Assembly (NCBI GenBank): GCA_014905635.1
Contig: JABVCE010000007.1
Coordinates: 744,001 to 808,000 of the forward strand
From: Scenedesmus sp. PABB004
Lineage: Eukaryota
Reading direction: 5' to 3'
Length of the DNA: 64,000 bases
The stretch's first letter is position 1, and the number at the start of each line of letters is the position of its first letter. Shown one piece after another: positions 1 to 64,000 of this stretch. Under the pieces are notes generated by a model that saw only the letters and a list, made by a program, of their open reading frames with translations, was not told the DNA's origin and did not search any database. The translations under genes and the position numbers were made by a program.

Positions 1-3000
1 GATCACCGCGCTCGCCGAGCGCGGCAGCGCCGCGCGGTCGCGGCTGCCCGCGCCGCTGCCGGCGCACCGCCTGCTGCTGGCGACGCACACGCGGCTTGCC
101 TGGTACGTGCCGTCCACCGGCGAGCTGCGGGTGCTGCACGAGGGGCAGGTGCGCGCGCGCCGAGCGCGGCCGGACGCGCGCCAGCGCACGCGCGAGTTCG
201 CACGTGCGCCGCGCCGGCGCCCACCCGGCAGGGCGTGCACTACGGCATGTTCCCCGGCGAGCCGGCGCCCGGGCACGCCTCCACGGTCTGGGTCGCCGTC
301 CGGCCGCACAACTGGCGCCCCCGCGCGGCGGCGGAGCACCTGCTGCTGCTCGACGCCGCCACGGGCGAGGAGCTGTGCCGCGTGCGCGTGCCCGCGCGCT
401 TCACGCACGACGCGGTGCGCGTCGGTGACCACGCCTTTGTCGTCTCCACCGGCGACGGCGCGATCCTGCAGCTCAGCTGGCCAGACCTGCGCCTGGTGCG
501 CGCACGCGCCGCCGAGGCTCCCCGGGCAGCGCTGCTCGGCGGCAACGCAGTGCACCACCGCTCAGGGCACCGCCGCCGCCGCCGCCGCGCCAGGTGCGCG
601 CGGTGCGGCTGTTCAGCGCGAGCGACCACCCCAACACCCTCGCCGCCGCGCCGCCGGAGCGGGCGCCCGGTGCCAACGGCACCGCCGCGCCGGCCGGCAC
701 GCACCTCTGGGTGCTGCTGCACAACCTGGGCGCGGTGCGCGGCCGGGCCGGGGCTTGCCAACCGTGCGTTGGCCGCCGAACGCCGACCGTTGACTGCCTG
801 CCTGCTTGCGGGCGCGCGCAGAGCGACGTGGTCAAGGTCTTCGTCCCCACCGACCCTGGCGCGTCGGCGCGCGAGGTCTCGCGCCTGCGCGCCGTGGGCA
901 CCAAGGCGCACGGCCTCGTCTCCTGGTCCCGCCGCGGCGGCGGGCCGCTGCTGCTCCTGCTGGACAGCGCCGGCGGCGCCCTGGTCAGCCTCGACCCCGC
1001 GACCGGCGACGAGGTGGAGCTGTGGCGGGTGCGCGCGCCGGCCCGCCGCCGCGCCGCCGCGCACCTGCTTCCACCACCGGCGGGGGCACCCACGCGCCGC
1101 GCCTGGCACGCCGCCGCTGGTGGCTGCCGCTGGGGCAGGTGCCCGAGGGCGAGGACCGCTTCCTGAAGGGGCTGGCCGTGCTGGACGACGTGGCCTACTT
1201 TGGCGTCACGACCTGGAGCCACAGGCGCGCGCACAGCGGGCGCAGCAGCTGCGGGAGGCCCTGACAGGGCCGCCCGTCGTGCGCCGCCCGCCCACGGCCA
1301 GCTGTGCGCGCGCGGCGCGGCGCGGCAGGTCGGCGCGCGACGACCCCGCTGCGCACGGCGAGCTGGCCGCGTTTGACCTGTCCGCCGGCAAGCTCCTCTG
1401 GCGCCGCAAGGTGCGCGCGGGCCGGCGGCTGACTGGCCGGCCTGGAGCTGGGCGGGCAGCACAGCACAGCAGGCCCGCTGCCGCGCCGGCCCGCGCAGGT
1501 GGCCACGGCGGGGCTGCTGAACATCATCGGCGCGCCCCACCTCGCGCCCGACAGCACGCACGTCGCGACGTACAGCGGCGCCCCGCTTCCCCCGCCGCGC
1601 GGCGCGGGGCCGTCGCTCGTGCTGCCCGGCTCGCGCGCGCTCGTGGCGAGCGTCGTCGCGGGGCTGGCTGCGGCGGGGCACGCGCCGCGCGCGCTCGGGC
1701 CCAACAGCTACTGGAGCAGCGGCTGGCCGCGCCTGGACATCGCGGCCAAGCTCACCGACGCCCCCGAGGCGGCGGGGCTGCAGCTGCCGCTGTTCGCCGC
1801 CAACGTCGGCGCCCTGCGCGCCGCGCTGGCCGCGCTGCCGCCGGGCGCGTGGGGCGCGGCGGAGCAGGCGGCCAGCAACGCGCGCATGACCGGGCGCGCC
1901 GCGTTTATGGACCGGTTCAAGCCAGGCGCGTGGGTCGCGGCCTGCACCCCCGCGGCGCAGGGCTCCTCCGCGCCGCGGCGCCCCGGCCCGCGCCGCCGCG
2001 CCGACCCCGGCCGCCGCCCGCGCCGCCGCCGCGCGCGCTGCTGCCAGGCGTGGAGGGCATCGTGCTGCTGTTCAGCGACAGCGAGGGTGAGGTGGTGTAC
2101 TCGTTTCCCTACTACGACCGCCTCGCGGAGCACCTCGAGCCGCTGCTGCTCGAGGCGCGCGGCGCGGCGCGGCGCAGCCCCCGCCCACGCCGCCGCGACG
2201 GGCTCGCGCCGAGGCCAGCCGCGGCCGCCGCCGCACGCGCAGATCCTGGGGCCGGCCGACGCGCGCAACGTGGTGCGCCTGCAGCTCGCGCGCATGGCGC
2301 CGGGGCTGGCCGACATCCGGCTGCACGTCGACTCGGGCGGCTACGCGACGCGCGGGCACCGCATCCACGTCCCGCTCGAGACCAACCCCAGCGTCGCGTT
2401 TGACCTCTGCCCCGCCGGCCCGCCGGCCGCGCCGCGCGGCGCCACCAACGCCAGCGCCGGCGCGGCCGCGCGCGCGGCGAGGGGCGCGGAGCGGCCCGGG
2501 CTCGAGGGCTGCGTGCGGCTCGCGGTGCCGCAGGGCCTCGCGTTCGAACTGAATAACCGCGTGCCGCACCGCGTTGCCAACCCGGGCCCCGGGAACCGCG
2601 TGCACCTGGTGCTGGACGTCTTCGAGGCCCCTCGGACGCGCACGCGGCTGCCGCCGGGCGCGAGCTGCGGGTACGGCGCGCGCCTGAACGCGACCGAGCA
2701 GCTCGCGCGCCTGCACGCGCGCGCGGCGGCCGGCGCGGGCGAGGCGGAGCTGGCCGGCGAGGTGCAGGCGCTGCTCGCGTCGCCGGGCATGCTGTGCGCG
2801 ACGCGCGACGGCGCGCGCGTCGTGCCGGCGCCGCCCGCTTCCGCGGCGGCCGCGGCGGCGCAGGCGGCCCAGCAGGAGGCGCTCATGGCCGCGCTCATGG
2901 CCTCGCTGCCGCCCGAGGCGCGCGCGCGCGTGGCGCGCGAGGTGCGGGAGCAGCCCGACCTGGAGGCGCTGCGCGGCAGAGTGGCGCTGGCGGAGAGGGA

Positions 3001-3193
3001 GCAGGCGGCGGCCGACGTGGCGGCTGACGCGGCAGCGCAGGCGCCCCCGCGGCCAGCGCGCAGCGCTGGCAGCAGTGGTGCTGGCCAGCCGCCGCGCGCG
3101 CACGGCGCCCAGCTCGAGGGCGCAGGCGGGCCTGCGCCGGGCGGGCTGGCGGGCGCGGCGGAGGCCGTCGTGGGCGAGCTGCTGACCCGATGA
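1..3193 (+). CDS. Multi-exon gene, 5' end outside window: beta-propeller-like region fused to an Asp/Asn beta-hydroxylase-like 2OG-Fe(II) dioxygenase domain
   Basis: Spliced exons give propeller-like strands (HLLLLDAATGEEL, LLLLDSAGGALVSLDPATG, FLKGLAVLDDVAYFG, ELAAFDLSAGKLLWRRK). These are followed by LQLARMAPG..IRLHVDSGGYATRGHRIHVPLETNP..AFELNNRVPHRVANPGPGNRVHLVLDVFE, the HxD...H pattern of the Asp_Arg_Hydrox family. Stop TGA 3191-3193. Confidence 0.75.
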
Positions 3194-3774
3194 GCGGGGG
3201 CCGGCCCCCGCGCTGGTTGGGGGACCAGACCGCGGCGGCGGCGGCGGCGTGTGTTTGGGGGGAAAGCAAAGGTAAATCTGGGAAGCTCCCGGTCGGCCGC
3301 GGGCGCGTGCGTGCCGCGCCAGTTACTCTGGGAGCGTGCATGGGCGGAGCTTGCGCCCGCATTGCGCGGCCGTGCATGACCTGAACTGCCAACTCGTGTT
3401 GCAGTGAAACGCCGCGCCACCTGGGGTTCTGATGCTAGTGAGCCACGCGCGCAGTGCGCTGCCAGCCGAGGCGCCACAGGAGCCCGCAGTGCACACCAGC
3501 CGCACCAAACAGTGTTGTGAAAGCCGCGCGGAGGTTGCAGCCCCAAGCCAAGGGTTCACGCGCGACCGAGGTTGGTTGTGCGCCCACCGTGGGCAAGTGC
3601 TCAGGCCGCCAATGTTCCTTGCCCCCGCCTTCGTTGGTTCAAAACGCCGCCCGCCATCGCTGCCGTTTGCTCACTTGAACGGCGGCGGCGTGCAACCTTG
3701 CACCGGGTGTCTTGTGGGGGCTTGACACGAGCTCGCGCGGCCGCTCCCGCGCTGCAGACTGACTGCCGGGCCGC

Positions 3775-6077
3775 TCAGTAGTTGGTGAACAGCAGGAGGT
3801 TGGGGGAGCCAGCGCCGGCATTGGTGACCACGCCGGGCGTGGCAGGCGCTGCCATCAGGGCAGCGCGCACGTCTGCAGGGGTGGCGGACGGGTTGCGCGC
3901 CAGGTACAGGGCCGCCACGCCTGCAGAGGCAGCACGGCAGCGGCGGCCGCGTGAGCGGACGAGCGCGCGCTGCCGCGGCGGCGAGGGCCGCCTGCGCGCC
4001 GCTGGGCTCGCTGCTGCTGCTGCTGCTGCTGCTGCTTCTCCTGCTGCGTCGAGCGCACCCGCGACGTGGGGCGAGGCCATGGAGGTGCCGCTGATGGTGT
4101 TGGTCGCAGTCGAGCTGCTGTACCAGGCGGAGGTGATGGCGGAGCCAGGCGCAAAGAGGTCGAGACAGGTGCCAACGTTGGAATAGGACGCGCGCGCGTC
4201 GGTGCTGTCGGTCGCACCGACGGTGATCGCGCTAGGCGCTCGCGAGGGGCTGTAGTTGCAGGCGTCCGCGTTGCTGTTGCCGGCGGCCACGGCGACGGTG
4301 CAGTTGCTCTTGACCAGGTTGCTGATGGCGGTGTCGATCGTGCTGCTGGCGCCGCCGCCCAGCGAGAGGTTGGCCACGCAAGCGCCGGTCCTCGTTCGTC
4401 GCGTGACCCAGTCAATCCCACTCGCCACTCCGCTCCACGACCCCGACCCGCCACAGTCTAGGACCCGCACCGGGACCAAAGTCACGCCCTTGGCGACGCC
4501 CCAAGTCGTGCCGCCCACGGTGCCCGCCTGCGGGGAGAGCGGGGGGGGGGGGGGAGCACGGTCAGGGTGGGCCCGCTCAGAGCGCGCGCGCTGTGCACCG
4601 GCGGCGGGGCACGCGGCGCCGCTGCGCTGTGCTGCCAGCGCTCACCACGTGCGTGCCGTGCCTGCGCAGAAGCAGGGGGAAGGGGGGGGGGGCAGATGGC
4701 AGAGCAGCCGTCAGCGGTGGGGCCCGCCGAGCGTGGCCAGGCAGGGCGATGGGCGGATGCTGCAGCTTGCGCGGCCGGCGCGCCCGGCGAGTGCGCACCC
4801 ATTGCAGTCTCCGGTCGTAAGTGGCGGGCATGGCCTGTTCGGCCGGGGCTTGCAAGTGTCCGTGAGTGTCACAACCCCGGGCGCCACGCGGCCAGCAAAC
4901 TCGACGTGACCCGACAGGATGCCTGTGCAGGGGGCGGCGGGTCGGCGGCGCGCCGCCTGCGCGGGCCGCGCGCCAGCGCGCTCGCTTGCCGCCGCTGCGC
5001 CGCTGCGCCGCAGCGCGCACCGGTGTCGATGATGTAAGCAGTCACGCCGGTGCCGTTGCTGGTGTAGGTGAACGTGCCGGTCAAGGGGCGCGTCGCCTGG
5101 TCGATGCGATCGAGGCCCCACGTCGCGCCCGACTGGGTGGTGAGCTGCGTCTGCGCCGCCGTCACGATGCCGTCGACCTCCACGGCCGCGACCGCCGGCG
5201 AGTCGACGAGCTGCTGCACCAGCCGGACCTGGGCGCCGAGGCCGGGGGCTGCGCGGGGCGCGCGGGCGGGGCCGGCCGCCGCGGCTCGCTCTGGGGGGAG
5301 GGCAGCAGGGGCAGGGCTGCAAGCGCCGCGCCGCGCGGCGGCCCGGCGCGCCGCCGGCCGGCGGGGCGCGGGCGCGCGCACCTTGAAGGCCGCGCCGTTG
5401 AGCGCGGCCTCCCACCTCGCCGTGACCGCGGCGCCCGGCTCGGCTGCGATGGCGCTGCAGCCGGGCGGCGGCGGCGGCGCGTGAGCGCGCCGGCGCTGCG
5501 CCAGCGCAGGGCAGGCCTGGCGCCGCCGCGCAGTTTTCGTGCGGCGCTCGCTCACTCGAACGCCGCCTGCTTGGCGACGGCGTCGGCGCCGTCATTGAAG
5601 GTGAAAACAAACGCGTCCTTCACAAAATCGGGCGGCCCGGGCGAGAACTTGCCGCGGTTGGCGCCGCGCAGCACGCGGCCTGGCGGTGGCGGTGGCGGCG
5701 GTGGCGGCGGCGGCGGCGGTGGCGGCGGTGAGGGCCCGGGCGACCCGATCAAGCGGCCTGATCAAGCGATGACGGAGAGGCCGTGCGGTGCTGCTGCTCT
5801 CGCTCTTGCGGTGCTGCTGCTCTCGCTGGTGACATCGCCGGCCCGGCCCGGCCCGGCCCGGCCGGCCTCCCATGGCCCGGACGACACGGGGCGGAGCATT
5901 CGAGCCCTGCTGCGCATGCCACTCACCCAGTGCGCGCGCCTGGGCGGGGTCGCCCCGCTCGAGGCCGGGCGGCGCATCGGGCGCCTGCGGCCCGTCGCGC
6001 ACGACGGCGCACGCCGGACGCAGCGCCGTCAGCAGCACCACCACCACCAGAGGCAGCGCCAGAGACCGGGAGGGCAT
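3775..6077 (-). CDS. Secreted S8 subtilisin, proteinase K/aqualysin-like, multi-exon
   Basis: Signal peptide MPSRSLALPLVVVVLLTALRPACA and a propeptide. Mature region GATWGLDRIDQ. Catalytic Asp (YIIDTG), His (DCNG-HGTHVAG across exons), oxyanion Asn (AAGN), Ser (GTSMASPHVAG). C-terminus GSPNLLLFTNY*. Confidence 0.95.
4010..4036. repeat. (GCT)9 microsatellite in a subtilisin intron
   Basis: Read directly from the sequence. Confidence 0.9.
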
Positions 6078-6360
6078 GGCTGCGGCGGCGGAGCAGCGCG
6101 ATGGCTGGAGATGATTGGCGGTGCACCGGAACACCCGGGCAGAACCTTGCCTCCGGGCCGGAGCGGGCTTTAGATAGGCTGCTGGCGACAGGGGCAGCGC
6201 GTCTGGGCGGCGACAGGGCGAGCGGTGGCTTTCAGAAGCCACCGCCCAACCGCGGTCTTGCGGGCGGCGGCGCGCCCGCAAGCGCCGCCGCGCCAGGCAG
6301 CCGCCCCCCGAGGCAGCCGCCCGAGCCAGCTGCCGGGCCAGCCGCGCCAGCCGACTCACG

Positions 6361-8681
6361 CTAGCGCGCCGCCGGGGCGCCGCCGCTGCGCGGCGGCTCG
6401 CGCGCGTGGCCGGCGAGCGCGCAGCGTATGATCCAGTAGGTGGGGCGCAGCGCCAGCCTGAACACGCGCACCCGCCCCAGGCCCCCCGGCCCGCCGCCAC
6501 CCCCGCCGCCGCCGGCCGGCAGCGCGCGCCCTGCGCGCGGCGCGGCGCGACGGCGTGGGCGCGCGCGCCGCGCCCCCGCGCCGCCTCGCGCCCGCGCCGC
6601 TCCCACCGCCGCGCCGCGCCGCTGCTGCGCCGCCCCCGCCGCTCACGGTGCGCGGCGGCGGGGTCTGCGCCGCCCGCCACGAGTATGAAGACGGGGAACA
6701 GCAGGTTGGCGGCCGCGGCGCCGACGTGGAACGGCAGCGCCGCGGTCGCGGCGACGCAGGGGAAGCCAAAGCCTGCGGGGCGCGCGGGCGGGCGGGCGGG
6801 CGGGCGGGTGGGCGGGTGGGCGGGTGGGCGGGTGGGCGGGTGGGTGGGTGGGTGGGTGGGTGGGTGGGTGGGGGACGGCGCCGCCCCTCGCCGCGCCTCG
6901 GCCAGGGCTCCTCCCCCACCCCACCACCACACACGCCATGCAGCCCCCCCCCCCCCCCGTGCAGACGCACCAGCAAAGAAGGCCCAGTGCTGCTCAAAGT
7001 AGAGCAGCCGCTGCGGCAGCGCCGCGCCCTGCGGCGGCGGCGGCGGCGGCGCGGCGCGCGGCGCACGCGCGGGGCGAGGCGCGGGGGTGAGGCGCCGCGC
7101 CGCGCCGCGCCGCCCCCGCTGCCGCCGCTGCCCGTGCGCGCGGCCGCGGGGGCGGGGGAGCGCGCGCACGCGCACGCTGGCCTGCAGGGCCCCTGTCCCT
7201 GCCCCTGCCCCCCTCCCTCCCCCCCTAAAATTGCACGCGCCGACCTGCAGCCCCCCCCCCCTCAAACCCCGAGTTGCGCGCGCCGACCTGCAGGGCCCAG
7301 TGGTAGTCAAAGCAGTAGAAGGCATACAACCATGACAGCAGCAGCACGTTCAGCACAGGACCTGCGCGCCGGCCGCGCGCCGGGCGCAGCGCCGCGCGGG
7401 CTGGGCGGCGCGGCGCGCGCCCCCGCGGCGGCGCCCGCCTTGGCAAACCCGCGCCTGCGCGCGCGCCGCGCCGCGCCCTGCGCCCTGCGCCGCGCCGCGC
7501 GCCGCGCGCACCGAGCAGCGGCGCGCAGCTGGCGGCGTAGACCTCGGCCGTGAACACGAGGAACAGCAGCGCCCGGAACACCTCCTGCGCGGTGCCCTCC
7601 AGCGCCTGCATCATGCCGCCCCCGCCGCCGCCGCCGCCGCCCGGGGCGGCGCCCGCCGCGGGCGGCGCCGCGCAGGGGCCGCCCGCGAGCGGCGCGGGCT
7701 GTGACAGCGGCGGCGGCGGCAGCTGCTCGCCCTGCTGGCCATGCTGCTGCTGCTGCTGGCCCTGCTGCTGCTTCTGCTGCACCTCAAACGCCGCCACCGC
7801 AATCTCCTGGTACCTGCGCGGCACAGCACACAGCACATGGCAACATGGCACAGCACAGCACGGCGGAGCGGCGTCCAGCCCCCCCCCCCCCCTGCGCGCG
7901 CGCCGCGCGCCGCGCTCCATCGCCAGCCCCCGGGGATGTTCTGCCCGCCAGCCCCGCCCCGCCCGCGCGGGCGCACCAGGTGCAGCTGACGACCAGGCTG
8001 ACCACGTACAGCGGCAGCAGCCACGCGGCCTGGAACAGCAGCCCCAGCAGCCGCGCCGCCGCGTCGGCCGCGGCGCCGCCGTACGCGGGCGCGACGTGCG
8101 CCGCGAGCAGCCAGGCCACGGCGCGGCGCGTGAGGTGGCGGTGCGCTGCGATGCTGCGCGCGGCGACGCGGCGGCGCGCCGCATGAGCAGCAGCGCGCGT
8201 GAGCGGCGGCGCGGGCACTGTGTGCGCTGCGCGTGGCCGGCACCGCCGCCGCCCGCGCAGCTAGCAGCGGCCCGTCGCCGCGCCTGCCGAGGTAGAGCAG
8301 ACCATTGACGAAGAAGCACCGGCCGGTCTGCGCCTGCACGCGCGCGCAGGGGCGGCCGGCTCAGCAGCGGCAAGAGCGGCGGCGGGGCCCCCAGCGCTCG
8401 CGGCGGCAGCAGCAGCGGCACGCGCGCGGCCGCGCACCAGCACCCGGCCGCTGCGGTCGAGCACGCACAGCACGACGCAGCGCTGCAGCTGCAGCGCCTC
8501 CCACACGCCCAGCCGCCTGCGAGCGGGGCACAGCGCGTGGTGGGGCGGCCTCGGCAACCGCCGCCAACCGCCGGCCGCGGCTGCTCGCGCGACGCGCTGC
8601 TGCGCGCCACGCCGCGCCGCACCACAGCGCCGCCGCCAGCCGCGCCTGCTCCCAGGCATGGTGCAGGCGCCGCATCGCCAT
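6361..8681 (-). CDS. EI24: EI24 (etoposide-induced protein 2.4) family membrane protein, multi-exon
   Basis: Exons RCFFVNGLLYLG; WLLPLYVVSLVVSCTW-YQEIA; QEVFRALLFLVF; LLLSWLYAFYCFDYHW; QRLLYFEQHWAFFAG-FGFP; LLFPVFILVA; RVRVFRLA all match hallmark EI24 motifs. Start codon is approximate. Confidence 0.9.
6786..6874. repeat. (GGGC/GGGT)n tetranucleotide tract in an EI24 intron, G-quadruplex-capable
   Basis: About 22 consecutive GGG tracts separated by a single C or T. Confidence 0.9.
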
Positions 8682-9249
8682 CGGACGAGGCCCGGCGGGC
8701 TGCAGCGGCCTCCAGCGCCCCCAGCGGGCGGCGGAGCGTCGTGCCGCTGCTGTGCCGCCGCCGCGGCTGCCGCCGGCTCCGATGCTGCCCCTGCTGCTCG
8801 CGGAAGTCTGCCTCGCGCTTCGCTTCACGCGCTCGAGCGGGCCTGGGGGCCGCAGGGGCGTGAGGAGGCAGGGGCAGGGGCAGCAGCAGCAGCAGCGCGA
8901 GCGGCGGCGGCCACGTGCGCTGGCGCAAGCGTGCGTCTGCGCGTGTGGTGTGCGTGTGGCTGCGCCGGGAGAAGCACTGTGGCGAGCTCTCCGCCCACGA
9001 CGGCCAGCCACGACGGCCAGCGCACGCGGCGTGAGGCTTTCGCGCCTGCCAGGGCACAGGGCACAGGGCGCTGTCAGTGCGGCGCCGGCCGCGCCCGGGG
9101 CGCTGGTCTAGCTCACAATGATACATGAGTTGCACAGGCCGGCAGTCATGCGGTTTCTGGTCAACCTCCGCGCGCCCGCCTGCCCCGGCCAGCCCCCGTG
9201 CCGCCCTCGGCCGTCGACCGCTGCCACCACCCGGCCGACCCACGACCGC

Positions 9250-9706
9250 TCAGCGCAGCAGCACGCACACGCCCCCCTGGCCAGCCCCCCTGGCAGGCGC
9301 CCAGGTCGTTGAGGCAGGACGCGCCGTCCTCCTTGGCCTCGGACACCTCGCACCGGCCGTTGAGGGGGTTGCAGCTCACGCGGTCGGTGCAGGGCCCCGC
9401 CAGGCAATACACGTTCTTGCACATCGCTGCGGCAGGCAGTACAGTGCAGCGGCCGCGGTCAGGCGAGGGCGGGGGCGCAATTGCATGCCCAGCCGCGGCA
9501 GTGCTGGCAGCGCCCCTGGCGCGCTCCACGCCGCTGAGCTGCGCGGCGCGCACCTGTGGTGGAGCAGCGGCCGCCCTTGCAGGTGCCTGCGCCGCAGCGC
9601 GAGCCATCCTTGACGCTCACGGGCGCGGTGCACTGGCCCGTGGCGAGGTCGCAGGTCAAGGTCTTGCACACGGGCGCTGTGCACGCCTGGCCCGCGCACT
9701 TGTCGC
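9250..9706 (-). pseudogene. Two-exon Cys-rich repeat protein fragment, probably disrupted
   Basis: Exon 9706-9554 encodes DKCAGQACTAPVCKTLTCDLATGQCTAPVSVKDGSRCGAGTCKGGRCSTT. Exon from 9426 encodes MCKNVYCLAGPCTDRVSCNPLNGRCEVSEAKEDGASCLNDLGACQGG. The two modules are homologous and joined by a GT-AG intron. A 13-nt duplication near 9271-9283 shifts the frame, and no signal-peptide exon was found. Confidence 0.55.
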
Positions 9707-10432
9707 CTGGGCCGCGCGCTGGCGCCGCGGGTGCGGCGCATGGCGCGGGGCGTCGTGTCATTCGTTGGGGAGCGGGTCCGGGCGCGCAGCTTTGTGGGCG
9801 TGCTGCGCACTGCGGTCGTTTGCAGCTTCGGGCGGGTTTGAGCATCGCCCTGCAACCCGGGAGTCTTGCTTGCTGCGGAGCGCTCCGCGCCGCGCCCAGC
9901 GCAGGGTCAGCTGCGCGGCTGCCGGCGCGGCTGCCGGCAGCCGAGCGCTGCGTCCGGCAGGCGCCGCGCACGCGCTGGCAGACCCCCTGCAGCAGTCCGG
10001 CCCGGCAGCACCAGAGCCCAGCGACAGCCGCCACTGCGCCCGCGGCTCGCCCGCCACTGCCAGGGTCGGCTCCGCTCGCCACTGAGTGGGCACCCAGGTG
10101 GCTGCCGGCCCGCGACCGCGAGTGGGGCGCGTGGCGGCTGGCCCCGCGCTGCACAGCACCACGCGCGTGCAGCTGCTGGCGGCCGGCGCCGGGCGGGCAG
10201 CTAAACGAGGCCCTTGCCAAACCCCGGTGACGCCTGCCAGGATCTTCTGCTCCAGGCCGCTCGGACGCTCTCTCACTGTGCACCGAGGCCCCACGCCCTG
10301 CGCGCTCGGGTGGTCTGCCGTGGGGCCACCTGCGCAGGGCCTGCGGCGCGAGCGCAGCGCCGAGTCGGTCGCGCGCGACCACTGCCCCGCGCGCGGCCCC
10401 GCGGCCAGTGTCGCGTGCTCGCGGAGGTGAGG

Positions 10433-12381
10433 ATGAGCGACGACCTGACCAACCGCGACGTCGTCGGCCTGGGGCGTGGGGTCACCTTCGATGAGCGGGC
10501 CAGCGGCAAGCACTACCGCGCGCGCTTCCACTTCGCGCGCCGCGTCCTGGACCTGGGTCGGTGAGCAGGCTGGCGCGCCCAGCGGCGCGCGCTCGATGGG
10601 GCAGGCCCTCGCACCGTGGGGGAGCCCCGGGGCGCGCCTGTGCAGCCCGCAGCGCAGCGATACGCGCATCCTGGCCGTGCCAGCAGATCCGACCGCTGCT
10701 GGCCGCGCCGCGGCGCGCGAGGAGCGGCGGCGGCCGCCCGAGTGACGCGCTGCGCGCGAACGCGGGCAACGAGCTCGTCGGCCGCCGTACGAGGGCAGTG
10801 CCCGAAGCGCTTTGGCACTGCTCACGCGCCGCCACCGCCGCGCCGCCAACGCCGCGCAGCTACTCGACGCAGCACGAGGCGCGCCTCGCGTACGACCAGG
10901 TCGCGACGGCCATGGCCACGTTCAAGCGCTGCAAGACCAACTACCCGCCGGGGTCTCACGCGCTCGACAACCCTGACGTGGACCAGCGCCTGCGCGCGTT
11001 CCTCGCCCAGCTCTCGGCCACGGCGCTGGTCCGGCCCGCGCCCGCGGGCGCGCCGCGAACGCGCGCGGCGGGGCAGGAGCCGGGGGCGCGGCGCGCCCAG
11101 TCGCCGCAGCCGGCCAGCCTGGCGCAGGGCGCGTGCGCTGCCGGCACCTGCCACAGCGGCACCAGCTCCGGCGACGACGCGGAGGTGGAGGAGGCAATGT
11201 TCCGCGAGCTGCTGGGCATGGTGCCGGCGCTGCTGGACAGCGGCGCTGCCCCGGCGAACCGGGCGCACCCCCTGCTCACAAGCGCCAGCAACGGCAGCAG
11301 CGACCTCCTGCAGCCAGTGCCGGGGCAGTGCGCGGCGGGCGAGTGCGCGCCGTGGGCGGCTGATGCCGCGGATGCCGGTCTGTGGCTGCTGCCGCCACCG
11401 GCGCCTGCAGGCGATGCGGCGCCAGCAGCAGGCGCGCTGGCGGCAGCAGGCAGCGGCGCCTGGCCGGAGGGGGGCCCGCTGTTCGTGGGCCTCACCGCGC
11501 AGGCGCCGCCAGACTGCCGGCCCGTGGACGCCGGGCTCATCGGCGTGGAGGCGAGCGCTCGGCCCCCTGCGTGCAGCCCAACCACCTCGGCAAGCAGCGC
11601 CGGCGCTGTGGACGGCAGCGCCATTGCTGGTGGCAGGGGGCTGGCGAGCGCAGACAAGCTGCCCAGCAACCTGAGCGGCGTCTGCTGGCCCCAGGAGCTG
11701 AGCGGCGGCAAGCGGCCTGCCGGTGCAGTCGAGACGCCCCAGCCTGGCAAGCGCCGCTTGCTGCAGGAGCCGGCAAGCCCGCAGGTGGCGGCAGGCAGCT
11801 CTGGAGAGCGCCGCTTGCCCTGCGGCACGGTCGGCGCCACTGGCGCTGTGCGCGGCGGCGCCGGCGCCTTCCTCGGCCCCGCCGCGCAGCGCGGCAGGGC
11901 GCTCGCGTTCCTGCAGCACTGCATCCAGTCTGCGCTCAGCCTGCACGTGGCGCTGCTGGCAGCAGGGCCGGCAGAGTCGTGCGCCGCGACCGACATGGTG
12001 CGCTGGCTGTCAGCGTTCCGGCAGGGCGGGCCGGCGCCCGCGTGCCTCGACGCACCCACGGCGCCCGCCGCGCACTGGTCGGCGGCGCGGCTGCTGGGCG
12101 AGCTGCTGGTGCTGTTGACGCGGCCGCAGGCCACTACGGCGCCCAGGGCGGGCAGCGGCGGGCCCGGCCGCTTTGCGTGCCGCACGGACGTGCTGCTGGT
12201 GCTGGAGGGCCTCACCTGCGCCCTGACGCAGCTGCACGACGAGCTGGGCCGCAGCGGCGAGCCCGCGCTCGCAGCCGGCGAGCTGGCGGCCTGGTCCGCT
12301 GGCCTGCGGGCGGGGGCCGAGGCAGGCGTGCCTGGGGGCGCGGCCGTGGCGCAGCTGGGCGCGCAGCTGCTGGCCTTGTAG
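10433..12381 (+). CDS. AP2/ERF-domain transcription factor-like protein, 2 exons
   Basis: Exon 1 10433-10560, intron 10561-10859 (GTGAGC..CGCAG). Spliced RGVTFDERASGKHYRARFHFARRVLDLGRYSTQHEARLAYDQVA..KTNY is an AP2 signature. Low-complexity tail; TAG 12379-12381. Confidence 0.8.
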
Positions 12382-12885
12382 CTGAGAAACCATGACGCCC
12401 ATGAATGAGGCGGCGCACACCAAAGATGGACTGCACTTCAGCGGTACAAACGCAACTGCCACGACCGTGCAATCACAACAACTGCACTGCACTGCACTGC
12501 ATCTCGCCGCTTCACCACGCCTCCTTTCGACCTTGCACATCATGACATCACCGCGCGGTCTTTGCCTGGTTGGTGAACGCTCAAGAGTGTGTCAGGACAC
12601 CGAACTGATCTGGGGAAGATGCAATGACGGCAGGCTTTCATTGTTCGAGCAGCAGGGTGCGCCGCACCCAACTCTACCCCCAGCTAGCTATATGGTTCAG
12701 CTGCGACTGCTGTCGGCTGCGTGCTCGTGGGTTCAGCCACAGTGTGCGTGCTGCACCCAACACTGCGCCGCTGCCGACAAAAAATGTGGGAGCGTGCCCC
12801 AAGACAGAGCTCACTCACCGGCCGACAAGCTGGCTGTGTGTTTTGCCTTGCGAACGTTGGCTCTGTGTTCTGCTTCGTGCATGCT

Positions 12886-14612
12886 GGCGCTGGATCGCTG
12901 CATCGGCGGGCCTTCCCTGCCCTGTGCGGTCCATTGCTGGTGGCTGCCTGCCAAAGACTGCTGCCGTGACTGCGGTCCTGACCGCGCGTTAGGTGAGGTG
13001 AGCTATCAAGAACTGCCCTTTCATGAGCTCGGCAAGACAACACGGTTACTCAGCAGCGGCCCCGCGCGCGCCGCAGGCTGGCGGCGGCGGCGGCGGCGAG
13101 TAAAGAAGGGGCTCGAGCAGGCCTGCGCGCCCAGCGTCCCGCCGCGCCAGCGACCGGCCAAACACGTCCCGGCCGCCGGCTGCCGCGGCTGCCGAGCACC
13201 GCAGCCGGCGCGCTGCCTCGGCCGTCAGTGGGCGCTTCAAGCACGTGACCGTCGCGTCGGCCACGGGCCCGCGCCGCACGAGCCGGCCGTGCTCACTCAC
13301 GCCACCCAGCTCCGCGGAACGGCCCCCGCCGCCGCTCCCGCCGCCCACGCCCGGAGCAGGCGGGCCTGGCGAGATGGAGCCAGCACGCTCGCACCGGGGT
13401 AGTTGGTGCGGCGCCTGCACCTCAAGCAGCCCAGGCGCGGGGCTTGGGCGGCGCGCGTGCGCGCCCACGTCCGCCCGCACGGCCTCGTACTGTGCGCGCT
13501 GCTCAGCGCTGGCGCGGAACACGCCCGCGCCCACGTGGTCAAGGTGCGTGCGCTCACGCAGTTCATGCTGCGGGCACCCGTGGCCGGCGCGTGCGCTGTG
13601 CGACGGCTGCCCAGCAGCCTGCTGCGCCCGCCTGGCGCGCACCGCGCCCTGCAGCCGCTCCACAGTGCCGCCGCCAGCTGCTGTGCCGCACCGCCGCCGG
13701 CGCCGCTGCTGGCTGCGCCGCGCTGCGCCAGACCGCCGGGGCTGCTCGCCCGCCGCCGGCCAGCGGGTGTGGCGGTCACCGTGCAGCAGGCTGCACTGGC
13801 GCTGGCGCTGGCGCTGGCGGCCTGCGTTGAGGCGGTGCTGCGCGCCAGCAGCGCGTGCGGGTCTGCCGGCAGCTTGATGGCCTTGTGCTTCACGTGCTGC
13901 GCGTTGTGTGCCGCCACCAGCGTGCGCGGGTGGCTGGCGCCCAGCGCAGCGCCCAGCGCCTGGCGCCGTCGCGGTGGTCGGTGCGGTGGTGGCGGCTGTG
14001 TGGCTCGCGCGGCCGCAGAGCGCGGCGCCCGCCCCCGCGCCAGGGCCTGCGGCGTTCAGGCGAAGCGCCCAGCCCGGCACATGCACCTGCTGCGCCTCCT
14101 CCACCAGCTGCAGGCCGCGGCTGCTCTTGCCAGGCAGTCCAGCACCAGCCGCCGCCGCGGTGTCGGGGTGGCGCCGCCCCAGCACGCCGCACTCGCTGCG
14201 AATCACGTACGCGCGCACGCAGTGCTCAAACGCTCCCTGGAAAGCGGGTGCGGCAGGTGCGCGGAAGTTGGATGCACGCTGCGCTTTGTGGCCTCCCGCG
14301 CCGCCCCTGCCCGGTGCGCGCAGCAGCGCGGGCGGCGGCTGCGGCGCGGGGCGCTGCGCGCCTGCAGGTCGTCGCAGTGGTAAAGGGCCACGCCCGCCGC
14401 CGCGTGCCACAGTGCAGCGTCCGCGCCCGCCTCGTGCAGGCAGCCGAGCACTTCGCGCTCCAGCACGCCCCACGCCTCGGCGTCGCGGCCGCCGGTGAGC
14501 ATGATGGAGCTGGCGGCGGCAGAGAGGTACAGCGCGGCCGCCGGCGGCAGCGCGCCTGCGGGCGAGTGACAGTGCAGCAGGCGTGGGCGGCGGTGCTGCG
14601 GCACGGCGGCGC
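12886..14612 (-). pseudogene. Block A1: 5'-truncated, frameshifted copy of the 3' end of the RCC1/TPR gene (source 19372-21137)
   Basis: Near-identical direct copy that keeps introns and downstream flank. It has a deletion in the HNLGLVLD codons (~14150) and a 1-nt deletion (~13685, gtgccgcacc vs gtgcccgcacc), both breaking the frame. It has no 5' exons. Confidence 0.85.
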
Positions 14613-14985
14613 TGCGCGAGCACGCGGGACCCAGGCGCGCACCCGCCATACTGCCGCCAGCATGCTGCCGCATCTCTGGTGGTGGTGGAGTGCGGTTGGC
14701 GGGCGCGCCGACCGCCCGCCGGCAGGCTGCCGGCGGCAGCGCGCAGCCGCTGACTGCGCGCGGCACCCCGCAAAGGCGCGCACGACACACCGCCAGCGCA
14801 GAGCGCTGCGCGCGGGCGGACGGCTGCTGCCCACGTGCGGGCGCCCTAAAGGTGCGAACCCGTTTGTGACAGCATGTTACGTGCGATGCTCGTCACCCCG
14901 CCGCCGCCGGCGCCCCGCGACGATCGAGCGTGAGCCCCGACGCAGCAGCGCCGCGCCACACGCCACACACTCACGCGGCGCTTGT

Positions 14986-16331
14986 TCAGAAGCCAAACTT
15001 GACCTTGGGCACGGCGAAGGTGATGGTGGTGTGGAGAGTCGGATCGCCAACGCCGTCCCAGATGACATCCGTGCGCTGGCCAAACGCGCCGACAAACTGG
15101 TTGGTGCCGCCTGCGGGCGCGCGTCGCCGGCGCGTTCCGCGCGCCGGGTGTTTGCGCGCTCTCGGCGGCGCGCCAGCCAGGGGCAGCCAGTCCCTTTGCC
15201 GGGGCGCCGCGTGCAGCTCACCAACGACCGCAATGTCCTGGTCCACCATCTTTTGGTCACTGGCCGAGTAGTCCACGCCCCCAACCAGCTGGAGCGAGTC
15301 GCTGAGAGCAGGGCCAAACTCGAGGCTGTACTGCGCGAGCCGCGCGCTCGGCGAACCGGGCAGGGCCTTGCTGGCAAAGGTCTGCACGCCGGACCACACG
15401 CCCACCTTGGCACTGCGCGGTCGACGGGGCGCGGTGCAGATGAGGGGGGGGGGGGGGCGCGGCGGCGAGGCCTTGCGCGCGGCAGCTGACGCCGCACAGC
15501 CCCTGCCTCGCACCCGGCGAGACCGTCGAGCAAGTCACCGTACAGCACGCGCCAGCCAATGATGCCGTTGCCGCTAACATTGGATGCCGAGATCTGGTCC
15601 CAGATGGTCTGTGCGGCCGAGCAGGGGCAACGGCAGGAGAAGGGGGGGGGGTGGCAGGGTTGCGTGCCGGCGAGGGCTGCGCTGTGGCGGCTGCGACAGC
15701 CCCGCCCGCCGCTTGCGCCCCTCTGCGCACCAGTTTGAAGGTGATGTTAAGACGGTAATAGGTATACAGCGAGTCGCTGCCGACCTGCACGAGCGACAGG
15801 GGGCGGCAGGGGTGCGCAGGCCGGCGGAGGTCAACTCTGGCCCGCGGCTGGCACGCCGGCGCGTGGTGGCTCGCCCGCCCGCCGCGGAGCCCTGACCGAC
15901 TGACTGACGCACCGCCGTGTAGTGGTCGCCCGTCCACTTGGAGGTGGCCACCCAGCCGTGGGATGGCGAGCCCTTGTGGTGCGCGGGCTCGGCGGTGGAG
16001 CCGGCGGGGCGCTTGGCGGCAGCGGTGCCGGAGCCTGCGGGGCGCAGCGCGCGCACGAGCCTGAGCCACCCGCGATCTGCACCGCTGCATCCCCACCAAT
16101 CGAGAGCCCGAGAGCCCGAGAGCCCGAGGCAGACGAGCGCACGCACTGCGCGAGCCACGCGGCGCGCGCCGGCCCCAACCGCCACCGCCGCCCGACCCCG
16201 CCGCCGCTCGCCCGCGCACCTTGCGCAGCCGCGGCCACGACCACCGTCGCAAGAGCCAGCAGCGCAAGCGCGACCTGCCGACGAACGGGCGCGCAGGCGC
16301 CGGGCGGCGGCGGTGCGCGTCGGTTGTGCAT
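14986..16331 (-). CDS. Secreted dirigent/allene-oxide-cyclase-barrel-like protein, paralog 1 (~233 aa, 6 exons)
   Basis: Exons 16331-16220, 16034-15913, 15784-15731, 15608-15514, 15412-15222 and 15110-14986 are all GT-AG and phase-consistent. Signal peptide VALALLALATVVVAAAA. Motif QDIAVVGGTNQFVGAFG resembles the dirigent hAVVGGTGxFxxAxG and AOC LAVTGGSGIFEGAYG motifs. Confidence 0.7.
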
Positions 16332-16615
16332 TCAAAGTTGGCTCGCCCTGTGCGAAGCGCACGGCTCGCGGACAGCGCTGTGCGCCCGCAGAGCGCTTCC
16401 CGACAATCATTTGCACTGCGAGCGCGGTCCATTTAGGCCGGCGGCCTCGCTGCACTCGCGCGCCGTCGCCCGCTGCCCCCCCGCCGCGCACCCGGGCCAT
16501 GGCGGAGCTCTTGTCGGAGGTTGTGCACAGCGCGGTACGGGGAGGTGGATCGGAGTGCGAAGAGGCTGGGGGCGCAAAGGGGACCTCTGCGCAGGACATT
16601 TTCGTGACGCTGTGA

Positions 16616-16644
16616 CGTTCCGTACCGCGTTGCGGTACGGAACG
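16616..16644. promoter_or_regulatory. Perfect 13-bp inverted repeat with GTAC cores upstream of paralog 1
   Basis: CGTTCCGTACCGC-GTT-GCGGTACGGAACG. A third GCGGTACGG lies at 16532-16540. The regulatory role is inferred. Confidence 0.5.
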
Positions 16645-17198
16645 GGCAGGGCTGCGGCGCTGCGGCGCCCCGCGACAAGCGCCTGGGACGCAACGCCGCA
16701 GCCCTGCAGCTGAGCAAGCACACCTCCTTGCAGGAGGCACTGCGGCGGCAAGCGTCGCCCAGCGCTGCGGGCGCGCGGCTGCTGCCAGGCTGCAAGCTCA
16801 CACCGCTCGCCCCTGCGCATGCCATGCGCCCCGGGACGGCGGCCGCGGTGCAGCGGCATCGCTGCAGCAGCAGTGCCGGCAACATCGGTGGTGCGCTCGC
16901 AGCTGTGCTCTTTCGTTACTTGCGAGCGCTGACCGCCCGCTAGCACGCTGCGCGCGCAGCCGCTGACTGCGCGCGGCACCCCGCAAAGGTGCGCACGACA
17001 CACCGCCAGCGCAGAGCGCTGCGCGCGGGCGGACGGCTGCTGCCCACGTGCGGGCGCCCTAAAGGTGCGAACCCGTTTGTGACAGCATGTTACGTGCGAT
17101 GCTCGTCACCCCGCCGCCGCCGGCGCCCCGCGGCGATCGAGCGTGAGCCCCGACGCAGCAGCGCCGCGCCACACGCCACACACTCACGCGGCGCTTGT

Positions 17199-17712
17199 TC
17201 AGAAGCCAAACTTGACCTTGGGGACGGCGAAGGCAAAAGTGGTGAGGCCCGTCGCGACGCCGATCCCCTCCCAGATGACATCCGTGCGCTGGCCAAACGC
17301 ACCGACAAACTGGTTGGTGCCGCCTGCGGGGGCGAATCGTGAGGGCGCCGTCTGCGCATGTGCCCGTGGCTTTTGCGCGCCCTTGCCCGCGCGCGCCCTT
17401 CAGGCGCAGCCAGCCCCCCTGGGCGCCGAGCAACTCACCGACAACCGCGACGTCAGAGTCCACCAACTTCTGCGTGGGGGGAGCGTCAAAGTCCACGCCC
17501 CCGACCAGCTGGAGCGAGTCCTTGAGAGCAGGGCCAAACTCAACAGAGTAATGCGCGAGCCGCGCGCTCGGCGAGCCGGGCATCGCCTTGGTGGTGAACG
17601 TCAGCGCGCCCGACCACACGCCCACCTTGGCACTGCGCGGTCGACGGGGCGCAGTGCAGACGAGTGGGGGGCGCGGCGGCGAGGCCTTGCGCGGCAGCTG
17701 AGACACACGCGC

Positions 17713-17798
<86 letters not shown>

Positions 17799-18625
17799 CA
17801 CGGCTGCGCACCCAGTGGCGGGGTCATACACGTCTCCGGCAAAACTGCGCCAGCCGATGATGCCGTTCACACTGGCGTTGGACGGTGAGATCTCGTCAAA
17901 GAAAGTCTGCGCGGCCGACGGGGGCGGGGCGGGGGATCGCGCGGCGCATAGCGCCGCGGCGGGCGCCGCCTTGCTCGCAGCGACAGCCCCGCCGGCCACA
18001 CACGCCCAGCGCCCCGCCGCGCACCAGAGTCAAATTGACCTTGATACGGTAATAGGTGTACAGCGAGTCGCTGCCGACCTGCACGAGCGACAGGGGGCGG
18101 CGGGGGGACGCGGGCCGGCGGAGGTCAACGCTGGCCCGCGGCTGGCACGCCGGCGCGTGGTGGCTCGCCCGCCCGCCGCGGAGCCCTGACCGACTGACTG
18201 ACGCACCGCCGTGTAGTGGTCGCCCGTCCACTTGGAGGTGGCCACCCAGCCGTGGGATGGCGAGCCCTTGTGGTGCGCGGGCTCGGCGGTGGAGCCGGCG
18301 GGGCGCTTGGCGGCAGCGGTGCCGGAGCCTGCGGGGCGCAGCGCGCGCACGAGCCTGAGCCACCCGCGATCTGCACCGCTGCATCCCCACCAATCGAGAG
18401 CCCGAGAGCCCGAGAGCCCGAGGCAGACGAGCGCACGCACTGCGCGAGCCACGCGGCGCGCGCCGGCCCCAACCGCCACCGCCGCCCGACCCCGCCGCCG
18501 CTCGCCCGCGCACCTTGCGCAGCCGCGGCCACGACCACCGTCGCAAGAGCCAGCAGCGCAAGCGCGACCTGCCGACGAACGGGCGCGCGGGCGCCGGGCG
18601 GCGGCGGTGCGCGTCGGTTGTGCAT
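17199..18625 (-). CDS. Secreted dirigent/AOC-barrel-like protein, paralog 2 (6 exons)
   Basis: Exons 18625-18514, 18328-18207, 18078-18025, 17906-17812, 17632-17439 and 17323-17199 have the same intron positions as paralog 1. Motif SDVAVVGGTNQFVGAFG; ends FAVPKVKFGF*. Confidence 0.7.
17726..17795. repeat. (CA)~35 microsatellite in intron 4 of paralog 2 only
   Basis: Read directly; absent from the matching paralog 1 intron. Confidence 0.95.
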
Positions 18626-18909
18626 TCAAAGTTGGCTCGCCCTGTGCGAAGCGCACGGCTCGCGGACAGCGCTGTGCGCCCACACAGCGCTTCCCGACGA
18701 TCATTCGCGCTGCGAGCGCGGTCCATTTAGGCCGGCGGCCTGGCAGCACTCGCGCGCCATCGCCTGCTGCCCCGCCGCCGCGCACCCGGGCCATGGCGGA
18801 GCTCTTGTCGGAGGTTGTGCACAGCGCGGTACGGGGAGGTGGATCGGAGTGCGAAGAGGCTGGGGGCGCAAAGGGGACCTCTGCGCAGGACATTTTCGTG
18901 ACGCTGTGA

Positions 18910-18938
18910 CGTTCCGTACCGCGTTGCGGTACGGAACG
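18910..18938. promoter_or_regulatory. Second copy of the 13-bp GTAC inverted repeat, upstream of paralog 2
   Basis: Identical to 16616-16644. Confidence 0.5.
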
Positions 18939-19531
18939 GGCAGGGCTGCGGCGCTGCGGCGCCCCGCGACAAGCGCCTGGGACGCAACGCCGCAGCCCTG
19001 CAGCTGAGCAAGCACACCTCCTTGCAGGAGGCACTGCGGCGGCAAGCGTCGCCCAGCGCTGCGGGCGCGCGGCTGCTGCCCGCCAGGCTGCAAGCTCACA
19101 CCGCTCGCCCCTGCGCACGCCATGCGCCCCGGGACGGCGGCCGCCGGTGCAGCGGCATGTTGATTGAACTAGACAAGATCGACTACGACTTTGCGGTGAG
19201 GCCGCCGCCACGGCAACTGCGGCCTTGGCCGGTGTGAGGCCAGTGTCAACCTCACACCGCGCGCGATGCCCCTGCCCCGCCTGCGCCGCACGCACCCAAA
19301 CTGACACGCAACAAAACAGCTTTAGCTCACTCAGAGGCCTCGCTGGCTGTGTGTTCCGCCTCAAGGGCGTGGGCGCTGGATCGCTGCATCGGCGGGCCTT
19401 CCCTGCCCTGTGCGGTCCATTGCTGGTGGCTGCCTGCCAAAGACTGCTGCCGTGACTGCGGTCCTGACCGCGCGTTAGGTGAGGTGAGCTATCAAGAACT
19501 GCCCTTTCATGAGCTCGGCAAGACAACACGG

Positions 19532-22500
19532 TTACTCAGCAGCGGCCCCGCGCGCGCCGCAGGCTGGCGGCGGCGGCGGCGGCGAGTAAAGAAGGGGCTC
19601 AAGCAGGCCCGCGCGCCCAGCGTCCCGCCGCGCCAGCGACCGGCCAAACACGTCCCGGCCGCCGGCTGCCGCGGCTGCCGAGCACCGCAGCCGGCGCGCT
19701 GCCTCGGCCGTCAGTGGGCGCTTCAAGCACGTGACCGTCGCGTCGGCCACGGGCCCGCGCCGCACGAGCCGGCCGGGCTCACTCGCGCCGGCCACATCCG
19801 CGGAACGGCCCGCGCCGCCGCTCCCGCCGCCCACGCCTGAAGCAGGCGGGCCTGGCGAGATGGAGCCAGCACGCTCGCACCGGGGTAGTTGGTGAGGCGC
19901 CTGCACCTCAAGCAGCCCAGGCGCGGGGCTTGGGCGGCGCGCGTGCGCGCCCACGTCTGCCCGCACGGCCTCGTACTGTGCGCGCTGCTCAGCGTTGGCC
20001 CGGAACACGCCCGCGCCCACGTGGTCAAGGTGCGTGCGCTCGCGCAGTTCGTGCTGTGGGCACCCGTGGCCCGCGCGCGCGCTGTGCGGCGGCTGCTCAG
20101 CAGCCTGCTGCGCCCGCCTGGCGCGCACCGTGCCCTGCAGCCGCTCCACGGTGCCGCCGCCAGCTGCTGTGCCCGCACCACCGCCGGCGTTGCCGCTGGC
20201 TGCGCCGCGCCGCGCCAGACCGCCGGAGCTGCTCGCCCGCCGCCGGCCAGCGGGTGCGGGAGGCACCGTGCAGCAGGCTGCGCCGGCGCTGGCGCTGGCG
20301 CTGGCGGCCTCCGTTGTGGCGGTGCTGCGCGCCAGCAGCGCGTGCGGGTCTGCCGGCAGCTTGATGGCCTTGTGCTTCACGTGCTGCGCGTTGCGTGCCG
20401 CCACCAGCGTGCGCGGGTGGCTGGCGCCCAGCGCAGCGCCCAGCGCCTAGCGCCGTCGCGGTGGTCGGTGCGGTGGTGGCGGCTGTGTGGCTCGCGCGCC
20501 TCCGGCTCGGCGCCCCCCCCCCCCCCCCCCCCGCCAGGGCCGGCTGCGTTCAGACGCAGCGCTCAACCCGGCACACGCACCTGCTGCGCCTCCTCCACCA
20601 GCTGCAGGCCACGGCTGCTCTTGCCCAGGCAGTCCAGCACCAGCCCCAGGTTGTGTGCCGCAGCCGCGGTGTCGGGGTGGCGCCGCCCCAGCACGCCGCA
20701 CTCGCATCGAATCACGTACGCGCGCACGCAGTGCTCAAACGCATCCTGGCGTGCGGCAGCAGCGCGGCAGGTGCGCGGAAGTGGGATGCACGCTGCGCTT
20801 TGTGGCCTCCCGCGCCGCCCCTGCCCGGTGCGCGCAGCAGCGGGGGGGGGGCGGCGGCTGCGGCGCGGGGCGCTGCGCGCCTGCAGGTCGTCGCAGTGGT
20901 AAAGGGCCACGCCCGCCGCCGCGTGCCACAGTGCAGCGTCCGCGCCCGCCTCGTGCAGGCAGCCGAGCACGTCGCGGCAGCCCTCCAGCACGCCCCACGC
21001 CTCGGCGTCGCGGCCGCCGGTGAGCAGGATGGAGCTGGCGGCAGCAGAGAGGTACAGCGCGGCCGCCGGCGGCAGCGCGCCTGCGGGCGAGTGACAGTGC
21101 AGCAGGCGTGGGCGGCGGTGCTGCGGCACGGCGGCGCAGCGCGCAGATGGGCCCAGGCGACGCACCCGCAGACCCCTCAGCCTCGGCCTCCGGCTGCTGC
21201 GCGTCCAGCCAGTCCCGCCAGGCCTCCTCCGCCAGCGCCAGAAGGTGCAGCGCGCTGTCCACCTGGCGCGCCTGGTGCGCTGCCTGCGCCGCGGCCAGCA
21301 GCGGCGCGACAGACGCCGGGCAGGCCGCGGGCGGCTGCACCGCCTCCTGCGGGCGCAGCCGCGGCGGGCGGCGGCCGGTCAGCGCAGCGCCGGCCCGCCC
21401 AGGACGGCCTGCGCCAGGGGCGCGAGCGGCAGCGTTCAGCTCGCGTGCCCCGCGCACGTGCAGCAGCACCGGCATGTAGCGCAGCGTGGACAGGTGGTCG
21501 TGCGCGCGGCTCTCTTCGGGGGGGTCAAAGCGCAGCGCCCACCACTCGGCGTACGGGTCGCTCCGCAGCCCTGCCGCGGCGGCAGCGCAGAGTCGGGCGG
21601 GCGGCCTGGGGCACCCGGCAGGCGAGGTGGCGCAAAGTCAACAGGGCCCGCCACGCGCGCGCACCCGCTGAGGCCGCCGCGGGCGCGCCAGCCAGCAGCT
21701 GCCCCTGGCCAAGCAGTGGCGGCACGCCCAGGTGGGCCAGGAACGCGGCGACCTGCTGCTCGGGCTGGCGCAGCGGGCTGGCCGCGAGGCGGCGCGCCCC
21801 AAATGCCGCCAGGCCGCACATTGCGAGCGCGCGCGAAAACTCGGCAGCGCTGAGGCCGTCAAAGGCAAGACCCTGCGCAGCGGCGGCGCGGCGCGGCACC
21901 GGTGCGGCGCGCGGGGAAAAGGGCCTGCCCAGCACACGGCGCGGCACCGCGAGCGCCCCCGCCGGCCGCCCCGGGCCACCGTGCGGCGGCTGCCGCACCG
22001 GCTCCGCCCGCTCCGGCAGCAGCTGCCGCAGCACCGCCTCCACGTCGCCTGGCTCCAGCAGCTGCGGGAGGGCGCCGCGGTCCTGCAGCAGCTCCAGGAA
22101 GGCCGGCAGCGCGAGGCCGCCGCCGTCCGGCAGCCGCACGGCGTGCCGCTCGCGCTGGGCGGCAAGCGCGCCGGCGTACATCTGCTCCAGCTGCGGGCGC
22201 CACGCGGCCAGCAGCGCGCCCGCGGCGGGCGTGGCGAGGCTGCTGGCACAGAGGTCAAACCTGGGGGCGCGCGGCGCGCACGCGGCGCACGAGTACGCCA
22301 GCGGGGAGACACGGGCGCCGGGCCCCATGCTGCCGCCCGCACCGCGCACACGCACCTGGTGCGGCTGCGGTCCGCGAGCAGCTGCACGTGCCGCTCGACC
22401 ATGAGCGCCCAGGCCCGCGCGCCGTTGGTGATGCCGGGAAAGCACCGCCGGCTGAGCGCCGCCAGCGCCGCGGCAAAGCGCGGCAGCGTGAGCACGGCGT

Positions 22501-25500
22501 CCGGGTGCCCCAGCTGCGCCGCGCCGCCGTCGCCCCGAGCTGGCGGGCTAGGAGGCGCGGCCGGCGCGGCGCGTCCGTCCCGCCCGCGCTGCAGCGTGCC
22601 GGGACCCTCGCCGCCCCCGGCGTCGTCCCCGCCACTGCTGGCGGCTGCCTCGCCGGGTCCCTGCAGCCGCTCCAGCAGCTGCCGCGTCACGCCACGCATG
22701 AAGGTGCTCTGCCGCCCAGCGCCCAGCACCGGCCGCACGGCGGGCGCGTCAGCGTCGCCGTCGGCGCCGCCGCCGCCCAGTTGCTCGCAAAACACGGTGC
22801 GCGCATCGGCTGCGGTCACGCCGCTGCGCGCGGCGCGGGCGGGCCGTCGGACCTGGCTGGCGCGGCCGGCGCGGCCGGCGCGGCCTGGCGCGCCGCGCCC
22901 CCGCGCCCGCGGCGTGCGCACCCGTCACCAATGACGCGGGCGTCACTCAGCAGCCGCACGAAGCCGTCGACGTGCAGGCCCAGGCAGCTGCCGCCGACCC
23001 GCAGGCTGCTGTAGGCAGCGTGCACGCGCGCCACCGCGCGCTCGCCGCGCTGCCGCGCGCCGCCGGCTGCGCCCTCGCCCGGTGCGTCGCCGGCGCCGGC
23101 GTCGGCGGCGTCGGCGGCGCCGCCCGCACCCGTGGCGACGCCGCTGGGCGCCTGGGCGGCCGCCAGCTGCCCCGCGCGCCACTTGCGGATGCGCTCCAGC
23201 ACGATGCCGGCGTGGTCCTGCGCGCCACAGGGGCGGCGTGCGCGCGTGCGCACGTGTGCGGGGCGGCGGCTCAGGCGTGGGCGCCCGGGGACGCGCGCGG
23301 CGCACAGCCTAGCTAGCTGCAGGGAGCGGCGCGCGGCCGCCACGCGCCCACCCGCATCTCGTCGTCCACGCGCAGCGGCCTCAGCGGCGCCTTGCGGTCC
23401 GGCTCCAGCAGCGCCGTCGCGCGCGCCGCCACGGTCAGCAGCAGCAACTCGACAAACTGCGGATACGTCACTGGGTGGTTCATCACGTCCACCGGGACGC
23501 CGCCGGCGCCGGCGCCGAGCGCGCCGAGTCCGCCGCCGCTCGATGTGCCAGCCCCGCCAGGCGCGGCGCCGCCGGGCGTGACCACATAGCCGCCGCGCCA
23601 GCTCACGGTGTCCGCGCCCGCGCCGCCGCGGCCGGCGCCCCCGCCACCCTGGAGCGCCACGCCCGCCAGCCAGGGCGGCGTGATGAGGTGGCTGCCGAGC
23701 AGTTCGACCAGCAGCAGCGCGGTCCACGTGTCGCGCTGCGCGGCCGCGAGGCCCCCGCGGTGCGCGCCTCCGCCGCGGCGGCCACGCGCTGGCGCCGCAG
23801 CTCGTCCTGCTGCTGCTGGTAGGTCACCTGCGCGGCGGCGGTGCGGCACGGACGGTCACACACAGCGACCGCACCTGCAAGCGAGCCAGCTGCGTTGCAG
23901 CGCAGCGAGCCGCGCCGCACCTTGGGCTTGGCGCCCGCCGCGCCCGGCGGGCCGCTGCCGCCGCCCGCGCCCCGCCGGCCCTGCGCCCGCTGCGCCCGCT
24001 GCTGCTCTCGTTCCTGCCGCCGCTGCTGGCTGCGCAGCAGCTCCTCCCAGGTGGTGTCGCCGGCTGCCGCCGGCGCGCGCTCGCCGCCCCCGCTGCTGAG
24101 CACGTGCGCGTGCGGCGACGGCAGCGCGAGCCGCACCGTGCCGCTTGGCTGCGCCTTGCTGGCCGTGGCACGGCGCTCCTGGGCGGGCGCCTCGATAATG
24201 ATGCTCGCCGCCCTGGCGCGCACCGGCACGAGCTCCACCGCGTCCAGCAGCGCCGCGTCGATGAGAGCGCCAGGCGGCCTGCGCGGCGGCGGCGGCGGCG
24301 GCGTTCTAGCCACGGCGCTGTGCGCCCACACCGCCGTCCCTTGCGCGCGCGCGCGGCTCCCGCACTCACACTTCGTGCTCACGCGGCGCCCTCGCCGGCC
24401 GCCCGGGGGCGCCCCGTAGGCTGCGCGTGGTGCTCAGCGGGCCCCCAAACACGCGGCTGCTGCCACACGACAGCCCGTCTGGGACCTGCAAGCTCAGCGG
24501 CTGCCGCGCCGCCGGGCTGGTCTCCTGGCCGCCCGCGCCCGGCGGCGGCGCGTGGTCGCACGACGCCCGGCGGCTGGGGCTGGCGCTGATGCCGCCGCCG
24601 CCTGCAAACGACGTGCACCGGCTGAGCTGCCCGCCCGCGCCGCTCGCGTCCCAGGACTGCGCGCCGCAGGCTGAGCGGCCCAGCTCGCCCGCCGCCGGCG
24701 CCTCCAGGAGCGGCGCCAGCCGGCTGGCGCCGCCCGCCCCGGGCCGGGGCTGCGCCGGCGCGGCCTTTGGCCGCGCGCCGGCGGCGGCCGCCGGCAGGCG
24801 CCCGCCGCGCCCCGCGGCGACGCGCAGCGCGGGCATCACGGGCAGGCCGGCGGTGTTTCCACCGCCGCCGTCCCCCGCCTCCTCGCCCGCCTGCTGCAGC
24901 TGCGTTATGTACTTGTCGAGCAGCCGCGGCAGCAGCCGCGCGGCGCGCAGGAAGGCCGCCAGCCTGTACAGGGGCAGGTGGAACGGGCGGCCGCCGCCGC
25001 TGCCGCCGTCGCTGCCGCAGCCAGGGCTCAGCTCGCCACCGCCGCGCCCCGCCGCCGCGCCGGCCTGCGGCGCGCCGCGGAAGCCCGCCGCGTGACGCAG
25101 CCCGAGGCGGGCGTCCGGCAGGCCGACGCTCAGGTCGGCGGCGTTGGCCGCGCTGCCGGCGAGGAAGACATAGGTGGCGTGCAGCAGCTCCGACGTGGCG
25201 GGGCTCTCCACCAGGGCGAGCAGCTCCGGCTGCAGCGCCTGGCGCAGCAGCCAGGGCGGGCCGCGCTCCGGCCGGCGGCCCTGCGGGCGGCCGCGGCGGG
25301 CGCTGCGTCGGCGGGCCGCACGGGCAGCTCGCCGCGCGCGCCCAGCCGCACCGGCCGCGGCGCACCTGCAGCCGCGCGACGTGCCAGCCCGCGAGCATGC
25401 GCAGCAGCAGCTCCGGCTGGCGGCGGTAGCCGGGATGCCGCTCCTTCATCAGCTGCCGGGGCAGGGGGGGGGGGGGGGCAGCACGGCGCAGCATGGGCAG

Positions 25501-28500
25501 CCGGCACGCCAGTGGCTGGCGCTCGAGCTCGCCCCCGCTTGCGCTGGCGCCGCGCGCCGCCAGTGACTCTCACCAGGAGCAGCAGCTCCAGCACCTCTGC
25601 CGCGTCGAGGCTCTCCACGTCCAGCACCGCGGCGCGGCCCTCGCCGCCAGCTGTCGCCGGCCTGCTGCCGCCCGGAGCTGGCACCTCCGACGCTGGGCCC
25701 TCGCCTGCCGACCGCCCCGGTCGCACGGCGCTCACCACGCGCAGCACGTCGTCGCTGAGCTCCGCTGCGCCCCCCTGACGCGGCGCCGCGCCGCCGCCGC
25801 CTGCAGCGCCGTCGACGACAGGGCCGCCGCCAGCTCCGCCGCCGCCCTCTTTGCCGCCGCCGGGGCCGCCGCCGCCGCGCGCCGGGCCCAGCCGGCCGCG
25901 CTTGCGGTGCAGCGCCGTCTCCCAGACGCGCAGCACGTCCAGGTGCTCGGTGATATTGTCGACCAGCGCAATCTCCCGGCAAAGCAGCAGCAGCCCGTGT
26001 AGGCCGAGCTCGGCCGGGCCGGCGCCGCCGCCGGCACAGCCGCTGCCCGGCGCCGCCGCGCAGCCTGGGCGGCTGGCCGAGCTGCCGCCGCCGGCGCCGG
26101 CGAGCGACGGCGCTGCGCCGCTCCGGCCGGCTGCGACCGAGGGCGCGGCGCGGCCTGGACCGTCGGCGGCGGAGCCAGCCCACGCCTGGCTGCGCCAGCC
26201 GGCAGAGCCAGGGGTGGGCGGGCCGGGTGAGTTGGGCGACTCAGCGTCGCCTGCGCCGCCGCCCCCGACCTCCTCCGCAAAGCTCACGCCGGCGTTGAGG
26301 TTGCCAGCCCTCGCGGGGCGGGGGCGGCCGCCGCCCGGCAGCTTGCCGCCGCCCGCCTGGCCGCCGTCATGCGGCGCCGAGGGGCTGCCGGTGCTGGCCC
26401 GGCCGGCCGCCGACGCGAGCGACGGCGCGTAGCCGCGCACGATGGAGGCCGGGCCCTTCAGCGCGCGGCTGGCGCGCGACACCGCGCTCGGCGCCACGCT
26501 GCCGCGCTCCCACGCGTCGTCGCCGGCGCCGCCCGGCGCCAGCGACTGGCCGACGCCGCCCTGCGGCAGGGCCTGCAGGCCGCCGCCGCGACCGAGGTGG
26601 CAGCTGATGTATGCCGACAGCACAGCCAGGACTGCGGCGCGCATCTCGGCTGCCCGAGGCACCGCAGTGGCAGCGGCGGCGAGGGGTGTGTGCTCAGCGT
26701 CGCGCGGCGCCGCGGCCGGCCGCGCTCGCGGCGCGCCCGCCAGGCGCGCACCTGTCGTGGGTGTGTGGTGCGACGGCGCGGCCAGCACCACGGTGTGCGC
26801 CTCGCCGCACGCCACCGCCGCCACTGGCTCGCGGTCTGGATCAAACTGTGGCTGGCCAGGCGCGTCGGCGTCCGCCTCGTCGCCGCTCCCGCCATCGCTG
26901 CCAGCGGCCTGCCCCTCTCCCCCTTCGTCGCCGCCGGGCGCAGCGCCGCAGCAGGTGATGGCGAGGCGCACGCCGCCCCCGGGCAGCACCTCCAGCGCGA
27001 CTGCCAGCGCCGGCGCGCCCTCACCAGCGCCGCGCGCCGGCACGGCCGCCGCCGCCTGCGCCGCCGCCAGCGGCGCCGCGCCGCCCAGCATGCTGGCCGG
27101 CAGGCTGCCGCGGTCGCCCCACAGCAGCAGCCGGCCGTCGGCGGCGACCGCCGCCGCGGTCTCGACGCCGCAGGCGACGCGTGCCACGTGCACGCCCGCG
27201 AGCCACGGCAGCGGCGCGCGCTGGGCGCCCGCGGCTGCCGCGGCGGCGGCGCCGCCGCCCGACAGGCGGCCGCTGCCGCCCCACAGAAACACGGCGCCGC
27301 TGGCGCTGAGCGCCATGGAACCGGCCGCCGCCGCGACCTGCACGCACGGCGGCAGCCCCGGCACCAGCGTGGGCAGGGGCCGGTCCTGCGCGTCGCCCGT
27401 GCCGCACGCGCCCTGGCCGTTGTGGCCCCAGGCGAACACGCGGCCGTCGCCCGCCAGCGCGAGCGTGTGCGCGGCGCCGCACGCCACCTGCACCACGGTG
27501 CAGCCGCGCAACCCGCCAACGAACGAGGGCGGCAGCACGTCGGGCGCGCCGCCGATGCCCAGGCGGCCGTACCTGCGGCGGCGATCGCGGCGGGTGAGCA
27601 CGGGCGGGTGAGCGTGGGCGGGCGAGCCTGGGGACCCCCCCCCCCGCCACGGCATGCCGCGGGTCGCTCACTTGCCGTGGCCCCAGGTGCAGACCATGCC
27701 GCTGTCCGCCGTCGCCGCGGCGCTGTGCTTCGCGCCCGCCGACACGCACAGCAGGCGCTGGCCGTCAATGCCGTGCACGCGCGCCGGCTGCTGCACGTGG
27801 CGGTACTGCAAAGGCAGGCCCAGCTGGCCCTGTGTTGCGTGCGTGTGCGCGCGGCGGCGTCGGCGGGCGGCGGCATCGAGCCTGGCCCCCCGCCGCGGCA
27901 GCCCAACCCCGCCAGGCGCCCGCGCCGGCGGCCGCGCGCCTTGTCGTTGCTGCCCCACGCCATGAGGCCCGAGGAGGCGAGCGCAGCGAGCGTGTGCCGC
28001 GCGCCGCACGCGACCATGTGCACCGCCGCGCCCTGCCGCGGCGGCGCGGGGCGGCGGGCGGGCGCGCTCTTGCTCAGCCCCGCGCCGCGCACGCAGCGGC
28101 CGGGCGAGCCGCAGCGGCACGGCGCGCGCCGCCCACCACGTGCAGGCGATACACCGCCAGCACGTCCGCGTCGCCCGCGTCGCCCGCGTCGCCCGCGTCG
28201 CCGGCGGTGGCGTGCGCCCCAGGCTGCTGCTCCAGCGGCTGCTGCTGCTGCTGCTGCTCCAGCTGCTGCTTCTGCTGCTGGCTGTGGGCGCCCTGCTGCT
28301 CCAGCTGCGGCTGCGGCCGCCGCGTCCGCGCGCCAACGCCGCCCGCGCCGCCGCCGCGGCAGCGTCTGCGCGTTCGGCGGCGGCCGCCGCCTCGGCCGCC
28401 AGCAGCGCCTCGCTCTCGCGCGCAAACTCGTCGGCCTGGCGCTCCCGCTGCTGCGCGGCCGCGAGGCCGCTGACGAGCGCCTGCGGCAGCCGCAGGCTGG

Positions 28501-29078
28501 CGGCCAGCTGGATGAGGCTCTCAGACTTCCTGAACCCCCGCGCCGCGCCCCGCTGCGGCTGCTGCGGCGCGGCAGCGTCGGCTGCCGCCGCCGCTGAGCC
28601 AGGCAGGCCGCCGTCGGGCGGTGCTGGCGCCAGCGCGTGCGCGACGACCGGCGCCTGGCCCTCCTCGGCGCCCAGCAGCGCTGGGTCGGCGCCCCAGGTG
28701 AAAATGAGGCCGCCCTCAGCCGCCGCGGCGCTGTGGCGCGGCCCCGCCGCGGCGCTGGTGAAGCGCACGCCGTCGCGCAGCGAGAGCGGCTCCGCCGCCG
28801 CGTCGCAGCCGCCGGCGCCGGCGCCGGCGCCCGGCGCGTGCTGGCGGCCAAACGTCCACACGCGCGCCTGCTCGACGCGGCCCTGCAGCACCTGCCACAC
28901 GTTCATGCAGTGCACCTCGGCCGGGAGGTGCAGCGGCGGGCCTGCGCGCATGCGTGGCGCGCGCTTGGCCGGGCGCGGCGGCGCGCGACGCGCAGCGCGG
29001 CGCTGCTGCGGGCGGCGCGCCTGGGCGCATGCGGCGCAGCCGGTCGACCGCGGCCTTGGGGTCGTCAATGGCGACCAT
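19532..29078 (-). CDS. Very large multi-exon protein: N-terminal RCC1 repeats, central helical/EF-hand-like segments, C-terminal kinesin-light-chain-type TPR
   Basis: RCC1 motifs VACGARHTLA, WGSNDKGQLG, VSAGAKHSAA, WGHGKYGRLG, VACGAAHTLAL..VFAWGHNGQGACG. TPR-like LGRRHPDTAAAAHNLGLVLDCLG and LGASHPRTLVAARN. The splice 24369-24279 links the two halves. Last exon open to TAA at 19532. Exact model and start are uncertain. Confidence 0.7.
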
Positions 29079-29605
29079 GAAGGCCAGCATCTGGCTGCCG
29101 TACTGCTGCTGCCCGAGCAGGCCCCACGCCGCGCCGCCGCCGCCGCCGCCGTCGCCGCCGGCGCGGCCGCCGCCGGCGCGCGGGCGCGGCGGGGCCGGCG
29201 GACGACATGGCCGCTGCTGCCGGCGGCGGTCCGCGCTGCCGGGGCACCGCGGCCGGGAAATGCGGCGCTGGGCAGCAGCCGTGCGGGCGGTCAACGCAGC
29301 AGGTCGCTGAACCCCGCTGCGCAAGGCTGCTGGAAGGTTGCTGCTGCTCGTCCCGCGGGCCGCCATCATCAGCTCTGCGCGCCCGTACCGCGCCCGCACG
29401 AGCGCCGCGGTCGCAGCGCACCGCCGCCGCTGCTCCCAGGCCGCCAGCAGCAGCCAGGCCGCAGCCACCCGCGCAGCCCGCCCCTGCCAGCCACGCGCGC
29501 CGGGAGTGACTGGGCGCAGCGCCGGCGGCGGCAGCGGTGGCAGCGGCGGCACCGGCGGCGGCAGCGAGCGGCGGCGGCAGCAGCAGCGGCGGTGCCGGCG
29601 GGAAA

Positions 29606-31184
29606 ATGGCCGCCGCGGCGGGCCCCCCGGCCCTCTGCACGCCGGAGGAGATGCTGCAGCTGCTGGCAGCCCACGACTGCTGGGTGTTTGACCTCGACGG
29701 TCCGCGCGCAGCACAGCGCGCGCCCCGCAGCGCGCGAGCAACGCGCCGCGAGCCGGGCGCGTCCGCGACCGCCGCTGCCGCCGCCGCCGCGGCAGGCACG
29801 CTCTGGCGCGGCAGCGAGCTCATCGACGGCGTGGTGGAGGCGCTGCAGCTGCTGCTGCGCCTGGTGCGGCGGGCGGGTGCTCCGCCGGCGCGCCGCAGCG
29901 CGCGGGCCTCAGCGCCGCTGACGCGGCGCCCTTGACGCCCACACAACGCCCAGGGCAAGCAGGTGCTGTATCTGACAAACAACTCCATGCACAGCCGGGC
30001 GCGCTACGCGCAAAAGTGCGCGGCGCTGGGCCTGCCCGCGAGCGAGGCGTCCATCTACTCGTCCTCCTACTCCGCCGCGCTCTACCTCGACTCAATCGGC
30101 TTTGACCGCACCAAAAAGGTGCGCCGGCGCCAGGGCCGGCCGCGCGGCGGCTGCGGCCCGCGCCGCAGCGCCCGCGGCGGCGCGACCGCGCGGCGGCCAC
30201 CGGCGCGGCAGGTGTACGTCGTCGGCGAGCGCGGCATCATGGACGAGCTGGCGGCGGTCGGCATCGACTGCTTCGGCGGGCCCGACGACAACGAGCGCCG
30301 CGTGAGCTTCGCGGCAGAGATGGCGCACGACCCCCAGGCGCGCAGCGCAGCGGCGCGGGCCGCGCCGCCCCGGCGGCCGCGCCGCGCGCGCCGCGCCGCT
30401 GCCGCCGCGGGGCGGCCGACGCGGCGGCGGCGCGTGCGCCGCGGGCCCCGCCCGCCGCGGGCGCAGGTCGGCGCGGTGGTGTGCGGCGTGGACCCTGGGC
30501 TCAACTACTACAAGGTCCAGTACGCGTCCCTCTGCATCCTCAACAACCCGGGCTGCCTGTTCATTGCGACCAACTCGGACGCGCGCGGCCACTTCACGCC
30601 GCGCACCGAGTGGGCGGGCGCGGGCGCGACCGTGGGCGCGATCAAGGGTGCGTGGCATGCGGAGGTCCCGCGGCGGCACGCGGCGTCGTCCCGCGGCGTC
30701 GTCCCGCGCAGCCCGGCGCGCGCCGACCCGCCCCCGCGCGCGCGCGCGCGCGCAGCGGTGGTGGAGCGGGAGCCGGTGCTGACGGGCAAGCCGAGTACTT
30801 TCACGTTTGACGCCATCGCCCGGACGCACGGCGTGGCAGCGGACAGGGCCATCATCGTCGGCGATCGGCTCGACACCGACATCGCCTGGGGGCACGCCGC
30901 GGGGCTGACCACGCTGCTGGTGCTGACAGGCGAGGCGGCGGCGCCGCGGGGTGGCGGCGGCGGCGGCGAGGGGCCGCTGCGCGGGCCGACGCACGCGCCG
31001 CTGCGGCTGCGCAGGCGTGACCGACGCGGAGCTGCTGGCGGCGCAGCACGCCGGTGGCGACGGCAGCGACGGCGGCGGGCGGCGGCTGTGCCGGCCGCAC
31101 CACGCGCTGGCCAGCTTTGGCGACCTGCGGCTCGTGGCGGCCGAGGCGGAGCGGCGGCTGGGCGCGGCGCAGCAGCTGAACTGA
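29606..31184 (+). CDS. PGP: HAD-IIA phosphoglycolate/4-nitrophenyl phosphatase, 7 exons
   Basis: WVFDLDG-TLW (motif I), YLTNNS (II), FIATNSD, GKPS (III), VGDRLDTDIAWG..TLLVLTG-VT (IV). Confidence 0.93.
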
Positions 31185-31445
31185 CGTGGGCGGGCACGCA
31201 GACGCGCCGGGCGGGCGCGCGAGCGGCGGCGTTGGCCGTGTTACTGCAGGCCGCGCTCACGAGAGCGCGCACGCACGCGCGCCTGGCATGATGAGGACGG
31301 GCGCCGCCCGTCGACCACAAAAAAGCTGCTGCTGCTGCAGCGCCGCCGACCGCTGCTCACGCCACGTGCTGCCGCTGCAGCCCGCCCGCCCGCCCCCGCG
31401 CTCGCCCAAGTGCTGCCGCCGCCGTCCGCTGCCGCGCCGGTCCGC

Positions 31446-32104
31446 TCACTCGCCCTTCTTGGCCGCAGCGTCCGCCGGCTTCGCCGCGCCGTCGGCGGGC
31501 GCGTCGTCGTCGGCGTTTGCGGCCGCCTCGAGCTCGGTCTTGAACTCCTGCGCCGCGGTCTGGAACGACTTGACCGTCTTGCCGAGCCCCTTGCCCAGCT
31601 CCGGCAGCTTGCTCGGCCCAAAGATGAGCGCCGCGACGCCGGCGATGACAGCAATCTCGGGCAGGCCCAGCCCAAAGAGCCCCGCGCACGCGACGCCGCG
31701 CGGCGACGTGCGCGCGGCGCCGCCGCCGAGCGGCGGCGGCGGCGCGCCGCCGCGCCGGCGGCTGCTGCGGCTGCTGCTGAGGCCCTGCGGTGGGTGAGCG
31801 GCGGCGTGCGGCGGTGAGCGGCGGTGCGCGGCGCCGGCGCTGGCGCCGCGGCAGCAGCGGCGGCAGCGGCGCGCGGCGCGGTGGCGCGCATGCATCCCGC
31901 GCCGCGCCCCACGCGCGCTGCGCAGCCGCCCCACGCGCGCTGCGCAGCCGCCCCGCGCCCGGGCGCGGCCCCCGGCGCGCGACTCGCCTGGGCGGGCGCC
32001 CGCACCACGCTGGCCGGGCAGGCCAGGCCGCGCGGCGGCCGGGCGGCGGAGCCGGAGGCGAGGCCGGCCCGCCCGGCCGTCGCCTGCATCATCAGGGCGG
32101 GCAT
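31446..32104 (-). CDS. TATA: Chloroplast Tat translocase subunit TatA/Tha4
   Basis: Transit-peptide-like exon followed by GLFGLGLPEIAVIAGVAALIFGPSKLPELGKGLGKTVKSFQTAAQEF. Confidence 0.95.
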
Positions 32105-32460
32105 TGCGCCGCGAGAGGGCGAGCTCGGTGCCGGCGGGCGCGGGCGCGGGCTCGAACGGGCGCGTGCGAGGGCGCGGGGAGGGCGCGGAGTCGCGGATTG
32201 CCGCCTCCGCGCGGCGGTGTGCCGCGTAGATCGAGGCCGAGCGTCGGGCCGACCGGTGCGCTTCCCTGTGCTGTTCCAGCTCCCCTATGCCGCCCCTCGC
32301 CTCCCGTGCGTCCCCACAGCGAGGTGGGGCCGGTGAGCGCACGACCCGCGGGCCGGCGCGGCGCCCGCTGCCCGCGGAGAGGCAGCAGCTGAGAGGGCAG
32401 CAGCAGCTGATCGAACACCGGCCTGGCAGCCGCTGCGGGCCTGGGGGCCGGCGAGGGGCG

Positions 32461-35400
32461 ATGACATCGGCCTTCACCGCCAGCGTGTGGGGCCGGGGCC
32501 GCGCCGCGATCGCCCTCAGCGCGGCAGCGGCGGCGGCGGCGCGCGCGGGCGGCAGCGAAGAGGAGTGCGCGATTTGCCGCGACGACGTCCCCGTCTCGAT
32601 CGCCTTCGTTCCCTGCAAGCACCGCGTCTGCTTCGGCTGCGTGGAGACCATGCGCGCCAAGAACATCTTCAAGGCGCGCGGCAGCAACGACGCGGGCGCT
32701 GCTCGCCGCAGCTGCGGCGGCGGCCAACCGTCGCAACCGCCGCCCGCAGGTGGACTCGGGCATCAAGTGCCCCTTCTGCCGGCAGTACGTCGACGGCTAC
32801 AAGGCCATCCAGCCGTGAGCCGCGCGCGGGCGCGCGCGGCGCGGCGCCACGTGGCAGCAGGCCGACGCGCCTGGCGCCGCCGCCTCCTGCGCCGCGTGGC
32901 GGCCCGCAGGCCTTGCGAAAGCGTGCAGCGCTTCCTGGCTGAGGCGAACCAGGCGGCCAAGATCGCGGCGGCGGCGCGCGCGGCGCAGGAGCGCCGCGAG
33001 CAGGGCGGCGCCGCGCCGGCAGCGCCGACGGCCGCGCCCCCGAGCGGAGCGGGCAGCGGCGGCGCGCGCACCGCGGCGGTGCGCCGGCCGGCCGCGCGAG
33101 CGCGCATGTGAGCGCGCCCGCGCGCGTGCGCCGCCCCGCGACGCGGCGACCCCGCGCGGCCCACGCGCGGCCCCCTGCGCCGCGCCGCCCCGCGCGCAGT
33201 CGGCCGCGAGCGGCGCGGCGGCGGAGGACCAGACCTGGAACTGCGGCGGCTGCGGCGTGGCAAACTACATGTGGCGCGAGTTCTGCAGCCGCTGCAAGCG
33301 CCCCACCCCCACCCCTATGCAACAGACAAGATCAGCCAGACGCGGAAGGCACGCGGCGGGCGCCGCCGCAGGCACTGCGCCGCGCCGCGTGCCGCCGCGC
33401 GCTGCCACACAGCCCGCGCCGAGGAGCGCGCCGCCGCGCGCCGCGTGCCGCACCCGTGCCGCAGGACCTGGGGCTGGTGAGCCGCGAGGAGCTGGTGGGG
33501 TACCTGCGTGACCAGGGCGGCTTTGCGCTGCGCCGGGGCCTGCGAGACATGGGCGTCTCGCTCGACAGCTGCCGCTCGTACGGTGCGCACGCCCGGGCGC
33601 CGCGCCGCAGCTGCCGCGCCTCGCGCGGCCGGGCGGCGGCGCGCGCCGGGAGGGGGCGCCGCGCCGGGGGCTGAGCGCCGAGCCGCCGTGTCGCGGGCTG
33701 AGCGCCGCTGCCCGCCGGCGCGCAGGCAGCGTGGCGTGCGTGCGCGAGGCGGTCGCGCTGCATGGGCTCAAGCGCGTGCTGCACATCGCCGCGCTGCTCG
33801 CCGACGCCGACGCGCTGCGCGACGCGTCGCTGTCAAAGCTCGGCAACCTGGGCGTGCAGGCGCGCCGCCGCGCCGCGCCCCGCTCCGCTCCGGGCGCGGT
33901 CGGCGCCCCCGCCAGCAGGGCCGCCCGCCCGCGCGCGGCGCCCGCATGCCGCCCACCCGCCCGCCCCGGCCGCGCCGCGCAGCGCACGCTGGAGTCCATG
34001 GCCAAGCTGCGCACCGCGTTCCCCGCCGACCACCCGCACCCGGAGGTCGAGGCCTTCAAACACGCCCACGGCGGGCGGGACCCGTTTGGTGCGCGCCCGG
34101 GGCCGCCGCCGGGCAGGCCGCGCCCGGGGCCCCGCCCGCCCGCAGCACGCGCCTGCCGCCGCCGCCGCGCCTGGCGCCTCCGCCGCGCGGGGCGCTTGAC
34201 CAGCCCGGTGTGCCGCCGCTGCTGCAAACGCGCAGCGGCGCTGCTGGAGGCGCTGCGGGGCCGCGTGCTCGAGTACTGCCTGCACGAGAAGGGCGTGTAT
34301 GTGGTGCAGTGCGCCTGCGCGCTCGCGAGCAACGCGGAGCTCGTGGAGCTGGGCCAGGCGCGCGCGCGGGGCGCCGCGCGGCGATGCAGTGTGCGCCGCG
34401 CGACCGCGCCGCGTTTGCGCCCGCGCGAGCCTGCCGCCGCCGCATCCGCCGCCGCGGCCGCAGGCCGTGTTCCCGCTCGCGCTCGTGGTCGCGCGCGACC
34501 CGCGCGGCGTGTTTGCGCTGCTGCACCTGCTCGACCTGCTCTCGCAGCGCATCTGGAACGACGCCGCGGTCTGCGAGCCCGCGCTGCAGGCGAGCGCCGG
34601 CGCCCGGCCACGCGCCGCGCGCGCGGCGCCGGCAGCGCGCAGCCCCGGCCGGCGCCGACGCGCCGCCCCGCGCCTCGCCGCCCGCACGCGCGCCAGGCGG
34701 TGGACTTGCTCTGCACGGTGCTCGCGGCCAGCGACAGGCAGGTCGTCCACACGGCCGGCCACGGGCTGTCGGGCAAGGTCCAGGTGAGGGCTGCCGCGGC
34801 CGCGGCGGGGCCCTGCGGCGGCGCCTGCGCGGCGCCGCCGCTGGCTCCCGCTGCCGCCCGGCGGCGCCGGCCCCGCCCGCCCTTCCCGCCACTCCCGCCG
34901 CCTCTCCCGCCGCCGTGCACACGCGCGCACGCGTGCCCCTGCGCGCCGTGCCGCGTCGCCCACGCCCAGGTGCGCGCGATCGCCGTGAGCATGCCCCGCC
35001 TGCCGGCGCTGCGCCTGGCCGTCAAGATCGCGGCGCACGCGGCGACGCTGTCCGGGTGCAGCGGCGGGCTGCAGACGCTCATGGAGCTGCTGCAGCTCTA
35101 CGGCCACAACCAGGCCGCCGCGGAGGGCCTGCGCGACGTCGCGACGACGATGTGCTACGCCCTGCAGGGCGGCATGGCCAAGTGCGGCGCGGCGCGCCGT
35201 CGACGCGCGGCGCGCCGGCGACGTGCCGGCGCGGCGCGGCGCGGCCCCGCGCGCCCACGCCATGCCGCCACGCCGGCCGCCCAGGTTTGCGCTCGGGGAC
35301 GACAACGCCGCCGAGTTCCTCCTCACGCTCGTGGAGCGGCTGGGGCACGAGCAGGAGGCTGCGTGGCTCGACAGCGTCGCGCAGGAGCTCGTCGGCGTGT

Positions 35401-36991
35401 GCGACCAGCTCGTGGACCACCCCACGGTGCGGCCGCGCGCGGGCCCTCCCCTCCTCCGCCCCTGCTCGCCCCGCCCGGCGCAGCCCTACGCGCCGCGCAC
35501 ACGCGCCCACGCCTATGCCCCCGCCGCGCTCCCCCGCAGGGCATGGAGGTGCTGAAGCTCACGCTCAGCCAGCCCTGCCTGGACCTCGACACCATCGCCC
35601 TGCACCTGCAGGCGCGCGCAGCTGTGCACCCCCGCGCGCCGCCCCCGCCGCCGGCGCCGGCGCGCGGCCGGCGACTCTGCCGCTGACGCCGCCGCCGCCG
35701 CTCGTGCGCGCACACACGCGCGGGCACACGCGGCGCGCACGCAGGACATGAAGCACGTGCTCGGCAAGAAGGCGGTGCTGCCGGTCGTGGCGGACGTGAT
35801 GGAGCGCGTCGGCACCAACCCGCCGCCGCCGCTGCCAAAGTACCCCGCCGGCAGCGTCATCCAGCCGGAGCTGCGGTGCGGCGGCACGGCGGCGGCGGCG
35901 GCGGCGCGAAGGCGGTGGCGCAGGGGCCGCCCCGCCCACGCACCGCGCCGCCGACGCCTGCCCTGCGCCTCGCGCCGCGCCGCACGCTGCAACCCCGCAG
36001 GTACCTGCTCGAGCGCGGCGTGCCGATGCCGCTGCCGCCGCCGCCGCCGCCGCGGGCGGGCGAGCCCGGGTACGAAGCCTATGCCGCGGCGGCGGCCGAC
36101 CGCGCGCGGGACCAGGCCGCGGCGGCGGCCGCGGCGGCCACGGCGCGCGAGGCGGAGACGCGCGCGCGGCGCGAGGCCGCGGCGGCGGCGGACGCGGCCG
36201 CCGCGGCCGACCGCGAGGCCGCGGGCGGGACGCTGGACGCGTGGAGCAGCATGCGCGCGGCTGGCATCGGCGGCGGCGACGCGTGGGCGCCCGGCGGCAG
36301 CGGCGCCGTCGCGGCGGAGCCCGCCGGCGACGCCTGGGCCACGCCGAGCTCCGCCAACGGCGGCAGCGGCGCCTGGGGCGCCGCCAACGGCGGCGGCAGC
36401 GGCGCCGCAGCGTGGGGCGACGCCAACGGCGCCGGCCAGCAGGCGGCGGCGGCGCCGCCGGCGCCCTCGGTGCCGCTGGCCGTGCCGCTGGCGGTGCCGG
36501 TCGCGGTGCCGGTCGCGGTGCCGGTCGCGGTGCCGGTCGCGGTGCCGGTCGCGGTCGCAAACGGCGGCCCGCGGGTCGTCGCCGACTTCAACTCGGCGCC
36601 GCCGCCGCGGCTGACGCTGCAAATCAGCCCCCCGCCGGCCGCGCCGGCCAACCCCGCAGCCGCGGGGCCGGGCTGGCCGTCGCTCGGGCAGGCCGCCGCG
36701 GTGCCGCAGGCGCGGCCGCCGCCGCCGCCGGCTCAGCAGCAGTGGGCGCAGCTGCAGCAGCAGCAGCAGCAGCAGCCACAGCAGCAGCGGCAGCAGCAGC
36801 AGCAGCAGTGGGCGCCGCCGGGCGTCGCGGCGGCGGGCGCGGCGCAGCGGCGCCCGGCCGCGCCGCAGCCGCCGCCGCCGCACCAGCGCGCGTCGTGGTC
36901 GTGCAGCTTGTGCACGTACGAGCACGCGGGGCAGGAGGCGGAGTTTCTCTTCTGCGCGATGTGCAGCACGGAGCGACCGGCGGGCACGTGA
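32461..36991 (+). CDS. Multi-exon protein: C3HC4 RING, RanBP2-type Zn finger, Pumilio/ARM-like helical repeats, C-terminal NZF finger
   Basis: RING CAIC..PCKHRVCFGC..KCPFCR. Finger WNCGGCGVANYMWREFCSRC. Repeats YCLHEKGVYVVQCA, ARDPRGVFALLHLL, LVDHPTGMEVLKLTL. Terminal WSCSLCTYEH..FLFCAMCSTER*. Confidence 0.75.
36470..36557 (+). repeat. 12-bp coding minisatellite (GCGGTGCCGGTC)n encoding (AVPV)n
   Basis: Read directly; about 7 units, the first ones degenerate. Confidence 0.85.
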
Positions 36992-37190
36992 GCGGCGGCG
37001 GCGGTCACGGCGTCGTGGGGCGCTGACTGGCCGCGGGCCGGGGCCGGCTGGACGTTGCGGCGCCTGCGTGCAACTCTTTGACCGCGCGCCCGTCCCGTGC
37101 TCAGCGCGTTACAGCTACAGCCAGCGCGCCGCAGCTGCAGCTGCAGCTAGCTACAGCCAGCCGCCGCAGCCGGCACGAGCGCCGACGCGC

Positions 37191-39141
37191 TCACGCCGCC
37201 GGCGGGGTGGCGAAGAGCACGCTCGCGTTGGTGCCGCCGAAGCCGAAGCTGTTGCAGAGCACCGCCGCCGGCCCGGGTGGCAGCGCGGCGGGCGCGCCCG
37301 CGACGAGCCGCGGCAGCAGCGCGGGCGACGGCGACTCGAGGTTGGCCGTCGCGGGCGCGCGGCGCGCCGCGAGCGCGAGCACCGAGAACACCGCCTCGAC
37401 TGCGCCCGCCGCGCCGAGGAGGTGCCCGGTGGCGCCCTTGGTGGAGCTGACGGCGATGCCGCGCACGCGCTCGGGCCCAAACACGGACAGGATGGCCGCC
37501 TGCTCGATCTCGTCGCCCACGGGCGTCGACGTGGCGTGGGCGTTGATGTGCGCCACCGCCTCCAGCGGCACGCCCGAGCCCTGACGCGGCGCCGGCGGTG
37601 GCGCTCGGCGCAGGGCGCAGCGGCGGCGGGGACGGCGGCGGGGCCCCGCCGCGCGCACCTGCATGGCGCGCTGCATCGCGAGCGCCGCGCCCGCGCCGTC
37701 CGGGTGGGGCGCCGTGATGTGGTGCCCGTCACCCGACAGCCCGTAGCCGCGCACCTGCCGGCGGCGGCGGCGGCGGCGGCGCGTGAGCCACGCACCCCCT
37801 GCAGCTGCAGCTGCCAATCGGTGTCGGCCCGCGCGCCCCTCCCCACCGCGCCCCCGCGGCCGTGCCGCCGCCGCGGCCGCGCCTCGGCGTAGACGCGCGC
37901 GCCGCGCCGCGCCGCGGCGCCGAGCTCCTCCAGCAGCAGCACGCCCGCGCCCTCGCCCATGACAAAGCCGTCGCGCCGCGCGTCAAACGGGCGCGACGCG
38001 GCGCGCGGGTCGGCGTTGAACCCCGTGCTCAGGGCCTTGAGCCGGCAGAAGCCGGCGAGGGAGAGGGCGTCGATGCAGCCCTCGGTCGCGCCCGCGAGCA
38101 TCGCGTCCGCGTCGCCGCGCTGCACGAGGCGGAACGCGTCGCCGAGCGCGTGGCCGCCCGTCGCGCAGGCGGTCGACGCGGCGTGGTTGGGCCCGCGCAG
38201 ACGCGCCGCGATGCCGACCGCGCCGGCGGCCGAGTTGACGAGGATGCGGGGGACGAAGAACGGCGACAGCCGGCGCAGCCGCCCCGCCGCGACGAGCGCG
38301 CCCGCCTCGGCGATCTCGGCCGTGCAGGACATGCCCGCCCCGATCGCGACGCCCGTCGCGGCGCGCTCGGCAGGCGTCGTCGGCGCCCAGCCCGCGTCGC
38401 GCAGCGCCTGCGCGGCGGGCGCGGGCGCGGCGCGGGCGGCGTCGGCGGCGGCGGCGCTGCGCGGGGCTGCCTGCGCCCGCGCGCGCCGGGGGCGGGCGGC
38501 CGCGGCGCGGCGCGCCTCTGCGGCGGCGAGCTGGGCGTAGACCATGAACGGCGAGCTGCGCCGCAGGTCGATGCCGGCCGCCTCCACCGCGGCCGCGACC
38601 TGCTCGCGCGGCACGCCCGCGACCACCTGGCAGGGCAGCTGCGCCATGTGCGCGCGGTGGGCCTGCGCGCGTGGCGCGGCGGCGGCGCGTTGGGCCGCAG
38701 CGGCGGCGCGCGACACCTCGGGCGCTGGCCCGTGCTGGCGCAGCGGGGCGGGCTGCCGCCGCGGCCGCGGCCGCGCACCTCGGGCAGGTCGTCCGCCTGC
38801 AGCGCCCGCACGCCGGTCGCGCCCGCCAACAGCCGCTCCCAGCTCGCCGCCGCGCCGACCCCGAGCGGCGTGACCGCGCCGACGCCCGTGACCACCACGC
38901 GGCGCTGCGGCAGCGGCGGCGGCGGGCCGAAGGGGTCCCGATCCGAGGACCACGGGGAGGCGACGCTGCTGACCCCCCGGCGGCGGCCGCCGCAGGGCGG
39001 GGCCGCGCCGGGCTGCCGCGGTCGGCGCTGCTGCTGCTGCCGCGCTGCGGGCGCCTGCGCCAGCGGGGCTGCCGACACAGCTGCCGCATGGACGCGGTGG
39101 AGCTGCTGCAGCAGGCTCGCGGCCGCGCGGGCAGCCGCCAT
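37191..39141 (-). CDS. Mitochondrial beta-ketoacyl-ACP synthase (mtKAS/OXSM, FabF family)
   Basis: Presequence MAAARAAASLLQQLHR; RRVVVTGVGAVTPLG; LSPFFVPRILVN; catalytic Cys (STACATG); SRPFDARRDGFVMGEGAG; His motifs HINAHATSTPVGD and KGATGHLLGAAG; NSFGFGGTN. Confidence 0.93.
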
Positions 39142-39356
39142 GGCGGCGCGGCCGCGCAGCGGGCAGCGGCAGCGGCGGCGGCGCGCTCGCCGGGCGCGAA
39201 GGCTCCAGGCGGGCTGGGCGACTGCGCGGGCGGTCGCTCGTTCACCAGCAGCAGCTGCGGCGCTGCAGCCGCCCGCCGAACCGCGGCGGTGCACGCCCCA
39301 GGGCACAGGCGCCAACGCGGAGACCACAGAACAGTTACCGCCGCGTGCCGTTGCGC

Positions 39357-40391
39357 TCATTCGAGCTTGGCACGGCCACTGGCAGCGCTGCTCGGCGGCT
39401 GCGCGACGCCCTTCCCGCGCGCAGCGCCGCCGCCGCCGCCCGCCGGCCGCGGCTGCTGCCCCTGCTGCGGCCCCTGCGCCTGCTGCTGCGGCCCCTGCTG
39501 CCGCGCCCCCTGCTGCTGCCACTGCTGCTTGTCCAGCAGGTGCGCGTACTTGCGGTCGAGCGTCTCCGGCATGTTGCTGCGCAGCACGAGCAGCGCCGTC
39601 TCCAGGACGAGCGCGACAGCGATGCCCCCCGCGCCCAGCCCCGCCGCCTGCGCGCGCGCCGTCGCGCGGCGGGTGAGCACGCACGCGCGCGCCGCGCGCC
39701 CTGCGCGGCGCGGGCGGCGCGGCGCGCCCGTCTCGGCCGCGGCCCGCGCACCCAGGCGTCGCTGCCGCCGAGGATGCGGCCGGCGTAGTGCCCGAGAGCG
39801 AAGAAGGCCCCCATGGTCACGAGCACGTGCACCCCAAACGCGACCTGCAGCCGCGTCGTGGGCAGCAGCGGGTCGCCCGCCGCCGCCGCCGCGGCCGCCT
39901 GCTCCGGCGCCGCCACGTCGGCGACCATCGCGTCGTACGCGCGACGGTCGAGCGCGGCCTGCAGCGCGTCGAGCCGCGCCGACAGCGCGGCGCTGCGCGG
40001 GCGCCGCGCGGGCGGGCGCGGCAGCGCGAGGCGCGCGCCCGCGCACAGCTCGGGCGCCGGCGGCACGGGCGGCACGTCGGGGCCGCCGCCGCGCCTGCGC
40101 GGGCGCGCGCGCGAGCGCGCGGTGAGGGCGGCCGGCGCGGGGCCGCGCGGGGCCGCGACCGCGGCGCTGCTGCTGCCGCGCGCGGGCGCGCCGCTCGCAC
40201 CTCGCCTCCTCGACCGCGCGCTGCACAAGCTTCCACGGCAGCACCTCCGCGTCGGCGTGCTCGGCGCACAGGCGCCGCAGCTCCGGCGGCGACGCCTCCG
40301 TGCGCGCCACGCCCGCCAGCAGCGCCCGCAGCCCCGGCGTCGCGCTCAGGCCGAAGCGCCCCAGCGAGTCGCCGTCCGGGCCGCCCGCCAT
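39357..40391 (-). CDS. TMEM199/Vma12 V-ATPase assembly factor-like protein, 3 exons
   Basis: ELCAGARLALP..RSAALSARLDALQAALDRRAYDAMVADV, followed by two TM helices (QVAFGVHVLVTMGAFFALG and GIAVALVLETALLVLR). Confidence 0.8.
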   Translation of the reverse strand: MAGGPDGDSLGRFGLSATPGLRALLAGVARTEASPPELRRLCAEHADAEVLPWKLVQRAVEEARCERRARARQQQRRGRGPARPRAGRPHRALARAPAQARRRPRRAARAAGARAVRGRAPRAAAPARAAPAQRRAVGAARRAAGRARPSRVRRDGRRRGGAGAGGRGGGGGRPAAAHDAAAGRVWGARARDHGGLLRSRALRRPHPRRQRRLGARAAAETGAPRRPRRAGRAARACVLTRRATARAQAAGLGAGGIAVALVLETALLVLRSNMPETLDRKYAHLLDKQQWQQQGARQQGPQQQAQGPQQGQQPRPAGGGGGAARGKGVAQPPSSAASGRAKLE

Positions 40392-40682
40392 GGCGGGCGG
40401 CGGCGCGCGGATCGGCGGCTGCTGCTGCGAGAGGGCGCGCGCGCGGCGAGAGCAGCGGCAGCGGCGGCGGCGAGCAGCGAACGGCTTGCGGCGTTGCGCA
40501 CGCAGTCGGTGTGGGCTGGACGGAGAGCAGGAGCTGGTGCGCAAGAGGCTCAGCGGGTTCTCGCCTGCACCTCGCCTGCCCGCCGAGCTGCTGCTGCCGA
40601 CGCCTCCCGGCGTCCACGCGCCGCGCCGCCTCGCCACAGCCCGGCAGAGGTGACCTGTGCTTCACCCGTCCCGAACGGCACG

Positions 40683-41181
40683 ATGGTCGGCAAGGAGGTG
40701 CGCCCGGGGCGGCGCAGGGCCGAGGCCAGCGGCAGCTTGGGTCTGCCGGGCCGCCTTGGGGCCCCGCGACCGCCTCCCCGCCCGCAGGCTGGCAAGGCCA
40801 AGCCGCTGAAGGCGCCCAAGAAGGGCCCCAAGGAGGTGCGGCGCGGCGCGGCGCGGACGGCTGCGTCGGCCGCGCTCGAGCGCGGCGGCGGCCGGCGCGG
40901 CGCGGCCCATCGCAGCGCAGCCCGCCCTCAGGGGCGCTGGTCAGGGCCACGCTCGCCCCCGCATCACGCCGCCGCCGCTGCGCTCGCGCCGCAGTACGAC
41001 GACGACGACCTCGCCTTCCTGGCAAAGAAGAAGGAGGTGCGGCGCCGCGCCTTTGCCTCGCCAGCGCGGCGCTGCCGCCGCCGCCACCCGCGGCAGGCGG
41101 GGCGCGACGCGCGCCCGGCAGAGGGCCAGCCTCGTCGTGGCACCTCGCGCAGCGCGGCCGCGTGGCCCGACCGCCGCCGCC

Positions 41182-41224
<43 letters not shown>

Positions 41225-41315
41225 GGAGGAGAAGGCGCTGAAGGCGCTCAAGGAGAAGGCCAAGGGCGGCTCCATCGGCGGCGCGGGGCTGAAAAAGTCG
41301 GGCGGCAAGAAGTGA
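40683..41315 (+). CDS. TMA7: Translation machinery-associated protein 7 (64 aa, 4 exons)
   Basis: Exons 40683-40697, 40788-40835, 40995-41036 and 41226-41315 give MVGKEAGKAKPLKAPKKGPKEYDDDDLAFLAKKKEEEKALKALKEKAKGGSIGGAGLKKSGGKK. Confidence 0.95.
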
Positions 41316-41430
41316 GGCTCGCCGCGCGGCCCTGGACGGCGGCGGACAGCGCGCCGGCGGGCCGGGCAGCCCCTGCTGGCTGTGCAGGCTGCTGCGCAGC
41401 GCGGCGCCGCAGGCGCGCCAGCAGGCGGGC

Positions 41431-41694
41431 ATGGCGCCGGCGACGGGCCCGGTGGCCGGCTCGGCGTCGGCGGCCGCGCCGGGCGCGCAGCAGCAGCCGC
41501 AGGCACCCCAGCAGCCGCCCGGCGATTGCCTGGGCTGCCGGCTGACGGGCCTGGCGCTGGGCGTGGGCGGCGCCGGCTACGTGTCGTCGCGGCTGTGGGA
41601 GCACCCGCGGCCGACGGGCGCGCACCGAGCGACACTGGTCGCGGTGTCGCTCGGCCTGCTCGCGCTGGGCGTGAGCCGCGCGGCCGGCCTCTGA
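41431..41694 (+). CDS. DUF4536/DMAC1-like small membrane protein, single exon
   Basis: DCLGCRLTG motif followed by two short hydrophobic helices (LALGVGGAGYV and LVAVSLGLLALGVSR). Confidence 0.75.
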   Translation: MAPATGPVAGSASAAAPGAQQQPQAPQQPPGDCLGCRLTGLALGVGGAGYVSSRLWEHPRPTGAHRATLVAVSLGLLALGVSRAAGL

Positions 41695-43294
41695 CCCGGC
41701 TGCTTGAGGGTCCCGCGCCGATGCCGCGGCGGCGGCGGCGGCGCGCGTCCTGCGCAAGGGCGGCGCGCGCGAGCGACTTGGGGGGCGGCGATGGGGTAGG
41801 CAGCACCTCGACCTAGGCTGTGTGGCGTGCGTGTAGGCTGGTAATCTTTGCGCGCCGCGGATCCAGCCCGGAGCCTGGTCGTCGCTGTTACGAGCACAGC
41901 ACAGCACAGCGCAGCGCAGTGCCAGCCAGCGACATTGCGTGCGAGCCAGAATCGGGCGCGGCTCGCGGAATCCCCAGCTCACACAAACAACAGTCAGGTG
42001 TGGTGCGAGAAATGCGCGACTCGCCGCGCGCCGCGGCGCCAGAACAACAAAACCGTGCAGCGCGCGCGGCAGCAAGAACGTGCTGGCGCGCGCTCGCCTC
42101 CCCGGCGCGCTGTGTGTGCACATTGGTGGTCACTGAGCGCTGAGGGGTGGCGCGGTGCAGTGCTCGCCCGCTCCCGTTTATGTGGCGGCCGCACCGCCCT
42201 AGTGGCGTCGCGGCCAGCTCGCCCACCGCAGTGGGCCGAGACGCCCGCCCTCGAGCGCGTGGCCCGCGCGCAGGGGCGCGCCGGCCTGTTTCAGCACGGC
42301 GGCGCCCCTGGCCAGGCGCTGGCAGCTCGGCAAGACAGGAATGTAGCGCGCCTTCGGGGCGAAGGACGCACCGAGGCAGAGAGAGGGAGCATTGTGCGGT
42401 CACATGCTTGGCAGCGTGAGTGCGTGCCGCGGGTGCAGGCCAATCAGGCCGCGGCGCCGCCGTGGTGCCGTTCTTTTGGTGCAGCAGCAGGCGGCTGCTG
42501 CGGGTCATTGGCTGCGGGTCGTCGTCGGCCGGCGTGGCCGCGTGCACCCGCGCGGCGCGGCCTGGCAACGTGGGCGCCAGCGCACACGCGCGCCAGTGCG
42601 CGCGCCCAACTGTGCAGCAACTGTGCAGGCAGCAACTGTGCAGGGTGTGGGTGCCACTGCCCCTGTGGACCGGGTGCTGCGCGGTGCACCTCCTGCGCGC
42701 GTCACGTGCGTCACGCATTCTTCCTCCACGTGCGTGTGCTGTGCAGCAGACGCGCCCGGGCGCAGCAGAGTGCGCGGGGCGGCGCAGGCCCCAGCCCGCG
42801 CACCGGCAGCAACACGCCCTCGCCGCCGCGCGGCGGGGCAGCACCAGCATTCCCCGGCGTTGCGACCCCCCTCGCTCACACGCTGCGCGCACACGTGTGT
42901 GCACGGTGGCCCTGTACAGCAGCACTAGGCGCTAGCTAAGCCTGTTGGACGCCAGCGGCTGGCGCGTCGGAACCTGTCCCCACGAGCAACACCAGTGCTG
43001 CCCGGACTAGTCAACAGCAATCCTCCCCACACGCACGCGCGCAAGCCAAATGCCCTGTGCCCCCCCCCCTCTTTGACACACACCACGTGCGTGTGCTGGC
43101 TGGCGCTTCGTGGGGCCGGCCGGTGCGCACCCCCCAGCTCAGGGCTCTGCGCGCGCTGGGGCCGCGGCAGAGCCGAGCGCGCGGTGGCACAGTGCCGCCC
43201 AGCTCCCGCCGCCGCCGGCCACCGGCCGCCGGCTGCCGCTGCAGCCGCCGCCGTCGAGCACCGCTGGAGCTGCTGCTGCCGGCACCGGGGGCGC

Positions 43295-44873
43295 TCAGAG
43301 CGCGTCCACGCCGCGCAGCCGCCTGCCGGCGCTCGCCAGGACGGCGTTGCTGCCGCCGGGGCTGTACTTGTTGAACGGGCGCTTGTCAAAGGTGGCCTGC
43401 GCCGCCACGCGCCGCGGGCAGGCGCCCGTCAGCGCGGGCGCGGGGCGCAGCGCGGCGGCGCGCCCGCCGCCGCCGGCCGCGCCAAACAACCCTGCCGGGC
43501 CCGCGGCGCGCGCTGTGCGCACCTTCCAGCCGCTCGGGGCGGCGCGCTCGCCGGTGCTGCGCTTGCCGAAGGGGTTGCGCGCGACCTTGGCGGGGCGGAA
43601 GGTGCAGGGCACGTTGCGCCACTCGATCGCGATCACGCCGTACTTGGTGTCCGCGAGCTTCTCAAACGCCCACAGGCTCATGTCGCTGCGCCCGGGCGGG
43701 CGCGCGGCGCGGCGTGTGGGCGCGCGCAGCGCGCGGCGACGGCGGCGGCGCGCCGCCGGGGCTGCCCGTCGCTGCCGGCCGCGGCAGTGGCCGCTGCCGC
43801 CGGCGCGCGCGGGCGCCGCGCTCACAGGTGGTACATGTCGCCGCAGCACCAGCGCTTGTTGCTGTAGTAGTTGCCTGCGCGGCGCGCGACGGGCGTCAGG
43901 CGCGCGCCGCGCGCCGCCGCGCGCGCTGCGCCGCCGCGCGTTGCCGCGCGGGGGCCGGGGCTCGCCGCGCGCACCGGGGTAGTGGCAGGGGCAGGTGTCG
44001 GTGATCGTAACGATCACGCTGGCGGTGGGGTCGTAGCAGATCGTCTCGCGCTCGAGCTTCTGGCCGTAGCCGTCCTTGAACCACATCTCCTTACACCGCA
44101 CCTCCTTGCACGTGCTGCGCGCGACACGGCGCGGCGGCGCGGCCGCAGGCGTCGGCCGGCGGCGGGCGGGCGGGCCCGGCGGGCGGCGGCGCGCGGCGTG
44201 CGCGGCGGCACGCGGCGTGCGCGGCAGCGCGGCGGCGCGCGCGCGCACCCGCAGGAGCCGCTGTGGTCGCGGTTGGTGTCGGCGGACGCCGCGACGTCCC
44301 AGCCTGCGGCGCGGCGCAGCGCGGCGGGGCGGGCGGCGGTCGGCGCGTGCGCGCTGGCGGGCCGCGCGCGCCGGCCGCCGCGGCGCGGGCGCGGCAGCAG
44401 CACCGCCGCCGCCGTTGGGCGCGCGGCGCGGCCGCGGCCGCCGCCGCGCGCGCGGCTCACCCGTGCCGGCGTTCTCGTCCAGGTAGCCGTAGCCGCAGGA
44501 GCCGGTGTGGATGGACCTGTCGGTCACCGCGGCAGCAGAAGCGAGGGGCGCTGAGGGCTGGTGCCTCGCGCCGGCCGGGCCCCCCGCCGCGCGCGTTCGG
44601 CGCGGCTGGCGCCGGAGACGCTGGGGGAGGCCCGCGCGGGCGCGGCGGGCGCCCCCCCGACGCGCCAGTCGGGCGGCGCTCGCGGCGAGCCCGGCCGCTG
44701 GCGCGCAGGCGGCGCATCTGGGGCGGCCGCGGGCGCGAGGACGCGCACCAGCCATCCTTGCCGTAGAACGTGGCGCGGCCCAGCTTGAAGGGCTCCATTT
44801 TCTGCGCGCTCGCCCCTGCCGCGCACGCCAGCACCAGCGCCAGGGCGCTGCAGATCACGCCGCGGCGAGCCAT
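43295..44873 (-). CDS. Secreted expansin-like protein (DPBB domain only), 7 exons
   Basis: Signal peptide; GRATFYG..GSCGYG; GSCGTCKEVRC; SVIVTITDTCPC; WCCGDMYHLDMSLWAFEKLA..GVIAIEWRNVPC. No CBM63-like C-terminal domain is visible. Confidence 0.9.
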
Positions 44874-45592
44874 GCTTCCGAGTGCGCGTGCGGCTGCGAA
44901 GGTCTGGACGGGGCGGCAGCAGCGCGCGCTGCGGCACGGGGCGGAGCGGGTAGGATGGTGGGCGCAGGGGTGGGCGCCTGGCGGGCGTAGTAGGAGGAAG
45001 AGGGCGAGGGGCGGTGGTGGTGGTGCGGTGGCGGTGATGGGCGTGTCCAGGCGTCGCCGCGACGGTACTTTTCGGTACTCGGCCGTTCCGCCCCCGAAAA
45101 ACCCACGCAACGCCGTCGCGGCGGCCGCGCAGGGCCGTCGAAGGCGTCGAGACGGGATTGCAGGAACGCCGTCGAGCGCTCAGCGGGGCAGGCACCGCGC
45201 TGCGCGCGCCGCCCGCCGCCGGCGCCGGTGACGCCGCGAGAAGCAAACGTAGGCGCCCTGTGCGCCAGCGAGCGGGCCCACGCGCCTGGCGTGCGCGCCG
45301 CGTTGCTCGCTGACTCGCGCAGCGGCGGGGCGCGCGGACAGCCCGGTGCGCCGGCTCGCGGCGCCGCCGGCCGGCGTGTGTGCGGCGGCCCCCGCGCCTG
45401 GGGTCAGGACAGGAGCATGGCGGGATCTGGGGGGGAGCGGGCGGGCGGCGGCCGCGAGTGAGCGGGGAAGTCGAAGCCGAGGCGGCGGCGGCGCAACCGA
45501 AAACGACGGCGCCCGCCGAATGGCCCCGTCCGTGCGCCCCCCCGCGGGACCGCCCGCGACCGGCGCGCTCCCAGCCCGGACGCGCCGCAGCC

Positions 45593-47472
45593 ATGCGCCC
45601 CGCGTCGCCGCCGCCGCCGCGGGCAGGTGTCCGCCGCGTCGCGGCGGCGCTCGCTCACGCCCGTGCGAGCACTGGCGCTGGGCGGCTCGCCCTGGCCGCG
45701 CTGGCGCTGGTGCTGCTGTTGGTTGGCGTCGCCGAGCTGCGCAGCGGCCCGCAGCGGCGCCGCACGACCACGCTGCGCGCTGCCCTGTGGCGCCCGGGGC
45801 CGTCCCAGGAGCTGCAGCAGCTGCGCCGCCTCTACCTGCACACCGTGCGCCAGGCCCTCACCGGTGCGCCGCCCGCTGCTGCCTCGCGCCGCTGCTGGCG
45901 CGCGCCGCTGCTGCTGCCGCCGCCCGCGCGCATAGCGCGCCGGCCGCCGCCCCGCGCCCGCCGCGCCGGCAGGCGCCCTGCTGGAGACGCCGTCCCTGGT
46001 GCCGGGCGAGGGCGCCGAGGCGGTCCTGTCCAAGTGCCCGTTCGACGCCGCCGCGCGGGAGTCGGGCCTCGACTGGCCGCAGTGCGCAGCGCCGCGGCCG
46101 CCCGCGCCCCGCGCCACTGGCCGCTCGCGCCCCGCGTGGCCGCCCGCGTGGCCGCCGCCGGCGGGGGCACCCACCCGCCCGCCGCCGTGTCGGCGCCGCG
46201 CCCAGGTACGGCTACACCATGGTCGGCGCGCGCCGGCTGCACAACATCGAGGCGCTGCTGCTGCGGCTTGAGGCGCAGGGCGTGGAGGCACAGCGCGCGC
46301 GCGAGCTCGCGCGCGCGAGCGAGCGTGTCGCACGCGCGCGCGCGCGCGTGAGCCGCCCCGCGCCGCCCGCCTGCGGCGCCCCCGCAGGGCGACTTCGTGG
46401 AGTGCGGCGTCTGGCGCGGCGGCGCGAGCATCTTTGCAGCCGCGGTCATGTGCGCGCGCGGCATCGCCCGCCGTGTGGTGCTGGTCGACTCGTTCGAGGG
46501 CCTGCCGCCCAACACGACCGCGCAGGACAGGCGCGCGCGGCGCGCGGCGCGCGGCGCAGCGGCAACGGCGCCGCGGCGCGCGCGCGCCCCAGCCCGCCGC
46601 GCTGCGCCGCAGCCCGATGTGGTCGCGCATGGACTTCCTGCGAGTGAGCCAGGAGCAGGTGGCCGCCAACTTCCGGCGCTTCGGCCTGGAGGAGGAGCTG
46701 CAGGACGGCCGCGTGGCCTTTTACAAGGCGCGGCCGCCACCGCGCGCGCCGCCGCGCTTCCTTGAGCGGGGCGGCTGACCCCCTTGGGGAGGGGCCCGCG
46801 TGCTCCCCCCGCCGCCCCTCCCGGGCACGTGCCGCACCCCTCCCGCCGCTCCCTGACCCCCACCCCGCCGCCGCCGCCCCGGCCGCCGCAGGGCTACTTC
46901 AACGTGAGCGCAGCCGCGCTCGCGTCCGACCTGCGCGCGGCGCGGCGGCGCGTCGCGCTGCTGCGCCTCGACGGCGACATGCTGGAGAGCACCTACGACC
47001 TGCTGTTCAACCTCTTCGCCCTCGTGCCACCCGGCGGCGCGGTCGTGATCGACGACTGGAGGTGCGCACCACATGCGGCGGCCGCCGGCCGGCGCCGCGG
47101 GCGCGGCAGGCGCGGCGGCGGAGCTGAACCAACGGCGCGCGGCGCGAACGCCCCGCGCGCAGCATCCCGGCGTGCCGCGAGGCGGTCTTCAGCTTCGGGC
47201 GCCGCCACCCGGCCGCCAACATCACCGTGCAGGCGCGCCCGCACACGCGCCGCCCCGCGCCGTTTGGGGTCTGCCCAGCGTGTGTGCATGCGGGTGTGTC
47301 GAGCCGCGGTGCCGCGCAGCGAGCGCCTTGCGCTGCCTCGCAGGACATCGACGGCGTGGGCGCGTTCTTTATCAAGCAGGAGGACGTGCCGGTCGACGCC
47401 GGCTTTTACCGGCGGTTCAACTGCGAGCGCTTCGGCGACAGCGCAGACGGCCGCGCGGCGTACTGCGACTGA
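45593..47472 (+). CDS. TylF/MycF/NovP-family SAM-dependent sugar O-methyltransferase with N-terminal TM anchor, 8 exons
   Basis: [83 protein letters not shown]. Confidence 0.92.
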
Positions 47473-47904
47473 GGGCGCCCGCGACGGCACGGCCGCGCCC
47501 CGCGCACGGGCTCGGCCCGCCGCTCTGACCCGGCGCGCCGCGCTTCGCACGGAGCGTGCTTGCTGGGCGCGCCGCGGCGTGAGTGTGAGTTGTGGGTCGT
47601 GCCCCTGCAGCTGCGGGCACAGTGCAATCGCAGTTGTGACGGTCCGCCCGGCGTCCGCGCGCACCGTGCTGGGTGCGAGGGGCGGCGCGCGCAGCCAGCC
47701 TGGTCGCCGGGCGCGCGAGCCAGGCCCGCGCCGGTCACGGGGTGCCACCCCAGTCAATGGGCTCGCTACGCGCGCTGCGGGAAGCCCGGCGGCCGTCAGC
47801 GGGGTTTCGCTGCGCCGCCGCCGCTGCAGCGGCGCCGCGCGCGGCGCCCGGGCCAGACCGCGCTCGGGCCGCCGCCCCCGTGGGTCGCCCGGAGTGGGGC
47901 CAGG

Positions 47905-50900
47905 ATGCCGCGCATTGACGTGTGGGAGATAGACGACGCCGTGGGCGCGGCGCCGGCCGAGCTCGGCTTCCCGCGCGGCATCGAGTCGCTCTACGAGTTC
48001 GATCGACCCCTGGGCGAGGGAGGCTTCGGCAGCGTGCGCGTGGTGCTGCGGCGCAGCGACGGGCGCGAGTTTGCGTGCAAGAGCATCGCCAAGCGCCTGG
48101 ACGTGCCCAACCTGCCGCCCCTCAAGGCCGCGCAGCACCTGGACAACATCCAGCGCGAGGTAACCATCCTGAGGAAGCTGCGCGGCACGCTCAACGTGGT
48201 CCACCTGGAGGCGGTCTTCGAGGATGCGAGCCACGTCCACATCGTCATGGAGCTCTGCCGCGGCGGCGAGCTGTTCCACCGCATGGGCAAGCGCCACTAC
48301 AGCGAGGGCACGGTGCGCCCGGCGCGCGACCAGCGGCGGCGGCGGCGGCGGCGGCGGCGCGAGGTGGCGCGAGCAGCGACGACTGCTGCCGGCGCGCCGG
48401 CGCCGCCGCCGACGCCCGCGCGCCGCCGCCACCGCCCCCGCAGGTGGCCAGCTACATGCGCGCGGTGCTGCGCACGCTGGCGCAGTGCCACACGCACCGC
48501 ATCCTGCACCGGTGCGCGCGGCGCGGGCCAGGCGCCTGGCCAGCCCGCCAGTCGCGGCCCACCCCGGCGCTGCCGCCGCCGCCGCCGCCGCTGCCGGTTG
48601 GCTCCAGGGACATCAAGCCCGGCAACTTCATGCTGCTCACCGAGGCGGAGGACGCGCCGCTGAAGGCCATCGGTGCGCGGCGCGGCTGGCGGCGGAGGGC
48701 GCTCCGCCGCCCCAGCTCCGCGAGCCCCCGGCCTCGGCGCCGCCGAGCGCCGCAAATCGCCGCCGCTCTCGCTGCCGCAGATTTTGGGCTGGCGGTTTTT
48801 TACGACCCCGCGGAGCTGCCGCTGACAGACCTGGGGCTCGAGGGCACGCCCTGGTACATGGCGCCAGAGGTGCGGCGCCCGGCAGCGCTGCTGCAGGCGC
48901 GGTTGCAGCCCCGCCACGTGGCGCTCGCGCCCACAGCCGCGCCCGCCGCCGCGCCGCGGGGGCGCCAGGTGCTGGCGTCGGCGGCGGAGCCGGCGAGCGA
49001 CGTGTGGGCGGCGGGCGTGATGGCCTACCAGCTGCTCTCCGGCCGCTTCCCCTTTGACGACTGGCAGCACCCCTCCGCGCCCGCGCTCTCGCTGGTGCGG
49101 GCGGCGCGCCCGTCGCCGGCGGCGCGACTCCTGCCGCGCCGCGCCGCGCCGCCGCCCACGCGCCGCGCCGCGCACGCCGTCCAGGTGTGGCGCAGCATCA
49201 TCGGCGAGGAGCCGAGCTTCAGCCGCGGCGGTTGGGGAGACATCAGCGACGCCGCCAAGGACTTTTGCCGCCAGCTGCTCCACAAGTGCGCGCAGCGCCC
49301 GCGCCGCGCTGGGCCGCGCTGGGCCTCCTCGAGCGCGGCGCGTCACCGCCGCCGCGCGCCGCCGGCGCAGGGACCCGCGGCAGCGCCCCAGCGCGCGCGA
49401 GGCGCTGGAGCACCCCTGGGTGCGCAAGGGCAACGCGCGGCAGCGCGCGACGGGGCGGCAGCTCTCGCAGGTCGTGCAGCGCCTGCAGCGGCACACGCAG
49501 CAGAATGTGTTCAAGAAGACTGTCCTGGACATGATGGCAAACGAGCTGCTCAGCCGCCACCTCGCGCGCCTGCACGACGCCGACGCGGGCGGCGCGCGGG
49601 GCCAGCAGCAGGGGCAGCTGGCGCTGCCGGGGCAGCAGCAGGAGCGGCGGGAGCAGCAGCAGCAGCTGGAGCAGCAGGAGCAGGAACAGCAGCAGGAGCA
49701 GCTGGGCGAGCCCGGGTCGCCGCCGCCGGCGGCGGCTCTGGCGAGCCAGTCGTTCCCCGGGCACTCGCCGGAGCCCGTGCTCGAGCGGAGCGCCTCGGGC
49801 ACGCTGCGCCCGCCCGAGTTCCTGCGCAGCCTCTCGCTCGGCCCCGCGCCGCCGCCGGGGCTGGCGTCGCCGCTGCCGCACTATCTGGAGGGCAGCGTGC
49901 ACCGGCAGCAGCAGCTGCTGCGCCTCATCCCGCCGCCAAGCCGCCCCCGCGGCAGCCTCGACGACGCGCCGACGCTGCGCGCGCCGAGCGGCGGCCTGGA
50001 CAGCCCCGGCCGCGCCGGCGCGGCGCTGCCGGGCAGCGGCGACGCCGGCAGCCGCCTGCTCGCGGCCGCCGCGGCGCGGCTGGAGGGCAGCCTGCACGGC
50101 CCCGCAGCTGGCGCGGGGCGGCTGTCGGGCGAAGCGCGCGAGCTCGAGCGCGAGGGCAGCATGCGCCTCGGCGGCGCGCCGGGCAGCCTGCGCGGCGGCC
50201 TGAGCGCGCTCGAGGCGCTGCGCCGCGCGCGGCGAACGCAAGAGCTTCGCCGACGGCCTGGCCGGCCTCGGCGGCGGCGAGCCCGGCGGCGCGCCGCTGT
50301 CGCCGCCGCCCGGCGCCGGCGGCGCGGCGGCGGCGCCGCCATCCCCGGCCGCGCCGCCGCCCGGCGGCGCGGCCGCGGTGAGCGACGCGAGCTATCGCGG
50401 GCCCATCCGTGACCCCTCGTCTGCCAGCCTGTGGGATCTCCAGTTCATGGCCAACCGCCTGGCCATGGAGGGCTCGGCGCACGGCAACGCCTACGCCCAC
50501 AAGTGAGTGGCGCGGCGCGGCGCGCGCGCGGCGGGCGGCGGCGCGTGCGCGGCGGCGGCGCGGCAAGCACACTGCGGCGCGGCGCGGCGCGGCGCGGCAG
50601 CGCCCCCGCCCCGCCCGCCCGACCCCGCCGCGCGCCGCGCGCAGGCTGCTGCGCGCCGCAAGCACGCACGGGGGGCGCTCGCCGGCGGCGGCGGCGATGC
50701 TGCAGGCGGCGGCGACCGCGGCGGCGCAGCAGCAGTCGCCCGCGCCGGCGCCGGCGCCGGGCGCGGGCGGCGCCTCGCCGTTTGGCGCCGCCGCCGCGGC
50801 GGGCAGCCCCGCGAGCTTCAGCGAGGGCATGCTGGAGCACGACCTGCGCCTGGAGGGCACGTGGCACGGCCCGGGGTCGGCCTCGGGCGACGCCGCGGCG

Positions 50901-53695
50901 GGCGCGCTGCTCGCGCGCATCGCGGCGCTCGACAAGTCGTGGCACGGCCGCACGAGCCTCATGGACGCGCAGGCGGCGCGCGGCGGCAGCGCCAGCGGCG
51001 CCGGCGGCGACGCGCAGCGCGCCGAGTTCCTTCGCTTCCTCGAGGCCGCGCGCCGCGCGCGCCAGGAGCAGCGCAAGGTCGCGCGGCTCGTGCTCGAGGG
51101 CTCCAGCCGCGGCGGCGCCGCCTGGCCCTCCCAGGCGCCCGCGGCGGCGGCGGCGGCAGCGGCGGCGGCGCAGGCGGGGGTCAAGCGGCCGCACAGCGGC
51201 GCGACGCGCGGCGGCGACGCCGCGGCGCGCGACGGCGGCGGCGGCTCGGCGTCCGGCGGCAGCCTGGGCAGCACGCCGGGGCACAGCGGCCGCGGCGGCA
51301 GCGCCGCGGCGGCGGCGGGCGCGGCCGGCCCCGCCAGCGACGGCTCCGGCGGCGAGGGCTCCGGCCGCGGCGCGGCGCGGGGCCGCGGCATGCTGGGCCG
51401 GCTCAAGCAGGGCGTGCGGCAGCTGCTCGGCGGCGGCGCCGCCGCGGGCGCGCGCGACGCGGCCGGCAGCGGCGCGTACAGCGACGCCAGCATGGCAACG
51501 AGCGGCGCCGGCAGCGAGGCGGGCATGAGCCAGGCAGGGAGCGTGAACAAGCTCGCCCGCGACAGCCTGCTCCCGCCCGCGGACGGCGATGGCGGCGACG
51601 AGCCGCCCGCCGCCGCCGGCGGCTCGCGGCCCGCGACGCCGCCGCCCCTGCCGCCGACGGCCGCGGGCGGCGCGGCGGGCGCGGCCCCCAAGAGCGTGGC
51701 GTTTGCGGACCAGATTTTGGAGCAGCAGCCCCCGGGCTGGCAGGCGAGCATGGAGACCCGGCGGCGGGGCCAGGGCGCGTACGCGGCGCTGATGGCAGCG
51801 GCCACGCTGGGCGACGGCGACGGCGAGCCGGCGCCGGCGGAGGCGCCGGCAGAGCAGGCGTCTCAGGCGCCGGCGGCAGCCAAGCCAGCGGACGTCGCCG
51901 GCGGCCACGTCACCTCCGTCAAGCCGCTGTGGGCCAAACAGGCGCAGCAGGCGCAGCAGCAGGCGCAGCAGCAGGCGCAGCAGGCGCAGCAGGAGCAGCA
52001 GCAGCGGGCGGCGCAGCAGCCGCAGCAGGAACAGCCGCCGCAGCAGGCGGAGCTGCCCAAGCAGCAGCAGCAGGAGGCGGCGGCGCCAGTCGAGCAGCCG
52101 GTCGCGCCCAAGCCGCCGTCGCTGCTGCCGACGCCAGGCGGCGGCAGCTCGGGCCTGCTGCCCACGCCCGGCAGCGGGGGGCAGCGCCGCACAGCCCAGC
52201 AGGCAGCGGCCAAGCCCGGCGGCGGCCCTGCCGGCGCGGACGCCGCGCCGCAGCCGCAGCAGCGGCTGTGGCAGCAGCAGCATTCGCTGCTGCAGGCCCC
52301 GCTGTCGTCGCACGGCCGCGGGTTCCTGCTGCAGCCGTCCAGCGCTGGCCCGGCGCTGCCCCAGGTGCCGGAGGAGCCGGACCAGGCGCCCGCGCAGCAG
52401 CAGCAGCAGCAGCAGCAGGGCGACGGCATGCTGCCCATGCCGGGCGCAGCGGCGCCGCGGCAGCGGCAGTCGAGCGGCCTGCTGCCCCTGCCCGGCGGCG
52501 GCGGCTGGGCGGGCGCAGCAGCGCCCGGGCCGCGCCCGGGCGGCGCCACCGCCCAGCAAGCGGGGCTGGGCGCGCACGGCCCGACCCCGCAGCCCTGGCT
52601 GCCCAGCGGCAGCGCGGGCGGCGGCTCGGCCGCGCCGGCGCCGGCCGCGCGGGCCCCGGTGGCACCGGCGGCGCCGCCGGCGTCAGCGGCTGCCAGCGCG
52701 GTCGCCGCGCCGCCGCTGCCGCCGCCTGCGCGCCGCACCACCGCCGCGGCCGGCGGCCCCGGCCAGGGCGACGGCGGCGGCAGTCTCACGCTGCTGGACG
52801 ACGTGCAGCAGGTGCGGCGGGCGGGCGGGCGGGCGGGCGGGCGCGCCACGTGCCGCGCCGCCCGGCGCGCTCTCGCGGCGCTCGCGCGGCCGCGCGCCCG
52901 ACCGCACCGACCGCGCCGCGCAGGTGCTCGACGCGCTGGCGTACGACCAGCACGAGGCGCTGACCGTGGAGCAGCTGCAGGCGGGGCTCGCGGGGCTGGG
53001 GTACAGGCTCGAGCCAAGCGAGGTGCTCGAGCTCGCGCGCGGCCTCGGCTACGGCGTTGAGGGCGGGCAGGGCGTGCCGCTCGCCCAGTTTGCCGCGAGC
53101 CAGCTCGATTGGGAGGCGCTGCAGGCGCGGCGCCGCGCCGCGCGGCGCGGGCCCGCGCCGCCGCCGCTCGCGCTCGCGTCGCTGCCGTTGGAGCACCTTC
53201 ACGACGCCCCCGCCTCGCATGCGCGCGCAGGTGAATCACGTCGACGAGTGGCTCGCCTGCCTGCGCGCGACGTTCGAGGCGATGGACGCCGACGGCGACG
53301 GCCGGCTGCGCCCCGCCGAGATCCTCGGAGCGCTCAAGGCCAAGCTGCCCGAGGCGGAGGTGCGCCGCGCGCGCGCTTGCGCACGCCGCCGCCGCCGCGT
53401 GCTGCCGCTGCCGCGCGCCGCCACCGCGCCGCGCGCCACCGCGCCGCGTCGCTGCCCGCCGCAGGTCAACGCCGCGATCGAGGATGTGCTGCTTGAGGCG
53501 GCGGCCGACGAGGACGAGGGCCTCGACTTTGCGGCGTTCCAGATGCTCGCGTCGATGGGCGGCGGCGGCGGGCTGCCGCTCGACCAGTACGACGCGCGCC
53601 TGCCGCGCGGCGGCGGCGGCGACGCCTCGTCGGCCGGCGGCAGCCAGCGCAGCGGCGACGCCGCGCTCGGCGCGCTCGGCGGCGGCGGGCGGTGA
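47905..53695 (+). CDS. Calcium-dependent protein kinase (CDPK)-like, with a very long insertion before the EF-hand domain
   Basis: LGEGGFG, ACKSI, MELCRGGELF, HRDIKPGNF, DFG, GTPWYMAPE, DVWAAG. Junction VVQRLQRHTQQNVFKK. EF-hands FEAMDADGDGRLRPAEI and AAADEDEGLDFAAF. Exon structure near 50240-50440 is unresolved. Confidence 0.88.
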
Positions 53696-54043
53696 CGGCC
53701 GCGGCGGCGCGGCGGCGCGCGCGGGCGGCGAGCGGCGCGGTTGTGCGCCCGGCGGCGCAGGGCTTGCGCCGAGCAAGCGGCGTGTTCCCGACCTCCCCGC
53801 TCAGGACCACCGCGATCGTGCTGCGACAGCCTCCTAGCTGCCTCTCTCCGGCGCCGCGCAAGCCCGGGCAGCACGCCGCTGCTGCTGCTCGCCTCCCCGC
53901 GCCCTGGGGTCATGGCGCCTCGTCGTTCACGCTCGCAAAAAGCGCGCGGCTGCCTCCGCGTCGCGAAAACGGGGCACCGCTAGCCGGCGCCGACAGCCCC
54001 CGGTCGCCGCAGCAGCAGCGGCGGCGCGCCGGCGGCAGCAGCG

Positions 54044-57000
54044 ATGCCCAGCGTCCGCCCCGCCTACTCGCCGCGCACCAGCCACGCGGAGGCGGTGTAC
54101 GTGCACTCCCTGGCCAGCTGGTGGGGCCGGCGGCGCGTGCTCGCGCTGCTGCTGTTCGCGTCGGGCTGGGCCGCGTGCGTCGCGCTCGTCGTTCTGAAAG
54201 CACCGCTGCGGGCGGGCGGCGCCGCCGCGCCGCGCGCCCAGCCGGGCTGGCACCTGCCGCGCGGCGGCGGCGGGGCGGCCGCGGTGCCAGCGGCGGGGGG
54301 CGGCTATGCCGACGCGGCCGCGGCGGCGGCGGGCGCGGCCGCGGCGGCGCGCGCGTGCGAGCCGGCGGCCGCGGCGGCGGTGCCCGACCCCGGCGCGCTG
54401 CGCAAGATGTTTGCGGAGAAGTGGGGCCACGCGTGCGTCCCGCTCACGCAGGCCTGCTACGACGAGGGTGCGCCGCGCGGCGCGGCGCGGCGCGCAACGG
54501 CGGGCGCGCCGCCGCCGGCGGCGCCGCGCCCAGCCGCCGCCGCCGCCTCTGCCTCTGCCCGCGGCGCAGGGGCGTTTGTCGCGTACGGCGCGGCGCACCA
54601 CCCCGCCCTCGGCGGCACCTCGCCCGTCAAGGCCCTCAAGGTGCGCCGCCGCGCGCCGCCGCCGCGCCGACCCCCCCGCTCGCCGCCGCCTCGCCACCCA
54701 CCCACGCCGCCCCCGGCGGCCCCGCCTTGCCGCGCGCCGCGCGCCCCTGGTGACGTCGCGCCGCAGCTCGGCGGCGGCAGCCTGCTCGACTTCCGGGGCT
54801 TTGGTGACGTCATTGGCATCCAGCCCTTCCCTGACCCGGTCTTCCGCCCGGGCACGTGGGCCGGCGAGGAGGCGCCCGACCTGCGGGCGCCGGCCTTCTC
54901 AAACTGCTCTGCCCCGGTCGTGCTCTACCTGAGCCACCCCTACATGTTTGGCGACCTCGTGCTGCGCACGCTGCCCGTGCTCGCGGCGGCGGCGGCGGCG
55001 GGCGCGTGGGAGCGGCGCGCGAGCCTCGTGCTCGCGACCGGCGGGCAGCGCCTTGAGGCGTGGCACAAGCTGTCGCTGCAGCCCTTCACCGACCACCCGG
55101 TCGTCTCGCTCAGCGCCGCGTCGAGCCGCGCGCTCGCGGTCATGCCGCCGGCGGCGGCCGCCGCCGCCGCCGCGGCCGCCGCCGGCGCGCCGGCCGCGAG
55201 CGGCGGTCGCGCCTGGCGCCGCGGGCTCAAGCAGGGCGGCGGCACGATCGAGGAGGCGCTCGCGCTGCAGGAGCAGGCGCGAGCCGCAGAGTGGCAGCGC
55301 TGGAAGACGCGCTCCTACGAGGCGGCGCTGCAGGCCGGCCGGCCGGGCGCGGAGCAGGCGGCTGCCAGCGCGGCGTCGGCCGACGGCGCCGTGCTGCTGC
55401 CCGCGCAGCACGGCCCGGCGCAGGTGCAGTGGGAGGCGTGGCAGGAGCGCTGGCGGCAGTGGCGGCGCGAGCACGGGCACCGCGTGGAGCAGCCCGCAGC
55501 GGCGTCGGCAGCGACAGCGGCTGCGCCGGCGGCCGCCACAGCGACGGCGGCCCCGGCGCACGCGCACGCGCAGCGGCCGCCGGCGACCGCGCCCGCGGCG
55601 GCGCCGCCCGACGTCACCGCGCACGGGCGCTGCTTCCAGGCGCTCACGGTGTGCAACGTGCACGGCCCGCGCGCCTTCCCCGACGCTCCGCGCCCCGGCG
55701 TCTGGGCGGGCGTGCAGCACGTGAAGGACTACTGGGCGCAGCGGTACGGGCAGTACAAGCTGCTGCTGCCGGAGCACGCGGGCATGCGCGCCGAGCGCGC
55801 GCTGCGCGTGGTCTTTGCGGTGCGCGGCAACGCCGACGTGCGCCGGCTGCTCAACGTGCAGCAGCTGCTCGACTGGTGCAACGCGTGGCGCCCGGTCGAC
55901 GCCAACGGCACCGCCAGCGCGGCGCACGACCGCGTGGTGTGCGTCGCGCATGAGTTTGGGCGCCACGGCCGCGTGCACACGGCGCCGGCGGGCGGCGCCG
56001 CGCCGGCGGGCGCGGCCGCGGGCGTGGGCGCGGCTGCGGCAGCGCAGGCCGCGCCCGCGGCGGCGGCGGCGGCGGCCAGCAGCTGAGCCTGATGGAGCGG
56101 CTGCAGGAGTCGCTGGCGGAGGGCGTGGGCACCGCGATTGGCATCCTCTCTGGCCGCCACGGGCGCGCGCTGCTCGAGCCGCCCGCGCCCGCCGCCGCGC
56201 CCGCCGCCGGCCCGGCGGCGGCGCCGCGCAGCGCCGCCAGCGCGCACTGAGCGAGCGGCGGCGGCGACGGCGGCGGCGGCTGCAGCAGGCGGCCGCCGGC
56301 GGCGGCGGCGGCGCGGACCCGGAGCAGCTGCGGCCGGCGGACCTGCCGGTTGACCCGGAGCTCGACCCGCGCGCGCTGCTGTCGGACGCGGCGCTGATGG
56401 AGCACGCGGACGTCGTGGTCGGCGTGCACGGCGCGCAGCTGTACAACGCGTTGATGATGCCGGCGCACCACGCGCTGGTGGAGGTGCGGCCGCTCAAGTT
56501 CACAGGGGTGAGTGCGCGCACACGCCGCGCACGCGCCACGCACGCGCGCCGGGCGGCGGCCGCCGCAGGCCCGCCGCGCTCGCCCGCCCGCTCGCCCAGC
56601 CGCCTGCCCCCCGCGCGTGCCGCGCCGTGCCGCGTCGACGCGGCCACCGCGGCCGGTTCCGCAGGGCTGGCCCGCCACCTACTTCAAAGACCCGCTGCTC
56701 CACAGCGACGGCGGTGAAGGCATCTTCTGGTTTGGGATTGGTGAGCTTTTGGGGCTCAACGCTGCGGGAACTGACGACGACGGCGACGGGGGCGCCGCGT
56801 GCTGCGCCCGCGCAGGGGGCCGTGCGCGGAGGCCGCCCACGCGCCCGCGCCGCGCCACCACCCCCACCGCCGCGCAGACACGACCAAGCCCGAGAACTCG
56901 CAGCCTGGCAGGTGGGAGGCGAGCGGCAGGGGCTGCTGCTACGAGCGCGACCGCCACGTGCGCCTGGAGCCAGCGGCAGTCGAGCACGCGCTCAGGTGCG

Positions 57001-57770
57001 GCAGCAGCGCTGCGCGCGGGCCGCCCGCGGCGCGGCAGGGCTCAGGGGGCAGCCGCGCCGCTCCGGCGTGCGCCGACGCACGCGCACGCGCGCGCGCACC
57101 CGCGCCGCGCCGCGCCGCCAGGCGCATCGTGTGGGCGCGGCGCGACCTGGCGCGCTACATGGCGCTGGTGGGGGCGGGCGAGCACTACATCACTGACACG
57201 CTGCAGCCGGCCGAGGCGGCGGCGGAGCGCGCCGCGGCCGCGGCGCGGCGCGAGCGCGCCGCGACCGCCGCGGAGCTGCGCGCGCGCGTCGACCGGGACC
57301 GCGCGGGGCAGCAGGCGATATGGGAGGAGGCGGAGGAGGAGGAGGAGGGGCCGGCCGAGGCGGGGGCGGAGCAGCAGAAGCAGCAGAAGCAGCAGGGCGC
57401 CAAGGCCGAGCCGGTGGCCAAGGCGAAGGCCGCGGAGCCGGCGGCGGCCAAGGCCAAGCCGCTCAAGATGGAGACCGACGCGGCGCTGGACGCGTACTAC
57501 GACGAAGTGCACAGCAGCGTGCTCGGCGCCGCAGAGGCGCCCGCTGGCGAGGAGGGCGACGGCGCGGCCGGCGGCGGCGGGCAGCAGCCCGCCGCGAAGC
57601 AGGCGGCGGCGGCGGCGGCGAACGAGGAGGCGCCCGCGAAGCAGAAGTTCACGCGGGACGAGGCGCTGGACGCGTACTACGACGACGTCCACGCTGAGCT
57701 CACGGGCGGCACGGTCGGCGGCGCGGCCGGCGACAAGGGCCGAGCGCTGCGACGCGCGAGCGGCAAGTGA
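54044..57770 (+). CDS. Type II membrane glycosyltransferase, GT61-like
   Basis: TM VLALLLFASGWAACVALVVL; RVVFAVR..RRLLNVQQLL; ALMEHADVVVGVHGAQLYNALMMP..ALVEVRP (the GT61 GxHGAxLxN motif). Exon structure at 56050-56230 is unresolved. Confidence 0.8.
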
Positions 57771-57865
57771 TCCCTCCCTGTGACCGCCAGTCACCGCCAA
57801 GCGCTGCGCGCCGCCGGGGCGCGCGTGTCGCAGCGCGGCGCCGACCCCGCCCGCACACCGGCTGG

Positions 57866-59986
57866 TCAGCGCGTCTCAGCGCTCCCCAGCGCCGCCAGCG
57901 CGGCGCGGCAGTGCTCCGCGCAGCGCGCCAGCGCGCGCTTGTGTCCGGCGCGCCATCGCACCGCGAGCAGCAGGCACTCCGCCTCGTGCTCGGCCTGCTC
58001 TGCCGCCTGCCGCTGCTCGGTGCTCTGTACTGGCGTCGCCACGCCCGCCGCGCCGCCGCCGCCGCCGCCAGCGCCGCCGCCTCTGCCTCGTCCGCGGCCA
58101 GCGACGTCGGCAGCGCCGCGAGCTGCGCCTCGCACGCGCCCGCGAGCGCAGTCAGGGCCGCCCGCTCGCTGGGCGCGGAGATGGGCTCGCCGCTAGCCGC
58201 CAGGTGGCCGCCGGCCTTGAGCTCCGCGGGCGTCGCGGCGGCGCGCCTGTGAGCGAGCGAGAGCCGGCGCGCGTGAGCCAGGGCGGGCGGGCGCACGCGC
58301 GAGCGCGGCAGGCCGCTGCGTATCGCCTCTCGCCCGCCCACCTGAGCGCGCTCAGCAGCTGCCACGAGGGCTGGCCGCCCGCGTGCACGCAGCAGTCGGC
58401 CGCCGCCACGTCCAGCTCCGGCAGCGGCGCCGCGGCCGCCGCCGCGGCCGCCGCAGCGGGCGAGCGCCCGGCCGTGCGGCGCCACTGGCGCGCGCCCTGC
58501 ACGCGCTGCGCCGCGGCCGCCAGCGCGGCCGCCAGCGCGCGCTGGAGCAGCTCGACCGGCAGCTCCGCGGTGTCGTGGGGGTTGTCGGCCAGCACAAAGC
58601 CATAAAACTGCAGCAGCTTGAGGTTTGAGTGGTCGCCGTAGCTCAGATACACCTGCTCCCCGGGCTGGTAGCTGCGTTGCCGGCGCGCAGGCGGGCGGCG
58701 GCTGAGTGTGCGCGCGCGATTGCCAGCTGCCCGCGCCCGCGCGCGCGGCGTGCCCTGCTCGCCGGCCGGCCGCACCTCCGCCGGGCGACGATTCTGTACA
58801 CGCCTGCCGCCGCGTCGTAGTGCCCGTCGCCGTGCAGGCCGTCGCCGCCGGCGGCGCCCGCTTCGCCGCCGCCGGCGTCGTCGTCGTCCGTTTTGCTGCC
58901 GCCGCCGCCGCCGCCACCGCTGCTGCCGCTGCTGCCGCCAGGGCTTTCGCCGCCGCCGCCGCCGCCGCCTCGACCGCCGCAGGCGGCGTCCGCGGGGCGG
59001 CCGCCGCGCTCCGGCGCACCCGCGCGCTGCCCCGGCGGTGCCTCGCGCTCCGCCGCCGCCGCCAGTGCGCGCGCGCCCGCGGCCACGTTGGGCGCAAACG
59101 GCGGCGGCGGCGGCGCGTGGTTGTGCAGGTCGGCCAGCGGCGTGAGGCAGCCGCACGGCGGGTCGTCCGGGTGATACATGGTGCGGCTGAGCACCGTGGA
59201 CGCCGCCCACGCCCAGGCGCGCCAGCTCGCCCACTTGCGCGGCAGGCCTGCGCGGCGGAGGCGGCGGCGTGCTGCGGCGGCCCGCTGCGCTGCGGGCGGC
59301 GCGACGGCCTCGCCGCGCCGCGGCCCGCGCCGTGCGCCCGCCGCCCCTGGCCGCACCTAGCTCCTGCAGCGCCGGCCGCGCGGCCACCCACTCGGACCGC
59401 GCCACGTCGGCCGCGGCGCGCGCGGCGCGACCGCGTGCGGCGCCTGCAGCGCCGCGGCGGCGCGCTCGCTCCAGGTCAGCAGCGTGGCGTATCGCAGCGG
59501 CAGCTGGCGAAGGTACGGCGCCCAGAACGAGTCGGCGCCCCTGGCCGCCTCGCGGAGCAGGTGCAGCTCGAGGACCTGCGGCCGCGCCGCGCCGCACGCG
59601 TGAGCTGCTGCGCCGCCTGCCGCCGCGCTCTCCGCCGGCAAAGCCGCCCCCCCCCCTCCTCACGCGCAGCAGCGCACCTGGTGGCTGCTCAGCTGGTGGC
59701 GGCCCAGCACCGCCGCCAGCGCAGGGTCGCGCGCGGCCGCGGACGGCGCGCAGAGCAGCAGCGCCGCCGGCACCTCCATCAGCGCGTCGCCCTCCGCCAC
59801 GCGCGCGGTCGCCGCCACGCCGCGCCAGCCGTCGGCCACGAGCGCGGGCGCGACGCGCGGCGCGCGCACGCCGTGCGCCGCGCACCAGGCCAGGAACGCC
59901 GGGTCCGCCGCCGCCGCCGCGCCGGCGGCGGCTGGCGCACGCGGCGGCGGCTCCGGCGGCGGCGGCGCCGGCGGCGGCGCTGCCAT
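57866..59986 (-). CDS. SET-domain protein-lysine methyltransferase (Rubisco LSMT/SETD4-like)
   Basis: FLAWCAAHG..GWRGVAAT..LMEVP; SFWAPYLRQLP; WAWAASTVLSRT; LTPLADLHNH; GEQVYLSYGDHSNLKLLQFYGFVLADNPHD. Confidence 0.9.
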
Positions 59987-60195
59987 GTGTGTGCGCCGGC
60001 GCGCGCCGCCGGCCTGGCGGTGGTGATGAATGACCTCGGTGGAGGAAGTGGGTGCACCAGCGCGCGCCGCGGAGCACGCTGCCGCCCCGACGGCGCGCCG
60101 GTCGTCAGCGCCCGCCGTCAGCTCTGGCTCAACATGTTCTTCCCCGAGGCCCACCTCCCATTCGCTCCTGCTCTGGATGTGGTCCTCCGCGCCCA

Positions 60196-60228
<33 letters not shown>

Positions 60229-60367
60229 ACCGTTGCCGCTGCTGCTGCGACCGCGCCGCGGCGGCGCGCCCAGCCTCCCCTGCGGCCCGTCGCGCGCGTC
60301 TGGTGACAGCCTTGCGGCAGCCGCGCGCGCTTCCCGGAGGCGGCGGCGCCTGGGCGCGGCAGCAGCG

Positions 60368-61690
60368 ATGGCGAAGCTCATGAAGGTGCGTCGCCGCGCA
60401 GCCGTGCAGCCGGGACGGCTCGCGCCGCCGCCCAGGCGCCCGCGCCTCAGCGGCTGCACGCTCGGCGCAGATGCTGCAGCCGCTGCAGAGCGACTACGTG
60501 GACCGCCGCTTCGACGGCACCAAGGCGCGCCGCCGCTGGTCGCCGCCGCCCCGCGCCCGCCGGCGCCACCGCTCGGCCGGCCGCCACCGACCGGCGCCGT
60601 GTCGTCGCCGCGCGCAGGAGGAGTACTTTGAGCAGCTGGAGAAGAGCAGCACGCTCTACATCGGCAACCTCTCCTTCTACACCACCGAGGACCAGGCGCG
60701 CGCCCCTGCGCCGCTGCACGCGCGCACACGCCGCCGCCGCGCTTGCGGTCGCCGCACGCAGCTTGCCGCCTGCCGCGTGCACACGCCGCCCGCCGCGCCG
60801 CGGCCGCAGGTCTACGAGCTCTTTGGCAAGGTCGGCCCCGTGGCGCGCGTGATCATGGGCCTCGACCGCAACACCAAGACGCCGTGCGGGTTCTGCTTCG
60901 TGACGTACCACACGCGCGCCGCCGCGCTCGCGGCCGTGCGCGCGCTCAACGGCACCAAGCTCGACGGCCGCGCGCTGCGCGCCGACATTGACTACGGCTT
61001 CGAGGAGGGCCGCCAGTTTGGCCGCGGGCGCAGCGGCGGGCAGGTGCGGCGCGGCCGCTGGGCCTGCGCCGCCGCCCTGCCGGGGCGCGCCGCCGCTGGG
61101 CCCACGCCGCCGCTGGCCGCTGACGGCGCGCGGGCCCCGCTAACTGACGCTGTGCCCGCCCGGGCGGCGTCCCGCAGGTGCGCGACGAGTTTCGCACCGA
61201 CTATGACGCCGAGCGCGGCGGCTACGGCCGCGCCGTCGCGCAGCAGCTCGCGGCGTCGCAGCTCGCGATGTGGGCCGAGGTGCAGGCCGGCGCGGGCATG
61301 GGCGCGGCGCCGCTGCTCGACGGCCCCGGCGGCGGCGTCTTCTTTGGCCAGGCACAGCGCGCCGCGGGCGGCCGCCCCGCGGCGGCGGGCGGCGAGCCCG
61401 GCGGCGAGGGGGAGCAGGAGCAGCAGCCGCTCGAGCCCGCGCCCGACGGCGACGCGGGCGCGGAGGAGGAGGAGGACGGCGGCGGCGGCGCGGCGGCCAA
61501 CCCGCGGCTGCGCGGCCGCGGCGGCGCGGCGGACGACGAGGACGACGAGGCGGGCTTTGAGGAGCAGCTGCGCCGCAAGCGGCAACGCACAGGGCCGGGG
61601 CCGGCGGCGCCGGACGGCGCCGCCGAGCAGCCGCAGCCGGACGCGGAGCCGGACGCCGCGGCGGCCGAGGGGGTGGAGGAGATGTTGTGA
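60368..61690 (+). CDS. CBP20: Nuclear cap-binding protein subunit 2, 5 exons
   Basis: [74 protein letters not shown]. Confidence 0.96.
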
Positions 61691-62085
61691 GGCGGCAGCC
61701 GCCTGCACGCCGCGCGCTGGTCAGCTGGGCCGGTCGGCGGGCAACGGATCGCAGCACGAGCTCGAGCGCAGCGCTGCGCACAACTGTTACGCGCGCCGCG
61801 CGTGCAGCACGGGCAGGGCGCCGCCGCCTGCGGCCGGCCCTGCGCCCTCAACTCTTGAATGCGCCCTCCCGGCAGACGCGACCGCCGCCCCGTGCTGCAG
61901 CTCGCGCAAAGGCGCAGCGCGCAGCCAGCACGCCACGCTGGTGGGTGCCCCAAGCCGCCACGCCGCGAGCGCCGTAAATCCAATGCGTCTGCGGGCTCCG
62001 CCCCGATCCACAAAACGCTGCGCTCGGTGCGCCCGCTGCTGCGGCGGCTGGCTGGCTGCAGCTGCAGCCGCCGCGCGCGCCGCGC

Positions 62086-62978
62086 TCAGGAGGAGCTGGT
62101 GCTGCTGCCGCCGAACGCGGGCTCGCGCGCCGACTCGCTGCCGCCCAGCGCCGACCGGGCCGCGCGGCTGACCAGGCGCTGCGCGTGCCGCATCTTCTCC
62201 TCCCACTGCTCAAAGAGGGCCATCTCAACCTCCAGCGGGCTGGGGGCCGCGCCGCCGCCTGGGGCGACCGCGTGCGCCGCCGGCGCCGCCTCCGGATCCG
62301 CGCCGCCGCCGGGCTGCGCGCCGCCGGCCGGCGGGGTGGGTGCCGGGCGCCCGCCCTCGCCGCTGCCGGCGCTGTGGATGCTGCCCCCGCTGACGCCGCT
62401 GTCGGCGCCACCCAGCGCCCCGCTGCTGGGCGTGGCCTGCGCCGCCGGCGTGCCGTCGAGCAGCGCCTGCAGCGCCAGCGCCGCGGCGGCCTGGCCGCCG
62501 CTGGGCTGGGCCGGGCTTGCCGGCGCGGGCGTCGGGCCAGGCGCGGCGGGCAGGGCAGACGCGGAGCCGCCGGCGCCGCCACCGCCGCCGGGCCCGCCCC
62601 CGCCCTCACACGCCCCCAGTGCGTCCGCCAGGGCCGCCACCTCCGCCTCGCTCAGGCCCGCCAGCAGCTCCATCGCTGCCTCGTGCGCCGGCGGCGCCGG
62701 CGGCACGAGCGCGAGCGCGGGCGCGGGCACAGGCACGAGTGCGGGCGCGGGCGCGAGCGGCAGCAGGGGCTGGGCCGGCAGCGGCGGGGGCACAGCCAGC
62801 CCTGCACCGCCGGCCAGGGCCGCCAGCGCGCCAGGCAGGGCTCCCGCGGGCGGCGCGAGCGCGAGTGGCGCCTCCGCTGCCGCCACCGCCGGGCCCAGCA
62901 GCAACGCGAACAGGTTGGCGCGCTGCCGCGCCTGCTGCTCCTGCTGCAGGCGCTGCTGCAGGCGCTGCTGCAGCTGCA

Positions 62979-63019
<41 letters not shown>

Positions 63020-64000
63020 AGCTGCTGCTGCTGCTGCAGCTGCTGCTGCTGCTGCATGTACTGCAGAAGGAGCGGCAGCGAGCCCCCGCCGGCACCCGGG
63101 GCTGGCGGCAGGTGCGGCGCCGCCACGGCGCCCGCGCCCTGGGGCGCGGCGCCGCTGCCGCCAGACGCCATCAGCCCGGTGAGCGCGCCCAGGCCCGGCC
63201 CGCCGCCGCCGCCCGGCAGCAGCCGCCCAGGCGCGGCGGCGGCCGGCGCCCCGGGCACAAAGATGTTCGCGCACTGGGCCACAAAGTGCAGCGCCCGGTC
63301 GGGCGCGAGGCCGTCCCTGACGAGCTGAGCCACGATGTCGGGCGCGTCGCCCGCGGCCGGCATCAGCGCGGCCGTCATGGCCACAACGGCCGCCGCCTGG
63401 TCGGCCGCCGCCTGGTCGGCCGCCGCCGCGGCCGCCGCCTCGGCCTCAGCCTCGGCCTGCTCCGCCGCCTCGGCCGCCGCCACCGCCTCGGCCGCCGCCG
63501 CCGCCGCCGCCTGGCGCTCCGCCTCGACCGCCGTGATAAAGCGGCCGTGCGCGTCGCGCCGCAGCTCCTGCGCCTTGCTGCGCCCGCGCCCGCGCCCGCG
63601 CCCACGGCGCTGGCCGCCGGGTGCGCCCGCCGCGCGACCGCACTCGCCGGCGCCGGGCTCGCGTCCGAAGCTGGCAAAGCAGGCGGCCTCCTCCTGCTCC
63701 TGGTCAGCGCGCTGCTCCATGTCCCTGGACTGGCCCTCACTCTCAATGCGCTCGCGGCGCATCGCCTGCAGCACCTCGGCGACCTCCGCGTCCGCCTCGG
63801 TGTCCGCCTCGGCGTCCGCCTCGGTGACCGCCTCAGCCGACTCTGTGCCGCCCGCGGCGCGGCCGGGCGGCGGGGCCGCGCCGCCCTGCCGCGGCGAGCC
63901 GTCGGACGCCGCCGCGGCCGCTGGGGCGGCCACCGGCTCCTCGCCGCCGGCGCCGCCCGACGGCTGGGGCTGCTCGGTGGCGCTCGCCGCGCCGGCCGGG
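62086..64000 (-). CDS. 3' part of a low-complexity (Ala/Glu, poly-Gln) protein, possibly nuclear; 5' end outside window
   Basis: Long coherent frame with an acidic helix, [21 protein letters not shown], a poly-Q tract and a Pro/Ala-rich region. No family recognised. Confidence 0.55.
62940..63055 (-). repeat. (CAG)n-rich coding tract (poly-Gln)
   Basis: Read directly from the sequence. Confidence 0.9.

Follow-up and report, generated by a model that had tools for sequence, protein, structure and literature searches.

Why do two neighbouring genes remain almost identical at their ends while their centres have diverged strongly? The question is raised by genes A and B, which lie head to tail on the minus strand of the window, the whole stretch of 64,000 nucleotides analysed here. 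The preliminary description of the locus had proposed diversifying selection, gene conversion that homogenised only the ends of an older pair, or both. The reading favoured here, with a probability of about 0.6, is that conversion homogenises an old pair and that selection rejects the tracts entering an AOC/dirigent-like barrel, which leaves a peak of divergence.

Layout and divergence of the two units

Both genes are built of six exons with GT-AG introns and an open frame (Table 1), as had been described. The duplicated units span approximately 14636 to 19158, more than the previously described extent. Intron 5 of gene A appears as a clean 37-residue insertion in the alignment with homologues, and intron 4 measures 179 bases in B against 101 bases in A, the microsatellite being confined to B. 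A search of the genome for further copies or donors, as had been proposed, found only A and B, both at the DNA level and with three protein queries. DNA searches with the 5′ flank and with the region left of S, a partial duplicate of a neighbouring gene, gave 3 and 4 matches, the extra ones short or weak, and thus no multicopy element. The AP2-like neighbour gene was without a Pfam match in the two pieces scanned.

Table 1. Features of the locus, with positions in the window.
Feature	Position	Strand	Counterpart in unit B	Remarks
Gene A	14986..16331	-		232 aa, six exons
Exons of gene A	16331-16220, 16034-15913, 15784-15731, 15608-15514, 15412-15222, 15110-14986	-
Gene B	17199..18625	-		233 aa, six exons
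Exons of gene B	18625-18514, 18328-18207, 18078-18025, 17906-17812, 17632-17439, 17323-17199	-
S, truncated and frameshifted copy of the neighbouring TPR-like gene (3′ end)	12855..14646	-		68/1726 interior columns differ
Old outer 3′ edge of unit A	14636..14737	-	16860-16951 (A-B spacer)	about 70% alike
Homogenised last codons and 3′ flank	14739..15016	-	about 16952-17229	3 differences/278 bases
Divergent tract of A	15017..15754	-	about 17230-18048	codons 90-223; 138/701 aligned columns differ; matches predicted barrel strands 1-8
Homogenised block (part of intron 2, exon 2, intron 1, exon 1)	15837..16387	-	18131-18681	1 difference/551 bases
Second, small divergence peak	16388..16480	-	18682-18774	10 differences/93 bases (11%); 0/5000 shuffles as extreme
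Homogenised far 5′ flank	16481..16859	-	18775-19158	1 mismatch/379 columns and 5 gap columns
A-B spacer, outer 3′ edge of unit B	16860..16951	-		edge alignment and bridging metagenome contig
(TG)n/(CA)n microsatellite expansion	17698..17804			confined to intron 4 of B
S′, the TPR-like gene's own 3′ end	19341..21169	-		TPR_12 at E 9e-4, below curated cut-off

The divergence is sharply partitioned along the units. Of the 78 codons in exons 1-2 only one differs, intron 1 is identical over its 185 bases and intron 2 differs at 5 of 128, and the homogenised block holds an identical run of 458 bases. Silent sites differ at 6 of 398 before the tract and at 76 of 390 inside it (p = 1e-18). The ends of the tract, at codons 90 and 223, coincide with the predicted first and last strands of the barrel. 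The near identity previously ascribed to the flanks applies to exons 1-2, introns 1-2 and the 3′ flank; it had missed the promoter-proximal patch, 57-149 bases upstream of the start codon, and the 30% divergence of the outer edge. At 11%, the patch is a peak that also lies off coding sequence. The far 5′ flank is predicted to fold into a perfect 13-bp hairpin near 16617-16645.

Within the tract, amino-acid changes are clustered and affect 44 of 134 codons, the indel counted (runs p = 0.026), and the longest run of residue-identical codons is 21 (p = 0.005). The five peptide contrasts quoted in the preliminary description were all recovered, and its figure for exon 4 was reproduced, 14 of 32 codons changing the residue. 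Introns 3 and 5 had been called unalignable and proved alignable, with 81/107 (76%) and 83/103 (81%) of the ungapped columns matching (z of 5.6 and 7.0 against 300 shuffles). The intervening codons, considered largely conserved, are so only in part, since 21 of the 87 same-residue codons differ silently. These silent changes lie near residue changes, at 17 of 50 codons within two codons of one compared with 4 of 37 farther away (p = 0.011; permutation p = 0.03), the test being weaker at three codons (18/61 compared with 3/26, p = 0.06). Multi-base mutations can also place silent changes beside residue changes. Silent-identical islands occur within the tract as well, one of them a run of 45 (p = 0.002).

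The duplication is older than the identity of its flanks. The outer 3′ edge of unit A aligns with the A-B spacer by 62 matches and 27 mismatches, a score equalled by 1 of 500 shuffles, and this divergence of ~30%, from a single edge of about 90 columns, is like that of intron 3 (24%). At the 5′ outer edge and between the spacers no homology was found, three of the six edge comparisons being negative and a fourth marginal.

Selection, a neighbouring control and simulation

Diversifying selection, taken as dN exceeding dS, found no support. In exons 3-6 the dN/dS ratio was 0.39 (bootstrap interval 0.25-0.60; dN 0.19, dS 0.50), amino-acid changes are thus not in excess, and dS exceeded dN in each of the four exons, the outcome named beforehand as speaking against this claim. 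A ratio of 0.39 is what plain purifying selection gives. It does not remove selection altogether but leaves room for selection that keeps the copies different, and the A/B case carries the caution that dN/dS below 1 is compatible with selection that keeps two copies distinct. In the peak-of-divergence model silent differences build up beside protected sites (PMC3924837; PMC2588116).

The favoured reading may be depicted as follows: an old head-to-tail duplicate would carry a gene whose product is an eight-stranded, AOC/dirigent-like barrel, secreted and N-glycosylated, and interlocus gene conversion or unequal exchange would repeatedly overwrite one copy with the other. Tracts across the promoter, signal peptide, linker and 3′ end would be harmless and would spread. 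Tracts moving part of one barrel into the other would be purged by selection, so that the barrel would stay as diverged as it had long been, also at silent sites, apart from small homogenised islands at places where both copies have the same residues.

The published peaks of divergence (the Teshima and Innan model; primate red/green opsins; Drosophila CG18281-CG17637) resemble A and B in that adjoining duplicates combine near-identical flanks and introns with locally high coding divergence (PMC3924837; PMC2588116). In A and B, too, high local divergence lies between flanks of low divergence, and the duplication is older than the flank identity. Unlike the peaks described there, which concern a few sites, the A/B peak extends over an entire domain, three introns included (about 740 bases, 20%), and it is known here from one species and from sequence alone. 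Since the evolutionary pattern is already published, it will not surprise a specialist; A and B offer a clean natural example accompanied by a control at the same locus, and the two proteins differ only in the barrel and are therefore suited to domain-swap and ligand tests.

This control is the pair S/S′. Its outer edge differs at 40 of 138 columns (29%), an age like that of the A/B edge, and any 700 columns of it contain at most 47 differences compared with 138 for A/B; S/S′ is without a peak comparable to that of A/B. In a toy simulation, whose snapshots are not independent of one another, the pattern arose under neutrality in 6 of 16,443 snapshots (84 settings). With protected sites it arose in 39/405 snapshots for 15 sites, in 13/405 for 8 sites and in 0/405 for 3 sites, and many sites must thus be protected.

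The same conversion may have acted on two copies of equal function, with barrels that drifted under purifying selection and chimeras that misfold, or with the 20% divergence and the intron-4 microsatellite blocking recombination. This account is rather unlikely. It agrees with the dN/dS ratio, with neutral homology-dependent settings of the simulation, which gave the pattern in up to 2/225, with the unchanged segment around strands 6-7, the most conserved of the family, and with the distribution of changes over the barrel. The mapping of changes to pocket or surface, which the preliminary description had suggested, could be carried through on inferred strand registers and showed no pocket enrichment, 14 of 36 inward-facing strand positions being changed compared with 14 of 38 outward-facing ones (p = 1.0). 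The mouth loops displayed a trend only, 12/33 changed compared with 4/24, on the same inferred registers (p = 0.14). Equal function is at odds with the interior of S/S′, which did not escape homogenisation, with the homogenised islands inside the tract, which indicate that conversion still reaches it, and with the negative BLOSUM62 score of 16 of the 44 substitutions. Under the favoured reading, the protected barrel may reflect two specificities or the mere avoidance of misfolding chimeras, which sequence alone cannot separate.

Both copies in freshwater metagenomes

Three freshwater metagenomes contained contigs with both types and both junctions, and the peak types of A and B are kept in these wild contigs. 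A B-type contig corresponding to 17003-17556 joins the B centre to the shared 3′ flank. It carries 10 other letters and 4 gap letters over a stretch with 79 columns that distinguish A from B; its nine listed differences are all silent or non-coding. Four of the nine give the A base, and a reading of these as conversion was dropped because private mutations in the B copy of the window would give the same. At 17059-17060 the A and B copies of the window agree with each other and are both unlike wild B, the wild A contigs lying elsewhere only. A-type contigs were found at 15088-15405 and 15663-15817, with 0 differences in the A-specific exon 3 region. The contig 16507-16918 runs from the shared 5′ flank across the A-specific junction and into the spacer, and the contig 18605-19417 runs from this flank across the B-specific junction, which leads from B to S′, each with 5 other letters. 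Both versions of the promoter-proximal patch are covered by metagenome contigs. Together with the divergence profile and the old edge, the wild contigs support the earlier suggestion that gene conversion homogenised the ends of an older pair.

A one-off capture is improbable. The duplication would then be recent and the central tract taken from a diverged allele, a lost paralog or an introgressed haplotype, or else balanced alleles would have been put in tandem by unequal crossing-over. The flank divergence of 0.2-1% falls within the 0-5% by which strains differ in the wild contigs, these contigs include an alternative form of the junction at 16867 and carry different sequence from 12383 to 12918, and the S-A-B-S′ layout needs several rearrangements, all of which would suit a capture. 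Against it stand an outer edge as diverged as the centre, the lack of a donor beyond the two copies in the genome searches given above, and the presence of both the A-to-spacer and the B-to-S′ junction in wild DNA. A capture may have been ancient.

Less probable still is classical diversifying selection, by which amino acids in the barrel would have changed faster than neutrally, as in immune or recognition proteins. The changes are clustered and partly radical and distant relatives (P0006-P0015) have block-wise variants, but dN lies below dS in each of exons 3-6 with an upper bound of 0.60, in a comparison of two sequences where a few selected sites are undetectable, and the listed wild-B differences left the protein unchanged. 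An assembly artefact, with flanks collapsed or polished to one version, a possibility that the preliminary description had raised, or with two haplotypes joined in tandem, is hardly credible: the 458-base run is identical and, among the contigs listed, none spans the whole pair, 16918-16976 is unbridged and the link of A to its 3′ flank was not seen, but separate wild contigs lead the shared 5′ flank into the A- and B-specific junctions and the B centre into the 3′ flank, and both types and junctions in independent metagenomes make a collapse unlikely.

Family, fold and relatives of the encoded proteins

By profile comparison, the product of A and B is a putative distant AOC/dirigent-like barrel, linked only through intermediate profiles, and it is in this form that the earlier label of a barrel holds. 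A profile of 55 homologues, the window rows left out, gave 18.9 bits for spliced A and 21.3 bits for B against 6.1 for the best of 1000 shuffles; a bacteria-only profile gave 7.1 and 8.0 bits, rated as on a par with the top shuffle of 1000 (7.1). Intermediates match PF03018/PF18678 at E 3e-4 to 4e-5, which falls short of the cut-offs, and P0002 matches AOC_like by features and structure. The profile A6 matches PDB 5k21 (E 3.7e-20), and there are profile matches to dirigent (E 8.5e-8) and to allene oxide cyclase (E about 2e-9). Direct Pfam scans of six exon-level pieces of A/B gave 0 relevant families. Scans of the same genome for PF18678 and PF03018 gave 0 matches, but the positive controls were silent too, which makes this result uninformative. 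A model covering exon 5, the translated intron 5 and exon 6, which relied on an alignment of family members, displayed six strands (pLDDT 62); Foldseek found no match to it at E 0.001, and VIA-align gave Z 5.2-6.2 to 2q03, 8of7, 2ooj, 5k21, 1z8k and 8th2 with unrelated barrels intermixed. A single-sequence fold was set aside (pLDDT 36).

The protein is probably secreted, as suggested by a hydrophobic signal-like stretch at residues 20-34 (mean hydropathy 2.8). Each copy has two predicted N-glycosylation sequons, one of which moved from residue 91 to 93. On the inferred registers the inward face of B is more aromatic, with Phe at 98, 118, 176 and 222 compared with Ile, Leu, Tyr and Ile in A; residue 94 is Phe in A and Leu in B. 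Asp100 is common to both copies, in a strand 1 that two alignment modes placed in different registers.

Actinobacterial secreted AOC_like proteins (PF18678) and PodA (PDB 5k21) share with A/B a signal-like N-terminus followed by one barrel and a conserved glycine-rich turn before strand 7, at about 15-28% identity. The polar catalytic set of the pyocyanin demethylase PodA, which we take to be D68, D72, H121, E154 and Y156, is not kept in A/B, where these positions are Arg116, Gly120, Tyr/Phe176, Leu/Gly218 and Thr220. Allene oxide cyclase (PF06351; PDB 2brj, 4h69) has a similar strand 4-5 turn. It is plastid-targeted, and A/B have a signal-like stretch where it has a transit peptide. Its catalytic Glu presumably lies in strand 1 and is not evident in A/B, the strand-1 register being unsure. 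Plant dirigent proteins (PF03018; PsDRR206, PDB 4rev) are likewise secreted, with sequons and a barrel with a hydrophobic pocket (PMC4340379). Asp100, where strand 1 ends, could correspond to the conserved pocket Asp40 of PsDRR206. Arg141 of PsDRR206 (PMC4340379) would fall on position 187 if the register is counted from the glycine turn, and there A has Gln and B has Ser. Among the traits of pinoresinol-forming dirigents, A/B thus lack the pocket Arg and have a predicted secretion signal and N-glycosylation sites. Unlike dirigents, A/B are without a direct Pfam match in the six exon-level pieces scanned, and their host is presumably no land plant.

By analogy with these families, the A and B barrels most likely act outside the cell, each binding somewhat different small hydrophobic compounds and steering or transforming them. 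It is a doubtful, speculative extension that a eukaryotic, probably algal, branch of secreted barrels forms a small-molecule defence repertoire (one that would neutralise or re-route bacterial redox toxins or phenolics) whose pocket is varied by swapping strand-sized blocks between tandem copies. A targeted literature search found no report of a secreted AOC/dirigent-like protein in green algae; the locus points to one in a probable green alga, in a little-known group of proteins.

Searches with P0001 gave no homologues among 136 near-length and 1551 longer candidates in word-indexed searches, no matches in the PDB sequence search and no confirmed stretch among 197 in a metagenome scan; its first Atlas matches, LptD-like and under 0.9, were taken as noise. 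Viral contigs gave 0/102. A metagenome scan with A4 confirmed 3 of 223, all one bacterial-type uninterrupted gene. The closest relatives found are unnamed metagenome fragments (P0002-P0015, 25-38% identity), which look like exon fragments and fall on the side of A and B, apart from 24 actinobacterial rows (98/100, in a tree with long branches and no plant rows). Two variant blocks, whose combinations could be assembly chimeras, occur in P0006-P0015 in all four combinations (39 four-gamete site pairs, 6 sequences).

Divergence between the two tandem paralogs

Self-comparison of the window, where GC content is 72-83% and introns are short and of the GT-AG type, resolved four direct blocks, S, A, B and S' (table). 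Together with the freshwater source of the matching metagenomes, this composition and intron type would point to a green alga. Beyond A and B, the paralogs for a putatively secreted AOC/dirigent-like barrel protein, no further copies were found in the genome by DNA search or by three protein queries, barring short low-complexity matches; distant intron-split paralogs would escape such a search. To produce the order S-A-B-S', two or more duplications plus a loss are needed, or else an insertion that brought a flanking duplication of 1.8 kb. The gene converging on S, which we take to be AP2/ERF-like from its motif, had no Pfam match in the two pieces scanned.

Features of the locus and of the related bacterial loci (L019, L021)
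Feature	Position	Strand	Remarks
AP2/ERF-like gene (presumed)	10432-12382	+	motif intron-split; converges on S
S	12855-14646		truncated and frameshifted duplicate of TPR-like gene 3' end
Unit A	14705-16859		direct block; one six-exon minus-strand gene, 232 residues
Unit B	16926-19158		direct block; one six-exon minus-strand gene, 233 residues
S'	19341-21169		TPR-like gene 3' end
Second small divergence peak	16388-16480 (A), 18682-18774 (B)		upstream of start codon
Long (CA)n tract	17698-17804		intron 4, B only
Perfect 13-bp inverted repeat, 3-base loop	16617-16645 and 18911-18939		shared 5' flank
Streptomyces secreted-type AOC_like gene	L019:4733-5233, L021:5755-6255		upstream of a frame presumed to be acyl-CoA-dehydrogenase-like

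The divergence feature of A and B is real. Only 3 of 278 bases differ at the 3' end (14739-15016) and 1 of 551 at 15837-16387, and between them the barrel-coding tract (15017-15754) differs at 138 of 701. The peptide contrasts quoted in the preliminary description, including 14 of 32 residues in exon 4, were confirmed; introns 3 and 5, there called unalignable, do align, with 76% and 81% of ungapped columns matching, well above shuffles. The smaller peak (10 of 93 bases) lies between near-identical blocks, and the regulation of A and B could possibly differ through it. A DNA search located the inverted repeat nowhere else in the genome. The divergence signature seen in A/B is described for opsins and Drosophila transporters in section 10 of PMC3924837 and in PMC2588116; the evolutionary pattern has already been published.

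Conversion, selection and their alternatives

The barrel-coding exons show no excess of dN over dS. For the 154 codons of exons 3-6 dN was 0.19 and dS 0.50 (Nei-Gojobori, ratio 0.39), dN was below dS in each of the four exons, six gap placements gave 0.39-0.41 and the bootstrap interval for the 137-codon tract was 0.25-0.60; the diversifying selection proposed earlier, in the sense of dN above dS, is thereby contradicted.

Collapse of the assembly is unlikely, since separate wild contigs hold both barrel types, which thus exist outside this assembly, and both junctions. Three freshwater metagenome runs from two studies were aligned to 11500-22500 as assembled contigs of low depth, and the best rows of the matches were used. 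The B-type contig (17003-17556) covers 79 columns that distinguish A from B, and departed from the B copy at 10 letters, with a further 4 gap letters; its listed differences were nine, two synonymous and seven non-coding. The A-type contigs had 15 other letters (15088-15405) and none (15663-15817). One contig joined the shared 5' flank to the A-specific junction, another joined it to the B-specific junction, and no single contig among the matches listed spanned the pair. Wild contigs also carried other sequence at 12383-12918 and at 16867, where an alternative junction occurred in two runs; this is natural structural variation at the locus.

Conversion between A and B is supported, as is the earlier proposal that it homogenised the ends of an older pair. 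The A-B spacer is unit B's own outer 3' edge and aligns to that of unit A with 62 matches and 27 mismatches, a score reached by 1 of 500 shuffles. The outer edge of the control pair S/S' was comparable (98 matches, 40 mismatches; 0 of 500 shuffles). Because these edges have diverged, both duplications are old and their interiors were homogenised later; the remaining four comparisons of edges gave three negative results and a marginal one. Within 700 columns S/S' never exceeded 47 differences, versus 138 for A/B.

The tract's silent sites form islands of identity (longest run 45 of 390 sites, p = 0.002). Silent changes tend to lie close to changed residues: 17 of 50 codons up to two codons away carry one, versus 4 of 37 beyond that distance (p = 0.011; p = 0.06 with a limit of three codons). 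Both are expected if short conversion tracts would succeed only where A and B have the same residues beforehand; the clustering could alternatively stem from multi-base mutation. The intron-4 (CA)n of B could also block conversion tracts.

We favour selection shielding the barrel from conversion, at a probability of roughly 60%. Its main rival, misfolding of chimeras or neutral escape, is rather unlikely. In a toy two-copy model with guessed parameters and correlated snapshots, neutral evolution yielded the pattern (700 bases at least 17% diverged between 300-base flanks at most 2% diverged) in 6 of 16,443 snapshots drawn from 84 settings, homology-dependent conversion included; with protected sites it arose in 0 (3 sites), 13 (8) and 39 (15) of 405. 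All that the model would suggest is that resistance to conversion must extend to many sites across the domain.

The predicted barrel and its relatives

On the inferred strand map the tract would open where strand 1 begins and reach strand 8. Changes on this map are most frequent in strands 1, 2 and 8 and in two mouth loops, and strand 7 and the strand 6-7 turn are unchanged; mouth loops changed at 12 of 33 positions versus 4 of 24 in base loops (p = 0.14), and pocket-facing positions were not enriched (inward 14 of 36, outward 14 of 38). By sequence, each protein keeps two glycosylation sequons, one displaced by two residues. The pocket location and dirigent Asp40/Arg141 follow PMC4340379.

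Against 1.84 billion representatives, a query of exons 5-6 translated through the in-frame intron 5 gave a single relative (E = 1e-3), which Atlas features and structure mark as AOC_like. A profile search added four, matching Dirigent and AOC_like under the cut-offs, and led on to secreted-type actinobacterial AOC_like proteins. The 58-row profile matched the pyocyanin demethylase PodA (E = 3.7e-20), AOC (2e-9) and the plant dirigent protein DRR206 (8.5e-8). Rebuilt without window rows it gave spliced A 18.9 and B 21.3 bits (best of 1000 shuffles, 6.1); a bacteria-only profile did not separate them from shuffles. Intron 5 is a clean insertion ahead of a glycine turn in the homologue alignment, which supports the gene model, and a partial fold had six strands at pLDDT 62. 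With this model Foldseek gave no match at E 0.001, and VIA-align hits at Z 5.2-6.2 (2q03, 8of7, 2ooj, 5k21, 1z8k, 8th2) were interspersed with unrelated barrels.

The tree, which drew warnings of long branches and took in alternate bacterial rows and no plant rows, placed A, B and metagenome fragments on one side and 24 actinobacterial rows on the other. By residue mapping in a probable register, the catalytic residue set of PodA is not retained in A/B and that of AOC is not evident, so they would work like these pocket proteins at best, outside the named enzyme families. A literature search of partial coverage found no report of such a chlorophyte protein. An IPT/TIG-like repeat region lies upstream of the AOC_like gene in bacterial loci L019 and L020 and is absent in L021. 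Among six sequences of the distant metagenome relatives (P0006-P0015), two variant blocks occur in all four combinations, from recombination or assembly chimeras.
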